DNA of 64,000 nucleotides, taken from the NCBI GenBank assembly GCA_002898315.1, contig BEHV01000001.1:196620-260619 (forward strand). Direction: 5' to 3'. Origin of the DNA: a bacterium HR19. Lineage in GTDB: Bacteria > Calescibacteriota > Calescibacteriia > Calescibacteriales > Calescibacteriaceae. Below are positions 1 through 64,000 of the stretch, in pieces. Under the pieces are notes generated by a model. That model saw nothing but the letters and a program-made list of their open reading frames with translations. It did not search any database and was not told the origin of the DNA. Numbering within the stretch: the stretch's first letter is position 1; every line of letters starts with the position of its first letter. A program made the position numbers and the translations under genes.

Positions 1-187
1 TCAACGAAAGGTGGGAGAAAAATGTTTTTCAAGTCAATATTGTATGGAGAACAACCCGAAAAAAAATAGAATGAAATAATAAAAAGAGGATATGCGGAAA
101 AAATAAGTATCAGAAAAGGCAACACAGCAGAGGAAAAAATCCCCCCTCAACACCCCAAAGCTTTCGTTTAAATATAAAATTTTAAGG

Positions 188-550
188 TTATTGTTCGCTT
201 TCCGTCTCGGCAGAACCTAAATGCTCATCAGCTGATTGTTCCTGCTTTCTTTTTGTTGCAGAAGACGACTCAAAAAGAGCCTTGAGTTCCTGAGGTCTTA
301 TCTTTGCGGAGATAGTTGTAAATGGAAGAAGTCCAAGGTGTCTTGCTCTTTTTATATTTTTCGCAAGCTGTCTGTAATGTTTTGAACACAAACCCGTAAG
401 TTTTCGCGATTTTATCATACCTCTTTCGGTCAAAAATTGAGAGAGAAATTCATAGTTCTTATATGTAATCGGCGGATACTCACCAGTGCATACTCTGCAT
501 ATCTTTGAAGCAGAAGTCCCGTTCATATAAAAGGTAAAATGCTTTCCCAA
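188..550 (-). CDS. rpsR: 30S ribosomal protein S18, with an acidic C-terminal tail of about 35 aa. The true start may be the internal Met near 526.
   Basis: The translation (CRVCTGE...YKNYEFLSQFLTERGMIKSRKLTGLCSKHYRQLAKNIKRARHLGLLPF) matches the S18 core, including the IKRAR..LLP signature. Confidence 0.85.
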   Translation of the reverse strand: MGKHFTFYMNGTSASKICRVCTGEYPPITYKNYEFLSQFLTERGMIKSRKLTGLCSKHYRQLAKNIKRARHLGLLPFTTISAKIRPQELKALFESSSATKRKQEQSADEHLGSAETESEQ

Positions 551-682
551 AACAAAAATTCCAAAAAATCAAAAAAATTCACCCCCCAAAAGATAAACGC
601 TTTAATGTTTAGAGCTTTTCAAACCCTTTCAGATAAGTTTCAGAATGTTTCACAAAAGATTTCCAAAACACCGAAAAATGTA

Positions 683-698
683 TGGAATAAATTTTGCT
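683..698 (+). promoter_or_regulatory. Putative sigma-54 (-24/-12) promoter, TGGAAT-N5-TTGCT, upstream of the nitrite/sulfite reductase gene
   Basis: GG at 684-685 and GC at 696-697 have the canonical 12-nt spacing. The GGAGGG ribosome-binding site (711-716) and the ATG at 724 follow. Confidence 0.45.
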
Positions 699-723
699 AT
701 ATCACAAATAGGAGGGAGTCAAT

Positions 724-2976
724 ATGGTTGACACAGCAAACAAAAACATCACCCCGTGGGAGCAGATAGATATAAACAAGCAAAGCGAAGGTTTTGATGT
801 TTGGAAAGAAATAGACGAATACGAGGAAGTGATACAAAAATTTTTCAGAGAAGAAATACATCCAGAAAGATTCAAAAGCTACCGGTTGAACTTCGGAACC
901 TATGGAGTAAGACATCATCCAGACGGAACCCACATGCAAAGAATAAAGATACCATCTGGATTTATATTTTCAGAACAGATAAGAGTTATTGCTGATGTAG
1001 TGGAAAAATACGCTGGGTCAGGGCATGGGCATCTCACAACTCGCCAAGATATCCAACTCCACTATGTAAAACTTGAAAATATCCCATCTGTTTTAAGAGA
1101 ACTTGCAAAAGTAGGAATAACAACCCGTGAAGCATGCGGAAACACCGTAAGAAACATAACTTCTTCTTACCTTTCAGGAATATGTCCAGACGAGATTTTT
1201 GATACTCTCCCCTATGCCATATTTACAACAAGATACTTTTTAAGACACCCTCTCACATCAACTCTGCCAAGAAAATTTAAGATAGCATTCTCTGAATGTG
1301 AAAACGACCATGCCATGGTAAGAATGCACGATATAGGAGCAGTCGCTCAGATAAGAAAAAACGGAAAAGAAGAAAAAGGGTTCAGAGTTTATGTAGGCGG
1401 GGGGCTCGGACCTGTTCCTATGGATGCAAAACTCCTTGTAGATTTTGTATCTGTTTATGAGTTCTACCCACTCGCAGAAGCAATAATATATGTCTTTCAT
1501 AAATACGGAACAGAAGAGAGAAAATTCAGAAACAAAGCGAGGTTAAAATTCCTTATTGCAAGAATAGGTTTTGAAAAATTCAAAGAACTCGTATTTGAAG
1601 AGTTTGAAAAACTCAAAAGAGTTAAAAATGTCAGAGAAGAACTTGAAAGATATGTTGAAAACTTCCCTCTTCCAGCTCCGACAAAAACCGGAAGAGCAGA
1701 TGGACCCAAAAACGAAAAGAAACTCAAAAAACCTAAATTCAAACCAGATCCATCAGATAAAACATTCAAACTGTTTTTAGAAAAGTACACATTCAAACAA
1801 AAACAACCCGGATACTTCGGAGTATATATAAAGCCAATTTTGGGAAATCTGAAACCAGATGAATTCAGATTCGTAGCAGATATTGCAGAACTATATGGAG
1901 CAGGTTATGTAAGAATAACTCCTCAGCAGAAAATCCTGATACCTTGGGTTGAAGAAGAATTCCTCTACGACATATACTATGAAATAAGAAATAAGGGGTT
2001 CATAAATGGAGCGGTGACAGAGGCACAAAGAGAAATCGTCTCATGTCCCGGCGCTTTCTCGTGCAAACTCGCGGTAACACATCCATATAACCTCGCGGAG
2101 TACATAGGAGAGGTGGTAGGAGATCTTGGGGGTTTAAGAGTACATATTTCAGGATGTCCGAACTCGTGCGGTCAGCATCACATAGGAGATATAGGATTTT
2201 ACGGAGGTAGCGCAAAGATAAACGGAAAACTCGCCCCACACTACATAGTTATGATAGGAGGATACTTGTTTGAACAAAAAGCAAGGTTCGGAGAAGTTAT
2301 AGGAAAGATCCCTGCCAAAAATGCCCCACTGTTTGTGAAAGAAGTCGTTGAACTATGGAAAAAAGAAAGAAAAAGCGGAGAGAAATTCTACGAGTTCTGC
2401 GATAGAATAGGTCTTGACAGATTCAGAGAAATATTAGCGAAATACTCAAAAGTGGACCCGAACGATGAAGATGTTTTCAGAGAACCGGGATTGGCAGAAG
2501 AGTTCAAGATGGAAGCCGAAGCAAGAGGAGAATGTGCGGGAAGCTTGCTTGACCTTATGGCAATAAACCTCTTTGACTCATTCCGAAACATATATGAAAT
2601 TGAAAATGAAATCAAAATCAATATCAGAAGTGAATCTATAAAAGAGAAAATCCTTGACTCTATACTAAAATGCGCAAAAATGTATGTATATCTTGAAGGA
2701 GAAGAACCACAGGAAGAAGAAAAAATATTATCCGTGTTCGCAGAAAGAATTCTTCCCAAAAAGTGGTTCTGTTCAGATTGGTCAAACATAAGAGAAAAAT
2801 ACAACGAGATAAAATCAAAGAACTTTTCTGAACTGAATGAAGACGAAATAAAAAAATACATCATTTATGCCAAAAACTTCATAAAAGATAGCGAAAAAGC
2901 TTTCGTCAGATTGAAACCTAACCTCAAAATTCAAGAGTGCCTCGCAAGAAAAGAAGAACATGTTCCGGGAGATTAG
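724..2976 (+). CDS. Ferredoxin-type assimilatory nitrite/sulfite reductase (siroheme/4Fe-4S) with a ~180-aa Lys/Glu-rich C-terminal extension
   Basis: Duplicated NiR/SiR ferredoxin-like half-domains. The siroheme-[4Fe-4S] cysteine cluster is SCPGAFSCK...GCPNSCGQHH. At 750 aa it is far longer than the ~550-600 aa typical for this family. Confidence 0.8.
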   Translation: MVDTANKNITPWEQIDINKQSEGFDVWKEIDEYEEVIQKFFREEIHPERFKSYRLNFGTYGVRHHPDGTHMQRIKIPSGFIFSEQIRVIADVVEKYAGSGHGHLTTRQDIQLHYVKLENIPSVLRELAKVGITTREACGNTVRNITSSYLSGICPDEIFDTLPYAIFTTRYFLRHPLTSTLPRKFKIAFSECENDHAMVRMHDIGAVAQIRKNGKEEKGFRVYVGGGLGPVPMDAKLLVDFVSVYEFYPLAEAIIYVFHKYGTEERKFRNKARLKFLIARIGFEKFKELVFEEFEKLKRVKNVREELERYVENFPLPAPTKTGRADGPKNEKKLKKPKFKPDPSDKTFKLFLEKYTFKQKQPGYFGVYIKPILGNLKPDEFRFVADIAELYGAGYVRITPQQKILIPWVEEEFLYDIYYEIRNKGFINGAVTEAQREIVSCPGAFSCKLAVTHPYNLAEYIGEVVGDLGGLRVHISGCPNSCGQHHIGDIGFYGGSAKINGKLAPHYIVMIGGYLFEQKARFGEVIGKIPAKNAPLFVKEVVELWKKERKSGEKFYEFCDRIGLDRFREILAKYSKVDPNDEDVFREPGLAEEFKMEAEARGECAGSLLDLMAINLFDSFRNIYEIENEIKINIRSESIKEKILDSILKCAKMYVYLEGEEPQEEEKILSVFAERILPKKWFCSDWSNIREKYNEIKSKNFSELNEDEIKKYIIYAKNFIKDSEKAFVRLKPNLKIQECLARKEEHVPGD

Positions 2977-3038
2977 GAGAGTAAAATACAGAAAGAGAAA
3001 AATTTCTACTCCATAATCAAAGAGCTAAACTTTACTTT

Positions 3039-4379
3039 ATGAGCAACTCAACAGCTTTCCCGAACGAAATACTGAAAAAGAGAATAAAAGAGTTCTTTGA
3101 AATGCTCCCAGAAAACTCAATAGCAATTTTATCTTCCCCAACACCTAAAATAAGAAGCAACGATGTTGAATTCAGATACAGACCCTCAAGCAAGATTCTT
3201 TACCTCACAGGTATCAAAGACCCATCACTAAAAGTTGTATTCACAAAAAAAGGAAAAGGAGAAACGTCAGAAAGAAAAATAACAGTTTTCAGAAAGAAGC
3301 TCACAGAAGAAGAAAAGGTATGGATAGGCGAAGAAACCCCTGACGATGAGATAAAAAAAATATGGGATGATGTTGAGATAAAAGATATAAAAAACTTTGG
3401 AGAAAGTGTTGGGAAAATTCTCGCATCTGCCAAAAATGTTTTCCTTCCTTTTGAAGATGAAAAAGAAGAAATATTTGAAGTTTTCATTTCTCTCAAAAAA
3501 AGAGCGAGGAGCAAAATTATAATCCCTTCAAGATTTACAGATATAAGCTTCGTTCTCGGCAGAATGAGAGCGAAAAAAGATGAGTATGAAATAAAGATTA
3601 TACGACAAGCGGTCTCAATAACAAAAAAAGCAGTGAAAGAAATTGAAAAAATGATAGCTCCCGGGGTGATGGAGTATGAAATAGATGCGGAACTTTTAAA
3701 ATTTTACAGAAATTTCGGCGGTTGGGAAGCATTCCCGACAATAGTCGCATCAGGTAAAAACTCGGTAATCCTCCACTACTCAAAAAATTCAGAACCTGTG
3801 GGATCGCCATGCATCGTTGACACAGGAGCGGAATTCAACTTCTACTCCGCAGATATAACAAGAACATTCATAAAAGATGGATTCGCCAAAAACCAGAAAG
3901 AAAAAGAAAAAATGAAATTGGCAGAAGAACTAAAAAAAGAGATAGAAAACATTCAAAAAAAGATCATAAGTGAGGTAAAAGAAGGAACAAATTTTGAAAT
4001 CCTCAACAACTTAACACGAAAACTTATTTCCGAACTCCTTCTGAACATAGGAATTCTCAGAGGAAACATAGATGAGATAATGGAAGGAAAGAAATACAAA
4101 CCTTTCTTCCCTCATTCAATAGGTCACCATCTTGGACTTGATGTCCATGACGAATGCTTGTATTATGACGAAGATGGAAACCCCATACCTCTTGCAGAAA
4201 ACGCAATAATAACCATAGAACCCGGAATTTACTTCCCTTGCAAAGACGAAGTTGAGATAAAAGATGAAAGAGACGGAAGTGTAATTGAAGTTGTAAAGGT
4301 TCCTGAAATTTTTCAGGGAATAGGAATCAGAGTAGAGGATGATATACTTGTGAAAAAGGGTTCCGCAGAGATTCTCTGA
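3039..4379 (+). CDS. pepP: Xaa-Pro aminopeptidase (M24B, PepP-like)
   Basis: AMP_N-like N-terminal domain plus the M24 motifs VDTGAEFNFYSADITRTF, HSIGHHLGLDVHD and IEPGIY. Confidence 0.8.
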   Translation: MSNSTAFPNEILKKRIKEFFEMLPENSIAILSSPTPKIRSNDVEFRYRPSSKILYLTGIKDPSLKVVFTKKGKGETSERKITVFRKKLTEEEKVWIGEETPDDEIKKIWDDVEIKDIKNFGESVGKILASAKNVFLPFEDEKEEIFEVFISLKKRARSKIIIPSRFTDISFVLGRMRAKKDEYEIKIIRQAVSITKKAVKEIEKMIAPGVMEYEIDAELLKFYRNFGGWEAFPTIVASGKNSVILHYSKNSEPVGSPCIVDTGAEFNFYSADITRTFIKDGFAKNQKEKEKMKLAEELKKEIENIQKKIISEVKEGTNFEILNNLTRKLISELLLNIGILRGNIDEIMEGKKYKPFFPHSIGHHLGLDVHDECLYYDEDGNPIPLAENAIITIEPGIYFPCKDEVEIKDERDGSVIEVVKVPEIFQGIGIRVEDDILVKKGSAEIL

Positions 4380-4475
4380 AAGAAAAAATTTAAAAAAAGT
4401 ATCAATCTATACTTTACACTTTTTACACAAAAGAGAAAAACAAAGATTATATTTCATATAAGGGAGGTGTAAAGC

Positions 4476-5567
4476 ATGAAAGACAAAAACAACAGAAAAT
4501 TAAGATGCGGACTTCTGCACCTTTTTGAGTCAGCAAAAGGCAAAACAGAAAAGCAGTTCTACGAAGAAAACATAGAACTCATAAAATACGCAGATGAAAT
4601 AGGATTACAAACCGCATGGATAGCAGAACATCACTTCTCTGAATACGGAGTTATGCCTTCAACTCAGGTCTTCGCTTCATACATCGCAGGAATAACAAAA
4701 AGAATAAGAATAGGAACAGGAGTCGTCGTCCTGCCGTTTCATCACCCAATAAGAGTAGCAGAAGAGTTCGCTTTCATAGATGTCTTATCTGATGGACGGC
4801 TTGACTTCGGTGTTGGAAGAGGATACCAACCCCACGAGTTTGAAGGATACGGAATACCCATATCGGAAAGCAGAAACCGATTTGAAGAATCATTGCAGAT
4901 AATAAAGATGGCATGGACCGAAGAAGAGGTGAACTTTGAAGGCAAGCACTTTATCATAAAAGGGGCAAGACCAAGACCACGACCACTCCAAAAACCACAT
5001 CCCCCGCTCTTCGGCGCCTCATTCAACGCAGAAACAATAAAATTCCAAGCTAAAAAGAAAATGAACCTCATATTCTCACCTTTACTCGCAACCCCAGACA
5101 AAATAGATGAATACATAAAAACTCTTCAAGATGAAGGTGAAAACCCAGAAAACTACAGAATAGGCGGACTTGCCTTCGTATATGTCGCAGATGATATGAA
5201 AAAAGCTTTCAGGGACTTTGAAGAACCCTGCATGTGGTACTTCAGAACTTTTTCTAAACTTATACCAGCTCAAAAATACCCAGAAGGAGAAGATTTCTAC
5301 AAAAACCTGCATTTCCTGATGATGCAGATGATTGAGCAATATGATAGAGGAAAAATAACTTTTGAATTTATGGCAACAGAAGGATTATTTCAGCACGGAT
5401 TTTTAGTTGGAACTCCTTCGTATGTCGCAGAAAAACTCAAAAAACTTATTCAGGATTACAAGCTCACAGACCTCCTCTGCTGGACAAGGCTCGGCGGACT
5501 TGAACACGAAAAAGTTATGAAATCTATGAAACTATTTGTAGAGAAGGTCTTACCAGATGTGATATGA
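4476..5567 (+). CDS. LLM-class (luciferase-like) flavin-dependent oxidoreductase
   Basis: AWIAEHHF...GVVVLPFHHPIRVAEEFAFIDVLSDGRLDFGVGRGY is the typical TIM-barrel LLM signature. Confidence 0.75.
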   Translation: MKDKNNRKLRCGLLHLFESAKGKTEKQFYEENIELIKYADEIGLQTAWIAEHHFSEYGVMPSTQVFASYIAGITKRIRIGTGVVVLPFHHPIRVAEEFAFIDVLSDGRLDFGVGRGYQPHEFEGYGIPISESRNRFEESLQIIKMAWTEEEVNFEGKHFIIKGARPRPRPLQKPHPPLFGASFNAETIKFQAKKKMNLIFSPLLATPDKIDEYIKTLQDEGENPENYRIGGLAFVYVADDMKKAFRDFEEPCMWYFRTFSKLIPAQKYPEGEDFYKNLHFLMMQMIEQYDRGKITFEFMATEGLFQHGFLVGTPSYVAEKLKKLIQDYKLTDLLCWTRLGGLEHEKVMKSMKLFVEKVLPDVI

Positions 5568-5580
5568 ATAAAATAAATGA

Positions 5581-7071
5581 GTGCAAGAAACAGAAAAAAA
5601 CTTACTTCAAACCCTTGAAAGAATAGCAAAATTGCTCTCATCTTACGGAAGTTTTGACAGCATACTGAAACAGGTTCTACATGTGATAGAAACAGAAGCA
5701 GGACTAAAAGACCCAGCAATAACTATACTCAACTTCTCCTCATCGCTCAGACCGAAAGATAAAAAAAGAGAAGAATTAGAAAAGAAGTATAAACCACCTT
5801 TGAAAGATAAAGTCCCCTTCAACGGCTCTACCTTCTTAATATCTCCGATAAGAATAGAGGGAAGAGATATAGGTTTCATAAGCGCCATAGCAGAAGAAAA
5901 AGATGTAAGAGAAGAGGTTCTCTCATTTCTCTCATTTGTCGGAAGTTTGATCGGATTTTCATTTTTTGTCCTCGCAAAGGAAAAAACAGAGGTAAAAAAT
6001 GTAGGGAACATAATTTTCAGGTCAAAACAAATGGACGAGGTGATAAAATTAGCTCTTGAAGTTGCAAAATCAGATGCCACAGTTCTTATAAGAGGAGAAA
6101 GCGGAGTAGGGAAGGAGCTCCTCGCAGAACTCATACACAATAACTCCCCGAGAAAATCAAAAATGCTCGTCAAAATAAACTGCGCAGCAATACCCGAAAA
6201 TCTCCTTGAAAGTGAGCTTTTCGGATACAAAAAAGGCGCATTCACAGGAGCAATAACAGACAAAAAAGGAAAAATAGAGATGGCAGATGGAGGAACAGTT
6301 TTTTTAGACGAAATAGGAGACCTCCCCCTTCCCCTTCAAGCAAAAATACTCCGACTTATCCAGAACAAAGAAATAGAACCAATAGGAGGACAACCGAAAA
6401 AGGTAGATGTCAGAATAATTTCAGCTACGAACAGAAACCTTGAAGAACTTGTGAAAGAAGGAAAATTCAGAGAAGATCTATATTACAGATTAAATGTTAT
6501 TCCCATCTATATCCCACCCCTGAGAGAGAGAAAAGAGGATATTTTGCCTCTCGTTGAGTTCTTCATAGAAAAATTCAACAAAAAGTATAAGAAAAACATA
6601 TCAATATCAAAGGGAGCGCTCACGATTCTTGAAAAATACCAGTGGTATGGAAATATCAGAGAACTTGAAAACCTTATAGAACGACTTGTCCTGACCTCAT
6701 CTGACCTTGTCATAACTCCTGACGATATTCCAGATTACATAAAAGAAAAAATACACGAGGAGGAAAAAAGAAAGAAAGAAGAGCCAGAAGAAGTTTTGCC
6801 ATCAAAACGAGAAAAGAAGGCAGAAGAAAATAAGAAAAAAACTGCTCTGCAAGAGATTTTTGAGAAACTGGAAATTTCAGATTCTCGTGGTTTGCTCTCT
6901 TTGATAGAAGATATTGAAAAGAAAATAATTGAAAATGTCCTCGCTGAATCAAAGAATATATCAGATGCTGCAAGGAAGCTCGGAATATCAAGGAGACAAC
7001 TTGAATGGAGGTTAAGGAAATACAAAATTGAGTTTCTTAATTATGGGAGGAAAAGCTCTTTTCAGAAATGA
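5581..7071 (+). CDS. Sigma-54-dependent transcriptional activator, NifA-like: N-terminal GAF domain, AAA+ sigma-54 interaction domain, C-terminal HTH. GTG start.
   Basis: Walker A GESGVGKE, the GAFTGA loop (ELFGYKKGAFTGA) and the C-terminal Fis-type HTH (AARKLGISRRQLEWRLRKY). There is no receiver domain. The N-terminus has GAF-like features. Confidence 0.85.
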   Translation: MQETEKNLLQTLERIAKLLSSYGSFDSILKQVLHVIETEAGLKDPAITILNFSSSLRPKDKKREELEKKYKPPLKDKVPFNGSTFLISPIRIEGRDIGFISAIAEEKDVREEVLSFLSFVGSLIGFSFFVLAKEKTEVKNVGNIIFRSKQMDEVIKLALEVAKSDATVLIRGESGVGKELLAELIHNNSPRKSKMLVKINCAAIPENLLESELFGYKKGAFTGAITDKKGKIEMADGGTVFLDEIGDLPLPLQAKILRLIQNKEIEPIGGQPKKVDVRIISATNRNLEELVKEGKFREDLYYRLNVIPIYIPPLRERKEDILPLVEFFIEKFNKKYKKNISISKGALTILEKYQWYGNIRELENLIERLVLTSSDLVITPDDIPDYIKEKIHEEEKRKKEEPEEVLPSKREKKAEENKKKTALQEIFEKLEISDSRGLLSLIEDIEKKIIENVLAESKNISDAARKLGISRRQLEWRLRKYKIEFLNYGRKSSFQK

Positions 7072-7151
7072 TTTTAACAAAAATGATAACAATATTGTAA
7101 AAAACTGCTCATTTTTTAACAAGAATGTAAAGAATTTGAACTCAATACCCC

Positions 7152-7167
7152 TGGCACACCTTTTGCA
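7152..7167 (+). promoter_or_regulatory. Sigma-54 promoter, an exact TGGCAC-N5-TTGCA consensus match, upstream of glnA
   Basis: ctGGCACaccttTTGCAata lies 89 nt upstream of the glnA ATG. An extremely A-rich ~77-nt leader follows, ending in a GGAGG ribosome-binding site. Confidence 0.8.
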
Positions 7168-7255
7168 ATATTTAATAAAAAAGCAGAAAAGAAACAAGAA
7201 AAAAGCAAAAAAGAAAAGAAAAAAGAAAATTCAAAGAGAAAAGGAGGTAAAAAAA

Positions 7256-8683
7256 ATGGCAAAGCAAAGACCACGAGACGCAAAGGATCTCATGGAAATG
7301 ATAAAGGCAGAAAAAGCAGTATTTGCCGATATAAAGTTTGTAGACCCACTCGGAAGATTACAACACCTCACAGTACCAACTTCACAACTCACAGAAAAAG
7401 TGATAGAGGAAGAAGGAACAGGTTTTGACGGTTCCTCAATAAGAATGTGGCAATCAATACACGAGTCAGACATGCTCCTTTTTCCTGACCCTAAAACCGC
7501 AGTTGTTGACCCTTTCTTCAAAGAAAAAACAATATCTCTTATCGCGAATGTAAAAGACCCCATAACACACGAACCATACTATAAAGACACAAGGCAGATC
7601 GCTCAGAACGCAGAAAAATACCTTAAAGAAACCGGAATTGCCGATTCCACTCTCTTCGGTCCAGAACTTGAATTTTTCATCTTTGACTCCGTATCAGCAG
7701 CAGAAGCTCCTAACTACTCTTTTTACAAAATTGATTCCGAAGAAGGAGCGTGGAGAAGTGGAGATGAAAATTCAAAAGGATATAAAATAAGATATAAGGA
7801 AGGTTATTTCCCAGCATCACCTTTTGACACCCTAACAGATATAAGAAACGAAATATCTCTCATTCTTGAGGAGATGGGCATTGATGTAGAGGTCCATCAC
7901 CACGAAGTCGCAACTGCTGGTCAAGGAGAGATAGATATAAGAGCAAGACCTTTGGTTGAAATGGCAGATAACGCCATAATGCTAAAATATGTTTTGAAAA
8001 ACGTCGCAAAAAAATACGGTAAAACCGCAACCTTTATGCCAAAGCCCATTTTCGGAGATAACGGAAACGGAATGCACACACACCAGAGCTTGTGGAAAAA
8101 CGGAAAACCGCTGTTCGCAGGAGAAAAATATGCGGGTCTTTCAGAACTCGCTATGTGGTATATAGGTGGAATAATAAAACACGGAAGAGCCCTCTGTGCC
8201 ATTACAAACCCAACAACAAACTCCTACAAAAGATTGGTCCCAGGATATGAAGCTCCTATAAACCTCGCATACTCGCAAAGAAATAGGTCCGCAGCGATAA
8301 GAATTCCTATGTACTCCCCCTCACCAAAGGCAAAAAGAATTGAGGTCAGATTCCCAGACCCATCTTGCAACCCATACCTAGCATTCTCAGCAATGCTACT
8401 TGCGGGACTTGATGGAATAGAAAAGAAAATCAATCCCGGAGAACCATTTGACACCAACATATACAAACTCCCACCAGAAGTTCTCGCAAAAGTTCCTAAA
8501 ACACCTTCCTCTCTTGAAGAAGCTCTTGAAGAACTCAAAAAAGACCACGATTTCCTCCTCAAAGGTGGAGTATTCTCAAAAAAATTTATAGAAGAATATA
8601 TTGAATGGAAGTATGAGAACGAAGTTAAAGAGCTTTATGCAAGACCTACTCCATGGGAAATAATATCATACTTTGATGCATAA
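7256..8683 (+). CDS. glnA: Glutamine synthetase type I. The ORF-track start at 7028 is an artefactual upstream extension.
   Basis: GGAGG ribosome-binding site 8 nt before the ATG at 7256. The translation (MAKQRPRDAKDLM...GNGMHTHQSL...NPTTNSYKRLVPGYEAP) carries the GS catalytic and adenylylation-loop region motifs. Length is 476 aa. Confidence 0.9.
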   Translation: MAKQRPRDAKDLMEMIKAEKAVFADIKFVDPLGRLQHLTVPTSQLTEKVIEEEGTGFDGSSIRMWQSIHESDMLLFPDPKTAVVDPFFKEKTISLIANVKDPITHEPYYKDTRQIAQNAEKYLKETGIADSTLFGPELEFFIFDSVSAAEAPNYSFYKIDSEEGAWRSGDENSKGYKIRYKEGYFPASPFDTLTDIRNEISLILEEMGIDVEVHHHEVATAGQGEIDIRARPLVEMADNAIMLKYVLKNVAKKYGKTATFMPKPIFGDNGNGMHTHQSLWKNGKPLFAGEKYAGLSELAMWYIGGIIKHGRALCAITNPTTNSYKRLVPGYEAPINLAYSQRNRSAAIRIPMYSPSPKAKRIEVRFPDPSCNPYLAFSAMLLAGLDGIEKKINPGEPFDTNIYKLPPEVLAKVPKTPSSLEEALEELKKDHDFLLKGGVFSKKFIEEYIEWKYENEVKELYARPTPWEIISYFDA

Positions 8684-8753
8684 AAATGTAGAATAGAAAG
8701 TAATCAGATAAACTCAAAAAATTTAAAAAAACAGGAACGGAGGTGGTGTAGCT

Positions 8754-9575
8754 ATGAAAAAGATAAAACGGGAGTACTTTATTCTTTCAAATAAAAAAGG
8801 GTCAAAGGCAAAACTTTATCTTCTGCTATCAGTAGTCATAAATATAGCAATAGTGAAAGTAGTTGCTGCAACCCCATCAACAACATTCTGGGCTCCATCA
8901 ACTCCCTACCTACAACCTTTCGGTGTCCTACATATTACCTATGACTCTTACTTTACCATAAGCAATATGCTACCTATGTATATAGGTCTCACTTCTGGAA
9001 TATTACCAACGAAAGAAATAAATCTTGAGGTCGGTTTTGACTTTCTTATACCACAGAAAGACATTACATCATCTCTGATACTCAACACGAAAATAGGAAC
9101 TCCCGAAGATACACTCTTCAAAGGTCAACCCGGGTGGTCGTTTGGAATATTCAACCTCGGCTTCAAAAAAGGAGTGAATGATTTTAACATACTCTACTTT
9201 ATGCTGGGTAAGACCATGCTTGAAGATTGGGGAGCAATAAAATATCTCGGTACATTAGAGTTCGGAGCGTACTACGGCTTAAATAAAGAACTCCTCAACA
9301 ACGAACAATTTGGTATAATGGCTGGCTGGTTTTCATATCCGATTGACATCCCGATAATAGATAAGATAGTCCTCGCTTGGGATATAATGACCGGGAAAAA
9401 TCACGGGTTCGGAGCAACGGGAGGCGGAATATACTTTTTCATCACACCATCAATAGACCTACTGACAGGTCCTGTTTACTTTTTGAGTAAAAAATCAGCA
9501 CAATCAGCAGGGGCAATAAGCCAGCTAATCTGGACACTCCAACTTGATGTAGATATAGATCTGAAGAAAAAATAA
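8754..9575 (+). CDS. Hypothetical secreted protein, predicted outer-membrane beta-barrel, embedded in the gln/amt operon
   Basis: N-terminal signal-like hydrophobic segment, then alternating hydrophobic/aromatic beta-strand patterns, many Gly/Tyr/Phe/Trp, and no long TM helices. No recognisable family. Confidence 0.45.
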   Translation: MKKIKREYFILSNKKGSKAKLYLLLSVVINIAIVKVVAATPSTTFWAPSTPYLQPFGVLHITYDSYFTISNMLPMYIGLTSGILPTKEINLEVGFDFLIPQKDITSSLILNTKIGTPEDTLFKGQPGWSFGIFNLGFKKGVNDFNILYFMLGKTMLEDWGAIKYLGTLEFGAYYGLNKELLNNEQFGIMAGWFSYPIDIPIIDKIVLAWDIMTGKNHGFGATGGGIYFFITPSIDLLTGPVYFLSKKSAQSAGAISQLIWTLQLDVDIDLKKK

Positions 9576-9593
9576 AAAGGAGGTAGAAGAAAA

Positions 9594-18913: not shown

Positions 18914-20743
18914 TCACACAACAAGCTTTGTGACAACTCCATGAAGTTTCACAGGAGGAAAATTATAAAATGTCTCAAAAGATGGAGCTAATTTCTTGAT
19001 GATTGAGTAGAACTTCACCAAAGGATTTTTCGTTATTATATCCTCTATTCCATAGAATATGACCACAGGTTTTATATCATATTCCTGAAATATCTTTGCA
19101 ACATCAACAAACTCCATATATCCGTGTTCTATGATGAAAATTTTGAGTCCGTTTCCTACATCTGTGAGATAAACTTCAACACCATATGGTTTTCCTGACT
19201 CTCTTACAGACATCAGAATGTTTTCTTCGTAGATTATACCTTGACCTATTATGTTCATAACATAAGGAGGGATTCTGTTCGTATCTCTCACAAGAAATAT
19301 CGCAGTTCCCTTTATCTTATTTTTTATGAGTTCGGAATAAATCTTCTGGTAAAGTTCAAGAAAAGCATAGTAATCCATCGGAGAAAGTGCTTTTGCGATT
19401 TTTTCTCCCCCAAGCTTGAAAACCATCATAACAGCAAAAGGTACAGAAGCAACAGCAACCGATACATATCCACCATGAGGAATTTTCGTTGATGTAGCAA
19501 CAAGATATAAAAGAGATGAAAAAACACAGAGCAGAGAAAGGAGAAAAAACAAAATTTCTTTCTCGCGCCAAAAAATAAGAGATAAACTGATAGCAGTAAA
19601 AGCTATAACCACATTTACAGAAAATCCATACGCATGCCCAAGATTTTCAGAAGTCCTAAAAATAAACATTACAAGAAGAATAACCGAAAATAAAATCCAG
19701 TTCATCTGCGGAATATATATCTGTCCGTACAAATGAGGAGATTTATGCTCAACACGAACACGAGGGAAAATATGAATAACTATACTCTGATATATTATTG
19801 AAAAGAAAGCAGTTATGACCGACTGTGAAGCTATGACAGTAGCAAGAGATGACAAAAAAACAAAGGGAACATAAAGAGTATCTGATATTTCTTTTGCTAA
19901 GCCGAAAAATACGAGTTCTGTTTTAGAATGAGAGAGAACAAAAGCTCCTTGCCCCAGGTAATTCAAAATCAGCGAAGGGAAAACAAAGAAAAACCAAGAT
20001 TTTCTTATAGGGCTTACTCCTAAATGACCTATATCTGCGTAGAGAGCTTCTGCTCCTGTCACAGAAAGAATAGTTCCAGATAAAGCTAAAATGCCCTCAA
20101 ATTTGTTATCAAGAAGGAACTTTATCGCAAAATAAGGATTCAAAGCTAAAAGCACCTTCGGTTCTTTCAAGATGAATATGATACCAAAAATGCCCAGAGC
20201 CAAAAACCAAACAAACATCACAGGAGAGAACAAAAAAGATATTTTCCCTGCTCCTCCGCGCTGAATAAGAAAAAGTAAAAAGCAGATCACAACAGACAAC
20301 AAAACAACAGTTCCCTGATCTATTTCATAAGCTAATTTCAGACCCTCATTAGCTGAAATAATACTTATCGCAGGAGTTATAACAGAATCACCGATGAAAA
20401 ATGAGATGACAAGAATAAGAATAAAAATAAAGTATCTGTCAAAAAACTTTTTCCCTCTGAAACGAGAGACGAGAAACCTATAAAGTATAATAACCCCTCC
20501 TTCACCCCTTATGCTGAACTTCATCGCTAAATAAGCATATTGAATAGATGAAATTATAACAAGAGTCCAGAATATCAGCGAAATAACACCTAAAACATTC
20601 TGAAAAGTTGGCTTGACCATGCTAAAAACTATTGAGAGAGTATAAATTGGACTCGTACCTATATCTCCAAAAACAACGCCTATTGGTTTCAAATTAGAAA
20701 AAAGAGGAGTTAAGAAACCTGATTTATTTCCTTGCTCATTCAT
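18914..20743 (-). CDS. kup: KUP/HAK/KT potassium uptake transporter
   Basis: GDIGTSPIY signature, ~12 TM helices, and a C-terminal cytoplasmic domain. Confidence 0.85.
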   Translation of the reverse strand: MNEQGNKSGFLTPLFSNLKPIGVVFGDIGTSPIYTLSIVFSMVKPTFQNVLGVISLIFWTLVIISSIQYAYLAMKFSIRGEGGVIILYRFLVSRFRGKKFFDRYFIFILILVISFFIGDSVITPAISIISANEGLKLAYEIDQGTVVLLSVVICFLLFLIQRGGAGKISFLFSPVMFVWFLALGIFGIIFILKEPKVLLALNPYFAIKFLLDNKFEGILALSGTILSVTGAEALYADIGHLGVSPIRKSWFFFVFPSLILNYLGQGAFVLSHSKTELVFFGLAKEISDTLYVPFVFLSSLATVIASQSVITAFFSIIYQSIVIHIFPRVRVEHKSPHLYGQIYIPQMNWILFSVILLVMFIFRTSENLGHAYGFSVNVVIAFTAISLSLIFWREKEILFFLLSLLCVFSSLLYLVATSTKIPHGGYVSVAVASVPFAVMMVFKLGGEKIAKALSPMDYYAFLELYQKIYSELIKNKIKGTAIFLVRDTNRIPPYVMNIIGQGIIYEENILMSVRESGKPYGVEVYLTDVGNGLKIFIIEHGYMEFVDVAKIFQEYDIKPVVIFYGIEDIITKNPLVKFYSIIKKLAPSFETFYNFPPVKLHGVVTKLVV

Positions 20744-20782
20744 AAATTAAACCATTCTCTTTTTCTTTATCTTTTATTGCAG

Positions 20783-21448
20783 TTAAGAAAAAAGGATGTT
20801 TTTTATTTTTTTCCAGTTTATTCTGCTTAAACGCTGAGCAAGATCAAAATTTTGGGATGGAGAAAAAGGTATCGAACCCAAAAATTTTTCACCGAGAATC
20901 TTTTTGAGAACCTGCTCGTTCGTTTTTTCAGCAATGGTCTTTGGTTTCCTCTGATAGTTCAGAACAACCCCGACAACATTTATTTTTCTCTTTTCAGCAA
21001 CCTCAACCGTCATAAGAGTATGATTTATCACTCCAAGGTAAGATGATGCGACAATGATCAAGGGTATTTTGAACTCTGCTATTAGGTCTGCCCAAGTGTA
21101 AAGTGGATTATCTGTAAGTGGGACGAGCAAACCACCGGCACCCTCTATTACAACCCCATACTTACCACCTATATCCTCTAATTTTCTCTTTATCTTAGAT
21201 ATTTGAATTTTTTTCTTTGAGAGTTTCGCAGAAAGATGAGGTGATGCGGGAGCGTAAAAGTGATATACAGGTGGCTCTGAAAAGTCAGCTATCTTTGAGC
21301 ATAAAGAATAATCCTGCGGTTTTCTCCCACCTGTTTCAACCGGCTTGAAGTAAAAAGTTCCCATCCCTTTGAATTTTCTGAGAAGGACTGCGCAGAAAAA
21401 AGTTTTGCCAACCTCAGTCCCGACCCCGCTTACAAAAATCCTTCCCAC
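20783..21448 (-). CDS. bioD: ATP-dependent dethiobiotin synthetase
   Basis: IFVSGVGTEVGKTFF P-loop and BioD-like length (221 aa). Confidence 0.75.
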   Translation of the reverse strand: MGRIFVSGVGTEVGKTFFCAVLLRKFKGMGTFYFKPVETGGRKPQDYSLCSKIADFSEPPVYHFYAPASPHLSAKLSKKKIQISKIKRKLEDIGGKYGVVIEGAGGLLVPLTDNPLYTWADLIAEFKIPLIIVASSYLGVINHTLMTVEVAEKRKINVVGVVLNYQRKPKTIAEKTNEQVLKKILGEKFLGSIPFSPSQNFDLAQRLSRINWKKIKNILFS

Positions 21449-21468
21449 TCCACCAAAATTAATTTTCC

Positions 21469-22677
21469 TCAGACCCTGTTTGAGATTTTTCTGAAAGATA
21501 GATCAACGAGTTTTCTCGCAACTTCTCTTTTGTGAACCAATCCAAGTTTATTTTCTTTCAACTCTCCGCTTTCAAAGTAGAAAATTGTGAAATCACCTCT
21601 TTCGCTTCCGAAAGAATCGGTTGAGTTAGCAACAATAAAATCAAGTTTTTTCTCCCGAAGTTTTCTTACAGAGTTCTCTTTTATGTTTTCTACTTCAAGC
21701 GAGAACCCGATCTTTATAGGACAATCAACATAAGATATTATATCTTTTGTTTTTGTAAGTTCAACTATAAGTTTTCCTCCTTCTATACTTTCTTTTTTTA
21801 TTTTTCCTTTCACTTTGCGTGCGGGTGTGAAATCAGAAACAGCAGAAGTTCCAACGAAAACATCGGCAGGCAAAGAGCGCATTACCTCATTATACATATC
21901 GTCTGCTGAAATAACTCTTGAAACAGAACAGAAATCCAAAGAATCAAAAATATCTCCCCCGGTTATCAGCTTTACTTCAGCTCCCGCCAAACTGAACTCC
22001 CTCGCAACTAAATAACCCATAAAACCAGATGAAGAGTTTGAAATAAATCTTATATCGTCTATAAACTCTTTCGTAGGACCTGCGGTCACGATGACTTTTC
22101 TGCCAGCAAAATTCTTCTGATTCAGAGCATATTCGCACCAGAAAAAAATCCTTGAAAAGCTCGGATATCTTCCCTCACCTTTCTCTCCACATGCCAGATC
22201 TCCTTCCTCCGGCTCAACAACAATATAACCTCTTTCCCTGAGCTTTTTTATGTTCTCCTGTGTAGCTGGATTTTTAAGCATAGCCCAGTTCATAGACGGA
22301 ACGATAACACATGGAGAAGTTGATGCAATAAACATGGTGGTGATCATGGTGTCGCATATTCCATTTGCAAACTTTCCTATGAGGTTTGCAGTCGCAGGCG
22401 CAACAACAAATAAATCAACCGAATGCGGAACTGTAATATGCTCCATACCTTCAATGTCAATAAAAACTTTTTCTCCCGTTAGAGCTTCTAAAAGTTCTTT
22501 TCCTATAAATCTTGAAGCTGTGTGTGTCATCACCACCCTAACACTCGCCCCTGCCCTCTGAAAAATACGAAGAAGTTCAATAGATTTATAAGCTGCTACT
22601 CCCCCACCTATACCAAGAAGAACTTTTTTCCCTCTGAGGTTAGATGTCTCTACAATTTCATCAAACCACCACATCAA
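21469..22677 (-). CDS. coaBC: Bifunctional phosphopantothenoylcysteine decarboxylase / phosphopantothenate-cysteine ligase
   Basis: N-terminal flavoprotein (KKVLLGIGGGVAAYK...PAMN-like) and C-terminal DFP ligase domain (VTAGPT...ISNSSSG). Confidence 0.85.
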   Translation of the reverse strand: MMWWFDEIVETSNLRGKKVLLGIGGGVAAYKSIELLRIFQRAGASVRVVMTHTASRFIGKELLEALTGEKVFIDIEGMEHITVPHSVDLFVVAPATANLIGKFANGICDTMITTMFIASTSPCVIVPSMNWAMLKNPATQENIKKLRERGYIVVEPEEGDLACGEKGEGRYPSFSRIFFWCEYALNQKNFAGRKVIVTAGPTKEFIDDIRFISNSSSGFMGYLVAREFSLAGAEVKLITGGDIFDSLDFCSVSRVISADDMYNEVMRSLPADVFVGTSAVSDFTPARKVKGKIKKESIEGGKLIVELTKTKDIISYVDCPIKIGFSLEVENIKENSVRKLREKKLDFIVANSTDSFGSERGDFTIFYFESGELKENKLGLVHKREVARKLVDLSFRKISNRV

Positions 22678-22704
22678 ATATATCTTAAAAACTCCTTGGC
22701 AAAG

Positions 22705-24393
22705 TTACCCTATCTCTTCAATAGTGTTTGTATCTTTCCTGACTCTGAACTTTTTGAGAAGTATTTTTTCTGTTTTTTCAACTTCTGGCTCCTCTATTGA
22801 AGATACACGCCAGAACTCAACAACTATTTCATCAGGAGTAACATCACATATCGCATAACCATGATAATGAGAGTTGAAAAATTTGAGATTTCTATTAAAT
22901 TCCAGCAATTTATTTTCTATGCTCTCAAGGGTTTTTTCGTCCAATCTTAGCAACGAACCGAGATTAGCAGATGTTATTGAAGTTGCGGTAAATTCAACTC
23001 CGACTTTTTCTTTTGGGTTAAAAAAGTCATCATAAAGCTCACCCGCAACAAAAGTGTGAAGGTCGCCCGTTACAGCAACATAATTTTTTATCTGTTTCTC
23101 TTTTATGAAGTTAAATATTTTTTTCCTCTCACCATCATATCCATCCCACTGGTCAAGATTCAGATATGAAATCTGACCCGTACTGGAGGTTCCGAAAATC
23201 ATCTGACTTATACAGACCTCATTTCCGTGAATCTTCCAGATAACCCCGTCTTTATGTGAGCTTTCAAGTTCTTTTAAAAACCAATCAAGCTGCTCCGGAC
23301 CAAGCACAGTGGTTTCTTCCATCTTTCCACAAAAAGCAGCAAGGTATCTTTGTCCAACTGTTCCTTCTCCACATGGGTGAGGAGACCTGTAAAGTCGCTC
23401 ATCGGTCATTATCAATCTCATAAGAGTTCCAAATTCAAACTTTCTGAAAATTTTTATCTGTTTGAGTGGGTCTTGCTCGGTTGGGTTAAAATAAACATCA
23501 GCCGGCATGTATTCATACCACGCACGAGATGCGTCTAACCTTCTTTTTATCTGCTCATCAGAACCAAAAAAATCCTTACCGCTATCAGGGGAGAGAGATT
23601 TTGCCGAATCGTTTGCAAACTCGTGGTCATCCCAAATTATGTAGAACGGAAAACTCTCGTGGACCGCTTGTAGATACCTATCAGACCTATAAACTTTGTA
23701 AAGCGCTCTGTAATCGCTCAGTTCATAAGCGGTTTTTCTCCCAGACGGAAGCTCAAACTGCCTCAGCTGAGCATATTGAAACGTTGGAGCTGAAATGGTC
23801 TCGTATATGTAATCGCCAAGATGGACGACGAAATCTATATTTTCTTTTGATAGATGATAGAAAGCCGAGTAAAATCCGTTAGAGTAATCCTGGCATGAAA
23901 TAAAGGCAAAGCGAATTCTATCTGGATTTTTCTCAATTGTTTTGAAAGTTCCAACAGGAGAAGACAAGTTATCTTTCAAAAATCTGTAATAGTATCTTTT
24001 TCCCGGAGGTAAGTTTTCTATCTTTTTTTTCAATGTAAAGTCATCGTCAGCTTTTGGAGTAAGGACATCTTGAAAGATGATATTGCTGAAAACTTTGCTT
24101 TCGGAAACTTGAACAACAATCGGTGAAGTATCGCCAGCAGTTCTCGTCCAGAGAACAACAGAGCTTTGAGTAATATCACCCGAGGCGACAGATTGGGGGA
24201 AAAGCTCGTAGGAGATTTTCATCCCACCATTCGAAGATGTACCGCAACCCAATCCTGAAAGGAAAGAAGATACCGGAAAGAACCTCAGAAGCCAAACCGC
24301 GCCTGTTGTTTTAGCAAGAAAAAGAATAAACTCCCTCTTTTCTCTATCTATTTCAGATTTTTTGTTCTGGTTCATAGAAAAAATTTTTAGCAA
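22705..24393 (-). CDS. phoD: PhoD-like alkaline phosphatase/phosphodiesterase with a Tat-like signal (KREFILFLAKTTGAV)
   Basis: PhoD metallophosphatase motifs (FAFISCQDY...HLGDYIYE...WDDHEFANDS...GDLH). Confidence 0.75.
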   Translation of the reverse strand: MLKIFSMNQNKKSEIDREKREFILFLAKTTGAVWLLRFFPVSSFLSGLGCGTSSNGGMKISYELFPQSVASGDITQSSVVLWTRTAGDTSPIVVQVSESKVFSNIIFQDVLTPKADDDFTLKKKIENLPPGKRYYYRFLKDNLSSPVGTFKTIEKNPDRIRFAFISCQDYSNGFYSAFYHLSKENIDFVVHLGDYIYETISAPTFQYAQLRQFELPSGRKTAYELSDYRALYKVYRSDRYLQAVHESFPFYIIWDDHEFANDSAKSLSPDSGKDFFGSDEQIKRRLDASRAWYEYMPADVYFNPTEQDPLKQIKIFRKFEFGTLMRLIMTDERLYRSPHPCGEGTVGQRYLAAFCGKMEETTVLGPEQLDWFLKELESSHKDGVIWKIHGNEVCISQMIFGTSSTGQISYLNLDQWDGYDGERKKIFNFIKEKQIKNYVAVTGDLHTFVAGELYDDFFNPKEKVGVEFTATSITSANLGSLLRLDEKTLESIENKLLEFNRNLKFFNSHYHGYAICDVTPDEIVVEFWRVSSIEEPEVEKTEKILLKKFRVRKDTNTIEEIG

Positions 24394-24463
24394 AAATCAC
24401 AGAAGAAAAATTTAAACAAAAGTTGTAAAAATTTCTCGTGAGACACAAAAATATAGAGAGTTT

Positions 24464-25339
24464 ATGGTCAGCTTTCGTGAGAAGATAGAAAAAGGAGATA
24501 GGTTTCTGATAACCTGTGAAATATCTCCGCCCCGAGGTCCAAACACAGAATCATTTGAGGAAAGGTTAAAAGAAGTCAGAGGTAAAGTTGATGCAGTAAA
24601 TCTCACAGATAATCCTATGCTTTCTGTAAGAATGACACCTGTCGTTGCATCACTTTTTGCTATAAAAAATGGCGTAGAACCCATAATGCAGATAACGTGC
24701 AGAGATAGGAACATACTCGGAATAACATCTGACCTCATAGGCGCGTGGGCAATAGGAGTGAGAAATGTTCTCGCTCTGTGGGGAGATATGCCAAAAGATG
24801 GAAAACCAAAAGGGGTGTTTGAGGTAGATACCACAGAACTCATAAAACTTATAACAGGTTTAGGAAAAGGTTTAGATTTCAGAGGTAATGAGATAAACGG
24901 TAAGTGTGATTTTTTCGTAGGCGCAGCTTTGAATCCATTTGACGAAGCAGAAAAACTAAAAGAAAATGCTGAAAAGAAAATTTCAGCAGGAGCCAGATTT
25001 TTCCAGACACAACCAATATTTGACATAAAAAGCATAACTCAATTTGCAGATTTCGTTTATGAAAACAAAATCAAAGTTCTTCTGGGAGTGATAATAACTC
25101 CTTCTGAAAAAACACTTGAAAACATAAAAAAGTTCGCAAAGGGAATGGTTATACCAGAAGAACTTGAGGAAAACCTGAAAAAATACGAAAGCAAAGAAGA
25201 TAAAGAAAAGGTCGCTGTTGAATTCTGCTCAAAACTTATAGAGAAAATAAAACAAATCAAAGTTTTCAGAGGTGTTCATATTTACAGCCCAGCAAAAGAA
25301 TCACTTATAGGAAAACTTCTTGAAATCCTACCGAAATAA
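24464..25339 (+). CDS. metF: 5,10-methylenetetrahydrofolate reductase
   Basis: FLITCEISPPRG...VNLTDNP...ITCRDRN...ALWGD match the MetF motifs. Confidence 0.8.
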   Translation: MVSFREKIEKGDRFLITCEISPPRGPNTESFEERLKEVRGKVDAVNLTDNPMLSVRMTPVVASLFAIKNGVEPIMQITCRDRNILGITSDLIGAWAIGVRNVLALWGDMPKDGKPKGVFEVDTTELIKLITGLGKGLDFRGNEINGKCDFFVGAALNPFDEAEKLKENAEKKISAGARFFQTQPIFDIKSITQFADFVYENKIKVLLGVIITPSEKTLENIKKFAKGMVIPEELEENLKKYESKEDKEKVAVEFCSKLIEKIKQIKVFRGVHIYSPAKESLIGKLLEILPK

Positions 25340-25354
25340 TAGATGAGAGAAAGT

Positions 25355-26764
25355 TTAATTTGAAATCACTCTCTCTGGAAGCCCTATTTTCACCGCTTTG
25401 ACTCTTGACTCAGAAATCTTTTCAAAAAGTTTCCGAATCATATATGAAAGTTTTTCGCTCTCTTTTTCTCGGAGATTATTTTTCTCATCTGGCAATCTGT
25501 ATAGCTCAAATACATCGTAAGGGAAATCTCCCGAGAAGTTAGAATAGATGATTTTGTAATTATCTTCTATAAGAGCAAATACTCTTTTCCATTTTTCATT
25601 TTCTTTGCACTGCCAACCGCAAGGAGATGACTCTGCAAAAACCACTCTTTTACCGACATCTTTCACCTTTACTCTGTTTTTCTTTCTGTCAAAAGAAACC
25701 AGGGAAACACCATCTGTATCAAAATCGCTTTTTTTGACCCCAAGTATCTCAAGCAGTGTTGGCATTATATCCACCTGCGATGCTAAAACATCAACATCTA
25801 ATCTTTCTATTCCGGGAACTCTTATTATAAGCGGGATTTTTAAGATTTCTTCGTATAATGAAGAGTTCCGGGAAGTTGATGCGTGTCCAACCCAACCATG
25901 CTCAAAAAGTTCCTCGCCATGATCAGCTGTTATAACAACAACAGTTTTATCATATATTCCAAGCTCTTTCAGAAGATTTATTATTTTCCCAACTTCGTCA
26001 TCTTGTCTCCTCAAATCAGCGTCATATAAAAGCTTCACATATTCTATCTCATCTTCACTGAGCTCAATCTTTTCAGATTCTTTGTAAACTGTTTTCTTTT
26101 CCAAGATAGGTTTTAATTTCTCATAATTTACATTTTTGAGATTTATTTTTGATTCCGAAAGAAAAAGGTTGATATACTCCTCGGGAGGGTCATAAGGTAG
26201 GTGAGGACCTCTGAGATGGAACCAGACAAAAAAAGTTTCATCTTTATGCTTTTTGAGAAAATCAAATATATTATTCCCAGAGAATTCAAATCCTAAATTT
26301 CCGATTGTATCGCCGGTCCAGTGTTCTGCGTATGTTCTCCAGCCATTTTCTCTCAATGCCTCAACAGGAGTTTTTATATTCTGGTTGAGGACAAGTCCTC
26401 TGACGAGAACCCCGTGCGTAGTAGGAAATAGAGAAGAGAATATTGAAACAAGTGAAGGAGAAGTCCATCCGGAAACCGCATAGAATTTCCTGAAAACGAT
26501 TCCTTCTTCTGCAAGTTCATCTATATTGGGAGTCGTCTTTCTCTTATTTCCGTAGCATGAAAGGTTTTCCGCCCTCAGACTATCTATTGTCAGGAAAAGA
26601 ACTTTGAATTTCTCATCTGGTAAAGCTTTTCCGAAAGGTAGAGCAATAAAAGCCACAAAAAACATAAACTTAAAAAGTAAAAAAGAAAAATTCCAGAACA
26701 TTCTTGGAATAATTCCTTTACTCATAGGGAAAAATTTTATTTTTAAATTCAGATCAGATTTCAA
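25355..26764 (-). CDS. Alkaline-phosphatase-superfamily (sulfatase-like) hydrolase/transferase with an N-terminal membrane anchor
   Basis: The sulfatase fold (VVITADHGEELFEHGWVGH) is present. The nucleophile region is GWTSPS rather than the C/S-x-P-x-R fGly motif, pointing to a Thr/Ser-type enzyme. Confidence 0.6.
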   Translation of the reverse strand: MKSDLNLKIKFFPMSKGIIPRMFWNFSFLLFKFMFFVAFIALPFGKALPDEKFKVLFLTIDSLRAENLSCYGNKRKTTPNIDELAEEGIVFRKFYAVSGWTSPSLVSIFSSLFPTTHGVLVRGLVLNQNIKTPVEALRENGWRTYAEHWTGDTIGNLGFEFSGNNIFDFLKKHKDETFFVWFHLRGPHLPYDPPEEYINLFLSESKINLKNVNYEKLKPILEKKTVYKESEKIELSEDEIEYVKLLYDADLRRQDDEVGKIINLLKELGIYDKTVVVITADHGEELFEHGWVGHASTSRNSSLYEEILKIPLIIRVPGIERLDVDVLASQVDIMPTLLEILGVKKSDFDTDGVSLVSFDRKKNRVKVKDVGKRVVFAESSPCGWQCKENEKWKRVFALIEDNYKIIYSNFSGDFPYDVFELYRLPDEKNNLREKESEKLSYMIRKLFEKISESRVKAVKIGLPERVISN

Positions 26765-26824
26765 CTTCTAATGAATTGCTTGAATCTTATTTTTTTAATC
26801 TTCTCTGCTCTGAAATAAGCAGAG

Positions 26825-27235
26825 TTATCTTGATGTTTTCTTCTCTATTATTTCTTTTATGGGGTCGTAATCTTTCTTTTCCTCGTCAGGAGCGTTTTTT
26901 GTTTTTTGATACTCTTTGAAATCTGCGACGGGCTTTTGTCTTACCTTCACTTCACCTCCGTTTTCAACAAAACCCTCCTTTCTTTCAACAGAATCTGCAC
27001 TTCTTGAACTCTCCAACTGCTCATCATAATATCGGGGAGTAATGTAATTTTGAATTTTCGTTTCCTTCTTCATCTCTTTTTCCTTAGTTTTTTCTTTTTC
27101 GTTTTGAATACCGCTCAGGACTTCATCTTTCACCTTTATGCATATTTTCCATTTCCCAAAGCTCACATCTAAAAATCTTGAAATTATGAGGGAAAAAATT
27201 CCAAAGAAAACAAGATAGACAAAAAATCTTATCAT
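26825..27235 (-). CDS. Hypothetical membrane-anchored Lys/Glu-rich protein
   Basis: One N-terminal TM helix followed by a charged, disordered-looking tail. No motifs. Confidence 0.35.
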   Translation of the reverse strand: MIRFFVYLVFFGIFSLIISRFLDVSFGKWKICIKVKDEVLSGIQNEKEKTKEKEMKKETKIQNYITPRYYDEQLESSRSADSVERKEGFVENGGEVKVRQKPVADFKEYQKTKNAPDEEKKDYDPIKEIIEKKTSR

Positions 27236-27296
27236 AAATTTGATTTTAAAAATTTGAATATTCTGCCGATTTGCGCAAAATCAAAAAAGTAGAAGA

Positions 27297-27632
27297 TTAT
27301 ATAGCCAAAATGAAAGAGTCATATTGAAGAAAATCATCTTCTATATCTTCAAAGTTTTTTATCTCAAATTCTCCTCCCATATATTTGAGTGCAGATAGAA
27401 ACTCCTCGACTTCGCCCTTCATCTTATCATCTGAAAAATCAAGAGAGACATCAGGAGACAAAACGAGCTTTACTTTATTTCCTCTCAGAGTTATTCCGAG
27501 AGCCATCCTGATTGTTTCAAAAACACGTTTCGGGTCAGAACTATCGGAAATGAAAACAAGGCACCTTCTCATAAAGCATTTTAAATTAAGCAGAAAATAA
27601 AACTTTTCGTAAAAATCGCCACATTTTCTCAC
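27297..27632 (-). CDS. Small hypothetical protein, possibly DsrE/DsrF-like. The start may be the internal Met.
   Basis: The LVFISDSSDP...ALGITLRGNKVKLVL pattern weakly resembles the DsrE/F sulfur-relay fold. Low confidence. Confidence 0.3.
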   Translation of the reverse strand: MRKCGDFYEKFYFLLNLKCFMRRCLVFISDSSDPKRVFETIRMALGITLRGNKVKLVLSPDVSLDFSDDKMKGEVEEFLSALKYMGGEFEIKNFEDIEDDFLQYDSFILAI

Positions 27633-27746
27633 ATCTCAAACTCTCAATACAAAAACGGTTTCAGATTTTCAATCAAGACCGAGAGAACAACTTAAAATTA
27701 ATTTTCTTGATTTGCAGAAATATCTTTTCAACGCTATCGTAAAGAT

Positions 27747-28832
27747 ATGAAAAAAAGGTTTATAATTCTGAGTGATCTTCATCTTGGAGAAGGAAGGATT
27801 GTCAACGGTCAGATAAACTACAAAGAAGATTTTGTATATGATGAAGATTTCTATGAATTTTTAAGGTGGTGGGTAAAAGATTCTCAATCTTCGGGATATG
27901 ATTTTACACTTGTGCTGAACGGAGATATATTTGACATAATAAAATCTATACACAAAAAAGGTAAAGTTTACAAAAAAGATGTTTTTCAGTTCCTTGATAC
28001 TTCTATAAACAATCACAGAATATTTTTCAACGCTTTGAAGGATTTTGAATCAGAAGGTGGGAAAATCATATACATAGTAGGGAATCATGACCATCCTGTC
28101 GCCTCTCCTGAAATTCAGACATTCATATTAGAAAAAGCAGGATTGAAAACAAAGTTTATCAAAAGAGAATTTTTTGAAGATGGTCTGTGGATAGAGCATG
28201 GAAATAAATACGAGGTTATAAACAGAACAGACCTTGTCAATATCTGGCTGAAAGATGAAAGTGGGGAAGAAATCCTTAACATGCCGTGGGGGACAAGATT
28301 TGTGGTGGAAGTTGTAGCTTCATTTGCTTTTGAAAAACCATATCTTGATAGATGGAGACCTCTTGGAAAAGCGATGAAGTGGGGACTGATATTTGACACA
28401 AAGATAACTCTTCTCGCTATAATAAGAATGATAAAATTCGTGATAAAAAATAGAAAAATCTACGACCCAATAAGAAGAAGATATATTTTCATACCTTTAA
28501 GCAGTATCACCGATGCTATGGGACACAAAATTGTAGATAGGTCTGCAAAAATTCTGCTCAAAAGACCAGATATAAAAGCAGTTGTAATGGGACACACTCA
28601 CAAGGCACTCCTTGAAAGATATATAGATAAAGTATATGCAAATTCCGGAACTTGGGTCCCATTCGTATCGTTTGACGCACCATACATAGGAATCGTAGAT
28701 AAAAGAAGTTTTGTCATAGCAGATATACCAGAAAGCAAAAATAATATCTTCATAGGAGCTTTTATATGGCATGGAAGAGAAAGAATGTTTGAAGAGATAA
28801 AAGAAATCAGATACTCTGCTCAAAATCTATGA
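27747..28832 (+). CDS. Calcineurin-like metallophosphoesterase
   Basis: DLHLGEG, NGDIFD, GNHDHP and GHTH motifs. Confidence 0.7.
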   Translation: MKKRFIILSDLHLGEGRIVNGQINYKEDFVYDEDFYEFLRWWVKDSQSSGYDFTLVLNGDIFDIIKSIHKKGKVYKKDVFQFLDTSINNHRIFFNALKDFESEGGKIIYIVGNHDHPVASPEIQTFILEKAGLKTKFIKREFFEDGLWIEHGNKYEVINRTDLVNIWLKDESGEEILNMPWGTRFVVEVVASFAFEKPYLDRWRPLGKAMKWGLIFDTKITLLAIIRMIKFVIKNRKIYDPIRRRYIFIPLSSITDAMGHKIVDRSAKILLKRPDIKAVVMGHTHKALLERYIDKVYANSGTWVPFVSFDAPYIGIVDKRSFVIADIPESKNNIFIGAFIWHGRERMFEEIKEIRYSAQNL

Positions 28833-28866
28833 GAAAATAAAATTTATGTTCTGAACAATTCAGAAG

Positions 28867-30864
28867 ATGAGAGGACCAGAAAAATTTAACGAGTGGAACT
28901 TCTTTGTTCTGTACTTTGATAAAGGAAAACTTCTCCCCGGGATAGTAAAAAACGAAAGTTATGGCAAAATACTTATCATAACAGAGGAAGGAAAAGAAAA
29001 GTTCATAAGCGAATCGCAGATACTTATCAAATCAAAAACCAGAGAAGAAAACCTCTTTGAGAAAATCAAAAAACTGAAAGAAGAGATAGACCTCAAACTC
29101 ATCTGGGAAATAGCACTATCTTCTCCTGATGTCAGAGAAATAGACACAAAAGAGATGGCAAATATAATATTTCAAAAAGCAGATGCAGAGTCAGTATCAG
29201 CAATACTCCTAAAACTATATTCAGAAGAAAATATTTACTTCAAAAAGAAAGGAGAAAAATGGGAAGTCAGAGAAGAGAAAGATGTAGAAAAAATCATGTC
29301 TCAGAGAAAAATAGAAGAAGAAGAAAAAAGAAAAACAGAAGAAGCGAAATCTTGGTTAAGCAAACTACAACCTGAAATAGAAAAGGTATTACAAACTTCA
29401 CTCATCTCTTTTTTCAATTCAGATTTTCCAAAATACGAAGAGAAAATTCCTGATGTAGTAAAAGAAAAGCTGAACGAGATAAAAAACGGTTTCATAAATA
29501 ACGAAATCAAAAGAACAGAAATACTTCCGTATAGCAGAGAAGAAGATATTTTCAAGATTCTGTGTTTTTTCGGAATCATAGACCCGTATGATAATTTTTT
29601 TATTGAGAGGTTCAAGATAAATTACAGACCCCTTGAATTTGAGATTCACCCACTTGAAGAGTTCAAAAAGCAAAAGGAAAAAGGAGAAAGAGAGAAAATA
29701 AAAAATCCATCATATTCAATAGACCTTGAAGGGACAGAAATAAGAGATGACGCTTTCTCAAAAATCACAGAAAATGAAATAATGGTGCATATAGCAGATG
29801 CAACACTTCTTGACAACGAAAAATTTATAAAAGAAGTGATAAAGAGAGGAAAAACAATTTTTTTCCCAGAAGGAAAGGTTGATATGCTACCCCAAAAGGT
29901 GGTAAAAGAGCTTTCTCTGGATTCAAAAAAATTAAAACCCGCATTAACCATCAAAATAAAATTTTCAGCACTTGGAGATAAATTTGAAGTTAAAAATGTT
30001 GAGATTTTCAAATCAGAAGTAGAAATAGAAGAGAATTTTGAATTTTCAAACTGTGATGAGCGAGTATCAGAAATCATTGAGTTTGGGAAAAAACTATATG
30101 AGATAAGGACAGAAAAACTCGGCGGTTTAGACCTTATATCAGATGACTTCGCGATATTTTTAAAAGATAAAAACATAGAAGTGCAAAGATGGAGAGTAAA
30201 CGATTCAAGAATAGCGGTAGCTGAAATATCTATGCTATGCTCACATGCAATAGCTCTCTTTTGCAAAGAAAACAATATTCCTGTTTTCTATCGCAGGTCA
30301 ATACTCCCAGATGAGATAAAATCAAAAATCAAAAATTTCAGAGAACAATCAAAAAACATGAACTTTCCAAGACCTTACGTGCTATGGAAGAACATAAGGG
30401 CAGGAAGAGTGATAGAAACAACAACAACCCCGAGCGGAGCGGAATCAATAGGATACCCACTTTACGCTTGGGGAACATCTCCTCTGCGAAGAAGCTGGGA
30501 TTTCATAAACATAATCCAGATAGGAAGATTTCTTGATAAAAAAGAACTTATGAGAAAAGAACATCTTGATGTAATAAAAGATGAAATAGAAACCACAATA
30601 GGGAAAATAGAAACAGCAGAAGATATGAGATATAGATTTCTACTCTGCGTTTACATAATCAAAAAATTAAAAGGGAAAGTCATTGAAGGGCTCGTAGTGG
30701 AAAGAAAAGATACAGGAAAGGAAAAACAATATGTTTTTTGGATAGATGAGATAGCATCTTTTGTAAAGGGAAATTCAGAAAAGGATTTTGACGAACTTCA
30801 GACCGTAAAACTTATGCTTTCTGCTAATCCTTTGAAACTAAGTATATCAGCAAAACCAATTTAA
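28867..30864 (+). CDS. RNB-domain exoribonuclease (RNase II/R family) with a long Lys/Glu-rich N-terminal region
   Basis: RNB motif I variant IDLEGTEIRDDAF, motif II VHIADAT, and motif IV YAWGTSPLRRSWDFINIIQ. Confidence 0.65.
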   Translation: MRGPEKFNEWNFFVLYFDKGKLLPGIVKNESYGKILIITEEGKEKFISESQILIKSKTREENLFEKIKKLKEEIDLKLIWEIALSSPDVREIDTKEMANIIFQKADAESVSAILLKLYSEENIYFKKKGEKWEVREEKDVEKIMSQRKIEEEEKRKTEEAKSWLSKLQPEIEKVLQTSLISFFNSDFPKYEEKIPDVVKEKLNEIKNGFINNEIKRTEILPYSREEDIFKILCFFGIIDPYDNFFIERFKINYRPLEFEIHPLEEFKKQKEKGEREKIKNPSYSIDLEGTEIRDDAFSKITENEIMVHIADATLLDNEKFIKEVIKRGKTIFFPEGKVDMLPQKVVKELSLDSKKLKPALTIKIKFSALGDKFEVKNVEIFKSEVEIEENFEFSNCDERVSEIIEFGKKLYEIRTEKLGGLDLISDDFAIFLKDKNIEVQRWRVNDSRIAVAEISMLCSHAIALFCKENNIPVFYRRSILPDEIKSKIKNFREQSKNMNFPRPYVLWKNIRAGRVIETTTTPSGAESIGYPLYAWGTSPLRRSWDFINIIQIGRFLDKKELMRKEHLDVIKDEIETTIGKIETAEDMRYRFLLCVYIIKKLKGKVIEGLVVERKDTGKEKQYVFWIDEIASFVKGNSEKDFDELQTVKLMLSANPLKLSISAKPI

Positions 30865-30888
30865 AGGTTAGAAATGAAAAGCGAGAGG

Positions 30889-31794
30889 TTATCTCTTTTC
30901 TCTTGCTCTTGGGTCAAAGAAAGCATAAGCTATTTCTGAAAGAATATTCATTGAAACCAAAATAGTTGTGAAAACAAGCGTTAAAGCCATAACAACAGGA
31001 TAATCTCTATCTACAACAGACAAAACAAAGTATCTTCCCATTCCTGGTATTGCGAAGACCGTTTCAACTATAAAACTGCCGGTTATTAAAAAAGCAAAAA
31101 GCATCCCACCAACGCTGAAAACAGAAGATAAGGAAGCGGAAACAACATGTAGAAGGAATCTGAATCTCCCTATTCCTTTTGCCTTTGCAAATTTCACGAA
31201 GTCCTCTTGGAGCGTCATAAGAGTAGAAGTGCGTGTAAGTTTAGCTATGTAAAGCGCAGGTCCGAAAGATAAAGTCGCCACTGGTAGAATATAGTGCTTC
31301 CAACCTTCCCACAGAGCCGGCGGTAATATCTTCAACCAAACAGAAAAAACCAGAATCAAAAAAGAAGCAAAAACAAACGAAGGGATTGATATCCCGAAAG
31401 AAAAAAGTGATTCAAAAGTTCTGCCGAAACGAAAAGCAGAAAAAACTCCGATAGCAATCCCAAAAAATATAGAAACCAGAAAGGAGATCGCACCTAACTT
31501 AAAAGAAACCGGAAATGTGTCTTTTATTATATCGTTTGCAGTCCTGTGAACGAATTTGTATGACGGTCCCAAATCTCCTCTCAGAACTCCACTCAAATAA
31601 ATCATAAATTGCTCATAAAGAGGTTTATCTAAATGAAATTTTCTCTCTATATTTCTTTTTATCTCCTCGGGGAGCTTTTTTTCTTTATCAAACGGACCAC
31701 CCGGAACTATTCTCAAAAGAAAAAATGTTGCAGTTATCACAAGAAGTATTACCGTAGCTCCCGAAAAAAAGCGTCTGAGTACGAATCCAAACAT
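30889..31794 (-). CDS. ABC transporter permease (OppB/DppB family). Orphan: no OppA/C/D/F adjacent.
   Basis: N-terminal MFGFVLRRF...LLRIVPGGPFD is the typical OppB start, with six TM helices. Confidence 0.75.
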   Translation of the reverse strand: MFGFVLRRFFSGATVILLVITATFFLLRIVPGGPFDKEKKLPEEIKRNIERKFHLDKPLYEQFMIYLSGVLRGDLGPSYKFVHRTANDIIKDTFPVSFKLGAISFLVSIFFGIAIGVFSAFRFGRTFESLFSFGISIPSFVFASFLILVFSVWLKILPPALWEGWKHYILPVATLSFGPALYIAKLTRTSTLMTLQEDFVKFAKAKGIGRFRFLLHVVSASLSSVFSVGGMLFAFLITGSFIVETVFAIPGMGRYFVLSVVDRDYPVVMALTLVFTTILVSMNILSEIAYAFFDPRAREKR

Positions 31795-31851
31795 AATAAA
31801 TTTTAACCAATTAAATTTTTATAATTTAATTTATTTGAAAATGAACTGGAG

Positions 31852-33498
31852 ATGAAAAGAGAAAAAAAAAGAATCTTTGAAAAGCCATCAATCAGGATTG
31901 AAATAGAGAAAGAACATCAAGGAATAAGAGAAGGGAGTAAAGTTGTAAATTTTTTCTTCTTCGTTTTAGCCATCTCCATCTCATCTTTATCATACATCCT
32001 CTCCCAACCAAAATTTAACATGTATTATCTTTCGTTTATATTTTACCTGCCCTTGCATATTCTTTGGAGAGGATATGGTCAAATAAAACAGTTTCTTTTT
32101 GCGGGTTTTATAGCTTACTTTGTGGTTATTCACTGGATAACCCATGCTATAACTCATTATGGTGGTTTCAGTTATGTTTTCTCTCTGCTCCCGCTCTCAC
32201 TTCTCTCGCTCGCGCTTTCAGCTTTTTTTCTTCTCTTCGGATACATAAGGAGTCAGATCAACATAAAGCTCAAAATTCCGTTCTCTCTGGCTGACCCTAT
32301 AATATGGGTATCCACAGAATACATAAAGACATTTTTATTCACCGGCTTTCCGTGGGCGCTTGTGGGATACTCCCTCTGGCAAAAAACTTCTCTCATTCAG
32401 ACCGCTGATATAGGTGGAGTTTATATCGTTTCATTCTTCATAATACTGATACAGGGATTTCTATGCGATACCTATGACAGAATAATCAATAGAATAAATT
32501 CCACAACACTCTTTATCTCATTCATAATAACATTTTTACTCTCTTCTCTTTACCTGACTTATTCCTTCATAAGAAAAACAGAAATTGAAATAAATGTAGC
32601 AAGCGTGAAAGATGAGATACCTGTTGTAGTAGTTCAGCCAAACATACCACAAGATATAAAATGGACTCCCGAACTAAAATCAAATTATCTCCGAAAAAAT
32701 ATAGAACTCACAATATCTGCAATAGATTATCCTCATAAATCTTTGTTTGCAGTATGGCCGGAAACCGCTTTGACATTCATCTTGGATTTAGAAACAGAAC
32801 TTAAAAATGAACTTCTTGATTTTGCCTCAAAAGGTTTTTACATAATAGCAGGAGGAATAGGATATTCAAGAGAAATAAAAGACGAGAAAGTAAAAGAGAT
32901 ATTTTATAACAGAGCGTACTTTATCACTCCACAAAAAGAAATCTATCACTATGATAAAACTCACCTCGTAATATTCGGAGAGTATATACCATTAAGGTCA
33001 GTTATAGAAAAAATACCTTTTGTAAGAAAGATGATAGAAGATGTGGAGAAAGTAGCAGGAGATTTCACTCCGGGAAAAGAAGTAAAGCCACTCGGGAAAG
33101 AAATAAAAGTTGGAGTCCCGATATGTTTTGAATCAATTTTTCCGCAAATTACAAGGAAGATGGTGAAAGATGGAGCAGATTTCATAGCTGTGATAACAAA
33201 CGATGGGTGGTTTGGATACTCCTCAGGTCCGTTTCAGCATTTTTCTGTCTCGGTATTCAGAGCCGTAGAGACAAGGAGGTTTTTGGTGAGAAGTGCGAAC
33301 ACGGGAATATCTGGTGTCTTCTCGCCAACTGGCAAAATCATATATCAGACAAAACTCCTTGAAGAAAAATCTTTCCTCACAAAAATAAAACCTCTTCAAA
33401 TTCAGTCGTTTTATGTCAGGTACGGAGATTTATTCTCAATATCATGCGTTTGCATACTTACTATGCTCTTTATTCTCTCTCTGATAATCAAAAAGTAA
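31852..33498 (+). CDS. lnt: Apolipoprotein N-acyltransferase
   Basis: N-terminal polytopic membrane domain plus a C-terminal nitrilase-like domain carrying the catalytic Cys (PICFESIFP) and ITNDGWFG. Confidence 0.8.
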   Translation: MKREKKRIFEKPSIRIEIEKEHQGIREGSKVVNFFFFVLAISISSLSYILSQPKFNMYYLSFIFYLPLHILWRGYGQIKQFLFAGFIAYFVVIHWITHAITHYGGFSYVFSLLPLSLLSLALSAFFLLFGYIRSQINIKLKIPFSLADPIIWVSTEYIKTFLFTGFPWALVGYSLWQKTSLIQTADIGGVYIVSFFIILIQGFLCDTYDRIINRINSTTLFISFIITFLLSSLYLTYSFIRKTEIEINVASVKDEIPVVVVQPNIPQDIKWTPELKSNYLRKNIELTISAIDYPHKSLFAVWPETALTFILDLETELKNELLDFASKGFYIIAGGIGYSREIKDEKVKEIFYNRAYFITPQKEIYHYDKTHLVIFGEYIPLRSVIEKIPFVRKMIEDVEKVAGDFTPGKEVKPLGKEIKVGVPICFESIFPQITRKMVKDGADFIAVITNDGWFGYSSGPFQHFSVSVFRAVETRRFLVRSANTGISGVFSPTGKIIYQTKLLEEKSFLTKIKPLQIQSFYVRYGDLFSISCVCILTMLFILSLIIKK

Positions 33499-33513
33499 TG
33501 GGAAGAATAAAAA

Positions 33514-34365
33514 TCACTTCACTGTTATGACGAAGACACCTCTTCTGTTCTTACTCCATTTTGATTCATCGTTGCACTGAGGAGGAGGGCATGGGGCTTC
33601 GGGGAATTCTTCTCCAAACGAAACAGTTTGAATTCTATCTTCGGGAATACCCATAAGTTCAACATATCTTTTTATTGCTTGAGCTCTTTTCCATCCAAGT
33701 TCCAAGTTATATTCATTGCTTCCTCTTTCATCACAATGACCTTCTATAAGAACAGATACATTGGGGTTTTCCTCAAGGATTTTTTTCAGAACGCTGACAT
33801 TATACTCAATATCTGCTTTCGCCTTATCTGTGAGCGAGTAAGAATCAAAATCAAAGTATATTTTCCTGAGCTGTTTGAGTATATAACCTCTTCCTAATGT
33901 TGAAGTTCCTTCTATATCATCTGGATTTATTCCTTTGAGGACGGGCAATTCTGGTTTACCATAGGTAAGCTCTTCTTCTTGAATTTCAACTTTTTCTTTT
34001 GGAGCTTGGGCTTCTTCTTTCTTGCGTCTTTCTAATTCTTCTTGCCATCTTTTTATTGCAAGTTCAGCAAACTCTTTTGAAACAATTGCTTTCGTTTTAG
34101 CTTCATCATATTTTTTCTCTTTCACCAGAGATTGAGCATCGTTGTAGTATTTTTCTGCCGTCTTGTATTCTTCAAGTTTATCTGCGCCGATGCTTTTTGC
34201 TCTTTCAAGCGCTTGCTTTGCCGCATCAAGTTCTGCTTGTGGAATCTTTTTCGCACAATTAGATAAAGAAAACGAGAAAATGAACAGAAAAACAAAAAAC
34301 AAAAACCATGATCTTTTTGCAAACGCTACATCTGAAAGAGAAATATCTTTCATTATAACTATCAA
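33514..34365 (-). CDS. pal: OmpA-family / peptidoglycan-associated lipoprotein
   Basis: Lipobox LSNCA. C-terminal OmpA_C domain (FDFDSYSL...EGHCDERGSNEYNLELGWKRA). Adjacent to tolB. Confidence 0.75.
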   Translation of the reverse strand: MIVIMKDISLSDVAFAKRSWFLFFVFLFIFSFSLSNCAKKIPQAELDAAKQALERAKSIGADKLEEYKTAEKYYNDAQSLVKEKKYDEAKTKAIVSKEFAELAIKRWQEELERRKKEEAQAPKEKVEIQEEELTYGKPELPVLKGINPDDIEGTSTLGRGYILKQLRKIYFDFDSYSLTDKAKADIEYNVSVLKKILEENPNVSVLIEGHCDERGSNEYNLELGWKRAQAIKRYVELMGIPEDRIQTVSFGEEFPEAPCPPPQCNDESKWSKNRRGVFVITVK

Positions 34366-34440
34366 TTATAAAAAATCTACACATCTGATGCAAAACAACA
34401 AAAAATTTCAGAAGGAAAACGAGGGACAAAACACTGAAAA

Positions 34441-35604
34441 TTATTTCAAAACACCCATTGTCTCATCTTTCTGAGTATCAAAAATTTTGTTTTTGAAATT
34501 CCCATACTGATCAGTAATATACAGGTCATAATCTCCATCTACATTTGAGGAGAAAATTATGAAGTTGCCGTCAGGTGTCCATGTAGGATTTTCAGCAGAG
34601 CCGAAGTTTGTGATAACAGACCTTTCATCAGAACGATCAAAGTCATAGATGTATATGTTGAACCTATTGCCTTCAAGCTTTGAGAAAACGATTTTTTTAC
34701 CATCAGGAGATATATCAGGAGATGTGTTATAGTTTCCAGAAAGTGGCAGAACCGATTCTCTCCCATTTTTTAAATCCTTTATGAATATCTGTGGCAAACC
34801 AAGACGACCAGAGACAAAAATCAAACTCTTCCCGTCAGGGGTGATCTTTCCCATAACATCGGAATTTCCAGATGTGATTTTTTTGAAGCTCTTTTCTTTC
34901 AGGTTAAGAACATATATGTTAGCTCCCCTTCCGTCATTCCAAGGTATTATGAGATTATCGTTGTCAGAAAAATAAGGACTGAGAAACATTCCGAACTTTA
35001 TAGATGTTGTATAGAGTTTTTTCGTAGATGAATCAGCTATGTATAATGAGTATTCTTTGCCATTAAAATGCACTAATGCAATTTTTGATGCATCAGGTGA
35101 TACAGAGAAAAAAGGAATAAATGACTTTGCTTGAATAAATTTTTCTGCCTTTCCATATAGAAAATCCATAGAGTATATTTCTTTTTTCCCTTCTTTGTTT
35201 GAAAGGAAAAAGAGCTTGCGTCCAAATATATCTACTTTCAGACCTGTTATTTTTGATATTATCTGGTTAGAAAGAGCGGAAGCAATAGCGGTTTGACTTT
35301 CTGATTTTGCTCTCAACACAAAAATAGGGTCTTTACCTTTTCCGAAGAAACCTTTGAGAACAATAGAATCATCTTCTCTGCTCAAAGAAAGTAGAACATC
35401 TGGCGAACTTTCAACAAGCTCAACATAACCTATAACCTTCAAGTTTCTCTTTATGAGATCTGAAATAGAAGAAGTATCTTTTGAGCTTTCAAGTGAGACC
35501 TTGACTGGCTTATACTTTGGAGAAGTAACATCTATTATAAGTTTCTCTTCTTGTTCAAGAGAGATTATTCCAAGCAAAAGAAAAAAAATTTTCAACATAC
35601 TCAT
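34441..35604 (-). CDS. tolB: TolB beta-propeller protein
   Basis: Signal peptide, TolB N-terminal domain and WD-like PD40 repeats (PDGKKIVFS, WTPDGNFIIFSSNVDGDYDLYI). Confidence 0.8.
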   Translation of the reverse strand: MSMLKIFFLLLGIISLEQEEKLIIDVTSPKYKPVKVSLESSKDTSSISDLIKRNLKVIGYVELVESSPDVLLSLSREDDSIVLKGFFGKGKDPIFVLRAKSESQTAIASALSNQIISKITGLKVDIFGRKLFFLSNKEGKKEIYSMDFLYGKAEKFIQAKSFIPFFSVSPDASKIALVHFNGKEYSLYIADSSTKKLYTTSIKFGMFLSPYFSDNDNLIIPWNDGRGANIYVLNLKEKSFKKITSGNSDVMGKITPDGKSLIFVSGRLGLPQIFIKDLKNGRESVLPLSGNYNTSPDISPDGKKIVFSKLEGNRFNIYIYDFDRSDERSVITNFGSAENPTWTPDGNFIIFSSNVDGDYDLYITDQYGNFKNKIFDTQKDETMGVLK

Positions 35605-35738
35605 AAATTTAGTTTAAAAAAGATTTTTTTATTTTCCTGAAAAATGTCAGACGACTTCACAGTTAAAAAGATATTGATAAGGGCAAAAATTATACCATCA
35701 AAAGTAATATCCTTCCAAGAATTTTAAAATTTAAAATC

Positions 35739-36629
35739 ATGAAGGGAGTGATATTAGCAGGTGGTTCAGGAACAAGATTATACCCGATAACATATAGTAT
35801 AAACAAGCATTTTTTGCCGATATACAATAAACCCATGATATACTATCCGCTTTCTGTTCTTATGCTTATGAAAATAAATGAAGTGATATTCGTTGCAAAC
35901 AGAGAAGATATTCCTCTTTTCAAAAAGTTTTTTGGAGATGGCTCAAATCTTGGTATGAAGATAAGTTATACTGTTCAGGAAGAACCTCTTGGACTTGCTC
36001 ACGCTCTTTTATGTGCAGAGGAATTCGCAAAAGGAGACAGCATATGCCTTATTCTCGGAGACAATATATTTTTCGGACACGGGCTTCCCGAAGTTCTCAC
36101 TTCTGCAAAAGAAGAAGTTGAAAAAAACGGTGGTGCTTTTGTCTTCGGATACTATGTAAATGACCCTGAAAGATATGGAGTAATAGAATTTGACTCTTCC
36201 GGAAGAGTGATATCAATAGAAGAAAAACCCAAAAATCCAAAATCAAATTTTGTGGTGGTCGGGCTATACATATACGATAGCACAGTATTTGAAAAGGCAA
36301 AAAGAGTTGAACCATCTTGGAGGGGAGAGATGGAGATAACATCTGTCAATAACCAATACCTTGCGGAAGGTAAGCTCAAAGTGAAGCTTTTGGGTAGAGG
36401 ATTTGCGTGGTTTGATGCCGGAACATACGATAGCTTCCTTGAAGCAGGTGAATTCGTCGCAACAATAGAGAAAAAAACAGGTCTGATGATAGGATGTATT
36501 GAAGAGATATCTTTCAAAAATAAGTGGATTGATAGGAAAAAGCTTGAAGAGATAGCAAAAAAGCTTGAAAAAACCGACTACGGAAAATACTTGTGGAAAA
36601 TTTTAGATGAAAGCGAATCTGAAATTTAA
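35739..36629 (+). CDS. rmlA: Glucose-1-phosphate thymidylyltransferase
   Basis: [18 protein letters not shown]...[15 protein letters not shown]. Confidence 0.85.
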
Positions 36630-36641
36630 AATCAATTTGAG

Positions 36642-38321
36642 ATGAAAAGTTTGAGAGAATTCACCGATGATATTTTCAAAACAATAAATATTTTCAAGAA
36701 TCAGATACACTATATATTGCTTTCTATACCTTTTTCAATAGTCGTATCATCTTCAAGGGCTTCTCTTGCTCTGCTTGCTCAAAGAACAATAGACAAAGGC
36801 ATTATAGAGAAAAACCAGAAATTAGTTTTCCAAACAGCGGTCGTTATAGTTCTCATATTTATTGCGGTTGGAATATCAAGAGTGATTTCCACATTTTTAA
36901 TTCAAAGCGCAGTTCAGAAAGCGATAAAAAATCTGAGAGAAAAAATAATAAATAGAATTCATCAGACACCTCTGAACAAGCAGAAACACTCAGCAGATGT
37001 AATCTCACGCATATCATCAGACATTGAGGTTTTATCTGCGCTTCCGAAAGTGATTCTCACAATACTCAAAGAACCTCTGAATCTGCTTTTTCTTTCTGCG
37101 ACCTTGATATACCTCAACTGGAAGCTCGCTCTGTTTTCTCTTCTGTCTTTTTCGGTTGTGATTTTTCCCACAAGGTATATAAGCAAGAAGGTAAAAAAAG
37201 CTTCGGCAAAAACAAGGGAATCTGCCGACAAAATCTCACGGCACATAATGGAAGCAATACAAGGAGCAAAAGTCGTAAGAATATACTCAATAGAATCTTT
37301 CGTTGAAGGAGTTAAAAGATACCTTGAAATTTTCAGAAAACAGGAGATAAAGAGCGAAGTTCTTCCGGAAACATCATCTTCAATATCTGAACTTGCAGGA
37401 GCAATCATTGTAGCTTTTGTTCTCATATTCTCATCTTATGACATGATTTCAGGAAAAATAACTTCTGGAACATTTCTGGCTTTCTTCGGAGCAGTGATAG
37501 GTCTATGGGAACCGATAAAAAAACTGACAACAACATTTCCTGAGCTTTTCAGAATCCTACCATCTATATACCGAATCGGAGAACTTGAAAAGCTTCCAAC
37601 AATGAAAAGTGGAGAAATAAAGAAAACAACTTTTGAAAAATATATTGAATTCAGAAAAGTATCTCTGTATTTTGATGAGAAATTAGTATTAGATGGGATT
37701 GACCTCAGAATAGAAAAAGGAGACAGAGTTTGTATATTGGGAAGTTCAGGAGCAGGGAAAACATCTCTTGTTTCTTTGATTCCAAGATTTTTTGACCCCA
37801 CGGAAGGCGAAATAATAATAGATGGAATAAACATAAAAGATATAGATTTGACTTCTTTGAGGTCTCTGATAAGTTTCGTTGAACAGGAGCCATTTATTTT
37901 TGACGATACGATTTATAACAATGTTGCATTTGCAAAACCGAATTCAACAAGAGAAGAGGTTTTAAGAGCTATTGAACTAGCGGAACTTGACCTCTCATCA
38001 TTTCCCAGCGGTCCAAATCATATATGCGGGGAGAACGGAAAAAATCTCTCGGTAGGACAGAAGCACAGAATTTCTATCGCAAGAGCCATACTCAAAAATT
38101 CTCCCATAATCATAATGGATGAACCCACCTCTTCTCTTGACCCAAAATTAGAGCAGGAACTTCTGCGAGCTTTTGAAAACCTCATGCAAGGCAAAACCGT
38201 CGTTATAATTTCGCACAAAATCAGCACAGCAAAATGGGCAAAAAGATTTCTACTTTTAGAAAATGGCAAAATCTACGAGCTTGAACGAGAAAGTATGACA
38301 ACCTTTTTCCTCTCAAATTGA
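36642..38321 (+). CDS. msbA: ABC exporter, fused TMD-NBD (MsbA-like lipid A/LPS flippase family)
   Basis: Six TM helices plus a nucleotide-binding domain with Walker A GSSGAGKTS, signature LSVGQKHRISIARA and Walker B IIIMDEPTSSLD. The 3' end overlaps the convergent truD by ~49 nt. Confidence 0.7.
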   Translation: MKSLREFTDDIFKTINIFKNQIHYILLSIPFSIVVSSSRASLALLAQRTIDKGIIEKNQKLVFQTAVVIVLIFIAVGISRVISTFLIQSAVQKAIKNLREKIINRIHQTPLNKQKHSADVISRISSDIEVLSALPKVILTILKEPLNLLFLSATLIYLNWKLALFSLLSFSVVIFPTRYISKKVKKASAKTRESADKISRHIMEAIQGAKVVRIYSIESFVEGVKRYLEIFRKQEIKSEVLPETSSSISELAGAIIVAFVLIFSSYDMISGKITSGTFLAFFGAVIGLWEPIKKLTTTFPELFRILPSIYRIGELEKLPTMKSGEIKKTTFEKYIEFRKVSLYFDEKLVLDGIDLRIEKGDRVCILGSSGAGKTSLVSLIPRFFDPTEGEIIIDGINIKDIDLTSLRSLISFVEQEPFIFDDTIYNNVAFAKPNSTREEVLRAIELAELDLSSFPSGPNHICGENGKNLSVGQKHRISIARAILKNSPIIIMDEPTSSLDPKLEQELLRAFENLMQGKTVVIISHKISTAKWAKRFLLLENGKIYELERESMTTFFLSN

Positions 38322-39622
38322 TCTTGCTTCCTCTCAACCTTGATCTCCTTTCCATCTTTGGTGTATATCACAGGTATAGGTTTTTTCTCGGTATCTGAAA
38401 CAGGAAGCAAAGGAGTAACGCTTTTGATAATCATCGTAGCAAAAACCCCTTTTTTGAGATAAAAAGACAATTCAATCTTTTTTCTCCTCTCGTGAAATTC
38501 ATCATCGGAGGACTTCCACTCAAGTTTTTCAGGTATCTCCCACATACTTCTCACAGAATTCACAAAATCAATTGAGTTTATTGAAGACCTGAAATCAGAA
38601 AGCGAGACACCCTCATCTTTTAAAACATCATAGTATATCTCTTCTATCTCTGGTGGAATTTCAGCATCTGGATGCGGAAGTGGAATTTTTAAATCCCTTA
38701 TAACAGAAACCTCGGAGTAAGACGGTTTATAAGGAAAAGCAAAAAATCCAGCTACATAGGGAAAGAGATAATATCTTGAAAATCTTTTCTTTATAAATTC
38801 TGCAAGGACTCTGTTGAATATATAATTCTGATAGACCTCAAGGTAGAGCCGTCCCAACCTCGGGTCAATCATCGCAAAGGCACCCTTGAAATCGTTCGGT
38901 CTTCTCAAAAGATACCTCAAAATTTTTATATCATTTTTATCTTGTGCTTCCAGAAGACATTCAGCCCAATTTCCCCATTTTTCTCTCATAACTTTCTTGA
39001 ACTTTTTGACTCTGCTTCTATCGTGCTCTGACACAGCTTGAAAATGTATTTTCAAGGCACCTTCAAAATCACCTTTTAACACCCTCTTGCCGATGAAATC
39101 TAAAAATTCTTCGTTCTTCTCATCTGCAAAGTGCCTTGCGGAACCAAACCTTTGTTCATCAAAGTAATTCGGAAAGCCCAAACTCGCAACCTGCTTTATT
39201 CCCCCCTCGTATTCTCTGAGCTCACCTTCATCAATATCTCTGAGAACTATTCTGAAAAAGTTTCTCATTATGTGTTTTGAACTCAGTTGTTCTCTACTTT
39301 CACCAAAAAAATCAGCTTCAAAATTCTCTGTCCTCACCCTCTCAACTATTTTATTTTTGAAACCCTTTTCACTTACAGCTATGAACTGAACTGATTCCGA
39401 ATACTTATCTTTCAGACCACAAGAAGAAAACATATCTCGTGGAATTTTCAGTATCTTTGACATCTCGTATATTACAGTCAGAGTATCAACATTTTTCTTT
39501 TTAACCTTATAGACAGCGAACATATTTGGTTTCCTTTCAAGAGAGGTCTTTTTTGTGTCTACTACACCATCTTTTAGTATCTCCTCAACGAAAAAATCCT
39601 CAGCTCTGAACTTGACTTTCAT
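38273..39622 (-). CDS. truD: tRNA pseudouridine(13) synthase TruD/Pus7 family
   Basis: AEDFFVEE...GLKDKYSESVQFIAV...GFPNYFDEQRFG match the TruD motifs. Confidence 0.7.
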   Translation of the reverse strand: MKVKFRAEDFFVEEILKDGVVDTKKTSLERKPNMFAVYKVKKKNVDTLTVIYEMSKILKIPRDMFSSCGLKDKYSESVQFIAVSEKGFKNKIVERVRTENFEADFFGESREQLSSKHIMRNFFRIVLRDIDEGELREYEGGIKQVASLGFPNYFDEQRFGSARHFADEKNEEFLDFIGKRVLKGDFEGALKIHFQAVSEHDRSRVKKFKKVMREKWGNWAECLLEAQDKNDIKILRYLLRRPNDFKGAFAMIDPRLGRLYLEVYQNYIFNRVLAEFIKKRFSRYYLFPYVAGFFAFPYKPSYSEVSVIRDLKIPLPHPDAEIPPEIEEIYYDVLKDEGVSLSDFRSSINSIDFVNSVRSMWEIPEKLEWKSSDDEFHERRKKIELSFYLKKGVFATMIIKSVTPLLPVSDTEKKPIPVIYTKDGKEIKVERKQDQFERKKVVILSRSSS

Positions 39623-39633
39623 ATCTTTTAATT

Positions 39634-40509
39634 TTAATTCAATATCTCGGTTTTTGAAATTTTAAGTTTCTGTGGTATAATGCTTCGTCTGAAGAAAAAC
39701 AAAATGAAATCATAAATCAGAACGAAAATATATAATGCAAGAAGAGAAAGAAGAAGTAATTTTATTTTTGCAAGGAAGTTAAACGGTTCAAAGAACGGTA
39801 TCCCTCTCTGAAAATTGAGAAAAGAAAAATATCCTACAACAAGAAAGATCGGGGAGATAAACAGAGGTATGAGGTATTTTATTTTTCCGTTGAAAAAAAT
39901 GAGGGAACGCAAGAAAATGGAGATAATCCCAGCAAAAGTTATAACATCTCTTCCGATCATAAAAAGAAATGCGAGGAAAAATAAAATTGATAGCTCCTCC
40001 TCTTTTGTATTGCCGAAAAAAATCAATACTAAAAACGGAAAAAACATGAGAATTTTTAGTTCATCTGAAAACCACGGAAAATTTATCTCATTCATACCTA
40101 TCAAGAAAGCAAAAGAGACAGGTAAAAAGTACTTTTCAATATAAGGGGAAGTAAAATAAAGAAAGGAAATAAAAAGAAGGCAGAGAGTAAGAACAACCCT
40201 GAATCTCTTCAAGTAAGGAAGAATAAAGTAGAGAAAATCTTCTTTCTGAAAAAGCAGAATCAAAAAAGCGAAGAAAATCAGAGCAAAAAATGGAAATTTG
40301 AATCTCTCTTTTCTTTCGGTCAGAGAAAAGAGAAGATTTATGAAAGAAAGATACATACCAGATGAGTTCAGGAAGCCGAGTACAAGTTTTTCATAATCTT
40401 GTGTGGAGATATTGTAAAGATTTTTCCCCCATACCGAGAGCAGAAACGAAGAGAAAAAGGCAACAAAAGATAAAACAGGTTTTGCAAGGGTAAAAAACTC
40501 CCGAATCAT
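39634..40509 (-). CDS. Hypothetical polytopic membrane protein
   Basis: Eight to ten hydrophobic helices rich in Phe/Leu. No recognisable family. Confidence 0.4.
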   Translation of the reverse strand: MIREFFTLAKPVLSFVAFFSSFLLSVWGKNLYNISTQDYEKLVLGFLNSSGMYLSFINLLFSLTERKERFKFPFFALIFFAFLILLFQKEDFLYFILPYLKRFRVVLTLCLLFISFLYFTSPYIEKYFLPVSFAFLIGMNEINFPWFSDELKILMFFPFLVLIFFGNTKEEELSILFFLAFLFMIGRDVITFAGIISIFLRSLIFFNGKIKYLIPLFISPIFLVVGYFSFLNFQRGIPFFEPFNFLAKIKLLLLSLLALYIFVLIYDFILFFFRRSIIPQKLKISKTEILN

Positions 40510-40515
40510 GATAAT

Positions 40516-41406
40516 CTACCTAACAATATAATTTTTTTGAGAAGTTTTTCTGTATATAATTTGAGCCATTTTTAGACCTCCGAAAGCTCCGGAAAACTCT
40601 CCGAGTTCAGCTGGTAAAAGCTCCATACTATCAAAAATCGGTTTTATAACAATCTTTCTCGCTTCATCTTTTATCATATCTATAACCCCCTCAAAATGAC
40701 TAATTATTCCGCCGGAGATAATAACCGCGTCTGGATTGAAAATATGAGCTAAATTCTGAATAACTCTTGCGACATAAAAGGAAAATTTTTTTAACGCTTC
40801 AAGAGCATTCGCATTCCCTTTATTTGCAAATTCTATAATCTTGTCTGATGTTGTTTTCTCCGAAGTTATTTCAAAGAAAAATCTCTCTATGGCTCTTGAT
40901 GATACAAATTCCTCAGAGCAACCAACTCTACCACAAACGCACACCCTTTTAGTATCATCTGAAATCTGAATATGTCCAACCTCCATAGCTATTCCAAGAG
41001 TTCCGAAAAGTGGCTTCCCATCTATTACAGCTCCGCCACCGAGTCCAGTTCCTAATGTCAAGCATAAAACGATTCCTTTCTTTTTCCATTTTCTACCTGC
41101 GCCGAAGAAAACCTCACCAACACACGCCAAGGTCGCATCGTTGGCAACGAAATATGGTTTCCCTCTTACCTCTATTTTTTTTTCGTTAAGGGACTTTATA
41201 TTTGGCGATTCGTAAATAAAACCATCAAAATTCACAAATCCGGCAACCGCTATGCCAACAGAGTCGTAATCTTGTGAAAATCTATCGATCAGTTCAACTA
41301 TCTTCTCATAATCATAAGGGTTTTTCTCTTTGAACTTTTTACCCTCGCTATCTACAAACTTTATGTAAGAGCCACCTATATCTATGCCCAAAAACTTCTT
41401 TGCCAT
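40516..41406 (-). CDS. ROK-family sugar kinase (glucokinase-like)
   Basis: FLGIDIGGSYIK, the zinc motif CVCGRVGCSEEF, and LGTGLGGG. Confidence 0.8.
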   Translation of the reverse strand: MAKKFLGIDIGGSYIKFVDSEGKKFKEKNPYDYEKIVELIDRFSQDYDSVGIAVAGFVNFDGFIYESPNIKSLNEKKIEVRGKPYFVANDATLACVGEVFFGAGRKWKKKGIVLCLTLGTGLGGGAVIDGKPLFGTLGIAMEVGHIQISDDTKRVCVCGRVGCSEEFVSSRAIERFFFEITSEKTTSDKIIEFANKGNANALEALKKFSFYVARVIQNLAHIFNPDAVIISGGIISHFEGVIDMIKDEARKIVIKPIFDSMELLPAELGEFSGAFGGLKMAQIIYRKTSQKNYIVR

Positions 41407-41453
41407 AGCAGATAAAATTTTATTTTACAGAAAAATCTCGCCGAAGAATATAT

Positions 41454-42449
41454 TCAGTATCTTCTTTTGAGCTCCCAGTTCCATGCTGTCTTTATTATAA
41501 ATTCAAGGTCGTCATATTTTTCTGAGAAATTAAGGACACTTTTTATTTTCTTGTTGTCTGCGATGAGGACTGCTGGGTCTCCCGGTCTCCTCGGAGCAAA
41601 CCTCTTTGGCAGCTCCCTTCCGATAACTTTTTCAGCAGTTCTAACAACCTCAAGGACAGAAAAACCTCTACAATAGCCGACATTGAAAACATCATTTTTT
41701 CCACCATCAAGGAGATAATTCATCGCAAGAATATGAGCAGAGGCAAGGTCAAAAACATGTATATAATCTCTTATGCAGGTTCCATCCTTTGTCGGGTAAT
41801 CTGTTCCGTATATTCCGAGGAACTCAAACTCTCTTTTTGCGACTTTCAAAAGGCGGGAGATAAGATGAATGGGGTTTTTGTAAGATTGTCCGAGCTCACC
41901 TTCCGGGTCAGCTCCTGCAACATTAAAGTATCTCAAAGAAACATAAGAAAAATTCTTTTGAGCAGAAGAAAAATCCCTTAACATTTTTTCACAGGAGAGC
42001 TTTGATTGTCCGTAAGGGTTGATAGGTTCTGTTTTTGATTCCTCAGAAATGGGAACACTTTCTGGCTCCCCATAAACCGCAGCGGTTGAAGAAAAAACAA
42101 AACGAACTTTTTTACTTTTGAGATAAGGTTCAAGCTCACAAAGTAGTGATATGAGCCCACCGACATTATTTTCCCAGTACATCAAAGGTTTTTCAACACT
42201 TTCCGGGACAGATATAAAAGCGGCAAAATGCATTATAACATCGGGAGAGAACTCTTCATAGATTTTCCTCAAAATATTCCTGTCTCTTATATCTCCTACA
42301 ACAAGTTTTCCGTAAAGAGCCGCCTCTTTATGTCCATAAGAAAGATTATCTAAAACAAGTATCTCTGCTTTTTCTTTAAACTCACGGTAAAGAAGTTTCA
42401 CAACATGGCTTCCTATATATCCTGCTCCGCCGGTGACAAGTATTTTCAT
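41454..42449 (-). CDS. galE: UDP-glucose 4-epimerase
   Basis: MKILVTGGAGYIGSHVV Rossmann start, the YGQSK catalytic motif, and the NVGYCRGFSVLEV region. Confidence 0.85.
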   Translation of the reverse strand: MKILVTGGAGYIGSHVVKLLYREFKEKAEILVLDNLSYGHKEAALYGKLVVGDIRDRNILRKIYEEFSPDVIMHFAAFISVPESVEKPLMYWENNVGGLISLLCELEPYLKSKKVRFVFSSTAAVYGEPESVPISEESKTEPINPYGQSKLSCEKMLRDFSSAQKNFSYVSLRYFNVAGADPEGELGQSYKNPIHLISRLLKVAKREFEFLGIYGTDYPTKDGTCIRDYIHVFDLASAHILAMNYLLDGGKNDVFNVGYCRGFSVLEVVRTAEKVIGRELPKRFAPRRPGDPAVLIADNKKIKSVLNFSEKYDDLEFIIKTAWNWELKRRY

Positions 42450-42464
42450 GATACTCGGGTAATT

Positions 42465-43481
42465 TCACCTCTTGTAGTTATTTTGTTCGTGTAAAAATCT
42501 CTCTTGCTCTAAAATCTCATCTTTTATTTTTTTTATGAAGTTGAGAATTTCATCTTTTCTGATTTTTATGTTAAAGCCGGCAGCGTTTTTATGTCCTCCT
42601 CCACCGTATTTTCTCGCTATCTTGCCTACATCTATGTGCGGGTCAGACCTCAAACTGACCTTGAAAAATTCATTATCTTTTTCCCTTATGAATATAGATG
42701 CTTTGACACCATCTATTGACCTTATGAGGTCTATGAACTCATCTGAATCTTCGTCTTTGGCTCCAAACTTTTCATAATCTGATTTGAAGAGGAAAGAAAA
42801 AGATACACCATCTTCAACAATTACTCTTGATAAAAACTCTGAAAGGAGTTTATACTTCCTCAGCGTTGCAAATCTTAAAGTTTTCATAACAGCCAGAAGG
42901 TCTGCTTTCTTCTCAATAAGTTCGGAAGCGATTCTCAAAGTTCTTGCATCTACGGTGGGAAGCAAAAATCCCATCGTATCTTTTGCTATCGCTGCGTAAA
43001 TGTTGGTAGCAATATCAGGTGTTATTTCAATATTCATATCTTTAAGTATTTCGTATATAAGGACTCCACACGCGGGAGCGGTATGGTCTATAAAATTAAA
43101 AGTGCCAAATCTCTCTGATTTATCGTGGTGGTCAATATTGACTATTGTTGTTCTAACAGCAAATTTTCTCCCTTCGTCGCCTATTCTATCCAAAGTAGCG
43201 CAATCAACAACACAGAATATATCTGGAAGAAAATCTGGGAGAGAGGTTTTCAGTTTTGAGTATCCCGGAAGATATTTTGCTGATTCAAGCCCGTCTTTGT
43301 TGTATATATATACTTTTTTGCCTATTGATTCAAGCGCAAGTCCAAGAGCTAGCGAAGAGCCGATGGCATCTGGCTCGGGTCCTTCATGAGACGCTATAAC
43401 TATACTCTCGGCAGATAAAAGAGCAGAGACAACCTCCTTTTTCCCTTCCATAAAATCAGCATCATTTTCTACTGCAAACAT
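42465..43481 (-). CDS. nrnA: DHH/DHHA1 phosphoesterase (NrnA-like oligoribonuclease / pAp phosphatase)
   Basis: DHH motifs (IASHEGPEPDAIGS, VVDCA, NIDHHDKS) and a DHHA1 C-terminal GGGH. Confidence 0.75.
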   Translation of the reverse strand: MFAVENDADFMEGKKEVVSALLSAESIVIASHEGPEPDAIGSSLALGLALESIGKKVYIYNKDGLESAKYLPGYSKLKTSLPDFLPDIFCVVDCATLDRIGDEGRKFAVRTTIVNIDHHDKSERFGTFNFIDHTAPACGVLIYEILKDMNIEITPDIATNIYAAIAKDTMGFLLPTVDARTLRIASELIEKKADLLAVMKTLRFATLRKYKLLSEFLSRVIVEDGVSFSFLFKSDYEKFGAKDEDSDEFIDLIRSIDGVKASIFIREKDNEFFKVSLRSDPHIDVGKIARKYGGGGHKNAAGFNIKIRKDEILNFIKKIKDEILEQERFLHEQNNYKR

Positions 43482-43640
43482 CTTAAATCTATTAAACTAA
43501 AATCAACTTACAAAAAGGAATATACTTTAAGAACTATCAAAACAAAATATTAAAAAATTGAAAACTTTGAACTCTGGAAGGAAAAGAAGTCCATTTTATC
43601 TGAGATATATCTGAAAACTTAAAAATATCGTTATTACTTA

Positions 43641-44624
43641 TTACTTTGAGAATGAATTAAAAATCCAGCATAAAGCAAGACCTGTTGATAAAGCTATCCA
43701 GGGGATAACAAACCAGAAAAACACAATTTGCAAAAGATATGATTTTGAAAAAGTTTTCTTGAATCCATCTCTTGCGCATGCAATACCTATCATTCCACCT
43801 ACTATTGTCTCATTTATTGAGACAGGGATACCAAGAATTGATGCGGAAAGAATTATTGTTCCTTCCATAAGCTGTAGAAATGAAGCACGAAGCAATCCAA
43901 GTTCAACTATCTTTTTTCCGACTGCCTTGAGGATACGCGGAGAAAGCATAAGCGCTCCGATACCGAAGAAAGAAGCCCCAAGAGTTAAAACCTTGCTTTC
44001 AAAATCAGGCGTCCTGACCACCACAACTCCCACAGAGTTAGCAAGGTTATTTGAACCAGCAGAAAATGCAAAGTAGGTTCCAGTAGCAACCACTCCTATC
44101 TTCAAAAATTTTCTTATTATCTCTGCATCAAACCTTGAGGCAAAATTCACAACCCTAAAATACAGGAACTTTTCAAACAGAAATCCGCAGAGAAACGCAG
44201 CAGTAGGAGTAAAAAGCCACCACCTCAATATATGAAAGAATTTCTGAGTGTTCAAAGTGCCGGTGTATAATCCAATTGATACTACGCTTAGTGTTGCCAT
44301 GTGTGTTGTAGCAATGGGTACTCTGAAAAGAACAGCGAGAAGAAGATAAAATGTTGCATTTATGTAATATACGAGTGTGTATTTATCTTGTGCGAGAATT
44401 TGAGGTGGAGTAAGTTTTTTCCCAATTGTTGTGGCAACTTCTTTCCCGAGTAGCAAAGCTCCCAAGAATATAGCTAAACCCGAAATAATTGTGAGCTTAC
44501 GGGGAGTGAGGATTCCTGCGGAGTGAGAAGGAGCCATAGTAGTAGAACCGTTCTCTCCACCAATCAAAGATGCTAAGGCAAGAGCAAAAGTTACGAAAGC
44601 AAAGTTTATGTCTATCCAAATCAT
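43641..44624 (-). CDS. pit: Inorganic phosphate transporter, PiT (PHO4) family
   Basis: Duplicated PHO4 signatures (GENGSTTMAPSHSAG...; AFSAGSNNLANSVG) and ~10 TM helices. Confidence 0.8.
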   Translation of the reverse strand: MIWIDINFAFVTFALALASLIGGENGSTTMAPSHSAGILTPRKLTIISGLAIFLGALLLGKEVATTIGKKLTPPQILAQDKYTLVYYINATFYLLLAVLFRVPIATTHMATLSVVSIGLYTGTLNTQKFFHILRWWLFTPTAAFLCGFLFEKFLYFRVVNFASRFDAEIIRKFLKIGVVATGTYFAFSAGSNNLANSVGVVVVRTPDFESKVLTLGASFFGIGALMLSPRILKAVGKKIVELGLLRASFLQLMEGTIILSASILGIPVSINETIVGGMIGIACARDGFKKTFSKSYLLQIVFFWFVIPWIALSTGLALCWIFNSFSK

Positions 44625-44949
44625 CTTTAATCACTCCCATACAGGAAGAGTTCAAAATATAGCATTCTCTCCTTACAAATTATATAGCAAAAACTATTCC
44701 ATCGTATATGAAAAGTCTAATTTTTTTCTGCTTCAATATAGAAAAAAGTTGATAATATTACTGACTTAGGTGTGGTATTGTAAGTAAAGAAATGCCAGAT
44801 GAAACAAAATTAATTAACTTACTTGTTGATACCATTTGATTGAACCCAAATGTTTCAATTTGTTAAAAATAATTGCAAATTTGTTAATAGTGAAAAGGAA
44901 ACAATAGGATTTGCTTATTTGAGATATTTGAATAAAGAAAAAATAAAAA

Positions 44950-46467
44950 ATGCTTGAGATAAAAAGAGCGCTCATATCAGTATATGACAAAAACGGAATA
45001 GTTGAATTGGCAAAGGTTCTATCAGATTTGGGTATTTCAATATTTGCGACAGGAGGAACAGCTGAAAAGCTCAAAAAAGCCGGAATAAAAGCAGGATGGA
45101 TTGCTGAACTCACCGGCTTCCCCGAAATACTCGGTGGGAAAGTAAAAACTCTCCACCCTGATATATTTGCAAGAATACTCGCAACAGAAGAAGAAGCAAA
45201 AGAAATCAGAATAGAGAGATTTCAGCTGATTGTAGTAAATCTTTACCCACCCGAGTTAGAACCAGATATAGGTGGTGTATCTTTGATAAGAGCAGGAATA
45301 AAGGCAGGAGATAGAACTCTTGTTTTAGTAGATAATCAGGATTATAATCTCGTAGGACTTATTTTGAAAAACCAAAGGGGGATTCCTGATGATATATTAA
45401 AGGAGCTTAACAAAAAAGCGGCGATATACGTTCTGAAATATCAGATAGAAAATTATAGGAAATACTTCGGATGGGACATATTTCCTTATGTCTTTGAAAA
45501 ATTCTTAGATTTGAGATATGGAACAAATCCCGGCAGAAAGGGGAATCTTTATTCAATAGACGGTATAAGACCTGATTTTGAGATAATAAAAGGAGAGGTT
45601 TCTCTGAACAACTTATACGATTGTGATTCTGCTGTAAGATGTGCGTTTTCTCTGAGCAGGCATTTTAAAGATAAGGTGTGTGCGTGCGTGGTAAAGCATG
45701 GAAGTCCATCAGGAGTAGCTCTTGGAGAAGAACCCCGAGAAGCGATAGAGAAAGCATGGGAGAGCGACTCAAAATCAGCATACGGCGGAGTTCTAGCGGT
45801 CTCCTCAATACTTCCCGAGTATGCGGTGGAGGTTCTAAAAGATAAATTTCTTGAAGTGATATGCGCACCCGCATTTGAAGACGAAGCCGTAAAAAAATTG
45901 ATGATGAAAAAAGCACGAATAATAAGAGCAGGAGAAGAATTCACAGAAAGAATAATAGAAATAAAAAACGCTATGGGAGGAGCTCTCGTAGAAGAATACT
46001 CTGACAAAAGCGAAGATATAAAGAAAGAGGATTTCAAACCTGCGTATGAGTTTGATTTTTCAGAACACGATCTCAAAGAAATGATTTTTTCATACGAGGT
46101 AGCAAGATTTACAAAATCAAACGCAGTTGTAATTTCTTCTAATTTCCAAACACTTGGGATAGGAGGTGGTTTCACATCACGAGTTGATGCGGCGGAATTC
46201 GCAATAAAAAAAACCAAAGATTTCCTCAAATCCCAAGAGAAGAAAAATAAAAAGAAAGTTTTTGAAAAATTCTATGTTTCATCAGATGGTTTCTTTCCTT
46301 TTCCTGATTCTGTTGAGATTATAGCAAATGAACTCAAAACCATCGGAGCGAGGGAAATTTTCATAGCTCATCCAGGTGGCTCTATAAGAGATAAAGAAGT
46401 TATAGAGACGGCAAGAAAATTAGGAGTTAAGATGTTTATAACAAGCAGAAGGTGCTTCCGCCATTAG
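44950..46467 (+). CDS. purH: Bifunctional AICAR transformylase / IMP cyclohydrolase
   Basis: MLEIKRALISVYDKNGIVELAK...ATGGTA (MGS-like IMPCH domain) plus a C-terminal AICARFT domain. Confidence 0.85.
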   Translation: MLEIKRALISVYDKNGIVELAKVLSDLGISIFATGGTAEKLKKAGIKAGWIAELTGFPEILGGKVKTLHPDIFARILATEEEAKEIRIERFQLIVVNLYPPELEPDIGGVSLIRAGIKAGDRTLVLVDNQDYNLVGLILKNQRGIPDDILKELNKKAAIYVLKYQIENYRKYFGWDIFPYVFEKFLDLRYGTNPGRKGNLYSIDGIRPDFEIIKGEVSLNNLYDCDSAVRCAFSLSRHFKDKVCACVVKHGSPSGVALGEEPREAIEKAWESDSKSAYGGVLAVSSILPEYAVEVLKDKFLEVICAPAFEDEAVKKLMMKKARIIRAGEEFTERIIEIKNAMGGALVEEYSDKSEDIKKEDFKPAYEFDFSEHDLKEMIFSYEVARFTKSNAVVISSNFQTLGIGGGFTSRVDAAEFAIKKTKDFLKSQEKKNKKKVFEKFYVSSDGFFPFPDSVEIIANELKTIGAREIFIAHPGGSIRDKEVIETARKLGVKMFITSRRCFRH

Positions 46468-46580
46468 GCTTGATGAAAATCTAATTCATTTCAAAGTGAT
46501 CACACATATAAAATCAACACCCGAAAAACTTTCTGTCCTTAATGTTTCAAAGCTCAAAGAAAATTAAATTGTAATAAATT

Positions 46581-47885
46581 ATGGCTATAAATGCCCTGCA
46601 AATAGATTGCAGATTCTTAGATGCTCTATCAGATGCCATACTCATATACGATAAGGATTTGACTATACTCTACGCATCCGGACCAGCTGCGGAAATTCTC
46701 GGAATTGAAAGAGAAACTCTTATGCTCAAAAACTGCAAAGATATTTTCGGAGAGGACTTCTCAGATGAAATTCAACCTCATTCAATACTTGAAATAAAAA
46801 CAGATGGAAGCAAAAGAAAAGTAAAAGTCACGAAAATAGTAACGCCAGATAACTTCAACATACTCATAATATCGCCCGGTCCAGTGATAGAAAATCAAGA
46901 TATTCTTGAAGGTATTGTGGGAGTGAGCAAAAAGATGAAAGAGGTTTTTGAACTTATAAAAATAGCTGCTAGGTCAGACGCTCCTACGCTTATAACAGGA
47001 GAGACAGGAACTGGCAAAGAACTCGTCGCAGAAGCAATTCACAAATTATCCTCCCGGAAAGAAAATCTGCTTGTGAAGATAAATTGCTCCGCCCTCCCTG
47101 AAAACCTCCTTGAAAGTGAGCTTTTCGGATACAAAAAAGGCGCATTCACAGGAGCAGATAAAGATAAACCCGGAAAATTTGAGATAGCTAATAGTGGAAC
47201 TTTATTCCTTGATGAAATCGGAGACCTACCGCTATCACTCCAACCCAAAATACTGCGCGCAGTTGAAAGAGGTGAAATAGAAAAATTAGGAGAAACAAAA
47301 CCAACAAAAGTGAATGTGAGAATAATATCAGCTACAAACAAAGATATAGAAAAAGAAGTGTCAGAAGGTAAATTCAGACCAGACCTATATTTCAGAATAT
47401 CTGTGTTCAGAATCCATATTCCGCCACTGCGCGAGAGAAAAGAAGATATAATTCCTATCGCAGAGCTTGTGCTTGAAAAAATAAGCAAAAAATATGGACT
47501 TGGCAGGAAATTTCTTACAAGAAGAGCAATTGAAGAGCTTATGGAGTGGGATTATCCCGGAAATGTAAGAGAACTTGAAAACATCATTGAAAGAGCTTAC
47601 TTTATGTCAAAAACAAAAAACATGAACGAAGACGTAATACGCGAACACAAAAAACTCTCAAAAGCAATAACAAATAACAACCTAAATAATGAAACAAATG
47701 GAAAAGAAGAAAAAAACATAGAAAGTATATCAGATAAATTAAAATCAAAATCTGAAATTGAGAAAGAAAAGATTTTAGAATCGCTCATAAAACATGGCTC
47801 AATATCAAAAGCAGCAAAAGAACTTAATATGAGCAGAGTCACAATATGGCGAAAGATGAAAAAATACGGAATAGAATGGAAATAA
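46581..47885 (+). CDS. Sigma-54-dependent transcriptional activator with an N-terminal PAS-like sensor (no receiver domain)
   Basis: GETGTGKE Walker A, ELFGYKKGAFTGA, a C-terminal HTH (AAKELNMSRVTIWRKMKKYGI), and a PAS-like ~110-aa N-terminal region. Confidence 0.85.
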   Translation: MAINALQIDCRFLDALSDAILIYDKDLTILYASGPAAEILGIERETLMLKNCKDIFGEDFSDEIQPHSILEIKTDGSKRKVKVTKIVTPDNFNILIISPGPVIENQDILEGIVGVSKKMKEVFELIKIAARSDAPTLITGETGTGKELVAEAIHKLSSRKENLLVKINCSALPENLLESELFGYKKGAFTGADKDKPGKFEIANSGTLFLDEIGDLPLSLQPKILRAVERGEIEKLGETKPTKVNVRIISATNKDIEKEVSEGKFRPDLYFRISVFRIHIPPLRERKEDIIPIAELVLEKISKKYGLGRKFLTRRAIEELMEWDYPGNVRELENIIERAYFMSKTKNMNEDVIREHKKLSKAITNNNLNNETNGKEEKNIESISDKLKSKSEIEKEKILESLIKHGSISKAAKELNMSRVTIWRKMKKYGIEWK

Positions 47886-47969
47886 AAACAAGCTACATCA
47901 AACTACCTTAAAAAACTTAAACCTTCCCAAATTTTCAAATAAAAAATCTTCAAGATTAAAATTTCCTAT

Positions 47970-49628
47970 ATGAAAAAACTCACTATAATGCTTTTCTCTC
48001 TTGCTCTTTTCACATATTGCGGACAAAAAACTGAAAAGAAAGTTGAATTGAATTTCTCAGGAGGAATATGTGTAAGTTTATCAAGTATAAGTATCTCAAC
48101 AGTAGAATCAGAAGGAGGACGGAAATTTATAATAAGTTGTGGGACAACAGCTGGTCAGATATCTCAAAATGCAGTTATAGCCTTCTTTTCCGACGGAGAA
48201 ATCTCAATAATCCCAATAGAAAATAATTCTCTCAATATAAATAAAAAAGTTGTTCTAATATCATCAAAAATCTTTCTCTCAAAAGAAGGAGTTGTATTAT
48301 CAACTTACTCATCACAGGGAAACGACCTTTTTATTTTCAAAAACCAGAATTTCCAGAAAGCAGATATATCTATTTCAACATTCATAAAAAACGATTCAAA
48401 CATCATGAAGCTTTTTTCCGAAATCTTTTCATCACAAATTGGAGTTCCAGAATCATCACTTCAATCAAAAGATGTGGTCATAATCTCAACTTATCTTGAT
48501 ACTAACAACCTTTCCTATTTTATATTTCCTATATTTGAAGAAACACTTTTTTTGTTCCAGAAAAATTTCAAGGTAAGAGATATAAAACTTGTTTTTCCTT
48601 CTGGATTATCTGGCGACTCAATAATTTCAGTATCATCTCAACCTGAAATAACTTTATTTCAACCCATACTTTTTCCCGTCGCTTCGGAGTACAACCTTTC
48701 AGAAATTTCTTACCTATCTCAGGATAGATACTATTACGAAAAAAATCTGACAGAAAGTCCAATAAGCATACCTATTTTTCTATCGCAAGCATCAGAAAAA
48801 ACATTTCTTTTCTCTGTATCAAAAGAGAGCGGATACTTTTTCAAGGGGGAGATAAACCCATCTAATCAAAACACAGTTGAAATGGTGCCACTTCCACCAA
48901 AAGAAGGAGATCTGAACACAACCATAAACTTTGATCTTCAAGAAGAAAACACAAAAGACATTTTTGATGTTGAAATCTTTTCTGAACTTTCTGGTTCCCT
49001 TTTCAACCTCATTCAAAAGTCAAAAGTAGACTATCTAAATCCTCACATAAAACTATACGCACCGAAAGATATTTTATACTCATCGCAATACATAGTAAAG
49101 ATTCAAACAGAAAGGAAAGAAGAAGATGATAAATTCGTAAAGAGAGAAAGGTTGATAAAGTACGAGGTCAGCGAATCACCATTTGTAAGGTATTCTCTCA
49201 AAAACTTCAAATACGAAAACTTCGTATTCGGGATCAAAGAGATAGGAGAAGACAAGATTTCACTTTTCTGGCGGGTTCCTGAAAAATTAGATGTAGCTGA
49301 GCTTGGTTTATCTCAGCTTGAAGTTTCAAGTTTATCTTTTGCAAACTGCATAACTGAGCAAGGTAATCAAACATTCATAAAGAAAGAATGCTTTACTCCA
49401 CAGATACACATATTGGCAGAAGGAGAAAACGGAACTCAGATTGTATGGAGAGTTTTCAACCTTTACCAGAGGAGCGAAGCACAAATTCCCAACCTTTTAT
49501 CTCCTCAGAGGTTCTACGAAATAACAGGAAGCGCACCTAAAATAAAAATAAAATCTATAAAACTACACTTTGCTTTATACACAGGCACAAAACTTTTCAT
49601 ATATGAAAGGTCTCTTGAACCAAAATGA
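47970..49628 (+). CDS. Hypothetical large lipoprotein (552 aa), Ser/Ile-rich
   Basis: Signal peptide plus lipobox (LFTYCG). No identifiable domain. Immediately downstream of the PAS/sigma-54 activator. Confidence 0.45.
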   Translation: MKKLTIMLFSLALFTYCGQKTEKKVELNFSGGICVSLSSISISTVESEGGRKFIISCGTTAGQISQNAVIAFFSDGEISIIPIENNSLNINKKVVLISSKIFLSKEGVVLSTYSSQGNDLFIFKNQNFQKADISISTFIKNDSNIMKLFSEIFSSQIGVPESSLQSKDVVIISTYLDTNNLSYFIFPIFEETLFLFQKNFKVRDIKLVFPSGLSGDSIISVSSQPEITLFQPILFPVASEYNLSEISYLSQDRYYYEKNLTESPISIPIFLSQASEKTFLFSVSKESGYFFKGEINPSNQNTVEMVPLPPKEGDLNTTINFDLQEENTKDIFDVEIFSELSGSLFNLIQKSKVDYLNPHIKLYAPKDILYSSQYIVKIQTERKEEDDKFVKRERLIKYEVSESPFVRYSLKNFKYENFVFGIKEIGEDKISLFWRVPEKLDVAELGLSQLEVSSLSFANCITEQGNQTFIKKECFTPQIHILAEGENGTQIVWRVFNLYQRSEAQIPNLLSPQRFYEITGSAPKIKIKSIKLHFALYTGTKLFIYERSLEPK

Positions 49629-49633
49629 GAAAT

Positions 49634-50293
49634 TCACGGTTTTTTAAGCAAAGCATAGGTGAAAGGAAGATAAGGTGAATCTCTGAAACTTCCGCGAAAA
49701 CCTATACCAGAGATGAGATTATTTATTTCATCAGCAGATATACCTATCTTCGGCATAAAAAATTTGAGAACGGGGAAAAACAGAATTTTATATTCAAAAC
49801 TTACCAAAGGAATAAAATCGTAAAGCATTTTTGGGTCAAAATTTTTGCTTACATCTACTATCCACACAATACCACCTTTTTTCAGAACACGAAAAATCTC
49901 TTTCAGACCTTCCTTTTGATTTTCCCAGTGTTTTATAGAAAAGTTAGAAGTCACGACATCAAAGTATTCTGATGGGAAATCAATTCTTGCTGAATCGCCT
50001 TTCAAAAAATGTATGTTTTTGAGACCAGATTTTTTCAGGTTTCTCATCGCCTCAGAAATCATATTGTCAGCTGGGTCTATACCGTAGATCTCAAGGTTAT
50101 TATATATTCTCCCGATGATTATAGGGAAGTGTCCGGGACCTGTTCCCACATCAAGAACTCTTTCAGCTTCTTTCAAGTAGTCATAAAGTAAAATTTCAAG
50201 AAACTTGAAAAAAAGGATGTTTATTTTTACTCCGAACCTGTTGTAGAAGAAAGCAGGCAATCCCACAAGCGGTCCCTTAAAGCTAAAAAACAT
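49634..50293 (-). CDS. Class I SAM-dependent methyltransferase (UbiE/COQ5-like)
   Basis: Motif I VLDVGTGPGHF, with post-I and II motifs (IYGIDPADNMI, GIVWIVDV). Confidence 0.7.
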   Translation of the reverse strand: MFFSFKGPLVGLPAFFYNRFGVKINILFFKFLEILLYDYLKEAERVLDVGTGPGHFPIIIGRIYNNLEIYGIDPADNMISEAMRNLKKSGLKNIHFLKGDSARIDFPSEYFDVVTSNFSIKHWENQKEGLKEIFRVLKKGGIVWIVDVSKNFDPKMLYDFIPLVSFEYKILFFPVLKFFMPKIGISADEINNLISGIGFRGSFRDSPYLPFTYALLKKP

Positions 50294-50305
50294 AAGATAG
50301 ATTTT

Positions 50306-52630
50306 ATGACTTCGCAGAAATTTCCTCTAAAATCTAAAATTTTATTTTATATAGTGTTCGGTCAGGAAAAATTTGAAGAGAAAACGAATCAAACAAGTAA
50401 AGAGAAGAAAATATTTCTGGTTGCACTTCCGAAAAGAGAACTATGCACAATAGAATCAGAAAACAAAAATCTTATAGGATACAGAGTGATAGTAGAGCTT
50501 GAAAAGAAAAAAGATATAGGTATAGTGATAAAGGAAATCAGTTCTGGCGAAAAGTTCAAGAAAGCCAAAAACTTTGAGATAGTAGATGAAATCCCACTGA
50601 TACCCCATAATTTGATAAAACTCTGTCTTGAAGTATCTGGAAGATATTTCGCACATATAAGCGATGTCATACCTCTTGCATGTCCAAGAAAATACTTTTC
50701 ACTTCAAGTAAAACTCAAAAAGAGCAAAAGCGAAAAAAACAAAAAAGAAAAAAATGAAAATTTAGAAGAGATAGAAAAGAACAGCGAGAGAAAAATAGGA
50801 AAAAGCGCTGAAAGGTTAATAGAAATTCTGAAAAACAAAAAGAAAATAACATTACACCAGGCAAAAGAAATAACCAAAATAGAAAAAATAATAGAGCTTG
50901 AAAAAAGCGGAATAATAGAGATAAAACCCGAAAAGAGAATAAGGGAAAAAGAAGAGATAATAAAAGAGATAAAAAAACAAACAAATGAAGAAGAGATTCC
51001 GGAAATTATATTATCTGATGAGCAGAATGTAGCACTCCAAAAAATTGCAGAAAAAAACGGAGTTTTTCTCATACACGGAGCAACAGGAAGCGGAAAAACA
51101 GAAGTATATATCAGAGCAATAAAAGAAACCCTTAAAAATAAAACCGAAGGAGAAGGAGCAATTTATTTACTCCCAGAAATATCAATAACAACCTTTCTCA
51201 TATCTAGAATAAAAAAACACTTCCCAAACGCTCTCGTTCTACACTCAGGATTGAAAGAGAAAGAAAGAGAGATAAACTGGTGGTCGGCAAGATATGGATA
51301 CTGTGATATTATAGTTGGAGCAAGGTCTGCGATATTTGCCCCGTTTGAAAAAGTAAAAATCATCGTAGTTGATGAAGAACACGACCACTCGTATAAACAA
51401 TCTCCCGAAGGAACGAATTCTTGCGTTTTTTATGATGCAAGAGAAGTAGCAGAAATCAGAGCTAAAATAGAAGGAGCAAAGCTTATATTCGGTTCAGCAA
51501 CACCATCAGTAGAAAGATATTTCAGAGCAAAGAACGAAGAGATAGAACTTATAGAGATGAAAAACAGAGTCCCCGGAATGTCTTTTCCTAAAAACAAAAT
51601 CATAGACCTCAATAAAAACAATTTTGACGAGTTCATATCGTTCCCACTTTCATACGAACTCAAAAATGAAATAGAAAAGAGAATTGAAAGAAGAGAAAAT
51701 GTGATACTTCTTTTCACAAGAAGGGGATGGGCTATATATGTTATGTGTATTGAGTGTGGAAAAAAATTCCAGTGTCGGCAATGCTCAAGGTATCTTGTAT
51801 ATCATAAAAAGGAAGGATTGGTCTGCCACTGGTGTGGTAAAACCTATCCTATACCTTCAACTTGTCCAAACTGTAATTCAGAAAACCTTGAACTTATAGG
51901 ATTCGGCACAGAGAGAATTGAAGAAGAACTCAAAAACCTGTTCAAAGTCCCGGTTTTCAGAATGGATTCGGATAACATAAAAAACGAAAGAAAAGCGAAG
52001 GAGATACTTGAAAAGTTTCAGAAAACAAATCCTGCAATACTTGTCGGAACTCAGATGGTCACAAAAGGATTTGATTTTCCTTCGGTATCTCTCGTGGGAG
52101 TTATATTGTGCGATACAGAGTTTATGCTTCCTGATTTCAGGGCAGACGAAAGAACATTTCAGATGATAATGCAAGTTTCGGGAAGAGCAGGAAGAAGAAT
52201 ATCTACGGGAAATGAAATATCAGAACACCTGAGCGTAATTCAAACTTTTTCACCAGAACACCCAATACTTCAATTTGCTGTTCAAAACGACTACAAAAAA
52301 TTCTTTGAAGAAGAAATAGAGAAAAGGAAAGAATTTTTACTTCCCCCGTTTTCAAGATTGGTATGCATCAGATTTTCCGGGAAAGATGAGAATAAATGCT
52401 GGGAAGTTGCGGAAAAATTCACAGAGAAAATAAGAGAAAACGACATAAGATGTGATGGTCCTTCAAAGTCCCTGAGGTATCTTGTATCTGGCAAGTTCAA
52501 CGTGAAAACAATAGCATATATATTTTCAGAACAAGAGATGAAGAAATTGAAGGAGATTTTCAGAATAAGTCAGTTTTTTTACTATGGGGTGAAAATATCG
52601 GTTGATGTAGAGCCGGAAAGCACAATTTAA
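50306..52630 (+). CDS. priA: Primosomal protein N' (replication-restart helicase PriA) with a Lys/Glu-rich low-complexity insert
   Basis: Walker A HGATGSGKTEVYI, DEEH box, the Cys4 zinc-binding region (CIECGKKFQCRQCSRY...CHWCG...CPNC), and a C-terminal domain. The insert is at ~res 130-230. Confidence 0.85.
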   Translation: MTSQKFPLKSKILFYIVFGQEKFEEKTNQTSKEKKIFLVALPKRELCTIESENKNLIGYRVIVELEKKKDIGIVIKEISSGEKFKKAKNFEIVDEIPLIPHNLIKLCLEVSGRYFAHISDVIPLACPRKYFSLQVKLKKSKSEKNKKEKNENLEEIEKNSERKIGKSAERLIEILKNKKKITLHQAKEITKIEKIIELEKSGIIEIKPEKRIREKEEIIKEIKKQTNEEEIPEIILSDEQNVALQKIAEKNGVFLIHGATGSGKTEVYIRAIKETLKNKTEGEGAIYLLPEISITTFLISRIKKHFPNALVLHSGLKEKEREINWWSARYGYCDIIVGARSAIFAPFEKVKIIVVDEEHDHSYKQSPEGTNSCVFYDAREVAEIRAKIEGAKLIFGSATPSVERYFRAKNEEIELIEMKNRVPGMSFPKNKIIDLNKNNFDEFISFPLSYELKNEIEKRIERRENVILLFTRRGWAIYVMCIECGKKFQCRQCSRYLVYHKKEGLVCHWCGKTYPIPSTCPNCNSENLELIGFGTERIEEELKNLFKVPVFRMDSDNIKNERKAKEILEKFQKTNPAILVGTQMVTKGFDFPSVSLVGVILCDTEFMLPDFRADERTFQMIMQVSGRAGRRISTGNEISEHLSVIQTFSPEHPILQFAVQNDYKKFFEEEIEKRKEFLLPPFSRLVCIRFSGKDENKCWEVAEKFTEKIRENDIRCDGPSKSLRYLVSGKFNVKTIAYIFSEQEMKKLKEIFRISQFFYYGVKISVDVEPESTI

Positions 52631-52655
52631 AATTGAGATGAAAAGGTATTGAAAT

Positions 52656-53303
52656 TCAAATTCTTATTCCTTCTTGTTTTATGACATCTTGTATCCACTT
52701 TTTCAAAACATCATATTTTTGAGCACCTACCAATCTATGTTTTCCAGAAGCAACAAGAGTTGGGACTCCTGTTATTGCGTAATCTTCGGCTTTTTGAAGG
52801 TCCTGAATTAAAAGTTCAAGAGTTGATCTATCTGTAAAGGCATCTATCCATTTTTTCAGGTCAAGCCCTACATCTTTTGCACAAAGAAGAAGGACCTCAA
52901 AATCGGCTATATTCAGACACTCTGTAAGATGAGCTTTCTGGATTCTATCAAAAATATCCCAGTGTGCATCTTGACCTCCGATAACCTCAGCAGCTTTACA
53001 AGCTATAAGACCAGGGAGAGAATAAGGGTAGTCAAACTCTCTTTTTTCCATAAGGTCAGCGTTTATTCTGTGTTCGTCATCGTTCTGGTTTGCAGCACGC
53101 CAGTGAGATAGAATCTCTTTCTTACCATTTTCTTTTGAGCCAAATATCTGCTCTATTGATTCAGGAGTAGGAGCAAGAGCAAACGCCCTATGAACAACCT
53201 TTATAGGAAACTCACTTGCCAACCTCCTCACTCTTGGAGAAATAGCATAACACCAAGCACAAAGAACATCATGAAAAAACTCCACCTCTATATAGTTTTG
53301 CAT
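52656..53303 (-). CDS. DsbA-family thiol-disulfide oxidoreductase (FrnE-like)
   Basis: Thioredoxin-fold CxxC at FHDVLCAWCY, and DsbA-like length. Confidence 0.7.
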   Translation of the reverse strand: MQNYIEVEFFHDVLCAWCYAISPRVRRLASEFPIKVVHRAFALAPTPESIEQIFGSKENGKKEILSHWRAANQNDDEHRINADLMEKREFDYPYSLPGLIACKAAEVIGGQDAHWDIFDRIQKAHLTECLNIADFEVLLLCAKDVGLDLKKWIDAFTDRSTLELLIQDLQKAEDYAITGVPTLVASGKHRLVGAQKYDVLKKWIQDVIKQEGIRI

Positions 53304-53369
53304 AGCAATATAAGTTTAAAAATTTCTTTCACATATTTGCTTTTTTTGAGAGAGCTTTGAAAAGAAACA

Positions 53370-55385
53370 TCAGAAATCAATATCGTAAGCAAATTGATAT
53401 AGAGCTAAAATTGAGCTGGCAACTGTCCATCCCGTAGCAGATGTTATATTGAACTCCCCTTTCCCACCATAACCATAATCCCACCATGTCTGCTGAATCA
53501 CCTCTGGAACCACACCGTAAGGAACTCCTTTTATGCTCCCCTCGGAAGAAGGAATTAAAAAAGATACAGCGTTTATCATCATGGAAACCATTTCTTGCAA
53601 TCTTTTTTTCTCCGGTTCTTGTAGGTATTTTGAGAAGTTCAGGACCATTTTCGGGAAGAAAAAGAGATATACATCTACATGGATGTTTTCAACGCTGACG
53701 CTTGAAAGTCCAAGAGTATTTAGATTGATTTTGGAAAATGTTTGAGATGGCTCAAACGGAACAGACCAGAGATAAAACCACCACAAAGATGAGTATAAAG
53801 AGCGTTTTGCACATGAAAAATACTTCTCATACCCCAGCTCTCTCAAAAGCATAAAGCATGATATAAAAGCCCATATTGATGCTTCTTTATCTTCACTGTT
53901 TGCGTCTATTGTTGAGCCGAAATATGAAAAATTCTCTACAAGACGAGATATAAAATCTCCAGCTCTCATAGCAGATTTTAAAAATCTCTCTTCCCCTGTT
54001 ATCTCATAAGCTTTGAGAAAAACCGGGACAGCAAATAATGTCCCAGCAGGAGAAGAATCATATACCCTACCGGAGAAACTATATGCTCTTGCAAAAGAAC
54101 CATCTTCTTGTTGTAGTTCAAGCATGGCTCTCGCACCAGATAAAAATTCATCTTTGAATAAATCTGTGTAGCTTTCGTCGTATTTATGAGCAAGATAAAA
54201 GGCAAGAAGCGACTCAAACTCTCTGCGAGTATAAAAAACATCTTTCAAAAATACAGGTGGAAGATTGCAAGGAGATTGAGAAGAAGGGTCAAAGCAATCT
54301 ATGAAGAACTTATTTATTTTACCATTTTTAGACCATGAAATCAAAACCTTCCTACCTTTTTCAATCAATATATCATCACCGAATTTTTTTCCAAGAAGTA
54401 TAGCGTTCGCTCCGTTCATAAGTGCCATTCCTGTAAAGCTTGATTCAATAAAAGGTACAAAAACATCTCCTGTCTCAAGAACAATAAAGGAGTAAAAACC
54501 AGCTATCTTATCTCCTTCATAGTAGTATCTCTGGAAAAAATGCTTCAGATTCCCAAGAAGGTTTATAAGTTTTGATTTATTCTCAATCACAGGAGATAAA
54601 GGGGGAGAAAAAACAGAGTTCTCTTTATATATGTCATAGACCAGTTCCCAAAGGTAACAAATCGCATCAGAGAAATTGTATCCGCTAATTTCTATAACAT
54701 AAAAAGTAATCTTTTTTTCGCCTTTGTAGAACGCTTTTTTATGGTTGAGCTGAACAAAATTGGTCAAAAATTTTCTCCTGTAAAAAATAGGATATTCTTC
54801 AAACGGAAAAACAATAAGTATCTGCTTTTTATCATAATCAAAACCGAGAGAAGATACATCTGTATCAACTATTATATTTTCGTCAGAAGAATCAATGTGT
54901 TCAGCTCTGGTGAAATCATATTTTGCAGGAATTTTCAAGATAGCCACACCTTCTTTTCTATTCTCATCAAAAGCAAAGACAAGAGGAACTGGCATTCTAT
55001 CTTCTCTGAAAAGCCACATCTTTGACCTCAAAATAGAATAAACTTTATCTTGAGAGAAGTTGTTTCCTTTTATCCAGATGCCGGGGACAAAAAATGTTAT
55101 ATGCTCGGAATAACCGGTGTTGAAAGCAATTGAGATAGAGGTAGGGAAATCTGACTTCAAATCACCCGAAACTTTCCATATCTTCAAATTTTCACTTTCT
55201 TTTTGTTTAGAAACTTCAAGGGAAAAATTTGCTGATTTTTTTTCTGATGGGTAAGGTTTCTCAGAAACTTCAAATCTTTTGAGAAAATCAACACTTTCTT
55301 TTACTTCTCTGAATATATCGCATCCCTGAAAAACGAACACAAACAAAAGTGTGAAAAATATTTTAGGTTCATGACGGAGAAGCAT
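53370..55385 (-). CDS. Hypothetical large lipoprotein (671 aa), third gene of the GH5 operon
   Basis: Signal peptide plus lipobox (VFQGCD). No identifiable catalytic motifs. Co-directional and tightly spaced with the upstream genes. Confidence 0.4.
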   Translation of the reverse strand: MLLRHEPKIFFTLLFVFVFQGCDIFREVKESVDFLKRFEVSEKPYPSEKKSANFSLEVSKQKESENLKIWKVSGDLKSDFPTSISIAFNTGYSEHITFFVPGIWIKGNNFSQDKVYSILRSKMWLFREDRMPVPLVFAFDENRKEGVAILKIPAKYDFTRAEHIDSSDENIIVDTDVSSLGFDYDKKQILIVFPFEEYPIFYRRKFLTNFVQLNHKKAFYKGEKKITFYVIEISGYNFSDAICYLWELVYDIYKENSVFSPPLSPVIENKSKLINLLGNLKHFFQRYYYEGDKIAGFYSFIVLETGDVFVPFIESSFTGMALMNGANAILLGKKFGDDILIEKGRKVLISWSKNGKINKFFIDCFDPSSQSPCNLPPVFLKDVFYTRREFESLLAFYLAHKYDESYTDLFKDEFLSGARAMLELQQEDGSFARAYSFSGRVYDSSPAGTLFAVPVFLKAYEITGEERFLKSAMRAGDFISRLVENFSYFGSTIDANSEDKEASIWAFISCFMLLRELGYEKYFSCAKRSLYSSLWWFYLWSVPFEPSQTFSKINLNTLGLSSVSVENIHVDVYLFFFPKMVLNFSKYLQEPEKKRLQEMVSMMINAVSFLIPSSEGSIKGVPYGVVPEVIQQTWWDYGYGGKGEFNITSATGWTVASSILALYQFAYDIDF

Positions 55386-55398
55386 AAGAAAAAATTAA

Positions 55399-56799
55399 TC
55401 AGAAGAAAAATTTGAGAGAAAATTCAGCGGAGTATACGAGAAGACGAAGGGCGCCTGCTGGATTGATTCTACTCGTAAAACTCACCGAAGCTCTTCCCGG
55501 AACAAAAAATATATTCCCGAAATCAAATCTCATGTCTTGCCCGAGCATATAACTGAAAATCAAATCTCCCTCTAAACCTATAAAGTTTGATTTCAGAGAG
55601 TTCTCACCAGATAGAGTCAGTCCCACACCTAAAACCGGGGTGATTTTGAAATTCTCTCCAAAAGGTAATTCAAACCACACATCAGGAACGAAAAATCCAG
55701 CTCTCATCAATCTGAACTGAGAGAAAACTTCAGCCATATTAAGGTCAAGATTATCTGACTTGAAGATGATTTCGTCTTCTGTGAGAAGCAGAGTTCTGCT
55801 CATTGATTTTCCTGAGTACAGGAAACCGAAATTAACTCCGTCTCTGTATGAGGGGTTATCTGGGCTGAGGAGCATCAGGTCTGCTCCGAATTTGCTTTTA
55901 CCTTTTTTTGCTAATGATAGCTGAAAAGCACCGGCAAGATGAAGTTCGTTTTCAAGACCGAAAGAGCTTTTTGTCAGAACTCCACCCTGCCCCGCCACTC
56001 CCCCTACAAAATAAAAATTATCTGAATCAAAAAGATAGCCAACTACAAGAGTTGAAACGAAAGAAGGTTTTCTCACAACCGAATTATCAAAAAGGTTGTA
56101 TATTCCTCCGAAGAAACCTTTGCCAGCAAAAGGAATTGTATCTCTTCTTGAAAATCCTCCTTCCGCATAAGCTAGGGAGAAGATGTAAGTATCGTTTATA
56201 AAGTTATTTGCAAAAAGCTCAATGCCTTCGTATGTCTGATCTGGAATCTGACCAAAGAACAACTGTAAATTCTCTTTTTCAAACCTAACTCCTCCAATCC
56301 AGTGTCTCACGAAAATTGCTATAGGGTCAGAGAAATATTGGTATCCGGCTTTCACATTAAATCCAGATAAAATGAGGTCGGAGTACAGCTGTCTGGCGAA
56401 AATGAAAATCTGTCTTCCAGCTTGGGCATCCGGTCTGCCGATATTGAAGTTCCTGCTCCATATATTAAATCCCAAAAGGAATTCAAGTGCAAAGAGTTTA
56501 TTCTCTCCTGAGATGAAGGAGAATTTTGGTTCTGCGTATGTTCCGAGAACGCCAGCGGTCTGTCCCCACGGCTCATAAAATGACGGAGTTCTCTCAAAAT
56601 CTCTATCTGTTTTGAAAATCAGGAAGTTCTGAAAATAACCCGAAAAATCAAATTTCTTCTCATCAGTCAAACCATCAGAAGAATAGAAAGTCAGAACAAA
56701 AGAGAGAAGTAAAATCTCTATCCAAAACGGTTTACTTCTTGTTTTCTCGTTCAATTTTGCTATGTGTTTTTTTTCTCCGTCCATCATAATCACCCCCAC
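55399..56799 (-). CDS. Predicted outer-membrane beta-barrel protein (porin/FadL-like)
   Basis: N-terminal signal/anchor, amphipathic beta-strand periodicity throughout, and a C-terminal ...SLKFFF with terminal Phe, the classic OMP sorting signature. Confidence 0.55.
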   Translation of the reverse strand: MGVIMMDGEKKHIAKLNEKTRSKPFWIEILLLSFVLTFYSSDGLTDEKKFDFSGYFQNFLIFKTDRDFERTPSFYEPWGQTAGVLGTYAEPKFSFISGENKLFALEFLLGFNIWSRNFNIGRPDAQAGRQIFIFARQLYSDLILSGFNVKAGYQYFSDPIAIFVRHWIGGVRFEKENLQLFFGQIPDQTYEGIELFANNFINDTYIFSLAYAEGGFSRRDTIPFAGKGFFGGIYNLFDNSVVRKPSFVSTLVVGYLFDSDNFYFVGGVAGQGGVLTKSSFGLENELHLAGAFQLSLAKKGKSKFGADLMLLSPDNPSYRDGVNFGFLYSGKSMSRTLLLTEDEIIFKSDNLDLNMAEVFSQFRLMRAGFFVPDVWFELPFGENFKITPVLGVGLTLSGENSLKSNFIGLEGDLIFSYMLGQDMRFDFGNIFFVPGRASVSFTSRINPAGALRLLVYSAEFSLKFFF

Positions 56800-56822
56800 T
56801 TAACTAAAAAGTTAAAAAATCT

Positions 56823-59513
56823 TTATTTTTTCTTTCTTGATATTATAACATCTTCCTTTACAAAGTAGTCCCAATCATCAAACGGTTCTCCTTTTCCACC
56901 AGATATTATCGGACCCCTTATAATTATTTTGTGTGTAAATCCCGGCTGGTCTGCGGTATTATACCAGTATAATCTGAAATTCTTGTGATCATACATAATA
57001 TAACCATCAGATACCCAAACGAAAAATCCATCAGGATAGTATATGTAGTATGGTATGAAAATCTCTGTTGGCTCATCGGTTTCTTTGCTCTCGTATTCAA
57101 GAAGGAACTCTCCGACAGGATTCAAAATTCCCTTATCTGGGTCAAAGTAGTGATATTTTGTGAAAAACCTCATAGATTTCGGTTTGCCTGCTAAAAATCT
57201 CGGGTATGGACGTGAATAAATCTCGTATCCTCTTGGCACAAGATATGTTTTTTCATCTATCTTGGCTATGTACGGGTCTCCCTCGCAGGTTGGGGATTTT
57301 ATACCTTTGCAGTTTTCAGCAGGAACTGGCTCAACAATAGAGAAGTTCTCTGCATTCCATCCTTCTCCTCTCCAATCATTATTCTCCCACGACCAGCACC
57401 AGAGAATCCTTGATTGAAAGAGTTCATCTAACGCCTCGTAGTAATCGTTAAGAATGAATTTAGGTATTATAAAGTTCTCATTCCTTGCGTTCATAACCGC
57501 ACCTTGCCAGATGTTATCAACTTCAACCTCACTCTCCCCTGCTCTGATTCTATATTTTCCGCCAGAGAAATACACATCTGTTGTTGAGAGAGAAAAGTAA
57601 GTCCCGAATTCACCAAGCACAGCGGGAATACTTCCCATATACTTTCTCGCCGAAGAAATCATGCCATATATTGAATTTTTATATTCGCTTGCTTTTCTTC
57701 TTTTCTCGGAAACCTTGAAAACCCTATAAGGAGAGTTAAAGCCGGGGAACGGATATATATCTGCATACCAATGAGGAGCATAAACAACCTGAACCAAATC
57801 AGGTCTAAAATATGGGAGGTCAAAGTAAGTTTCGCTCTGACTGCCTCCTGTAACGAAGTTCAAAAGCGCTTCAATAGAAGATATTGTAGGTTCAACAAAA
57901 ATTATAGCGTCTTTATCTTCTTCTTGAATTGCTTTGCCCATCCTTTCGTGGAAAGGCAGTAGATAATTTCTGTTGAAAGCATAGTTCAATCCGAGTATAG
58001 CTAAAAGGTTCGCCTTGTCAAATCCCCAAATTCTTTTTATATCTTCTCTGTTTTTTTCTTCAACGGGTGGTAAAATTCCAACGCCTGTAAGAATATCAAC
58101 AAGGTCTTCTGAAAACTGCTTATCAGCGAAAATTGTGTTGAGTATATTCACAACTCCTTCTTTTGAACCCAATTGCAAGTATGCCGCTGCAAGGGTTAAG
58201 ATAAGGAAAAACCCCGATGGTTCATTCATAAGGTCGTATCCTAAAACATTCGGATAATCTTTAACTCTTTTTGCTATCTCTCTCCACATTCTCTCGTATG
58301 CAGATTGAAGATATTCTTGAATGTTTTTATTACCCACCTTGAGTCCCGGATAAGCATCTTTTCCTGCAAAAAACGCAGCCCACGCTCTCTGAACATCTAA
58401 TGAGGTTATAACATCTACACCCCAGTTTGTGAAAGGAAGCATATCTGTTGTATTTTTTATTATCTCTTCGTCAGAAAGACCAGTTATAGGAACAGGGAAG
58501 TTCTTGAGACCTTCTCCCAAAAAGTTCAGAATAAAATCACGAACAGTATAATTTCCTTTATCATCTTTTCCACCCAGTAGTTCTCCTATATTTTTGTCAA
58601 ACTTTTTTGCAACTCTGACTATTTTTTCCCAGTTCTGATTATCTCTTATGAAGTTGTAGAGGAAGAAAACTATTCTTGGATAACCCCAGAGAGGGGAATC
58701 AAGGTTTCTTTCAGGGAATATAGCTTGAACAGCCCATTTAGGGAACATATTACCTCTAACAGCATTATTGTAAGGTGAATCTATATCTTTTCCCATGCAC
58801 TTATTTTTTCCGGGATTTGGCACAAGAGCCCCGATAAGTTCCGCTATTGGCAACACCCCTCCAAGTCCTCCCATTCCACCTGAACCTACGCTCAGAAAAC
58901 CTCTTATTTGTTTTACGATTGGAGATTCAGTATCGTTGAAACGAGAGATAAAAAATCTTGAAAAAACCGCATCTGTGTGAGAGTCAAGAAGAACATAAAT
59001 ATCGTATTCCCATGCTTTCTCAACAATTTTGGCTATGTAGTCAAGGTATTGTGTATCTATTTTATCTGGACTTTCTGGCATCACTCCCTCAAATGAGATG
59101 ATAAGCCTTATTGAGTTGAACCCGAGGTTTTTTATTTGTCTGAAGTAATCATCTGCTTTGTCAAGAGGGAACGGCTTGCCGACATAGGTTGGAACTCCAT
59201 TAACCTTGAAAGTGCAAGGGTCCTCATTCACAGGGAATTTATTGCTACCTGATACATTTACTCCGTGTAAAAAAACATACCTTCCCTTTTGGTCTTTTAT
59301 ATACGGAAGCCAATCAACGCAAAATTCTTTGTAATTTTCTGGCGGAGGGCAGTAAGGTCTCCCATCTTGTCCAACACAGCATACAGAAACCCTTGATAAT
59401 CTCTGATTTTTATATTCTCTTTTACCGCAACTGTGAAGGGAAAAAAGCGAAGTAGCCAGAGCTATAATTATGATTTTTCTATAATTTTTTCCCATAATTT
59501 TTTCAGTTATCAT
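56823..59513 (-). CDS. Glycoside hydrolase family 5 lipoprotein (896 aa, multi-domain)
   Basis: Lipobox LHSCG. The GH5 catalytic signatures are the acid/base ...YDLMNEPSGF (NEP) and the nucleophile ...VLGEFGTYF (GEFG), with the His/Tyr context (LLDSHTD, HWY). Confidence 0.6.
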   Translation of the reverse strand: MITEKIMGKNYRKIIIIALATSLFSLHSCGKREYKNQRLSRVSVCCVGQDGRPYCPPPENYKEFCVDWLPYIKDQKGRYVFLHGVNVSGSNKFPVNEDPCTFKVNGVPTYVGKPFPLDKADDYFRQIKNLGFNSIRLIISFEGVMPESPDKIDTQYLDYIAKIVEKAWEYDIYVLLDSHTDAVFSRFFISRFNDTESPIVKQIRGFLSVGSGGMGGLGGVLPIAELIGALVPNPGKNKCMGKDIDSPYNNAVRGNMFPKWAVQAIFPERNLDSPLWGYPRIVFFLYNFIRDNQNWEKIVRVAKKFDKNIGELLGGKDDKGNYTVRDFILNFLGEGLKNFPVPITGLSDEEIIKNTTDMLPFTNWGVDVITSLDVQRAWAAFFAGKDAYPGLKVGNKNIQEYLQSAYERMWREIAKRVKDYPNVLGYDLMNEPSGFFLILTLAAAYLQLGSKEGVVNILNTIFADKQFSEDLVDILTGVGILPPVEEKNREDIKRIWGFDKANLLAILGLNYAFNRNYLLPFHERMGKAIQEEDKDAIIFVEPTISSIEALLNFVTGGSQSETYFDLPYFRPDLVQVVYAPHWYADIYPFPGFNSPYRVFKVSEKRRKASEYKNSIYGMISSARKYMGSIPAVLGEFGTYFSLSTTDVYFSGGKYRIRAGESEVEVDNIWQGAVMNARNENFIIPKFILNDYYEALDELFQSRILWCWSWENNDWRGEGWNAENFSIVEPVPAENCKGIKSPTCEGDPYIAKIDEKTYLVPRGYEIYSRPYPRFLAGKPKSMRFFTKYHYFDPDKGILNPVGEFLLEYESKETDEPTEIFIPYYIYYPDGFFVWVSDGYIMYDHKNFRLYWYNTADQPGFTHKIIIRGPIISGGKGEPFDDWDYFVKEDVIISRKKK

Positions 59514-59602
59514 TTTTTACGAATTTTAGCAATTTTTTTGTAAGTTATCATCTTTTTTCGGTAAGCTCGGAAAAAGCAAAAAAAGGATTTATGATTATTT
59601 GA

Positions 59603-60487
59603 ATGCAAAACAATAAAAATTTTTCAGATTTGATCAATATGAAGCCGAAAGTAAATTTATCTGCAACACACGAGATAAAAAAAATTTTGAGAAATTACAA
59701 ACTATTTACTGTATGTGAGGAATCATTATGTCCGAACATTTCGGAGTGCTTCGGCGAAAGAAAAACAGCAACATTTTTACTTCTCGGAAAATACTGCACG
59801 AGATATTGCTCATTCTGCGCCATAGGAAAAATGAAAAAACCTCCCCCACCTGACCCAGATGAGATAACAAATCTCAAAAAGGCAGTTCAAGAGATGAAAT
59901 TAAAATATGTCGTCTTAACATCTGTAAACAGAGACGATTTAGAAGATGGTGGAGCGGAACACCTTGCAAAATGCATATCAGAAGTCAAAAAACTCGGAGC
60001 GATAGTTGAAATACTTTCTCCCGACCTCAAATACAAAACTGAAAATTTAGACATAGTACTTTCAGCAAAACCAGATGTTTTTGCACACGATATAGAAACC
60101 GTACCATCACTATACCCGAAAGTCAGACCAAAAGGGAACTTTGAAAAATCTCTCTTCCTCCTCAGATATGCAAAAGAAAAAGGTTTCATAACAAAAACAT
60201 CAATAATAGTAGGTCTTGGAGAGAAAAAAAGCGAGCTATTTGAGACAATAGAGAAGGTGAGAAAGTATGCTATGTGTGATATTTTGGTTGTGGGTCAATA
60301 CTTTCAGCCATCTCTCTCAAAGAATCAAAAAGCATATCAATTAGACGAAAGCATATGGGAAGAGCTGGAAGTTTTCTGCCGAAATATGGAATTCAAAAGT
60401 TTCATAGTTGGACCAAGAGCAAGGAGCTCTTATCTTGCAGACGTCGGATTTGAAAACATAAAAGGCAAGGCAGAACTTCCCGCATAA
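59603..60487 (+). CDS. lipA: Lipoyl synthase. The start is probably ATG at 59640.
   Basis: Radical-SAM CxxxCxxC (CTRYCSFC) and the auxiliary-cluster Cys motif (CEESLCPNISEC). Confidence 0.85.
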   Translation: MQNNKNFSDLINMKPKVNLSATHEIKKILRNYKLFTVCEESLCPNISECFGERKTATFLLLGKYCTRYCSFCAIGKMKKPPPPDPDEITNLKKAVQEMKLKYVVLTSVNRDDLEDGGAEHLAKCISEVKKLGAIVEILSPDLKYKTENLDIVLSAKPDVFAHDIETVPSLYPKVRPKGNFEKSLFLLRYAKEKGFITKTSIIVGLGEKKSELFETIEKVRKYAMCDILVVGQYFQPSLSKNQKAYQLDESIWEELEVFCRNMEFKSFIVGPRARSSYLADVGFENIKGKAELPA

Positions 60488-60493
60488 ATTCAC

Positions 60494-63193
60494 TTAAACT
60501 GAACCACTCTCATCTGAAAACCTCGAGAGTATTTCTAATCTTGTTTTGAGAACATTTATCTTCAAAGATAACTCCTCAAACTCTTTTTTGTGTTCTTCTA
60601 TAACCTCTTCATCTGCTCGTGAGAGGAAATCTTGATTTGAAAGTCGTTTTTTCACTCTTTCAAAATCCTTCTCAAGTTTTGAAATTTCTTTTTTTATTTT
60701 TTCTATGCTTTCTGCGAGTTTCGCACCCTTTGAAGATATAGCAACCGCAACGCCTTTTTCTGACGAAGGTATAAATGACTCAGGAAACTTATCACCGCTC
60801 AGGACTGAAACCTTAGAACGAGAGAGTTTTTCTATCCACTCTATATTATCTTTTACGGCATGCTCGAGGTGAGTTTCTCCGAAGGTCAAAACGACTGCCG
60901 GAACCTCATCTGAAACTTTAAAGCCAAGCTCATCTTTCAAAGCCCTTATCTCTTTGACTATTGTGATTAGCTTTTGTCCAATCTCAAGCGACTCCTCTTC
61001 TTCAAATTCAAAATCAGGAAAACCAGCAAAAGATATTATTTCAGGTTCGTCTTCCCAGCCATATTTCTTCCTCATCAAGCTCCATATATGAGCGGTAAGA
61101 GCGGGAATAAAAGGATGAAGCAACCTCAAAGAGCTTTCAAGGACAAAAACCAAAGTGTTCTTTGCACAACTTGAAAGTTTCTCATTCCTCATTTCAATCT
61201 TTGATATCTCTATGTACCAGTCGCAGAAATCATTCCAGAAAAATTCATATATTTCAGAAAGAGCCTGATTTATCTTGTACTCTTCAAGAAATCTCTTCAC
61301 ATTCCTTATACATCTTGAAAGTTTAGATATTATCCATCTTTGTGGTAGAGATTTTGGAGAGAAATTCCTTTTCGCCTGCTCGACATTTTGTATAACGAAC
61401 TTTGAAGCATTCCAGACCTTATTCATAAAGTGATAATATGACTCCACTGATTTTTCAGATAATCTCATATCTTTTATCTGAGATGAAAGCATAGCAAGAG
61501 TGAAACGAAGAGAATCTGCTCCATACTTTTCTATAAGTTCAAGAGGGTCAAGAACATTACCCTTCGTCTTTGACATCTTTTGCCCTTTTTCATCTCTTAT
61601 AAGCCCATGGACAAAAACCTTTCTGAAAGGAACCTGCTTTGTAAAGTAAAGTCCCATAACTATCATTCTGGCAACCCAGAAGAAAATTATATCAAAGCCG
61701 GTGACAAGAACATCAGTAGGATAGAAAACTTTAAGCTTTTTTGTTTTTTCGGGCCACCCAAGAACAGCAAAAGGCCAGAGAGCAGAAGAAAACCAAGTAT
61801 CAAGAACATCTTCGGATTCTTTGATATTTTCTGAACCACAACGCGGACATGTTCTCTGCTCCTTCTCTCCGTCATTATTCAGAAATTTCTCCCCGCACGA
61901 GTTGCAAAAAGATATAGGTATTTTGTGTCCCCACCATATCTGACGAGATATACACCAATCTTTTACATTTTCCATCCATGAGATGTAAAGGTTTTTCCAT
62001 CTCTCTGCAAGGAATTGAACTCTGCTATTTTTTTTATCACCGCCGTTTTCATACATAGAGTTGGACTCGCTTGAATCACTTCCTTTCACCGCTTCAATAG
62101 CCGGAGGAGCGAGTTTTTTCATATCAACGAACCACTGCCTTGATATAATTGGCTCAACAACAGTTCTACACCTATAACATCTTCCTAAACGAATTGTATA
62201 ATCTTCAACTTTGAGGAGAAGTCCATAGGATTGGAGGTCTGAAACTATTTTTTTTCTTGCTTCTTCTCTTTTCAACCCAGCATAATCACCGAATGTTATG
62301 ACAGCATCTTCGTTCATTATTTTTATTCCGTCAAGGTTATGTCTTCTTGCTATTTCAAAGTCCGCAAAATCATGAAATGGAGTGACCTTCACAGCTCCTG
62401 TTCCAAATGTCATATCAACGACTTCATCTCTTATCACTGGAACTTTCCTCCATACCAAAGGGACAAAAACATATTGAACATCTTTATATCTTTCGTCTTC
62501 TGGATGGACAGCAACAGCGGTATCTCCAAGAAGAGTTTCAGGTCTCGTTGTAGCAACACATATTCCGTCTTTTCCCTCTTTTTCAAAAGGATAGATTATA
62601 TAGTAGAGTTTTCCTTTTTCTTCTGAGAACTCAACTTCAAGGTCGCTCAGAGCGGTCTTGCAAGAAGGACACCAGTTTATTATGTAATCACCTTCGTATA
62701 TCAAACCGTTCTTGAAAAGTTCGGCGAAAGCTTTTATAACCGCCCTCCTATAATCTTCGTCTAATGTGAACCTATTTGCAGTCCAGTCAACAGATAGGCA
62801 TAACCTTTGCATCTGTTCCTTTATTTTCTTCTGGCTCTGCTCTCTCCACTCATCAACAAATTTCAAGAACTCTTCTTTTGACATGTTTTCTCTTTTGAGA
62901 CCTCTTTTTTCAAGCTCACGGGAGACGACATGTTGAGTCGCAATTCCAGCATGGTCTGTTCCGGGAACCCACAGAACCTCATAACCGCTCATTCTCTTAT
63001 ATCTTACTATTATGTCTTGAATAGTCATATTGAGAGCGTGACCTATATGCAATGAGCCGGTTATATTTGGCGGGGGGATAACCACACAGAACTTTTTTTT
63101 GGGCGAATCTGGATTAGCAATAAATGCCTCAGCAAAGACACGGCTCCAATACTTTTCTATTTCCCTGTGCTTATAACTTCCCTCAATCTCCAT
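60494..63193 (-). CDS. valS: Valine--tRNA ligase
   Basis: HIGH motif (PPPNITGSLHIGHALN), KMSKS (KMSKTKGN), CP1 editing domain, and a C-terminal coiled coil. Confidence 0.9.
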   Translation of the reverse strand: MEIEGSYKHREIEKYWSRVFAEAFIANPDSPKKKFCVVIPPPNITGSLHIGHALNMTIQDIIVRYKRMSGYEVLWVPGTDHAGIATQHVVSRELEKRGLKRENMSKEEFLKFVDEWREQSQKKIKEQMQRLCLSVDWTANRFTLDEDYRRAVIKAFAELFKNGLIYEGDYIINWCPSCKTALSDLEVEFSEEKGKLYYIIYPFEKEGKDGICVATTRPETLLGDTAVAVHPEDERYKDVQYVFVPLVWRKVPVIRDEVVDMTFGTGAVKVTPFHDFADFEIARRHNLDGIKIMNEDAVITFGDYAGLKREEARKKIVSDLQSYGLLLKVEDYTIRLGRCYRCRTVVEPIISRQWFVDMKKLAPPAIEAVKGSDSSESNSMYENGGDKKNSRVQFLAERWKNLYISWMENVKDWCISRQIWWGHKIPISFCNSCGEKFLNNDGEKEQRTCPRCGSENIKESEDVLDTWFSSALWPFAVLGWPEKTKKLKVFYPTDVLVTGFDIIFFWVARMIVMGLYFTKQVPFRKVFVHGLIRDEKGQKMSKTKGNVLDPLELIEKYGADSLRFTLAMLSSQIKDMRLSEKSVESYYHFMNKVWNASKFVIQNVEQAKRNFSPKSLPQRWIISKLSRCIRNVKRFLEEYKINQALSEIYEFFWNDFCDWYIEISKIEMRNEKLSSCAKNTLVFVLESSLRLLHPFIPALTAHIWSLMRKKYGWEDEPEIISFAGFPDFEFEEEESLEIGQKLITIVKEIRALKDELGFKVSDEVPAVVLTFGETHLEHAVKDNIEWIEKLSRSKVSVLSGDKFPESFIPSSEKGVAVAISSKGAKLAESIEKIKKEISKLEKDFERVKKRLSNQDFLSRADEEVIEEHKKEFEELSLKINVLKTRLEILSRFSDESGSV

Positions 63194-63309
63194 ATACCCT
63201 AAAATAAATTACTTTCTGCAAAGCGGTATTCGGTTTATACAAATTTATTTCAAGAGCAAAAAACCAAAAAATCACAAAAGAAGAAACAAATAAAATAAAA
63301 ATAATTGTG

Positions 63310-64000
63310 ATGGAAACAATTGAGACATACGAAGTAGATGTTTTGATAGTAGGAGCGGGAGGGGCAGGGCTAAGGGCAGGAATAGAATCAGCAAAAGAAG
63401 GAGTAAAAGTTGGAATTGTCTGCAAATCACTTCTTGGCAAAGCACACACAGTAATGGCAGAAGGTGGTATAGCAGCAGCACTTGGAAATACAGACCCACA
63501 AGACAACTGGAAAGAGCATTTCAGAGATACAATGTACGGTGGAAAATTTTTGAATGATTGGAGATTTGCGCTCAAACACGCTCAACTTGCTCCCGAATGT
63601 GTCAAAGAACTTGAAGAATGGGGAGCGCTATTTGACAGAACACCGGATGGGAAAATTCTTCAAAGAGCTTTCGGAGGACATTCATGGAGAAGATTGGCAC
63701 ATGTAGGAGATAGAACAGGACTTGAAATGATAAGAACTCTTCAAGACAAACTCCTTTCGTTTGATAATGTTGATGTGTTCCAAGAGTGCTCTATAATACA
63801 TCTTTTCAAAGATGGAGAAAAAATCGCAGGAGCTTTAGGGTATTGGAGAGAGACGGGGAGATTTGTTCTCTTTAAGGCAAAAGCGGTAGTCCTCGCAACA
63901 GGAGGACTTGGAAAAATATACAAGATAACATCAAACTCGTGGGAGTATACTGGTTCGGGATATGCTCTTGCTCTGCTCGCAGGCGCAGAACTCAGAGATA
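63310..64000 (+). CDS. Succinate dehydrogenase / fumarate reductase flavoprotein subunit, 5'-partial (runs off the window end, not in the ORF track)
   Basis: Own translation: METIETYEVDVLIVGAGGAGLRAGIE...HTVMAEGGIAAALGN...RAFGGHSWRRLAHVGDRTGLEMIRTL, carrying the FAD-binding and FGG.S/DRTG signatures of SdhA/FrdA. Confidence 0.7.
   Translation, partial: METIETYEVDVLIVGAGGAGLRAGIESAKEGVKVGIVCKSLLGKAHTVMAEGGIAAALGNTDPQDNWKEHFRDTMYGGKFLNDWRFALKHAQLAPECVKELEEWGALFDRTPDGKILQRAFGGHSWRRLAHVGDRTGLEMIRTLQDKLLSFDNVDVFQECSIIHLFKDGEKIAGALGYWRETGRFVLFKAKAVVLATGGLGKIYKITSNSWEYTGSGYALALLAGAELRD

What the first reader, a model, noticed from the sequence alone, without database searches (positions are those of the whole stretch)
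8754..9575. Unannotated beta-barrel-like protein co-transcribed with glnA/amtB
It has a signal-like N-terminus followed by alternating aromatic/hydrophobic dyads typical of transmembrane beta-strands, with no family match I can recall. Its position between glnA and amtB is highly non-random for a diderm that must pass NH4+/NH3 or an N-source across the outer membrane.
Basis: inference. Interest (0 to 1): 0.6.

Follow-up and report, generated by a model that had tools for sequence, protein, structure and literature searches.

The report
Outer-membrane channel paired with ammonium/potassium uptake
The gene between glnA and amtB encodes a secreted 12-stranded outer-membrane barrel from a large family that no database describes, and because its relatives sit next to ammonium or potassium importers in many phyla, it is probably the outer-membrane gate for these two similar-sized ions.

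Summary
The ORF at 8754-9575 (+) is real. It has a good ribosome-binding site and a Sec signal peptide, and hundreds to thousands of conserved homologues, all labelled "hypothetical". There is no Pfam, NCBIfam or PDB sequence match. AlphaFold2 gives a confident 12-stranded beta-barrel (mature protein pLDDT 90, pTM 0.85). Every significant PDB fold match is an outer-membrane barrel; the best is a KdgM-family monomeric porin (TM 0.60-0.66). Strand residues alternate between variable hydrophobic and invariant polar, mostly acidic, positions.

The gene lies in a glnA-ORF-GAF-amtB-glnK cluster behind the window's only perfect sigma-54 promoter. In 80 loci from other species, 57 have amtB, glnK, glnA or kdp directly adjacent on the same strand. 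Within 3 kb, 54 loci have nitrogen genes and 9 have kdpFABC. Other members sit next to a KimA-like K+ importer or a cation/proton antiporter. Kdp-linked and Amt-linked members interleave in the tree.

Best reading: a scarcity-induced outer-membrane channel for NH4+/K+ (confidence about 0.6). The fold and the linkage are shown; transport is inferred. It is a new family within a known class, of moderately high interest.

The parts
5581..7071 (+). NtrC-like sigma-54 enhancer-binding protein, the likely activator of the operon
   Evidence: Pfam Sigma54_activat 9.8e-72, AAA_lid_14 and HTH_8. The same gene lies upstream of glnA in the syntenic loci L005, L011, L012 and L014.
7152..7167 (+). Sigma-54 (-24/-12) promoter TGGCACACCTTTTGCA, about 90 nt upstream of the glnA ATG
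   Evidence: It is the only zero-mismatch match to TGGCAC-N5-TTGCW in the 64 kb window. Function is inferred from the consensus match and position.
7256..8683 (+). glnA (glutamine synthetase type I), first gene of the cluster
   Evidence: Pfam Gln-synt_C 2.9e-136 and Gln-synt_N 3e-27. The conserved part starts at the ATG at 7256.
8739..8746 (+). Ribosome-binding site GGAGGTGG of the barrel gene
   Evidence: Read directly from the sequence; it lies 7 nt before the ATG at 8754.
8754..8870 (+). Sec signal peptide (residues 1-39), predicted cleavage after VAA
   Evidence: It has a basic n-region, a hydrophobic h-region and an A-x-A type site. The same boundary is followed by an invariant TPST motif across the family.
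8871..9575 (+). Mature 234-aa 12-stranded outer-membrane beta-barrel; the stop codon is 9573-9575. Strand-position residues that are invariant in the 36-sequence alignment: H60, D64, E92, D96, N111, K113, D210, Q263, D265. Invariant N-terminal segment: TPSTTFWAPST.
   Evidence: AF2 pLDDT 90.4 and pTM 0.85 with 12 strands. Foldseek hits are all outer-membrane barrels, the best being 8xua (TM 0.60/0.66). Dyad conservation pattern; invariant columns.
9594..10094 (+). Stand-alone GAF-domain protein, probably a cytoplasmic nitrogen-status sensor; overlaps the amtB start by 22 nt
   Evidence: Pfam GAF_2 1.8e-12. Partial NCBIfam matches to the GAF regions of PtsP and NifA. Found only in the Calescibacterium-type loci.
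10073..11332 (+). amtB ammonium transporter (inner membrane)
   Evidence: Pfam Ammonium_transp 3.4e-119.
11405..11743 (+). glnK/glnB PII regulator
   Evidence: Pfam P-II 5.8e-37.

Best explanation
The ORF encodes a small, probably monomeric, 12-stranded outer-membrane beta-barrel from a previously undescribed family. I propose it is a cation-selective outer-membrane channel for the similar-sized ions NH4+ and K+.

It is exported by Sec and its signal peptide is cut after A-x-A. The barrel would then be inserted by the Bam machinery. It is made together with the high-affinity inner-membrane importer when that ion is scarce.

In this window, an NtrC-like activator would drive a sigma-54 promoter under nitrogen limitation. 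That promoter transcribes glnA, the barrel gene, the GAF gene, amtB and glnK together. Ammonium would then cross the outer membrane through the barrel, cross the inner membrane through AmtB, and be fixed by glutamine synthetase.

The lumen carries invariant acidic and polar residues: D64, E92, D96, D210, D265, N111, Q263, H60 and one K113. These would attract and bind the cation, raising flux at micromolar concentrations. This is analogous to the way phosphate-specific porins work for anions.

Shown here: the gene, its export signal, the barrel fold, the operon layout and the cross-phylum linkage to Amt/Kdp.

Inferred: outer-membrane location, an open pore, cation selectivity and the physiological role.
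For: **Fold.**
- Two AF2 runs give the same 12 strands: pLDDT 82 for the full protein and 90 for the mature protein, pTM 0.75 and 0.85.
- All Foldseek PDB hits with E<=1e-3 are outer-membrane barrels.
- The best superpositions are with 12-stranded monomeric channels. These are the KdgM-family porins VhGalP 8xua (TM 0.60/0.66) and NanC 2wjq, the copper channel PcoB 7pge, and a designed 12-strand barrel 9fdg.

**Topology signature.** Lipid-facing positions are variable and hydrophobic, while lumen-facing positions are invariant polar or Gly. The family has a Sec signal peptide. Many distant members end in ...QLDINF, the classic C-terminal Phe signal of outer-membrane proteins.

**Diderm host.** lpxD lies at 16632-17708. 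Calescamantes carry yfiO/bamD (PMC4791363).

**Co-expression.** Intergenic gaps are tight or overlapping, there is no + strand intergenic terminator, and one perfect sigma-54 promoter lies ahead of glnA. The same gene order occurs in L005, L006, L011, L012 and L014.

**Linkage across phyla (80 species-level loci).**
- 54 loci are within 3 kb of amtB, glnK or glnA.
- 9 loci are within 3 kb of kdpFABC/D.
- 57 loci have such a gene directly adjacent on the same strand.
- Further members lie ahead of glnD-glnK (L029, L030).
- One lies next to a KimA-like K+ importer (L080, PDB 6s3k, E=1.8e-60).
- One lies next to a Na_H_Exchanger-family antiporter (L027).

**Shared function for both ions.** Kdp-linked and Amt-linked members interleave in a neighbour-joining tree, with at least 4 switches. 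They share every invariant lumen residue.

**Published expression data.** The G. sulfurreducens operon GSU0938 (hypothetical, 753 nt) - PII - ammonium transporter has a predicted RpoN promoter and is up-regulated during N2 fixation (PMC2725144 supplement; PMC2995071). Its gene order and size match the Geobacter family members in L065 and L066.
Against: - There is no experimental evidence for location, pore or selectivity for any member.
- I could not inspect model coordinates. The lumen could be blocked, for example by the invariant N-terminal segment or by the many lumen glycines packing tightly.
- A cluster of invariant Asp/Glu/His/Lys residues inside a small barrel is also what an outer-membrane enzyme looks like (OmpT, LpxR, OMPLA).
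- General porins normally pass K+ and NH4+ freely, so the need for a dedicated channel is not established.
- 17 of 80 loci show no N or K gene within 3 kb, although several of those contigs are short.
- The two nearest paralogues outside the glnA context (L013, L015; 60-67% identical) sit next to unrelated genes.
- The window protein has Tyr at lumen position 76 where 65 of 84 members have Asp.
- It ends in ...DIDLKKK rather than in an aromatic residue.
- The tree has no bootstrap support.
Confidence: 0.6

Rival explanations
1. It is an outer-membrane barrel channel, but not one specific for NH4+/K+. It could be a small general diffusion pore, or a pore for another solute needed in the same conditions, such as NH3 gas, urea, amino acids, or counter-ions during osmotic adaptation, when K+ uptake and glutamate synthesis rise together.
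For: The fold and context evidence are the same as for the main explanation. K+ uptake and glutamine/glutamate synthesis are physiologically coupled in osmoadaptation (established knowledge). Some members lie next to MFS transporters (L034; L001). Kuenenia induces an unrelated BBP2 porin under ammonium limitation (PMC7438415).
Against: The partners are specifically Amt, Kdp, KimA-like and CPA transporters, which are all monovalent-cation systems. An extremely conserved, net-acidic lumen argues for a specific cationic ligand rather than general diffusion.
Confidence: 0.2
2. It is an outer-membrane enzyme or lipid-remodelling barrel, comparable to OMPLA, LpxR, PagL or OmpT. The invariant His/Asp/Glu/Lys/Asn residues would form an active site, and the protein would be induced as part of a nutrient-stress envelope response.
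For: OMPLA (12 strands) is among the fold matches, with TM 0.42-0.47. There are nine or more invariant polar residues and many invariant glycines. The invariant mature N-terminus could be a functional element other than a filter.
Against: The invariant polar residues share the parity of the lumen-facing positions rather than the lipid-facing side, where lipid-acting enzymes usually place their sites. No enzyme family HMM matches. An enzyme does not explain the repeated, independent linkage to both Amt and Kdp/KimA/CPA transporters.
Confidence: 0.1
3. It is a non-transport outer-membrane component. It could be a sensor or a docking/scaffold protein whose conserved periplasmic face (the N-terminal TPSTTFWAPST, the GxPED turn, the SPxIDxP turn) interacts with a periplasmic partner of the uptake systems.
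For: The best-conserved non-strand motifs fall in the N-terminus and in turns that should face the periplasm, given the standard topology of outer-membrane proteins (inference).
Against: No conserved periplasmic partner gene accompanies the family across contexts. Amt and Kdp have no known periplasmic components. The conserved lumen is left unexplained.
Confidence: 0.07
4. It is not a membrane barrel at all, but a soluble secreted or periplasmic beta-rich protein. It might be a binding protein for ammonium or potassium.
For: Only the signal peptide is directly evident from the sequence. The AF2 models were not inspected at coordinate level.
Against: The outward-facing strand positions are uniformly hydrophobic and variable. 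All fold matches are integral outer-membrane barrels. Many members end in a C-terminal Phe signal.
Confidence: 0.03

Closest known systems
KdgM/NanC family of 12-stranded monomeric specific porins (e.g. VhGalP 8xua, NanC 2wjq)
   Same: This is the best structural match: TM 0.60/0.66 and rmsd 4.8 A over 234 columns for 8xua. It has a similar size (about 205-235 aa), 12 strands and short loops. It is also encoded next to the uptake or catabolic genes for its substrate (established knowledge for KdgM/NanC).
   Different: Sequence identity is only 7-8%, and no member gives a KdgM or any other significant Pfam hit. KdgM-family pores are lined with basic residues for acidic oligosaccharides (my own knowledge), whereas this lumen is net acidic. 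This family also has an invariant N-terminal TPSTT[FY]W motif.
OprP/OprO and PhoE: phosphate-starvation-induced, ion-specific porins
   Same: The logic I propose is the same. An outer-membrane channel is co-regulated with a high-affinity inner-membrane importer under scarcity, and a ladder of charged residues concentrates the ion (functional analogy; established knowledge for OprP).
   Different: Those proteins are 16-stranded trimers and are anion-specific through Arg/Lys ladders. There is no sequence similarity and only generic barrel-level fold similarity. No monovalent-cation equivalent turned up in my literature searches.
PcoB/CopB copper outer-membrane channel (7pge)
   Same: It is a small monomeric barrel found among the fold matches (TM 0.49/0.55). 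It is a cation channel encoded in the operon of the matching metal-handling system.
   Different: It handles a different ion (Cu). There is no sequence relationship (9-11% identity) and no Pfam match.
BBP2 (PF07642) OmpL-like porins induced by ammonium limitation in Kuenenia (KSMBR1_3177)
   Same: The published hypothesis is the same: an outer-membrane porin is raised to increase ammonium influx under limitation (PMC7438415). A BBP2 porin sits immediately upstream of a family member in the acidobacterial locus L029.
   Different: BBP2 proteins are much larger (about 400 aa) and form an unrelated Pfam family. The window protein has no BBP2 hit.
GSU0938 of Geobacter sulfurreducens (hypothetical protein in the GSU0938-glnK-amtB operon)
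   Same: It is very likely a member of this family. It is 753 nt (250 aa) and is the first gene of an operon with PII and the ammonium transporter. The operon has a predicted RpoN promoter and is up-regulated during N2 fixation. Order and size match the Geobacter MAG members in L065 and L066.
   Different: I could not obtain its sequence, so membership rests on synteny and length only. It has never been characterised functionally.

Membership tests
Outer-membrane beta-barrel proteins (class) | N-terminal Sec signal peptide with a signal-peptidase I site | tested here: met
   The window protein has a basic n-region, a hydrophobic h-region and VAA|TP. An A-x-A site followed by TPST occurs across the family.
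Outer-membrane beta-barrel proteins (class) | Even number of amphipathic strands with alternating lipid-facing hydrophobic residues, forming a barrel fold | tested here: met
   Two AF2 runs give 12 strands. The dyad pattern appears in every strand. All Foldseek hits with E<=1e-3 are outer-membrane barrels. Barrel closure was not checked at coordinate level.
Outer-membrane beta-barrel proteins (class) | C-terminal beta-signal ending in an aromatic residue | tested here: inconclusive
   The window protein's last strand, W-T-L-Q-L-D-V-D-I-D-L, is followed by KKK with no terminal aromatic. Members of the distant clade end ...QLDINF or ...LPSF.
Outer-membrane beta-barrel proteins (class) | Host has an outer membrane | tested here: met
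   LpxD is encoded at 16632-17708 (-) in the window. The closest relatives are Candidatus Calescibacterium, which has been judged Gram-negative from yfiO and other outer-membrane genes (PMC4791363).
KdgM/NanC porin family (PF06178) | Sequence match to the family HMM | tested here: not met
   The window protein has no Pfam hit at E<=1, and none of 107 members hits KdgM.
KdgM/NanC porin family (PF06178) | 12-stranded monomeric barrel of about 200-240 residues | tested here: met
   Matches 8xua with TM 0.60/0.66 and 2wjq with TM 0.46/0.51.
KdgM/NanC porin family (PF06178) | Basic pore lining suited to acidic oligosaccharides | tested here: not met
   The lumen-parity invariant residues are D64, E92, D96, D210 and D265 against one K113 and H60, so the lining is net acidic. 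This is inferred from strand parity, not from coordinates.
General trimeric porins (OmpF/OmpC, 16 strands) | 16-stranded barrel with a constricting L3 loop | tested here: not met
   The model has only 12 strands, and all loops are 14 residues or shorter. TM to OmpC/OmpF-type chains is 0.2-0.38 with rmsd 10-19 A.
BBP2 OmpL-like porins (PF07642) | Sequence match to the family HMM | tested here: not met
   There is no hit. A true BBP2 protein was recognised by the same search in L029 (4.5e-75), which serves as a positive control.
Scarcity-induced ion-specific porins (functional class, OprP-like) | Co-regulated or co-transcribed with the matching high-affinity importer | tested here: met
   The operon layout and sigma-54 promoter are in the window. 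57 of 80 loci have amt, glnK, glnA or kdp adjacent on the same strand. This is genomic evidence only; no expression data exist for this organism.
Scarcity-induced ion-specific porins (functional class, OprP-like) | Measured ion selectivity and saturable conductance | not testable with these tools
   This needs planar-bilayer electrophysiology or liposome-swelling assays.

The most novel reading that the evidence does not exclude
This would be the first outer-membrane channel family dedicated to monovalent cations. It would be a compact 12-stranded barrel whose invariant acidic lumen forms a binding site for partly dehydrated K+/NH4+. The invariant N-terminal Thr/Ser/aromatic segment (TPSTT[FY]W) might contribute hydroxyl and cation-pi ligands, reminiscent of the AmtB recruitment site. 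Bacteria from more than ten phyla would plug this channel interchangeably in front of Amt, Kdp, KimA-like or CPA transporters. If so, outer-membrane permeability to K+ and NH4+ becomes limiting, and is actively managed, at environmental micromolar concentrations.
Probability: 0.4. Interest if true: 0.8.

Novelty: new variant of a known kind. Interest (0 to 1): 0.64.

Why it matters
Textbook models treat the outer membrane as freely permeable to K+ and NH4+ through general porins. They place all regulation of these ions at the inner membrane (Amt/GlnK, Kdp). A conserved barrel hard-wired into amt and kdp operons in many phyla suggests otherwise. These phyla include Myxococcota, Desulfobacterota/Geobacter, Nitrospirota, Acidobacteriota, Planctomycetota, Verrucomicrobiota, Gemmatimonadota and Calescibacterota. 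In many environmental diderms, the outer-membrane step for these ions appears to be specific and regulated.

The finding would give names and a testable function to thousands of "hypothetical proteins". It would add a missing component to nitrogen- and potassium-acquisition models, including those for N2-fixing Geobacter and nitrifying or anammox-type communities. It would also offer a small, thermostable, possibly K+/NH4+-selective beta-barrel pore of interest for nanopore and biosensor engineering. The family also lacks a Pfam model, so a new entry is warranted.

Tried and rejected
- **Family libraries.** Pfam and NCBIfam scans of the protein, and of 107 members, found nothing meaningful. 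The Sterol-sensing, DUF4179 and similar hits are sub-threshold noise on signal peptides.
- **PDB sequence and profile searches.** No relatives were found; the best E was 0.035 to an unrelated 108-aa protein.
- **Model coordinates.** Pore radius, plug position and electrostatics could not be computed, and lumen assignment rests on strand parity.
- **Literature.** Searches for an ammonium or potassium porin, or for kdp-associated barrels, found no description of this family. The only related items are the Kuenenia BBP2 hypothesis and the uncharacterised GSU0938.
- **Cluster names.** The look-up returned only "hypothetical protein". One JGI label, "peptidoglycan hydrolase-like", on P0313 looks like a mis-annotation and was ignored.
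- **K-specific versus N-specific residues.** None were found. Positions 62, 212 and 267 track the two major clades, not the genomic context.
- **Lipoprotein.** Rejected: the window protein has no lipobox Cys at the cleavage site.
- **A second copy or a kdp operon in the window.** Neither is present; there is only a Kup gene 9 kb away.
- **GSU0938 sequence.** It could not be retrieved, so membership is argued from length and synteny only.
Full report
**1. The observation**

The ORF at 8754-9575 (+) encodes 273 aa. A GGAGGTGG ribosome-binding site lies 7 nt upstream of the ATG.

- an NtrC-like sigma-54 activator, 5581-7071;
- glnA, with its conserved part running from the ATG at 7256 to 8683;
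- the ORF;
- amtB, 10073-11332;
- a PII gene (glnK), 11405-11743.

The spacing is 70 nt, 18 nt, a 22-nt overlap and 72 nt. All genes are on one strand, and no + strand terminator-like site lies in any intergenic gap. The only perfect match to the sigma-54 consensus in the whole window, TGGCACACCTTTTGCA at 7152-7167, sits about 90 nt before the glnA start. Co-transcription under NtrC/sigma-54 control is therefore the natural reading. It is inferred, not measured.

**2. Is it a real, conserved protein?**

Yes. A search of 5.8 billion proteins found 274 homologues at E<=1e-3. They are 42-91% identical over nearly the full length, about 260 aa long, all labelled "hypothetical", and none carries a Pfam domain.

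An exhaustive scan of 1.84 billion 50%-identity representatives gave 284 clusters. Searching again with a Geobacter-type member gave 2145 clusters at E<=1e-10.

The window protein has no Pfam or NCBIfam hit even at E<=1. None of 107 members has a meaningful Pfam hit. Profiles of the family find nothing in PDB sequences.

**3. What the protein looks like**

The family has a Sec signal peptide ending A-x-A. The mature N-terminus that follows is almost invariant: TPSTT[FY]W[AT]P.

AlphaFold2 was run twice:
- Full-length protein with 36 sequences: pLDDT 82, pTM 0.75.
- Mature protein with 107 sequences: pLDDT 90.4, pTM 0.85.

Both runs give the same 12 beta-strands joined by short loops of 14 residues or fewer.

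Every Foldseek PDB match with E<=1e-3 is an integral outer-membrane barrel. The good superpositions are with 12-stranded monomers:
- VhGalP 8xua, a KdgM-family porin: TM 0.60/0.66, rmsd 4.8 A;
- intimin and invasin beta-domains;
- PcoB;
- NanC;
- FapF;
- OMPLA;
- a designed 12-strand barrel.

The 16-stranded general porins match only loosely (TM 0.2-0.38).

Within each strand, one face is hydrophobic but variable and the other is polar or glycine and nearly invariant. Sixteen columns are invariant in all 84 non-redundant family proteins examined, including D64, E92, D96, N111, K113, E118 and D210. Three more are near-invariant: H60 and Q263 (83 of 84) and D265 (82 of 84).

By strand parity, the lumen carries D64, E92, D96, D210 and D265 (plus D267 and D269 in this clade). 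Against these stand one Lys (K113) and one His (H60). The lumen is therefore net acidic. This assignment comes from sequence pattern, because model coordinates could not be read.

Many members of the more distant clade end in ...QLDINF, the classic C-terminal Phe of outer-membrane proteins. The window protein instead has a KKK tail after its last strand.

**4. Is the host a diderm?**

The closest loci are an unnamed hot-spring MAG (90% identity) and several Candidatus Calescibacterium genomes (59-67% identity). The window itself encodes LpxD, a lipid A biosynthesis enzyme. Calescamantes have been judged Gram-negative from outer-membrane assembly genes (PMC4791363).

**5. The key comparative result**

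I first looked up five homologues in their own contigs:
- Three lie inside or next to kdpFABC-kdpD operons (P0051, P0102, P0101).
- One lies directly before amt (P0017).
- One reproduces the window's NtrC-glnA-ORF-GAF-amtB-glnK order (P0005).

A scan of one genome per species returned 234 encoded relatives. I examined the 80 best. I located Amt, GlnK, GlnA and KdpA-D in those loci by tblastn, with these results:
- 54 loci have a nitrogen gene within 3 kb.
- 9 loci have kdp within 3 kb.
- 17 loci have neither; several of these are short contigs.
- In 57 of 80 loci the partner is directly adjacent on the same strand, most often with amtB immediately downstream.

For scale, I estimate that a random gene lies within 3 kb of an amt, glnK or glnA locus in under about 1% of cases. 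That is a rough figure from typical genome sizes, not a computed control.

Among the loci with neither partner or with a more distant one:
- L029 and L030 have glnD then glnK downstream, and L029 has a BBP2 porin upstream.
- L080 is followed by a 667-aa APC-family permease. Its only PDB relative is the K+ importer KimA (E=1.8e-60).
- L027 is followed by a Na_H_Exchanger-family cation/proton antiporter.
- Others sit beside unrelated genes: TelA, chemotaxis genes, DUF364, and a nuclease domain in the Calescibacterium paralogues L013 and L015.

The taxa include Myxococcota (among them the cultured Anaeromyxobacter oryzae), Geobacter and other Desulfobacterota, Nitrospirota, Acidobacteriota, Planctomycetota, Verrucomicrobiota, Gemmatimonadota, Eisenbacteria, Latescibacteria and Omnitrophota.

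In a neighbour-joining tree, Kdp-linked and Amt-linked members are interleaved, with at least four context switches. They share all invariant lumen residues, and I found no residue specific to one context. The tree has no bootstrap support, so the number of switches is indicative only.

**6. Link to published data**

In Geobacter sulfurreducens, GSU0938 is a hypothetical protein gene of 753 nt. It is the first gene of an operon with a PII gene (GSU0939) and the ammonium transporter gene (GSU0940). The operon has a predicted RpoN promoter (PMC2725144 supplement). It is among the genes up-regulated during N2 fixation and carries an antitermination signal (PMC2995071).

The Geobacter MAG members L065 and L066 are 251 and 254 aa and show the same barrel-glnK-amtB order. 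GSU0938 is therefore very probably a member of the family. I could not obtain its sequence to prove this.

Separately, an unrelated BBP2 porin of Kuenenia is induced under ammonium limitation. Its authors suggested it raises ammonium influx (PMC7438415). I found no paper that describes the present family, or any outer-membrane porin specific for ammonium or potassium.

**7. Most likely mechanism (confidence about 0.6)**

The protein is exported by Sec and inserted into the outer membrane. It forms a small cation-selective pore. NH4+ and K+ are nearly the same size, and the family is attached to importers of one or the other. The simplest explanation is a channel that admits both ions. It would be expressed with whichever high-affinity inner-membrane system is induced by scarcity: NtrC/sigma-54 with Amt here, and Kdp elsewhere.

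The conserved acidic lumen would concentrate the cation at micromolar external levels. This would make it the cation counterpart of phosphate-specific porins.

The invariant N-terminal Thr/Ser/aromatic segment is modelled without regular secondary structure. Its confidence is pLDDT about 70 for mature residues 1-10 and 94 for residues 11-20. It may line or gate the pore, but that is speculation.

**8. Rival explanations**

- A channel for something else or a general pore, possibly tied to K-glutamate osmoadaptation: 0.2.
- An outer-membrane enzyme using the invariant His/Asp/Glu/Lys cluster: 0.1. This is disfavoured because it does not explain linkage to several different cation transporters.
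- A periplasm-facing scaffold or sensor: 0.07.
- A soluble beta-protein: 0.03. This is contradicted by the hydrophobic outer face and by the fold matches.

**9. Comparison with known families and novelty**

In fold, the protein is closest to the KdgM/NanC 12-stranded specific porins. It fails their sequence model, and the lumen charge is opposite. It is not a BBP2 porin, not a general trimeric porin, and not in any Pfam family.

In proposed working it resembles OprP/PhoE, through the logic of scarcity-induced specific porins, and PcoB, a small cation barrel encoded in its system's operon.

I classify it as a new family within a known class, that is, a new variant of a known kind.

**10. Caveats**

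- There is no experiment on any member.
- Pore openness has not been checked.
- About one fifth of loci are unlinked to N or K genes.
- The nearest paralogues, L013 and L015, are unlinked.
- Two loci are binned to lineages not expected to have an outer membrane (Micrococcales L078, Limnocylindrales L087). These could be binning errors, or they could count against an outer-membrane role.

Noticed in passing
window 9594-10094 (+): A stand-alone 166-aa GAF-domain protein lies between the barrel gene and amtB and overlaps the amtB start by 22 nt. Its best partial matches are the N-terminal GAF regions of PtsP (EI-Ntr) and NifA. It occurs only in the Calescibacterium-type loci (L005, L011, L012, L014). 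It may be a small-molecule nitrogen-status sensor coupled to AmtB.
   Followed up: partly
window 7152-7167 (+): This is the only perfect sigma-54 promoter consensus (TGGCACACCTTTTGCA) in the 64 kb window. It lies between the NtrC-like gene and glnA. Matches with up to 2 mismatches are also more frequent than in shuffled sequence (32 against a mean of 17.9).
   Followed up: partly
window 11809-12384 (+): A 191-aa ORF just after glnK is built of repeated units of roughly 11-13 residues (D[RK]KIEELRI[ES]T...) and ends in a hydrophobic segment. Its only Pfam hit is a sub-threshold apolipoprotein-like match. A short ORF with no Pfam hit occupies the same position in L005 and L006.
   Followed up: no
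window 18914-20743 (-): A Kup-type K+ transporter (K_trans 9.8e-138) lies about 9 kb from the barrel gene. It is not adjacent, and no kdp genes are in the window.
   Followed up: partly
window 16632-17708 (-): This ORF encodes LpxD, a lipid A biosynthesis acyltransferase. It is direct evidence within the window that the organism makes LPS and so has an outer membrane.
   Followed up: yes
window 724-2976 (+): A 750-aa protein with a duplicated nitrite/sulfite reductase domain lies upstream of the nitrogen-assimilation cluster. An M24 aminopeptidase and a luciferase-like monooxygenase follow it.
   Followed up: no
window 14885-16558 (-): An MCP signalling-domain protein sits next to an ODP-family (metallo-beta-lactamase fold) protein. 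The pairing resembles a chemoreceptor gene placed beside a sensor-domain gene.
   Followed up: no
window residues 76 and 155-161 of the ORF (8979-8981; 9216-9236): The window protein has Tyr at lumen position 76, where 65 of 84 family members have Asp. It also carries a 7-residue insertion (MLEDWGA, modelled as a short helix) found only in the Calescibacterium clade.
   Followed up: partly
L013 6283-7092 and L015 7929-8726: These are the closest paralogues outside the glnA-amtB context (67% and 60% identical). They lie next to a bifunctional-nuclease-domain gene and a possible lipid A acyltransferase-like gene, not next to N or K genes. This suggests a second, differently regulated copy in Calescibacterium.
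   Followed up: partly
L029 6710-7930 (+): A BBP2 (OmpL-like) porin gene sits immediately upstream of the family member. glnD and glnK follow, so two different barrels lie in one nitrogen-regulation cluster of an acidobacterium.
   Followed up: partly
L080 1553-3556 (+) and L009 831-2810 (+): KimA-like APC-family permeases of about 660 aa lie next to a family member (L080) and just upstream of kdpF (L009). The L080 protein's only PDB relative is the K+ importer KimA (E=1.8e-60).
   Followed up: partly
L078 and L087: Family members occur on contigs binned to Micrococcales and Limnocylindrales, lineages not expected to have a classical outer membrane. In both, the gene lies next to amtB. The cause is either a binning error or an interesting exception.
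   Followed up: no
P0024 (428 aa): One homologue is 428 aa instead of about 260, which suggests a fusion or a mis-called start.
   Followed up: no

What the first reader, a model, noticed from the sequence alone, without database searches (positions are those of the whole stretch)
53370..59513. Three-gene surface glycan-utilisation-like operon: lipoprotein GH5 - OM beta-barrel - large lipoprotein of unknown function
An 896-aa lipoprotein carries both GH5 catalytic signatures (NEP at ~res 430, GEFG at ~res 630) with unusually long inserts and an extra C-terminal region. It is followed 23 nt later by a beta-barrel with a terminal Phe, and then 13 nt later by a 671-aa lipoprotein with no recognisable domain. 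This resembles a PUL-like capture/degrade/import module outside Bacteroidota. The third protein is a candidate novel glycan-binding or hydrolase component.
Basis: partly seen in the sequence, partly recalled or inferred. Interest (0 to 1): 0.6.

Follow-up and report, generated by a model that had tools for sequence, protein, structure and literature searches.

The report
Glycosidase, outer-membrane channel, unknown enzyme cluster
A hot-spring bacterium carries a three-gene cluster (a lipid-anchored sugar-cleaving enzyme of the glycolipid-hydrolase type, a new outer-membrane channel and an uncharacterised enzyme-like protein); the first two genes turn out to be a fixed pair in many unrelated bacteria, most likely a sugar-scavenging module that nobody has described.

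Summary
Three same-strand ORFs lie at the stated coordinates. ORF1 is a genuine GH5 lipoprotein. It has all eight GH5 signature residues (acid/base E431, nucleophile E635) and the GH5_C beta-sandwich. Its closest solved relatives are fungal steryl-beta-glucosidases and endoglycoceramidases. ORF2 is an 18-strand AlgE/OprD/chitoporin-like barrel from a sequence family unknown to Pfam and NCBIfam. ORF3 is a beta-sandwich plus (alpha/alpha)6 toroid. It belongs to a very large family of "hypothetical proteins" that in Bacteroidota sits in PULs next to GH43.

The main new result is that the conserved unit is the GH5-barrel pair, not the triad. The GH5 gene lies directly upstream of the barrel gene in 39 of 42 metagenome/assembly loci with enough flank (GC 32-73%), often with a 4-nt overlap available. 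Seven loci add a Na+/sugar-type symporter. One adds TetR and a second GH5. ORF3 joins the pair only in the Calescibacterium lineage.

The best reading is a TonB-independent import-and-hydrolysis module for beta-glycosides or glycolipid head groups. It is not a Sus-type PUL. Substrate, topology and co-transcription remain inferred. It is a new variant of a known kind, of moderate interest.

The parts
59523..59551 (-). sigma-70-like promoter match (ATGATA-17-TAAAAT with TG) 10 nt upstream of the GH5 start codon
   Evidence: This is only a consensus match; the number of matches in the region is not above the shuffle expectation.
56823..59513 (-). ORF1: 896-aa lipoprotein GH5 retaining beta-glycosidase of the endoglycoceramidase / steryl-beta-glucosidase (GH5_12-like) type
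   Evidence: ORF. PF00150 plus PF18564. Best PDB sequence hits are SglA 8exd (7e-19) and Sgl1 7lpo (4e-18), then EGCase I and II. Conserved R136 H179 N430 E431 H581 Y583 E635 W705.
59427..59513 (-). ORF1 signal peptide and lipobox (…SLFSLHS-C29)
   Evidence: Sequence. A Cys-terminated signal peptide is conserved in homologues, which have canonical lipoboxes in high-GC lineages.
58218..58226 (-). N430-E431-P432, the acid/base motif of ORF1
   Evidence: It aligns with the NEP of Sgl1/SglA (Sgl1 Glu270) (PMC8497620).
57603..57614 (-). G634-E635-F-G637, the nucleophile motif of ORF1
   Evidence: at least 95% conserved. It aligns with the TEIG of SglA.
56922..57212 (-). GH5_C beta-sandwich domain of ORF1 (residues 768-864)
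   Evidence: PF18564, 40.9 bits against a cut-off of 22.
55399..56799 (-). ORF2: approximately 18-strand outer-membrane channel (AlgE/OprD/chitoporin-like fold) from a new sequence family. The likely true start is the ATG at 56787.
   Evidence: No Pfam, NCBIfam or PDB sequence hit.
55735..55824 (-). Most conserved segment of ORF2 (FLYSGKSMSRTLLLTEDEIIFKSDNLDLN, residues 326-355). It lies in the long loop between strands 13 and 14 (inferred extracellular loop 7) and is a candidate constriction or docking loop.
   Evidence: Alignment A2 invariants F326 S329 G330 T336 E341 E343 D352. Loop position from the DSSP assignment on the model. The role is inferred.
53370..55385 (-). ORF3: 671-aa probable lipoprotein with an N-terminal beta-sandwich plus an (alpha/alpha)6 toroid. 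It belongs to a large unannotated six-hairpin-glycosidase-like family.
54681..55274 (-). ORF3 beta-sandwich domain (residues ~38-235), carrying the invariant R130 and E197 and the REDR motif
   Evidence: Model secondary structure. Invariants.
53385..54674 (-). ORF3 (alpha/alpha)6-type helical toroid (residues ~238-667), with invariant R387, D494, E501 and D571 and near-invariant E391, D499, K500 and E628
52656..53303 (-). DsbA-like thioredoxin-fold gene 66 nt downstream on the same strand. It may be co-transcribed; its membership of the module is doubtful.
   Evidence: PF01323, 71 bits. Conserved next to ORF3 only in the closest relative L008. No signal peptide is visible.

Best explanation
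The locus is a TonB-independent module for taking up and hydrolysing beta-glycosides or glycolipid head groups. It sits in an uncultured thermophile related to Candidatus Calescibacterium. Its core is a lipid-anchored retaining GH5 beta-glycosidase of the endoglycoceramidase/steryl-glucosidase clade, encoded immediately upstream of a dedicated 18-strand outer-membrane channel.

Proposed mechanism. The channel carries the substrate, or the sugar or oligosaccharide released at the surface, across the outer membrane. The GH5 cleaves the beta-glycosidic bond between the sugar and a bulky, probably hydrophobic, aglycone or the next sugar. The liberated sugar is then taken up by an inner-membrane transporter. 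That transporter is encoded elsewhere in this genome. In several other lineages it is a Na+/solute symporter encoded right after the channel gene.

ORF3 is a beta-sandwich plus (alpha/alpha)6 enzyme-like lipoprotein added to the pair only in the Calescibacterium lineage. It most likely removes a second linkage or decoration from the same substrate.

Shown: the folds, the catalytic residues, the lipoprotein-type signals and the conserved gene pairing. Inferred: the substrate class, the direction of transport, the side of the outer membrane on which the lipoproteins sit, and co-transcription.
For: GH5 identity and intact active site.

Glycolipid-clade affinity. GH5_C domain. The best NCBIfam hit is endoglycoceramidase I. 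The best solved relatives are SglA and Sgl1, then EGCases. The Sgl1 glucose-binding and catalytic residues Lys47, His142, Asp144 and Glu270 align with K92, H179, D181 and E431 (alignment; residue list from PMC8497620). GH5_12 is known to contain a largely bacterial clade, for which that paper lists no characterised enzyme (PMC3526467).

Barrel fold. The AF2 model has pLDDT 79.9. Foldseek gives AlgE at E 5e-13 and TM 0.56-0.65, followed by OprD/Occ channels and chitoporins.

Pairing. A GH5 homologue lies directly upstream on the same strand in 39 of 42 loci that have at least 1500 nt upstream. These loci span GC 0.32-0.73 and barrel identity of 25-96%. A start codon giving a 4-nt overlap or a gap of under 20 nt is available in most of them. 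The same pairing appears in independent look-ups.

Uptake direction. The gene after the barrel is an SSF Na+/solute symporter in 7 loci. One of these exceeds the NCBIfam PRK10484 cut-off. L120 reads TetR - GH5 - GH5_12-like - barrel - SSF. No glycosyltransferase or other recurrent neighbour was found.

Lipoprotein signals are conserved in GH5 homologues.

ORF3. The fold is typical of CAZymes: PL27, GH94, GH52, GH116 and GH88 among the hits. Carboxylates and arginines are invariant across 40 diverse members. Distant members are fused to NPCBM, ricin-B and T9SS sorting domains. Bacteroidota members sit in PULs, with GH43 neighbours in 52 loci together with SusC/D-sized genes, hybrid two-component regulators, GH2 and BNR proteins. 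ORF3 lies next to the pair in both Calescibacterium subclades, at 52% and 84-88% identity.
Against: No substrate is known for any bacterial member of this GH5 clade.

The window has no transporter, regulator or sugar-catabolic gene next to the cluster; its neighbours are PriA, LipA and ValRS.

The best fold match of the barrel is an exporter (AlgE).

A monoglucoside-type enzyme would release glucose, which hardly needs a dedicated 18-strand channel.

Intact glycolipids are unlikely to diffuse through a water-filled channel, so the order of steps is uncertain.

ORF3 homologues also occur alone in related genomes (L006, L007, L010, L011, L013). In the 52%-identity clade, ORF3 is separated from the barrel by 0.5-1.4 kb.

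The symporter neighbour is present in only 7 loci.
Confidence: 0.55

Rival explanations
1. Exopolysaccharide or envelope-glycan secretion and trimming module. The AlgE-like barrel exports a polymer or glycolipid. The lipoprotein GH5 is the periplasmic trimming hydrolase, as with PgaA/PgaB, AlgE/AlgL and BcsC/BcsZ. ORF3 is a second modifying enzyme.
For: The best structural match of ORF2 is the alginate exporter AlgE. Pairs of a lipoprotein hydrolase and an outer-membrane barrel are typical of synthase-dependent exopolysaccharide systems (established knowledge). There is no inner-membrane importer in the window.
Against: No glycosyltransferase/synthase, TPR scaffold or co-polymerase gene recurs next to the pair in 65 loci. 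ORF2 has no Pfam Alginate_exp hit even at E<=1. Symporter, TetR and extra GH5 neighbours point to catabolism. The GH5 clade is known for glycolipid and aglycone glycosides, not for trimming the producer's own polymer.
Confidence: 0.13
2. Turnover of the cell's own outer-membrane glycolipids. The GH5 removes head groups from endogenous membrane glycolipids. The barrel works as its membrane partner: a platform, a lateral gate or a surface-exposure device for the lipoprotein, in the manner of LptD/LptE or Slam-type barrel-lipoprotein pairs.
For: The closest characterised relatives do quality control and catabolism of the cell's own glycolipids (EGCrP1, EGCrP2/Sgl1). Strict 1:1 gene coupling with translational-coupling-type spacing suggests a stoichiometric complex. 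The most conserved barrel element is a long loop that could dock a partner.
Against: The fold is that of a diffusion or secretion channel, not of known lipoprotein translocators. The symporter neighbours argue for nutrient use. No lipid-biosynthesis genes are linked. No complex prediction could be run.
Confidence: 0.12
3. ORF3 is functionally unrelated to the GH5-barrel pair and is merely adjacent in this lineage. The triad as such is not a unit.
For: ORF3-family genes are absent from all non-Calescibacterium GH5-barrel loci. They occur alone in related genomes. In Bacteroidota they associate with GH43-type PULs, not with GH5_12-like genes. Insertions of 0.5-1.4 kb separate ORF3 from the barrel in the sister clade.
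Against: Same-strand adjacency is kept across lineages only 52% identical in ORF3. The gap is 13 nt here, with no terminator-like site. Both flanking proteins are secreted CAZyme-like lipoproteins.
Confidence: 0.2

Closest known systems
GH5 subfamily 12-type enzymes: Cryptococcus Sgl1/EGCrP2 and Aspergillus SglA steryl-beta-glucosidases, and EGCrP1 glucosylceramidase
   Same: TIM-barrel GH5 with large inserts plus a C-terminal beta-sandwich (GH5_C). These are the best solved sequence relatives (8exd 7e-19, 7lpo 4e-18). The catalytic Glu pair and the -1 subsite residues (K, H, D) are conserved.
   Different: The window protein is bacterial and carries a lipoprotein signal (the fungal enzyme is described as vacuolar in the title of PMC12061408). 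It has an extra ~130-aa insert between residues 187 and 358 and a Cys-rich N-terminal linker. It is encoded with a dedicated outer-membrane channel. Identity is limited to conserved blocks. The aglycone pocket was not examined.
Rhodococcus endoglycoceramidases I and II (GH5_29 / GH5_28)
   Same: Two-domain GH5 plus GH5_C architecture, and glycolipid-directed bacterial enzymes. They are the only NCBIfam hit and are PDB hits at 2e-9 to 1e-6.
   Different: The NCBIfam equivalog score is 74.8 bits against a cut-off of 700. They are much smaller (~480-500 aa), extracellular and actinobacterial, with no barrel partner.
Porin-plus-glycosidase uptake systems: chitoporin ChiP with periplasmic chitinolytic enzymes, and BglH, ScrY or LamB with their operons
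   Same: A substrate-specific, TonB-independent outer-membrane channel is genetically coupled to a glycoside hydrolase and, in some loci, an inner-membrane sugar transporter. Chitoporins are among the structural matches (7vu2, 7vtz).
   Different: There is no sequence relationship. The hydrolase here is a lipoprotein of the glycolipid clade. The pairing is far stricter (39 of 42 loci).
AlgE alginate export barrel
   Same: The best structural match: an 18-strand monomeric barrel, TM 0.56-0.65, E 5e-13.
   Different: About 12% identity. No Alginate_exp Pfam hit. No alginate or exopolysaccharide biosynthesis context.
Bacteroidota polysaccharide utilisation loci (SusC/SusD paradigm)
   Same: A co-localised surface or periplasmic lipoprotein glycosidase plus an outer-membrane transporter. 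The ORF3 family itself is common inside true PULs.
   Different: No SusC-like TonB-dependent transporter, SusD or hybrid two-component sensor is present here. The phylum is different.
PL27 L-rhamnose-alpha-1,4-D-glucuronate lyase BACCELL_00875 and other beta-sandwich plus (alpha/alpha)6 CAZymes (GH94, GH52, GH116)
   Same: ORF3 has the same two-domain architecture and a similar size. PL27 is the top Foldseek hit over the whole length (5no8, E 4.6e-8).
   Different: TM is only 0.44 and identity 9%. There is no sequence-profile link to any solved protein. Only scattered sub-threshold Pfam hits appear across the six-hairpin clan.

Membership tests
Glycoside hydrolase family 5 (clan GH-A) | Match to the family profile above the curated threshold | tested here: met
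   PF00150, 85 bits against a cut-off of 23.5.
Glycoside hydrolase family 5 (clan GH-A) | Eight signature residues (R, H, N-E acid/base, H, Y, E nucleophile, W) | tested here: met
   R136, H179, N430, E431, H581, Y583, E635 and W705 are all at least 95% conserved in 25 homologues.
GH5_12-like / endoglycoceramidase-related clade | C-terminal GH5_C beta-sandwich domain | tested here: met
   PF18564, 40.9 bits against a cut-off of 22. It is also present in partner GH5s of other loci.
GH5_12-like / endoglycoceramidase-related clade | Closest characterised or solved relatives are Sgl1/SglA/EGCrP, with the -1 subsite residues conserved | tested here: met
   (8exd, 7lpo on top). K92, H179, D181 and E431 align with Sgl1 K47, H142, D144 and E270.
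GH5_12-like / endoglycoceramidase-related clade | Formal CAZy/dbCAN subfamily HMM assignment | not testable with these tools
   No dbCAN or CAZy subfamily library is available.
GH5_12-like / endoglycoceramidase-related clade | Hydrolysis of glucosylceramide, steryl glucoside or oligoglycosylceramide | not testable with these tools
   Needs an enzyme assay.
Endoglycoceramidase I (NCBIfam NF051847 equivalog) | Score above the equivalog cut-off | tested here: not met
   74.8 bits against a cut-off of 700; only the N-terminal ~110 residues match.
Sus-type polysaccharide utilisation locus | Adjacent SusC-like TonB-dependent transporter (plug plus 22-strand barrel) and SusD-like lipoprotein | tested here: not met
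   ORF2 and ORF3 have no Plug, TonB_dep_Rec or SusD hits. ORF2 has an 18-strand plug-less fold. ORF3 is a beta-sandwich plus (alpha/alpha)6, not a SusD-type TPR fold.
AlgE / Alginate_exp family | 18-strand barrel fold | tested here: met
   Foldseek 3rbh/4b61, E about 1e-12, TM 0.56-0.65.
AlgE / Alginate_exp family | Sequence-profile membership and an alginate or exopolysaccharide biosynthesis operon context | tested here: not met
   No Pfam hit at E<=1. No recurrent synthase or TPR neighbours in 65 loci.
OprD/Occ and chitoporin channels | Sequence-profile membership | tested here: not met
   No Pfam, NCBIfam or PDB sequence hit. There is fold similarity only.
Bacterial lipoproteins (ORF1, ORF3) | Signal peptide ending in a lipobox with an invariant Cys | tested here: inconclusive
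   A Cys is present and conserved (C29 in ORF1, C22 in ORF3). The lipoboxes LHSC and FQGC are non-canonical, and one close homologue has IFQEC. High-GC ORF1 homologues have canonical lipoboxes. No dedicated predictor was available.
PL27 polysaccharide lyases (for ORF3) | Sequence or close structural similarity to BACCELL_00875 | tested here: not met
   TM 0.44, 9% identity. No profile hit to any PDB sequence of this type.
Six-hairpin glycosidase-like clan (for ORF3) | (alpha/alpha)6 toroid fold with weak profile links to clan members | tested here: met
   Model. Foldseek hits to AGE/cellobiose epimerases, GH88, GH76, GH94 and GH116. Sub-threshold hits of family members to GH127, GH76, Pec_lyase, GlcNAc 2-epimerase and GH88.

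The most novel reading that the evidence does not exclude
The GH5_12-like lipoprotein and its 18-strand barrel form a stoichiometric, TonB-independent outer-membrane machine that is widespread across bacterial phyla. The machine harvests sugar head groups from membrane glycolipids, for example bacterial or archaeal glycolipid debris in hot-spring mats and steryl or ceramide glycosides elsewhere. This would be a new type of lipoprotein-capped channel, functionally parallel to SusCD. ORF3 would found a new glycoside hydrolase or lyase family whose Bacteroidota members are unrecognised PUL enzymes.
Probability: 0.2. Interest if true: 0.75.

Novelty: new variant of a known kind. Interest (0 to 1): 0.55.

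Why it matters
The bacterial branch of the GH5 glycolipid-hydrolase clade has no characterised enzyme listed in the 2012 GH5 classification (PMC3526467). I also found no paper that links such an enzyme to an outer-membrane channel. The near-obligate pairing with a new channel family gives a concrete genetic handle on what these enzymes do. It also defines a two-gene module that can be tested in cultivable carriers.

ORF3 points to a family of thousands of "hypothetical proteins" that sit inside gut Bacteroides and Prevotella PULs next to GH43. This family is a good candidate for a missing CAZyme activity.

For the uncultured Calescibacteriota, the cluster is one of few clues to which extracellular carbon sources they use.

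Tried and rejected
- Sequence searches of ORF2 and ORF3 against Pfam, NCBIfam and PDB gave nothing, even at E up to 1-10.
- A profile of the ORF3 family against PDB sequences gave only a marginal cellobiose 2-epimerase repeat match (E 0.004).
- The word-based homologue search for ORF3 found only 14 proteins and made the family look rare. The genome scan, the exhaustive profile search and a Bacteroides-seeded search showed that this was a sensitivity artefact.
- I considered a Sus-like PUL and rejected it, because there is no TBDT or SusD.
- I considered an alginate-like export system and down-weighted it, because there is no synthase or TPR context and there are symporter neighbours.
- I checked whether the 650-aa gene after the symporter in L120, or any other neighbour of the pair outside the Calescibacterium clade, belongs to the ORF3 family. 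None does.
- The promoter and terminator scans are uninformative beyond the absence of intergenic terminators, since counts are near the shuffle expectation.
- I searched the Segatella copri PUL transcriptome paper for arabinan, GH43 subfamilies and 'unknown function', to get at the substrate of the Bacteroidota ORF3 homologues. The passages returned did not cover that locus.
Full report
**Observation.** The ORF2-ORF3 gap is exactly 13 nt. The ORF1-ORF2 gap is 23 nt only if the GTG is used. The sequence shows GGGGGTGATT followed by ATG ATG at 56787, and the closest homologue starts MMGREKK. The real gap is therefore probably 35 nt. No terminator-like hairpin lies between the genes, and a weak promoter-like match sits just upstream of ORF1. 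The flanks are housekeeping genes: PriA, a methyltransferase and a DsbA-like gene on one side, LipA and ValRS on the other.

**Organism.** ORF3 is 88% identical to a gene of an unnamed MAG. It is 44-52% identical to genes of Candidatus Calescibacterium nevadense and other Calescibacterium MAGs (taxonomy). Window GC is about 36%. The window therefore comes from an uncultured thermophile of the Calescibacteriota (Calescamantes). These organisms are described as heterotrophs of roughly 80 C spring streamer communities (PMC4791363).

**ORF1.** Pfam gives Cellulase/GH5 at 85 bits and the GH5 C-terminal beta-sandwich at 40.9 bits, both above threshold. The only NCBIfam hit is endoglycoceramidase I, far below the equivalog cut-off.
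- Among solved structures the best sequence matches are the fungal steryl-beta-glucosidases SglA (8exd, 7e-19) and Sgl1 (7lpo, 4e-18). Rhodococcus endoglycoceramidases I and II follow, and ordinary cellulases come only after those.
- NEP is at residues 430-432 and GEFG at 634-637. The full GH5 signature (R136, H179, N430, E431, H581, Y583, E635, W705) is at least 95% conserved across 25 divergent homologues.
- In the alignment, K92, H179, D181 and E431 fall on the Sgl1 residues Lys47, His142, Asp144 and Glu270. Mutagenesis showed those residues to bind glucose or to catalyse (PMC8497620).
- The 'long inserts' and the 'extra C-terminal region' are therefore features of this clade, not oddities.
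[quoted passage not shown] The only activities listed for the subfamily are fungal glucosylceramidases and a yeast flavonoid beta-glucosidase (PMC3526467). I could not run a formal subfamily assignment.
- ORF1 begins with a signal peptide ending in LHS-C29. Homologues in high-GC lineages have canonical lipoboxes (LLAGC, LSGC, LTGC and others).

**ORF2.** It has no Pfam, NCBIfam or PDB sequence hit. An AlphaFold2 model built on 18 homologues (pLDDT 79.9, pTM 0.77) is a barrel that I count as 18 strands, with short periplasmic turns.
- Foldseek puts the alginate exporter AlgE first (E 5e-13, TM 0.56-0.65). The 18-strand OprD/Occ channels and chitoporins follow.
- The most conserved segment of the family is FLYSGKSxSRTLLLTEDEIIF... 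(residues 326-355). It lies in the 57-residue loop between strands 13 and 14, which by strand parity is extracellular loop 7.
- By analogy with OprD-type channels, in which loop 7 lines the constriction (my own knowledge), this segment is a candidate selectivity or docking element. This is inference.

**ORF3.** It has no Pfam, NCBIfam or PDB sequence hit.
- The word-limited search found only 14 relatives, but that was misleading. A genome scan found more than 550 relatives, mostly at about 30% identity in Prevotella, Segatella, Bacteroides, Marinoscillum and others. An exhaustive profile search found 1064 cluster representatives. A search seeded with the B. finegoldii homologue found more than 6500 clusters at E<=1e-20. 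Every one of these that carries an NCBI or UniRef name is called 'hypothetical protein'.
- The AF2 model (pLDDT 80.5, pTM 0.86) is an N-terminal beta-sandwich plus an (alpha/alpha)6-type toroid.
- Foldseek's best full-length hit is the PL27 rhamnose-glucuronate lyase BACCELL_00875 (E 4.6e-8, but TM only 0.44 and 9% identity). GH94 phosphorylases, AGE-type epimerases, GH52, GH116, GH88 and GH76 follow.
- A family profile finds no solved relative. Members give only scattered sub-threshold hits across the six-hairpin clan.
- Across 40 diverse members, R130, E197, R387, D494, E501 and D571 are invariant. E128, D129, E391, D499, K500 and E628 are nearly so. This pattern fits an enzyme rather than a mere binding protein.
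- Distant members carry NPCBM, ricin-B and T9SS sorting domains.
- In Bacteroidota the gene sits in PULs. GH43-family neighbours occur in 52 of 74 loci, together with genes sized like SusC, SusD and hybrid two-component sensors, and with SusE, GH2, BNR and FG-GAP proteins.
- The B. finegoldii copy has an ordinary signal peptide. The Calescibacterium-type copies have a Cys at the end of the signal peptide.

**The key comparative result.** ORF3 homologues are found with GH5 and barrel only in the Calescibacterium lineage. This holds in the close group (84-88% identity) and in the 52% group, where 0.5-1.4 kb of small ORFs intervene. Other Calescibacterium-like copies of ORF3 stand alone.

The barrel, by contrast, is almost never without the GH5.
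- A metagenome scan with the barrel profile returned 60 loci. Together with five look-ups, these give 42 loci with at least 1500 nt upstream.
- In 39 of those 42 loci a homologue of ORF1 lies immediately upstream on the same strand. These contigs range from 32% to 73% GC, and barrel identity goes down to 25%.
- In most loci a start codon is available that overlaps the GH5 stop by 4 nt or follows it within 20 nt.
- The exceptions are L092 and L104, which have no GH5, and L107, where a sensor kinase on the opposite strand is inserted.
- No other neighbour is broadly conserved. In 7 loci, however, the next gene is an SSF Na+/solute symporter, and one of these passes the NCBIfam PRK10484 cut-off.
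- L120 reads TetR - a second GH5 - GH5_12-like - barrel - symporter.

**Interpretation.** The conserved core is a lipoprotein GH5 of the glycolipid/aglycone-glycoside clade plus a dedicated, plug-less outer-membrane channel. The symporter, regulator and extra GH5 neighbours, together with the lack of any synthase or TPR partner, favour nutrient uptake over polymer export.
- I therefore read the locus as a TonB-independent import-and-hydrolysis module for a beta-glycoside or a glycolipid head group (confidence 0.55). ORF3 is a lineage-specific second enzyme.
- It is open whether the GH5 works on the surface, with the product entering through the channel, or in the periplasm, with the substrate entering through the channel. 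The substrate itself is also open.
- Rival readings are an AlgE-style secretion and trimming pair (0.13), a barrel-lipoprotein complex for turnover of the cell's own glycolipids (0.12), and, for the triad specifically, mere adjacency of ORF3 (0.2).

**Comparison and novelty.** ORF1 meets the tested criteria for GH5 and for the GH5_C-bearing endoglycoceramidase-related clade, but it is not an EGCase I equivalog. ORF2 shares the AlgE/OprD/ChiP fold but fails sequence membership of each. ORF3 belongs to the six-hairpin clan but to no described family. The cluster is not a Sus-type PUL. Literature searches for GH5_12, for endoglycoceramidase with outer-membrane terms, and for the GH5_C domain found nothing describing this pairing. 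I rate it a new variant of a known kind (channel plus glycosidase uptake operons), with two undescribed protein families attached. Interest is 0.55.

Noticed in passing
window 56784-56799 (minus strand): The GTG start listed for ORF2 is probably wrong. ATG ATG at 56787/56784 is preceded by a GGGGGTGA Shine-Dalgarno-like element, and the closest homologue starts MMGREKK.
   Followed up: yes
window 59319-59381 (ORF1 residues 45-65): There is a Cys-rich linker (C45, C46, C55, C65: VCCVGQDGRPYCPPPENYKEFC) right after the lipobox. It is shared with the low-GC homologue in L088 but absent from the high-GC homologues. A DsbA-like gene lies 66 nt downstream of ORF3.
   Followed up: partly
window 52656-53303 (minus strand): A DsbA-like thioredoxin-fold protein without an obvious signal peptide lies on the same strand as the cluster. 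It is conserved next to ORF3 only in the closest relative (L008). Whether it is co-transcribed is unknown.
   Followed up: partly
L107, L111, L115, L118, L120, L141, L144 and others: GH5 N-termini: High-GC homologues of ORF1 have canonical lipoboxes followed by acidic stretches (for example CSGEKPDLNDGL, CGGDDYEFD, CSESSPDFDDEL). These are reminiscent of the Bacteroidota lipoprotein surface-export signal. This may bear on surface exposure and was not tested.
   Followed up: no
L120 1894-12267: This is a compact operon: TetR - 532-aa GH5 - 886-aa GH5_12-like - barrel - SSF symporter - 650-aa protein with no Pfam hit. It is the most informative context for finding the substrate.
   Followed up: partly
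L095-L101, between barrel and ORF3 (e.g. L098 8282-9690): In the sister Calescibacterium clade, 0.5-1.4 kb carrying small ORFs separates the barrel from ORF3. One of these ORFs has a weak PD-(D/E)XK transposase-like hit. This is possibly a decayed insertion.
   Followed up: partly
window 47970-49628 (plus strand): A 552-aa protein has a lipoprotein-like N-terminus (…LALFTYCGQ) and no Pfam hit. It lies downstream of a sigma-54 activator gene (46581-47885).
   Followed up: no
L014-L087 (Bacteroidota loci): The ORF3 family is a very common, unannotated PUL component next to GH43, BNR_2, FG-GAP and GH2 genes in Prevotella, Segatella and Bacteroides. Some loci carry what look like tandem ~675-aa genes beside it. 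It is a candidate missing CAZyme family in plant-glycan PULs.
   Followed up: partly
L089 959-5638 and L123 172-4539: A ~1500-aa Cys-rich secreted protein with no Pfam hit lies upstream of the GH5-barrel pair. It was seen in only these two loci, whose GH5 and downstream genes also cluster together, so they may be copies of the same organism.
   Followed up: no
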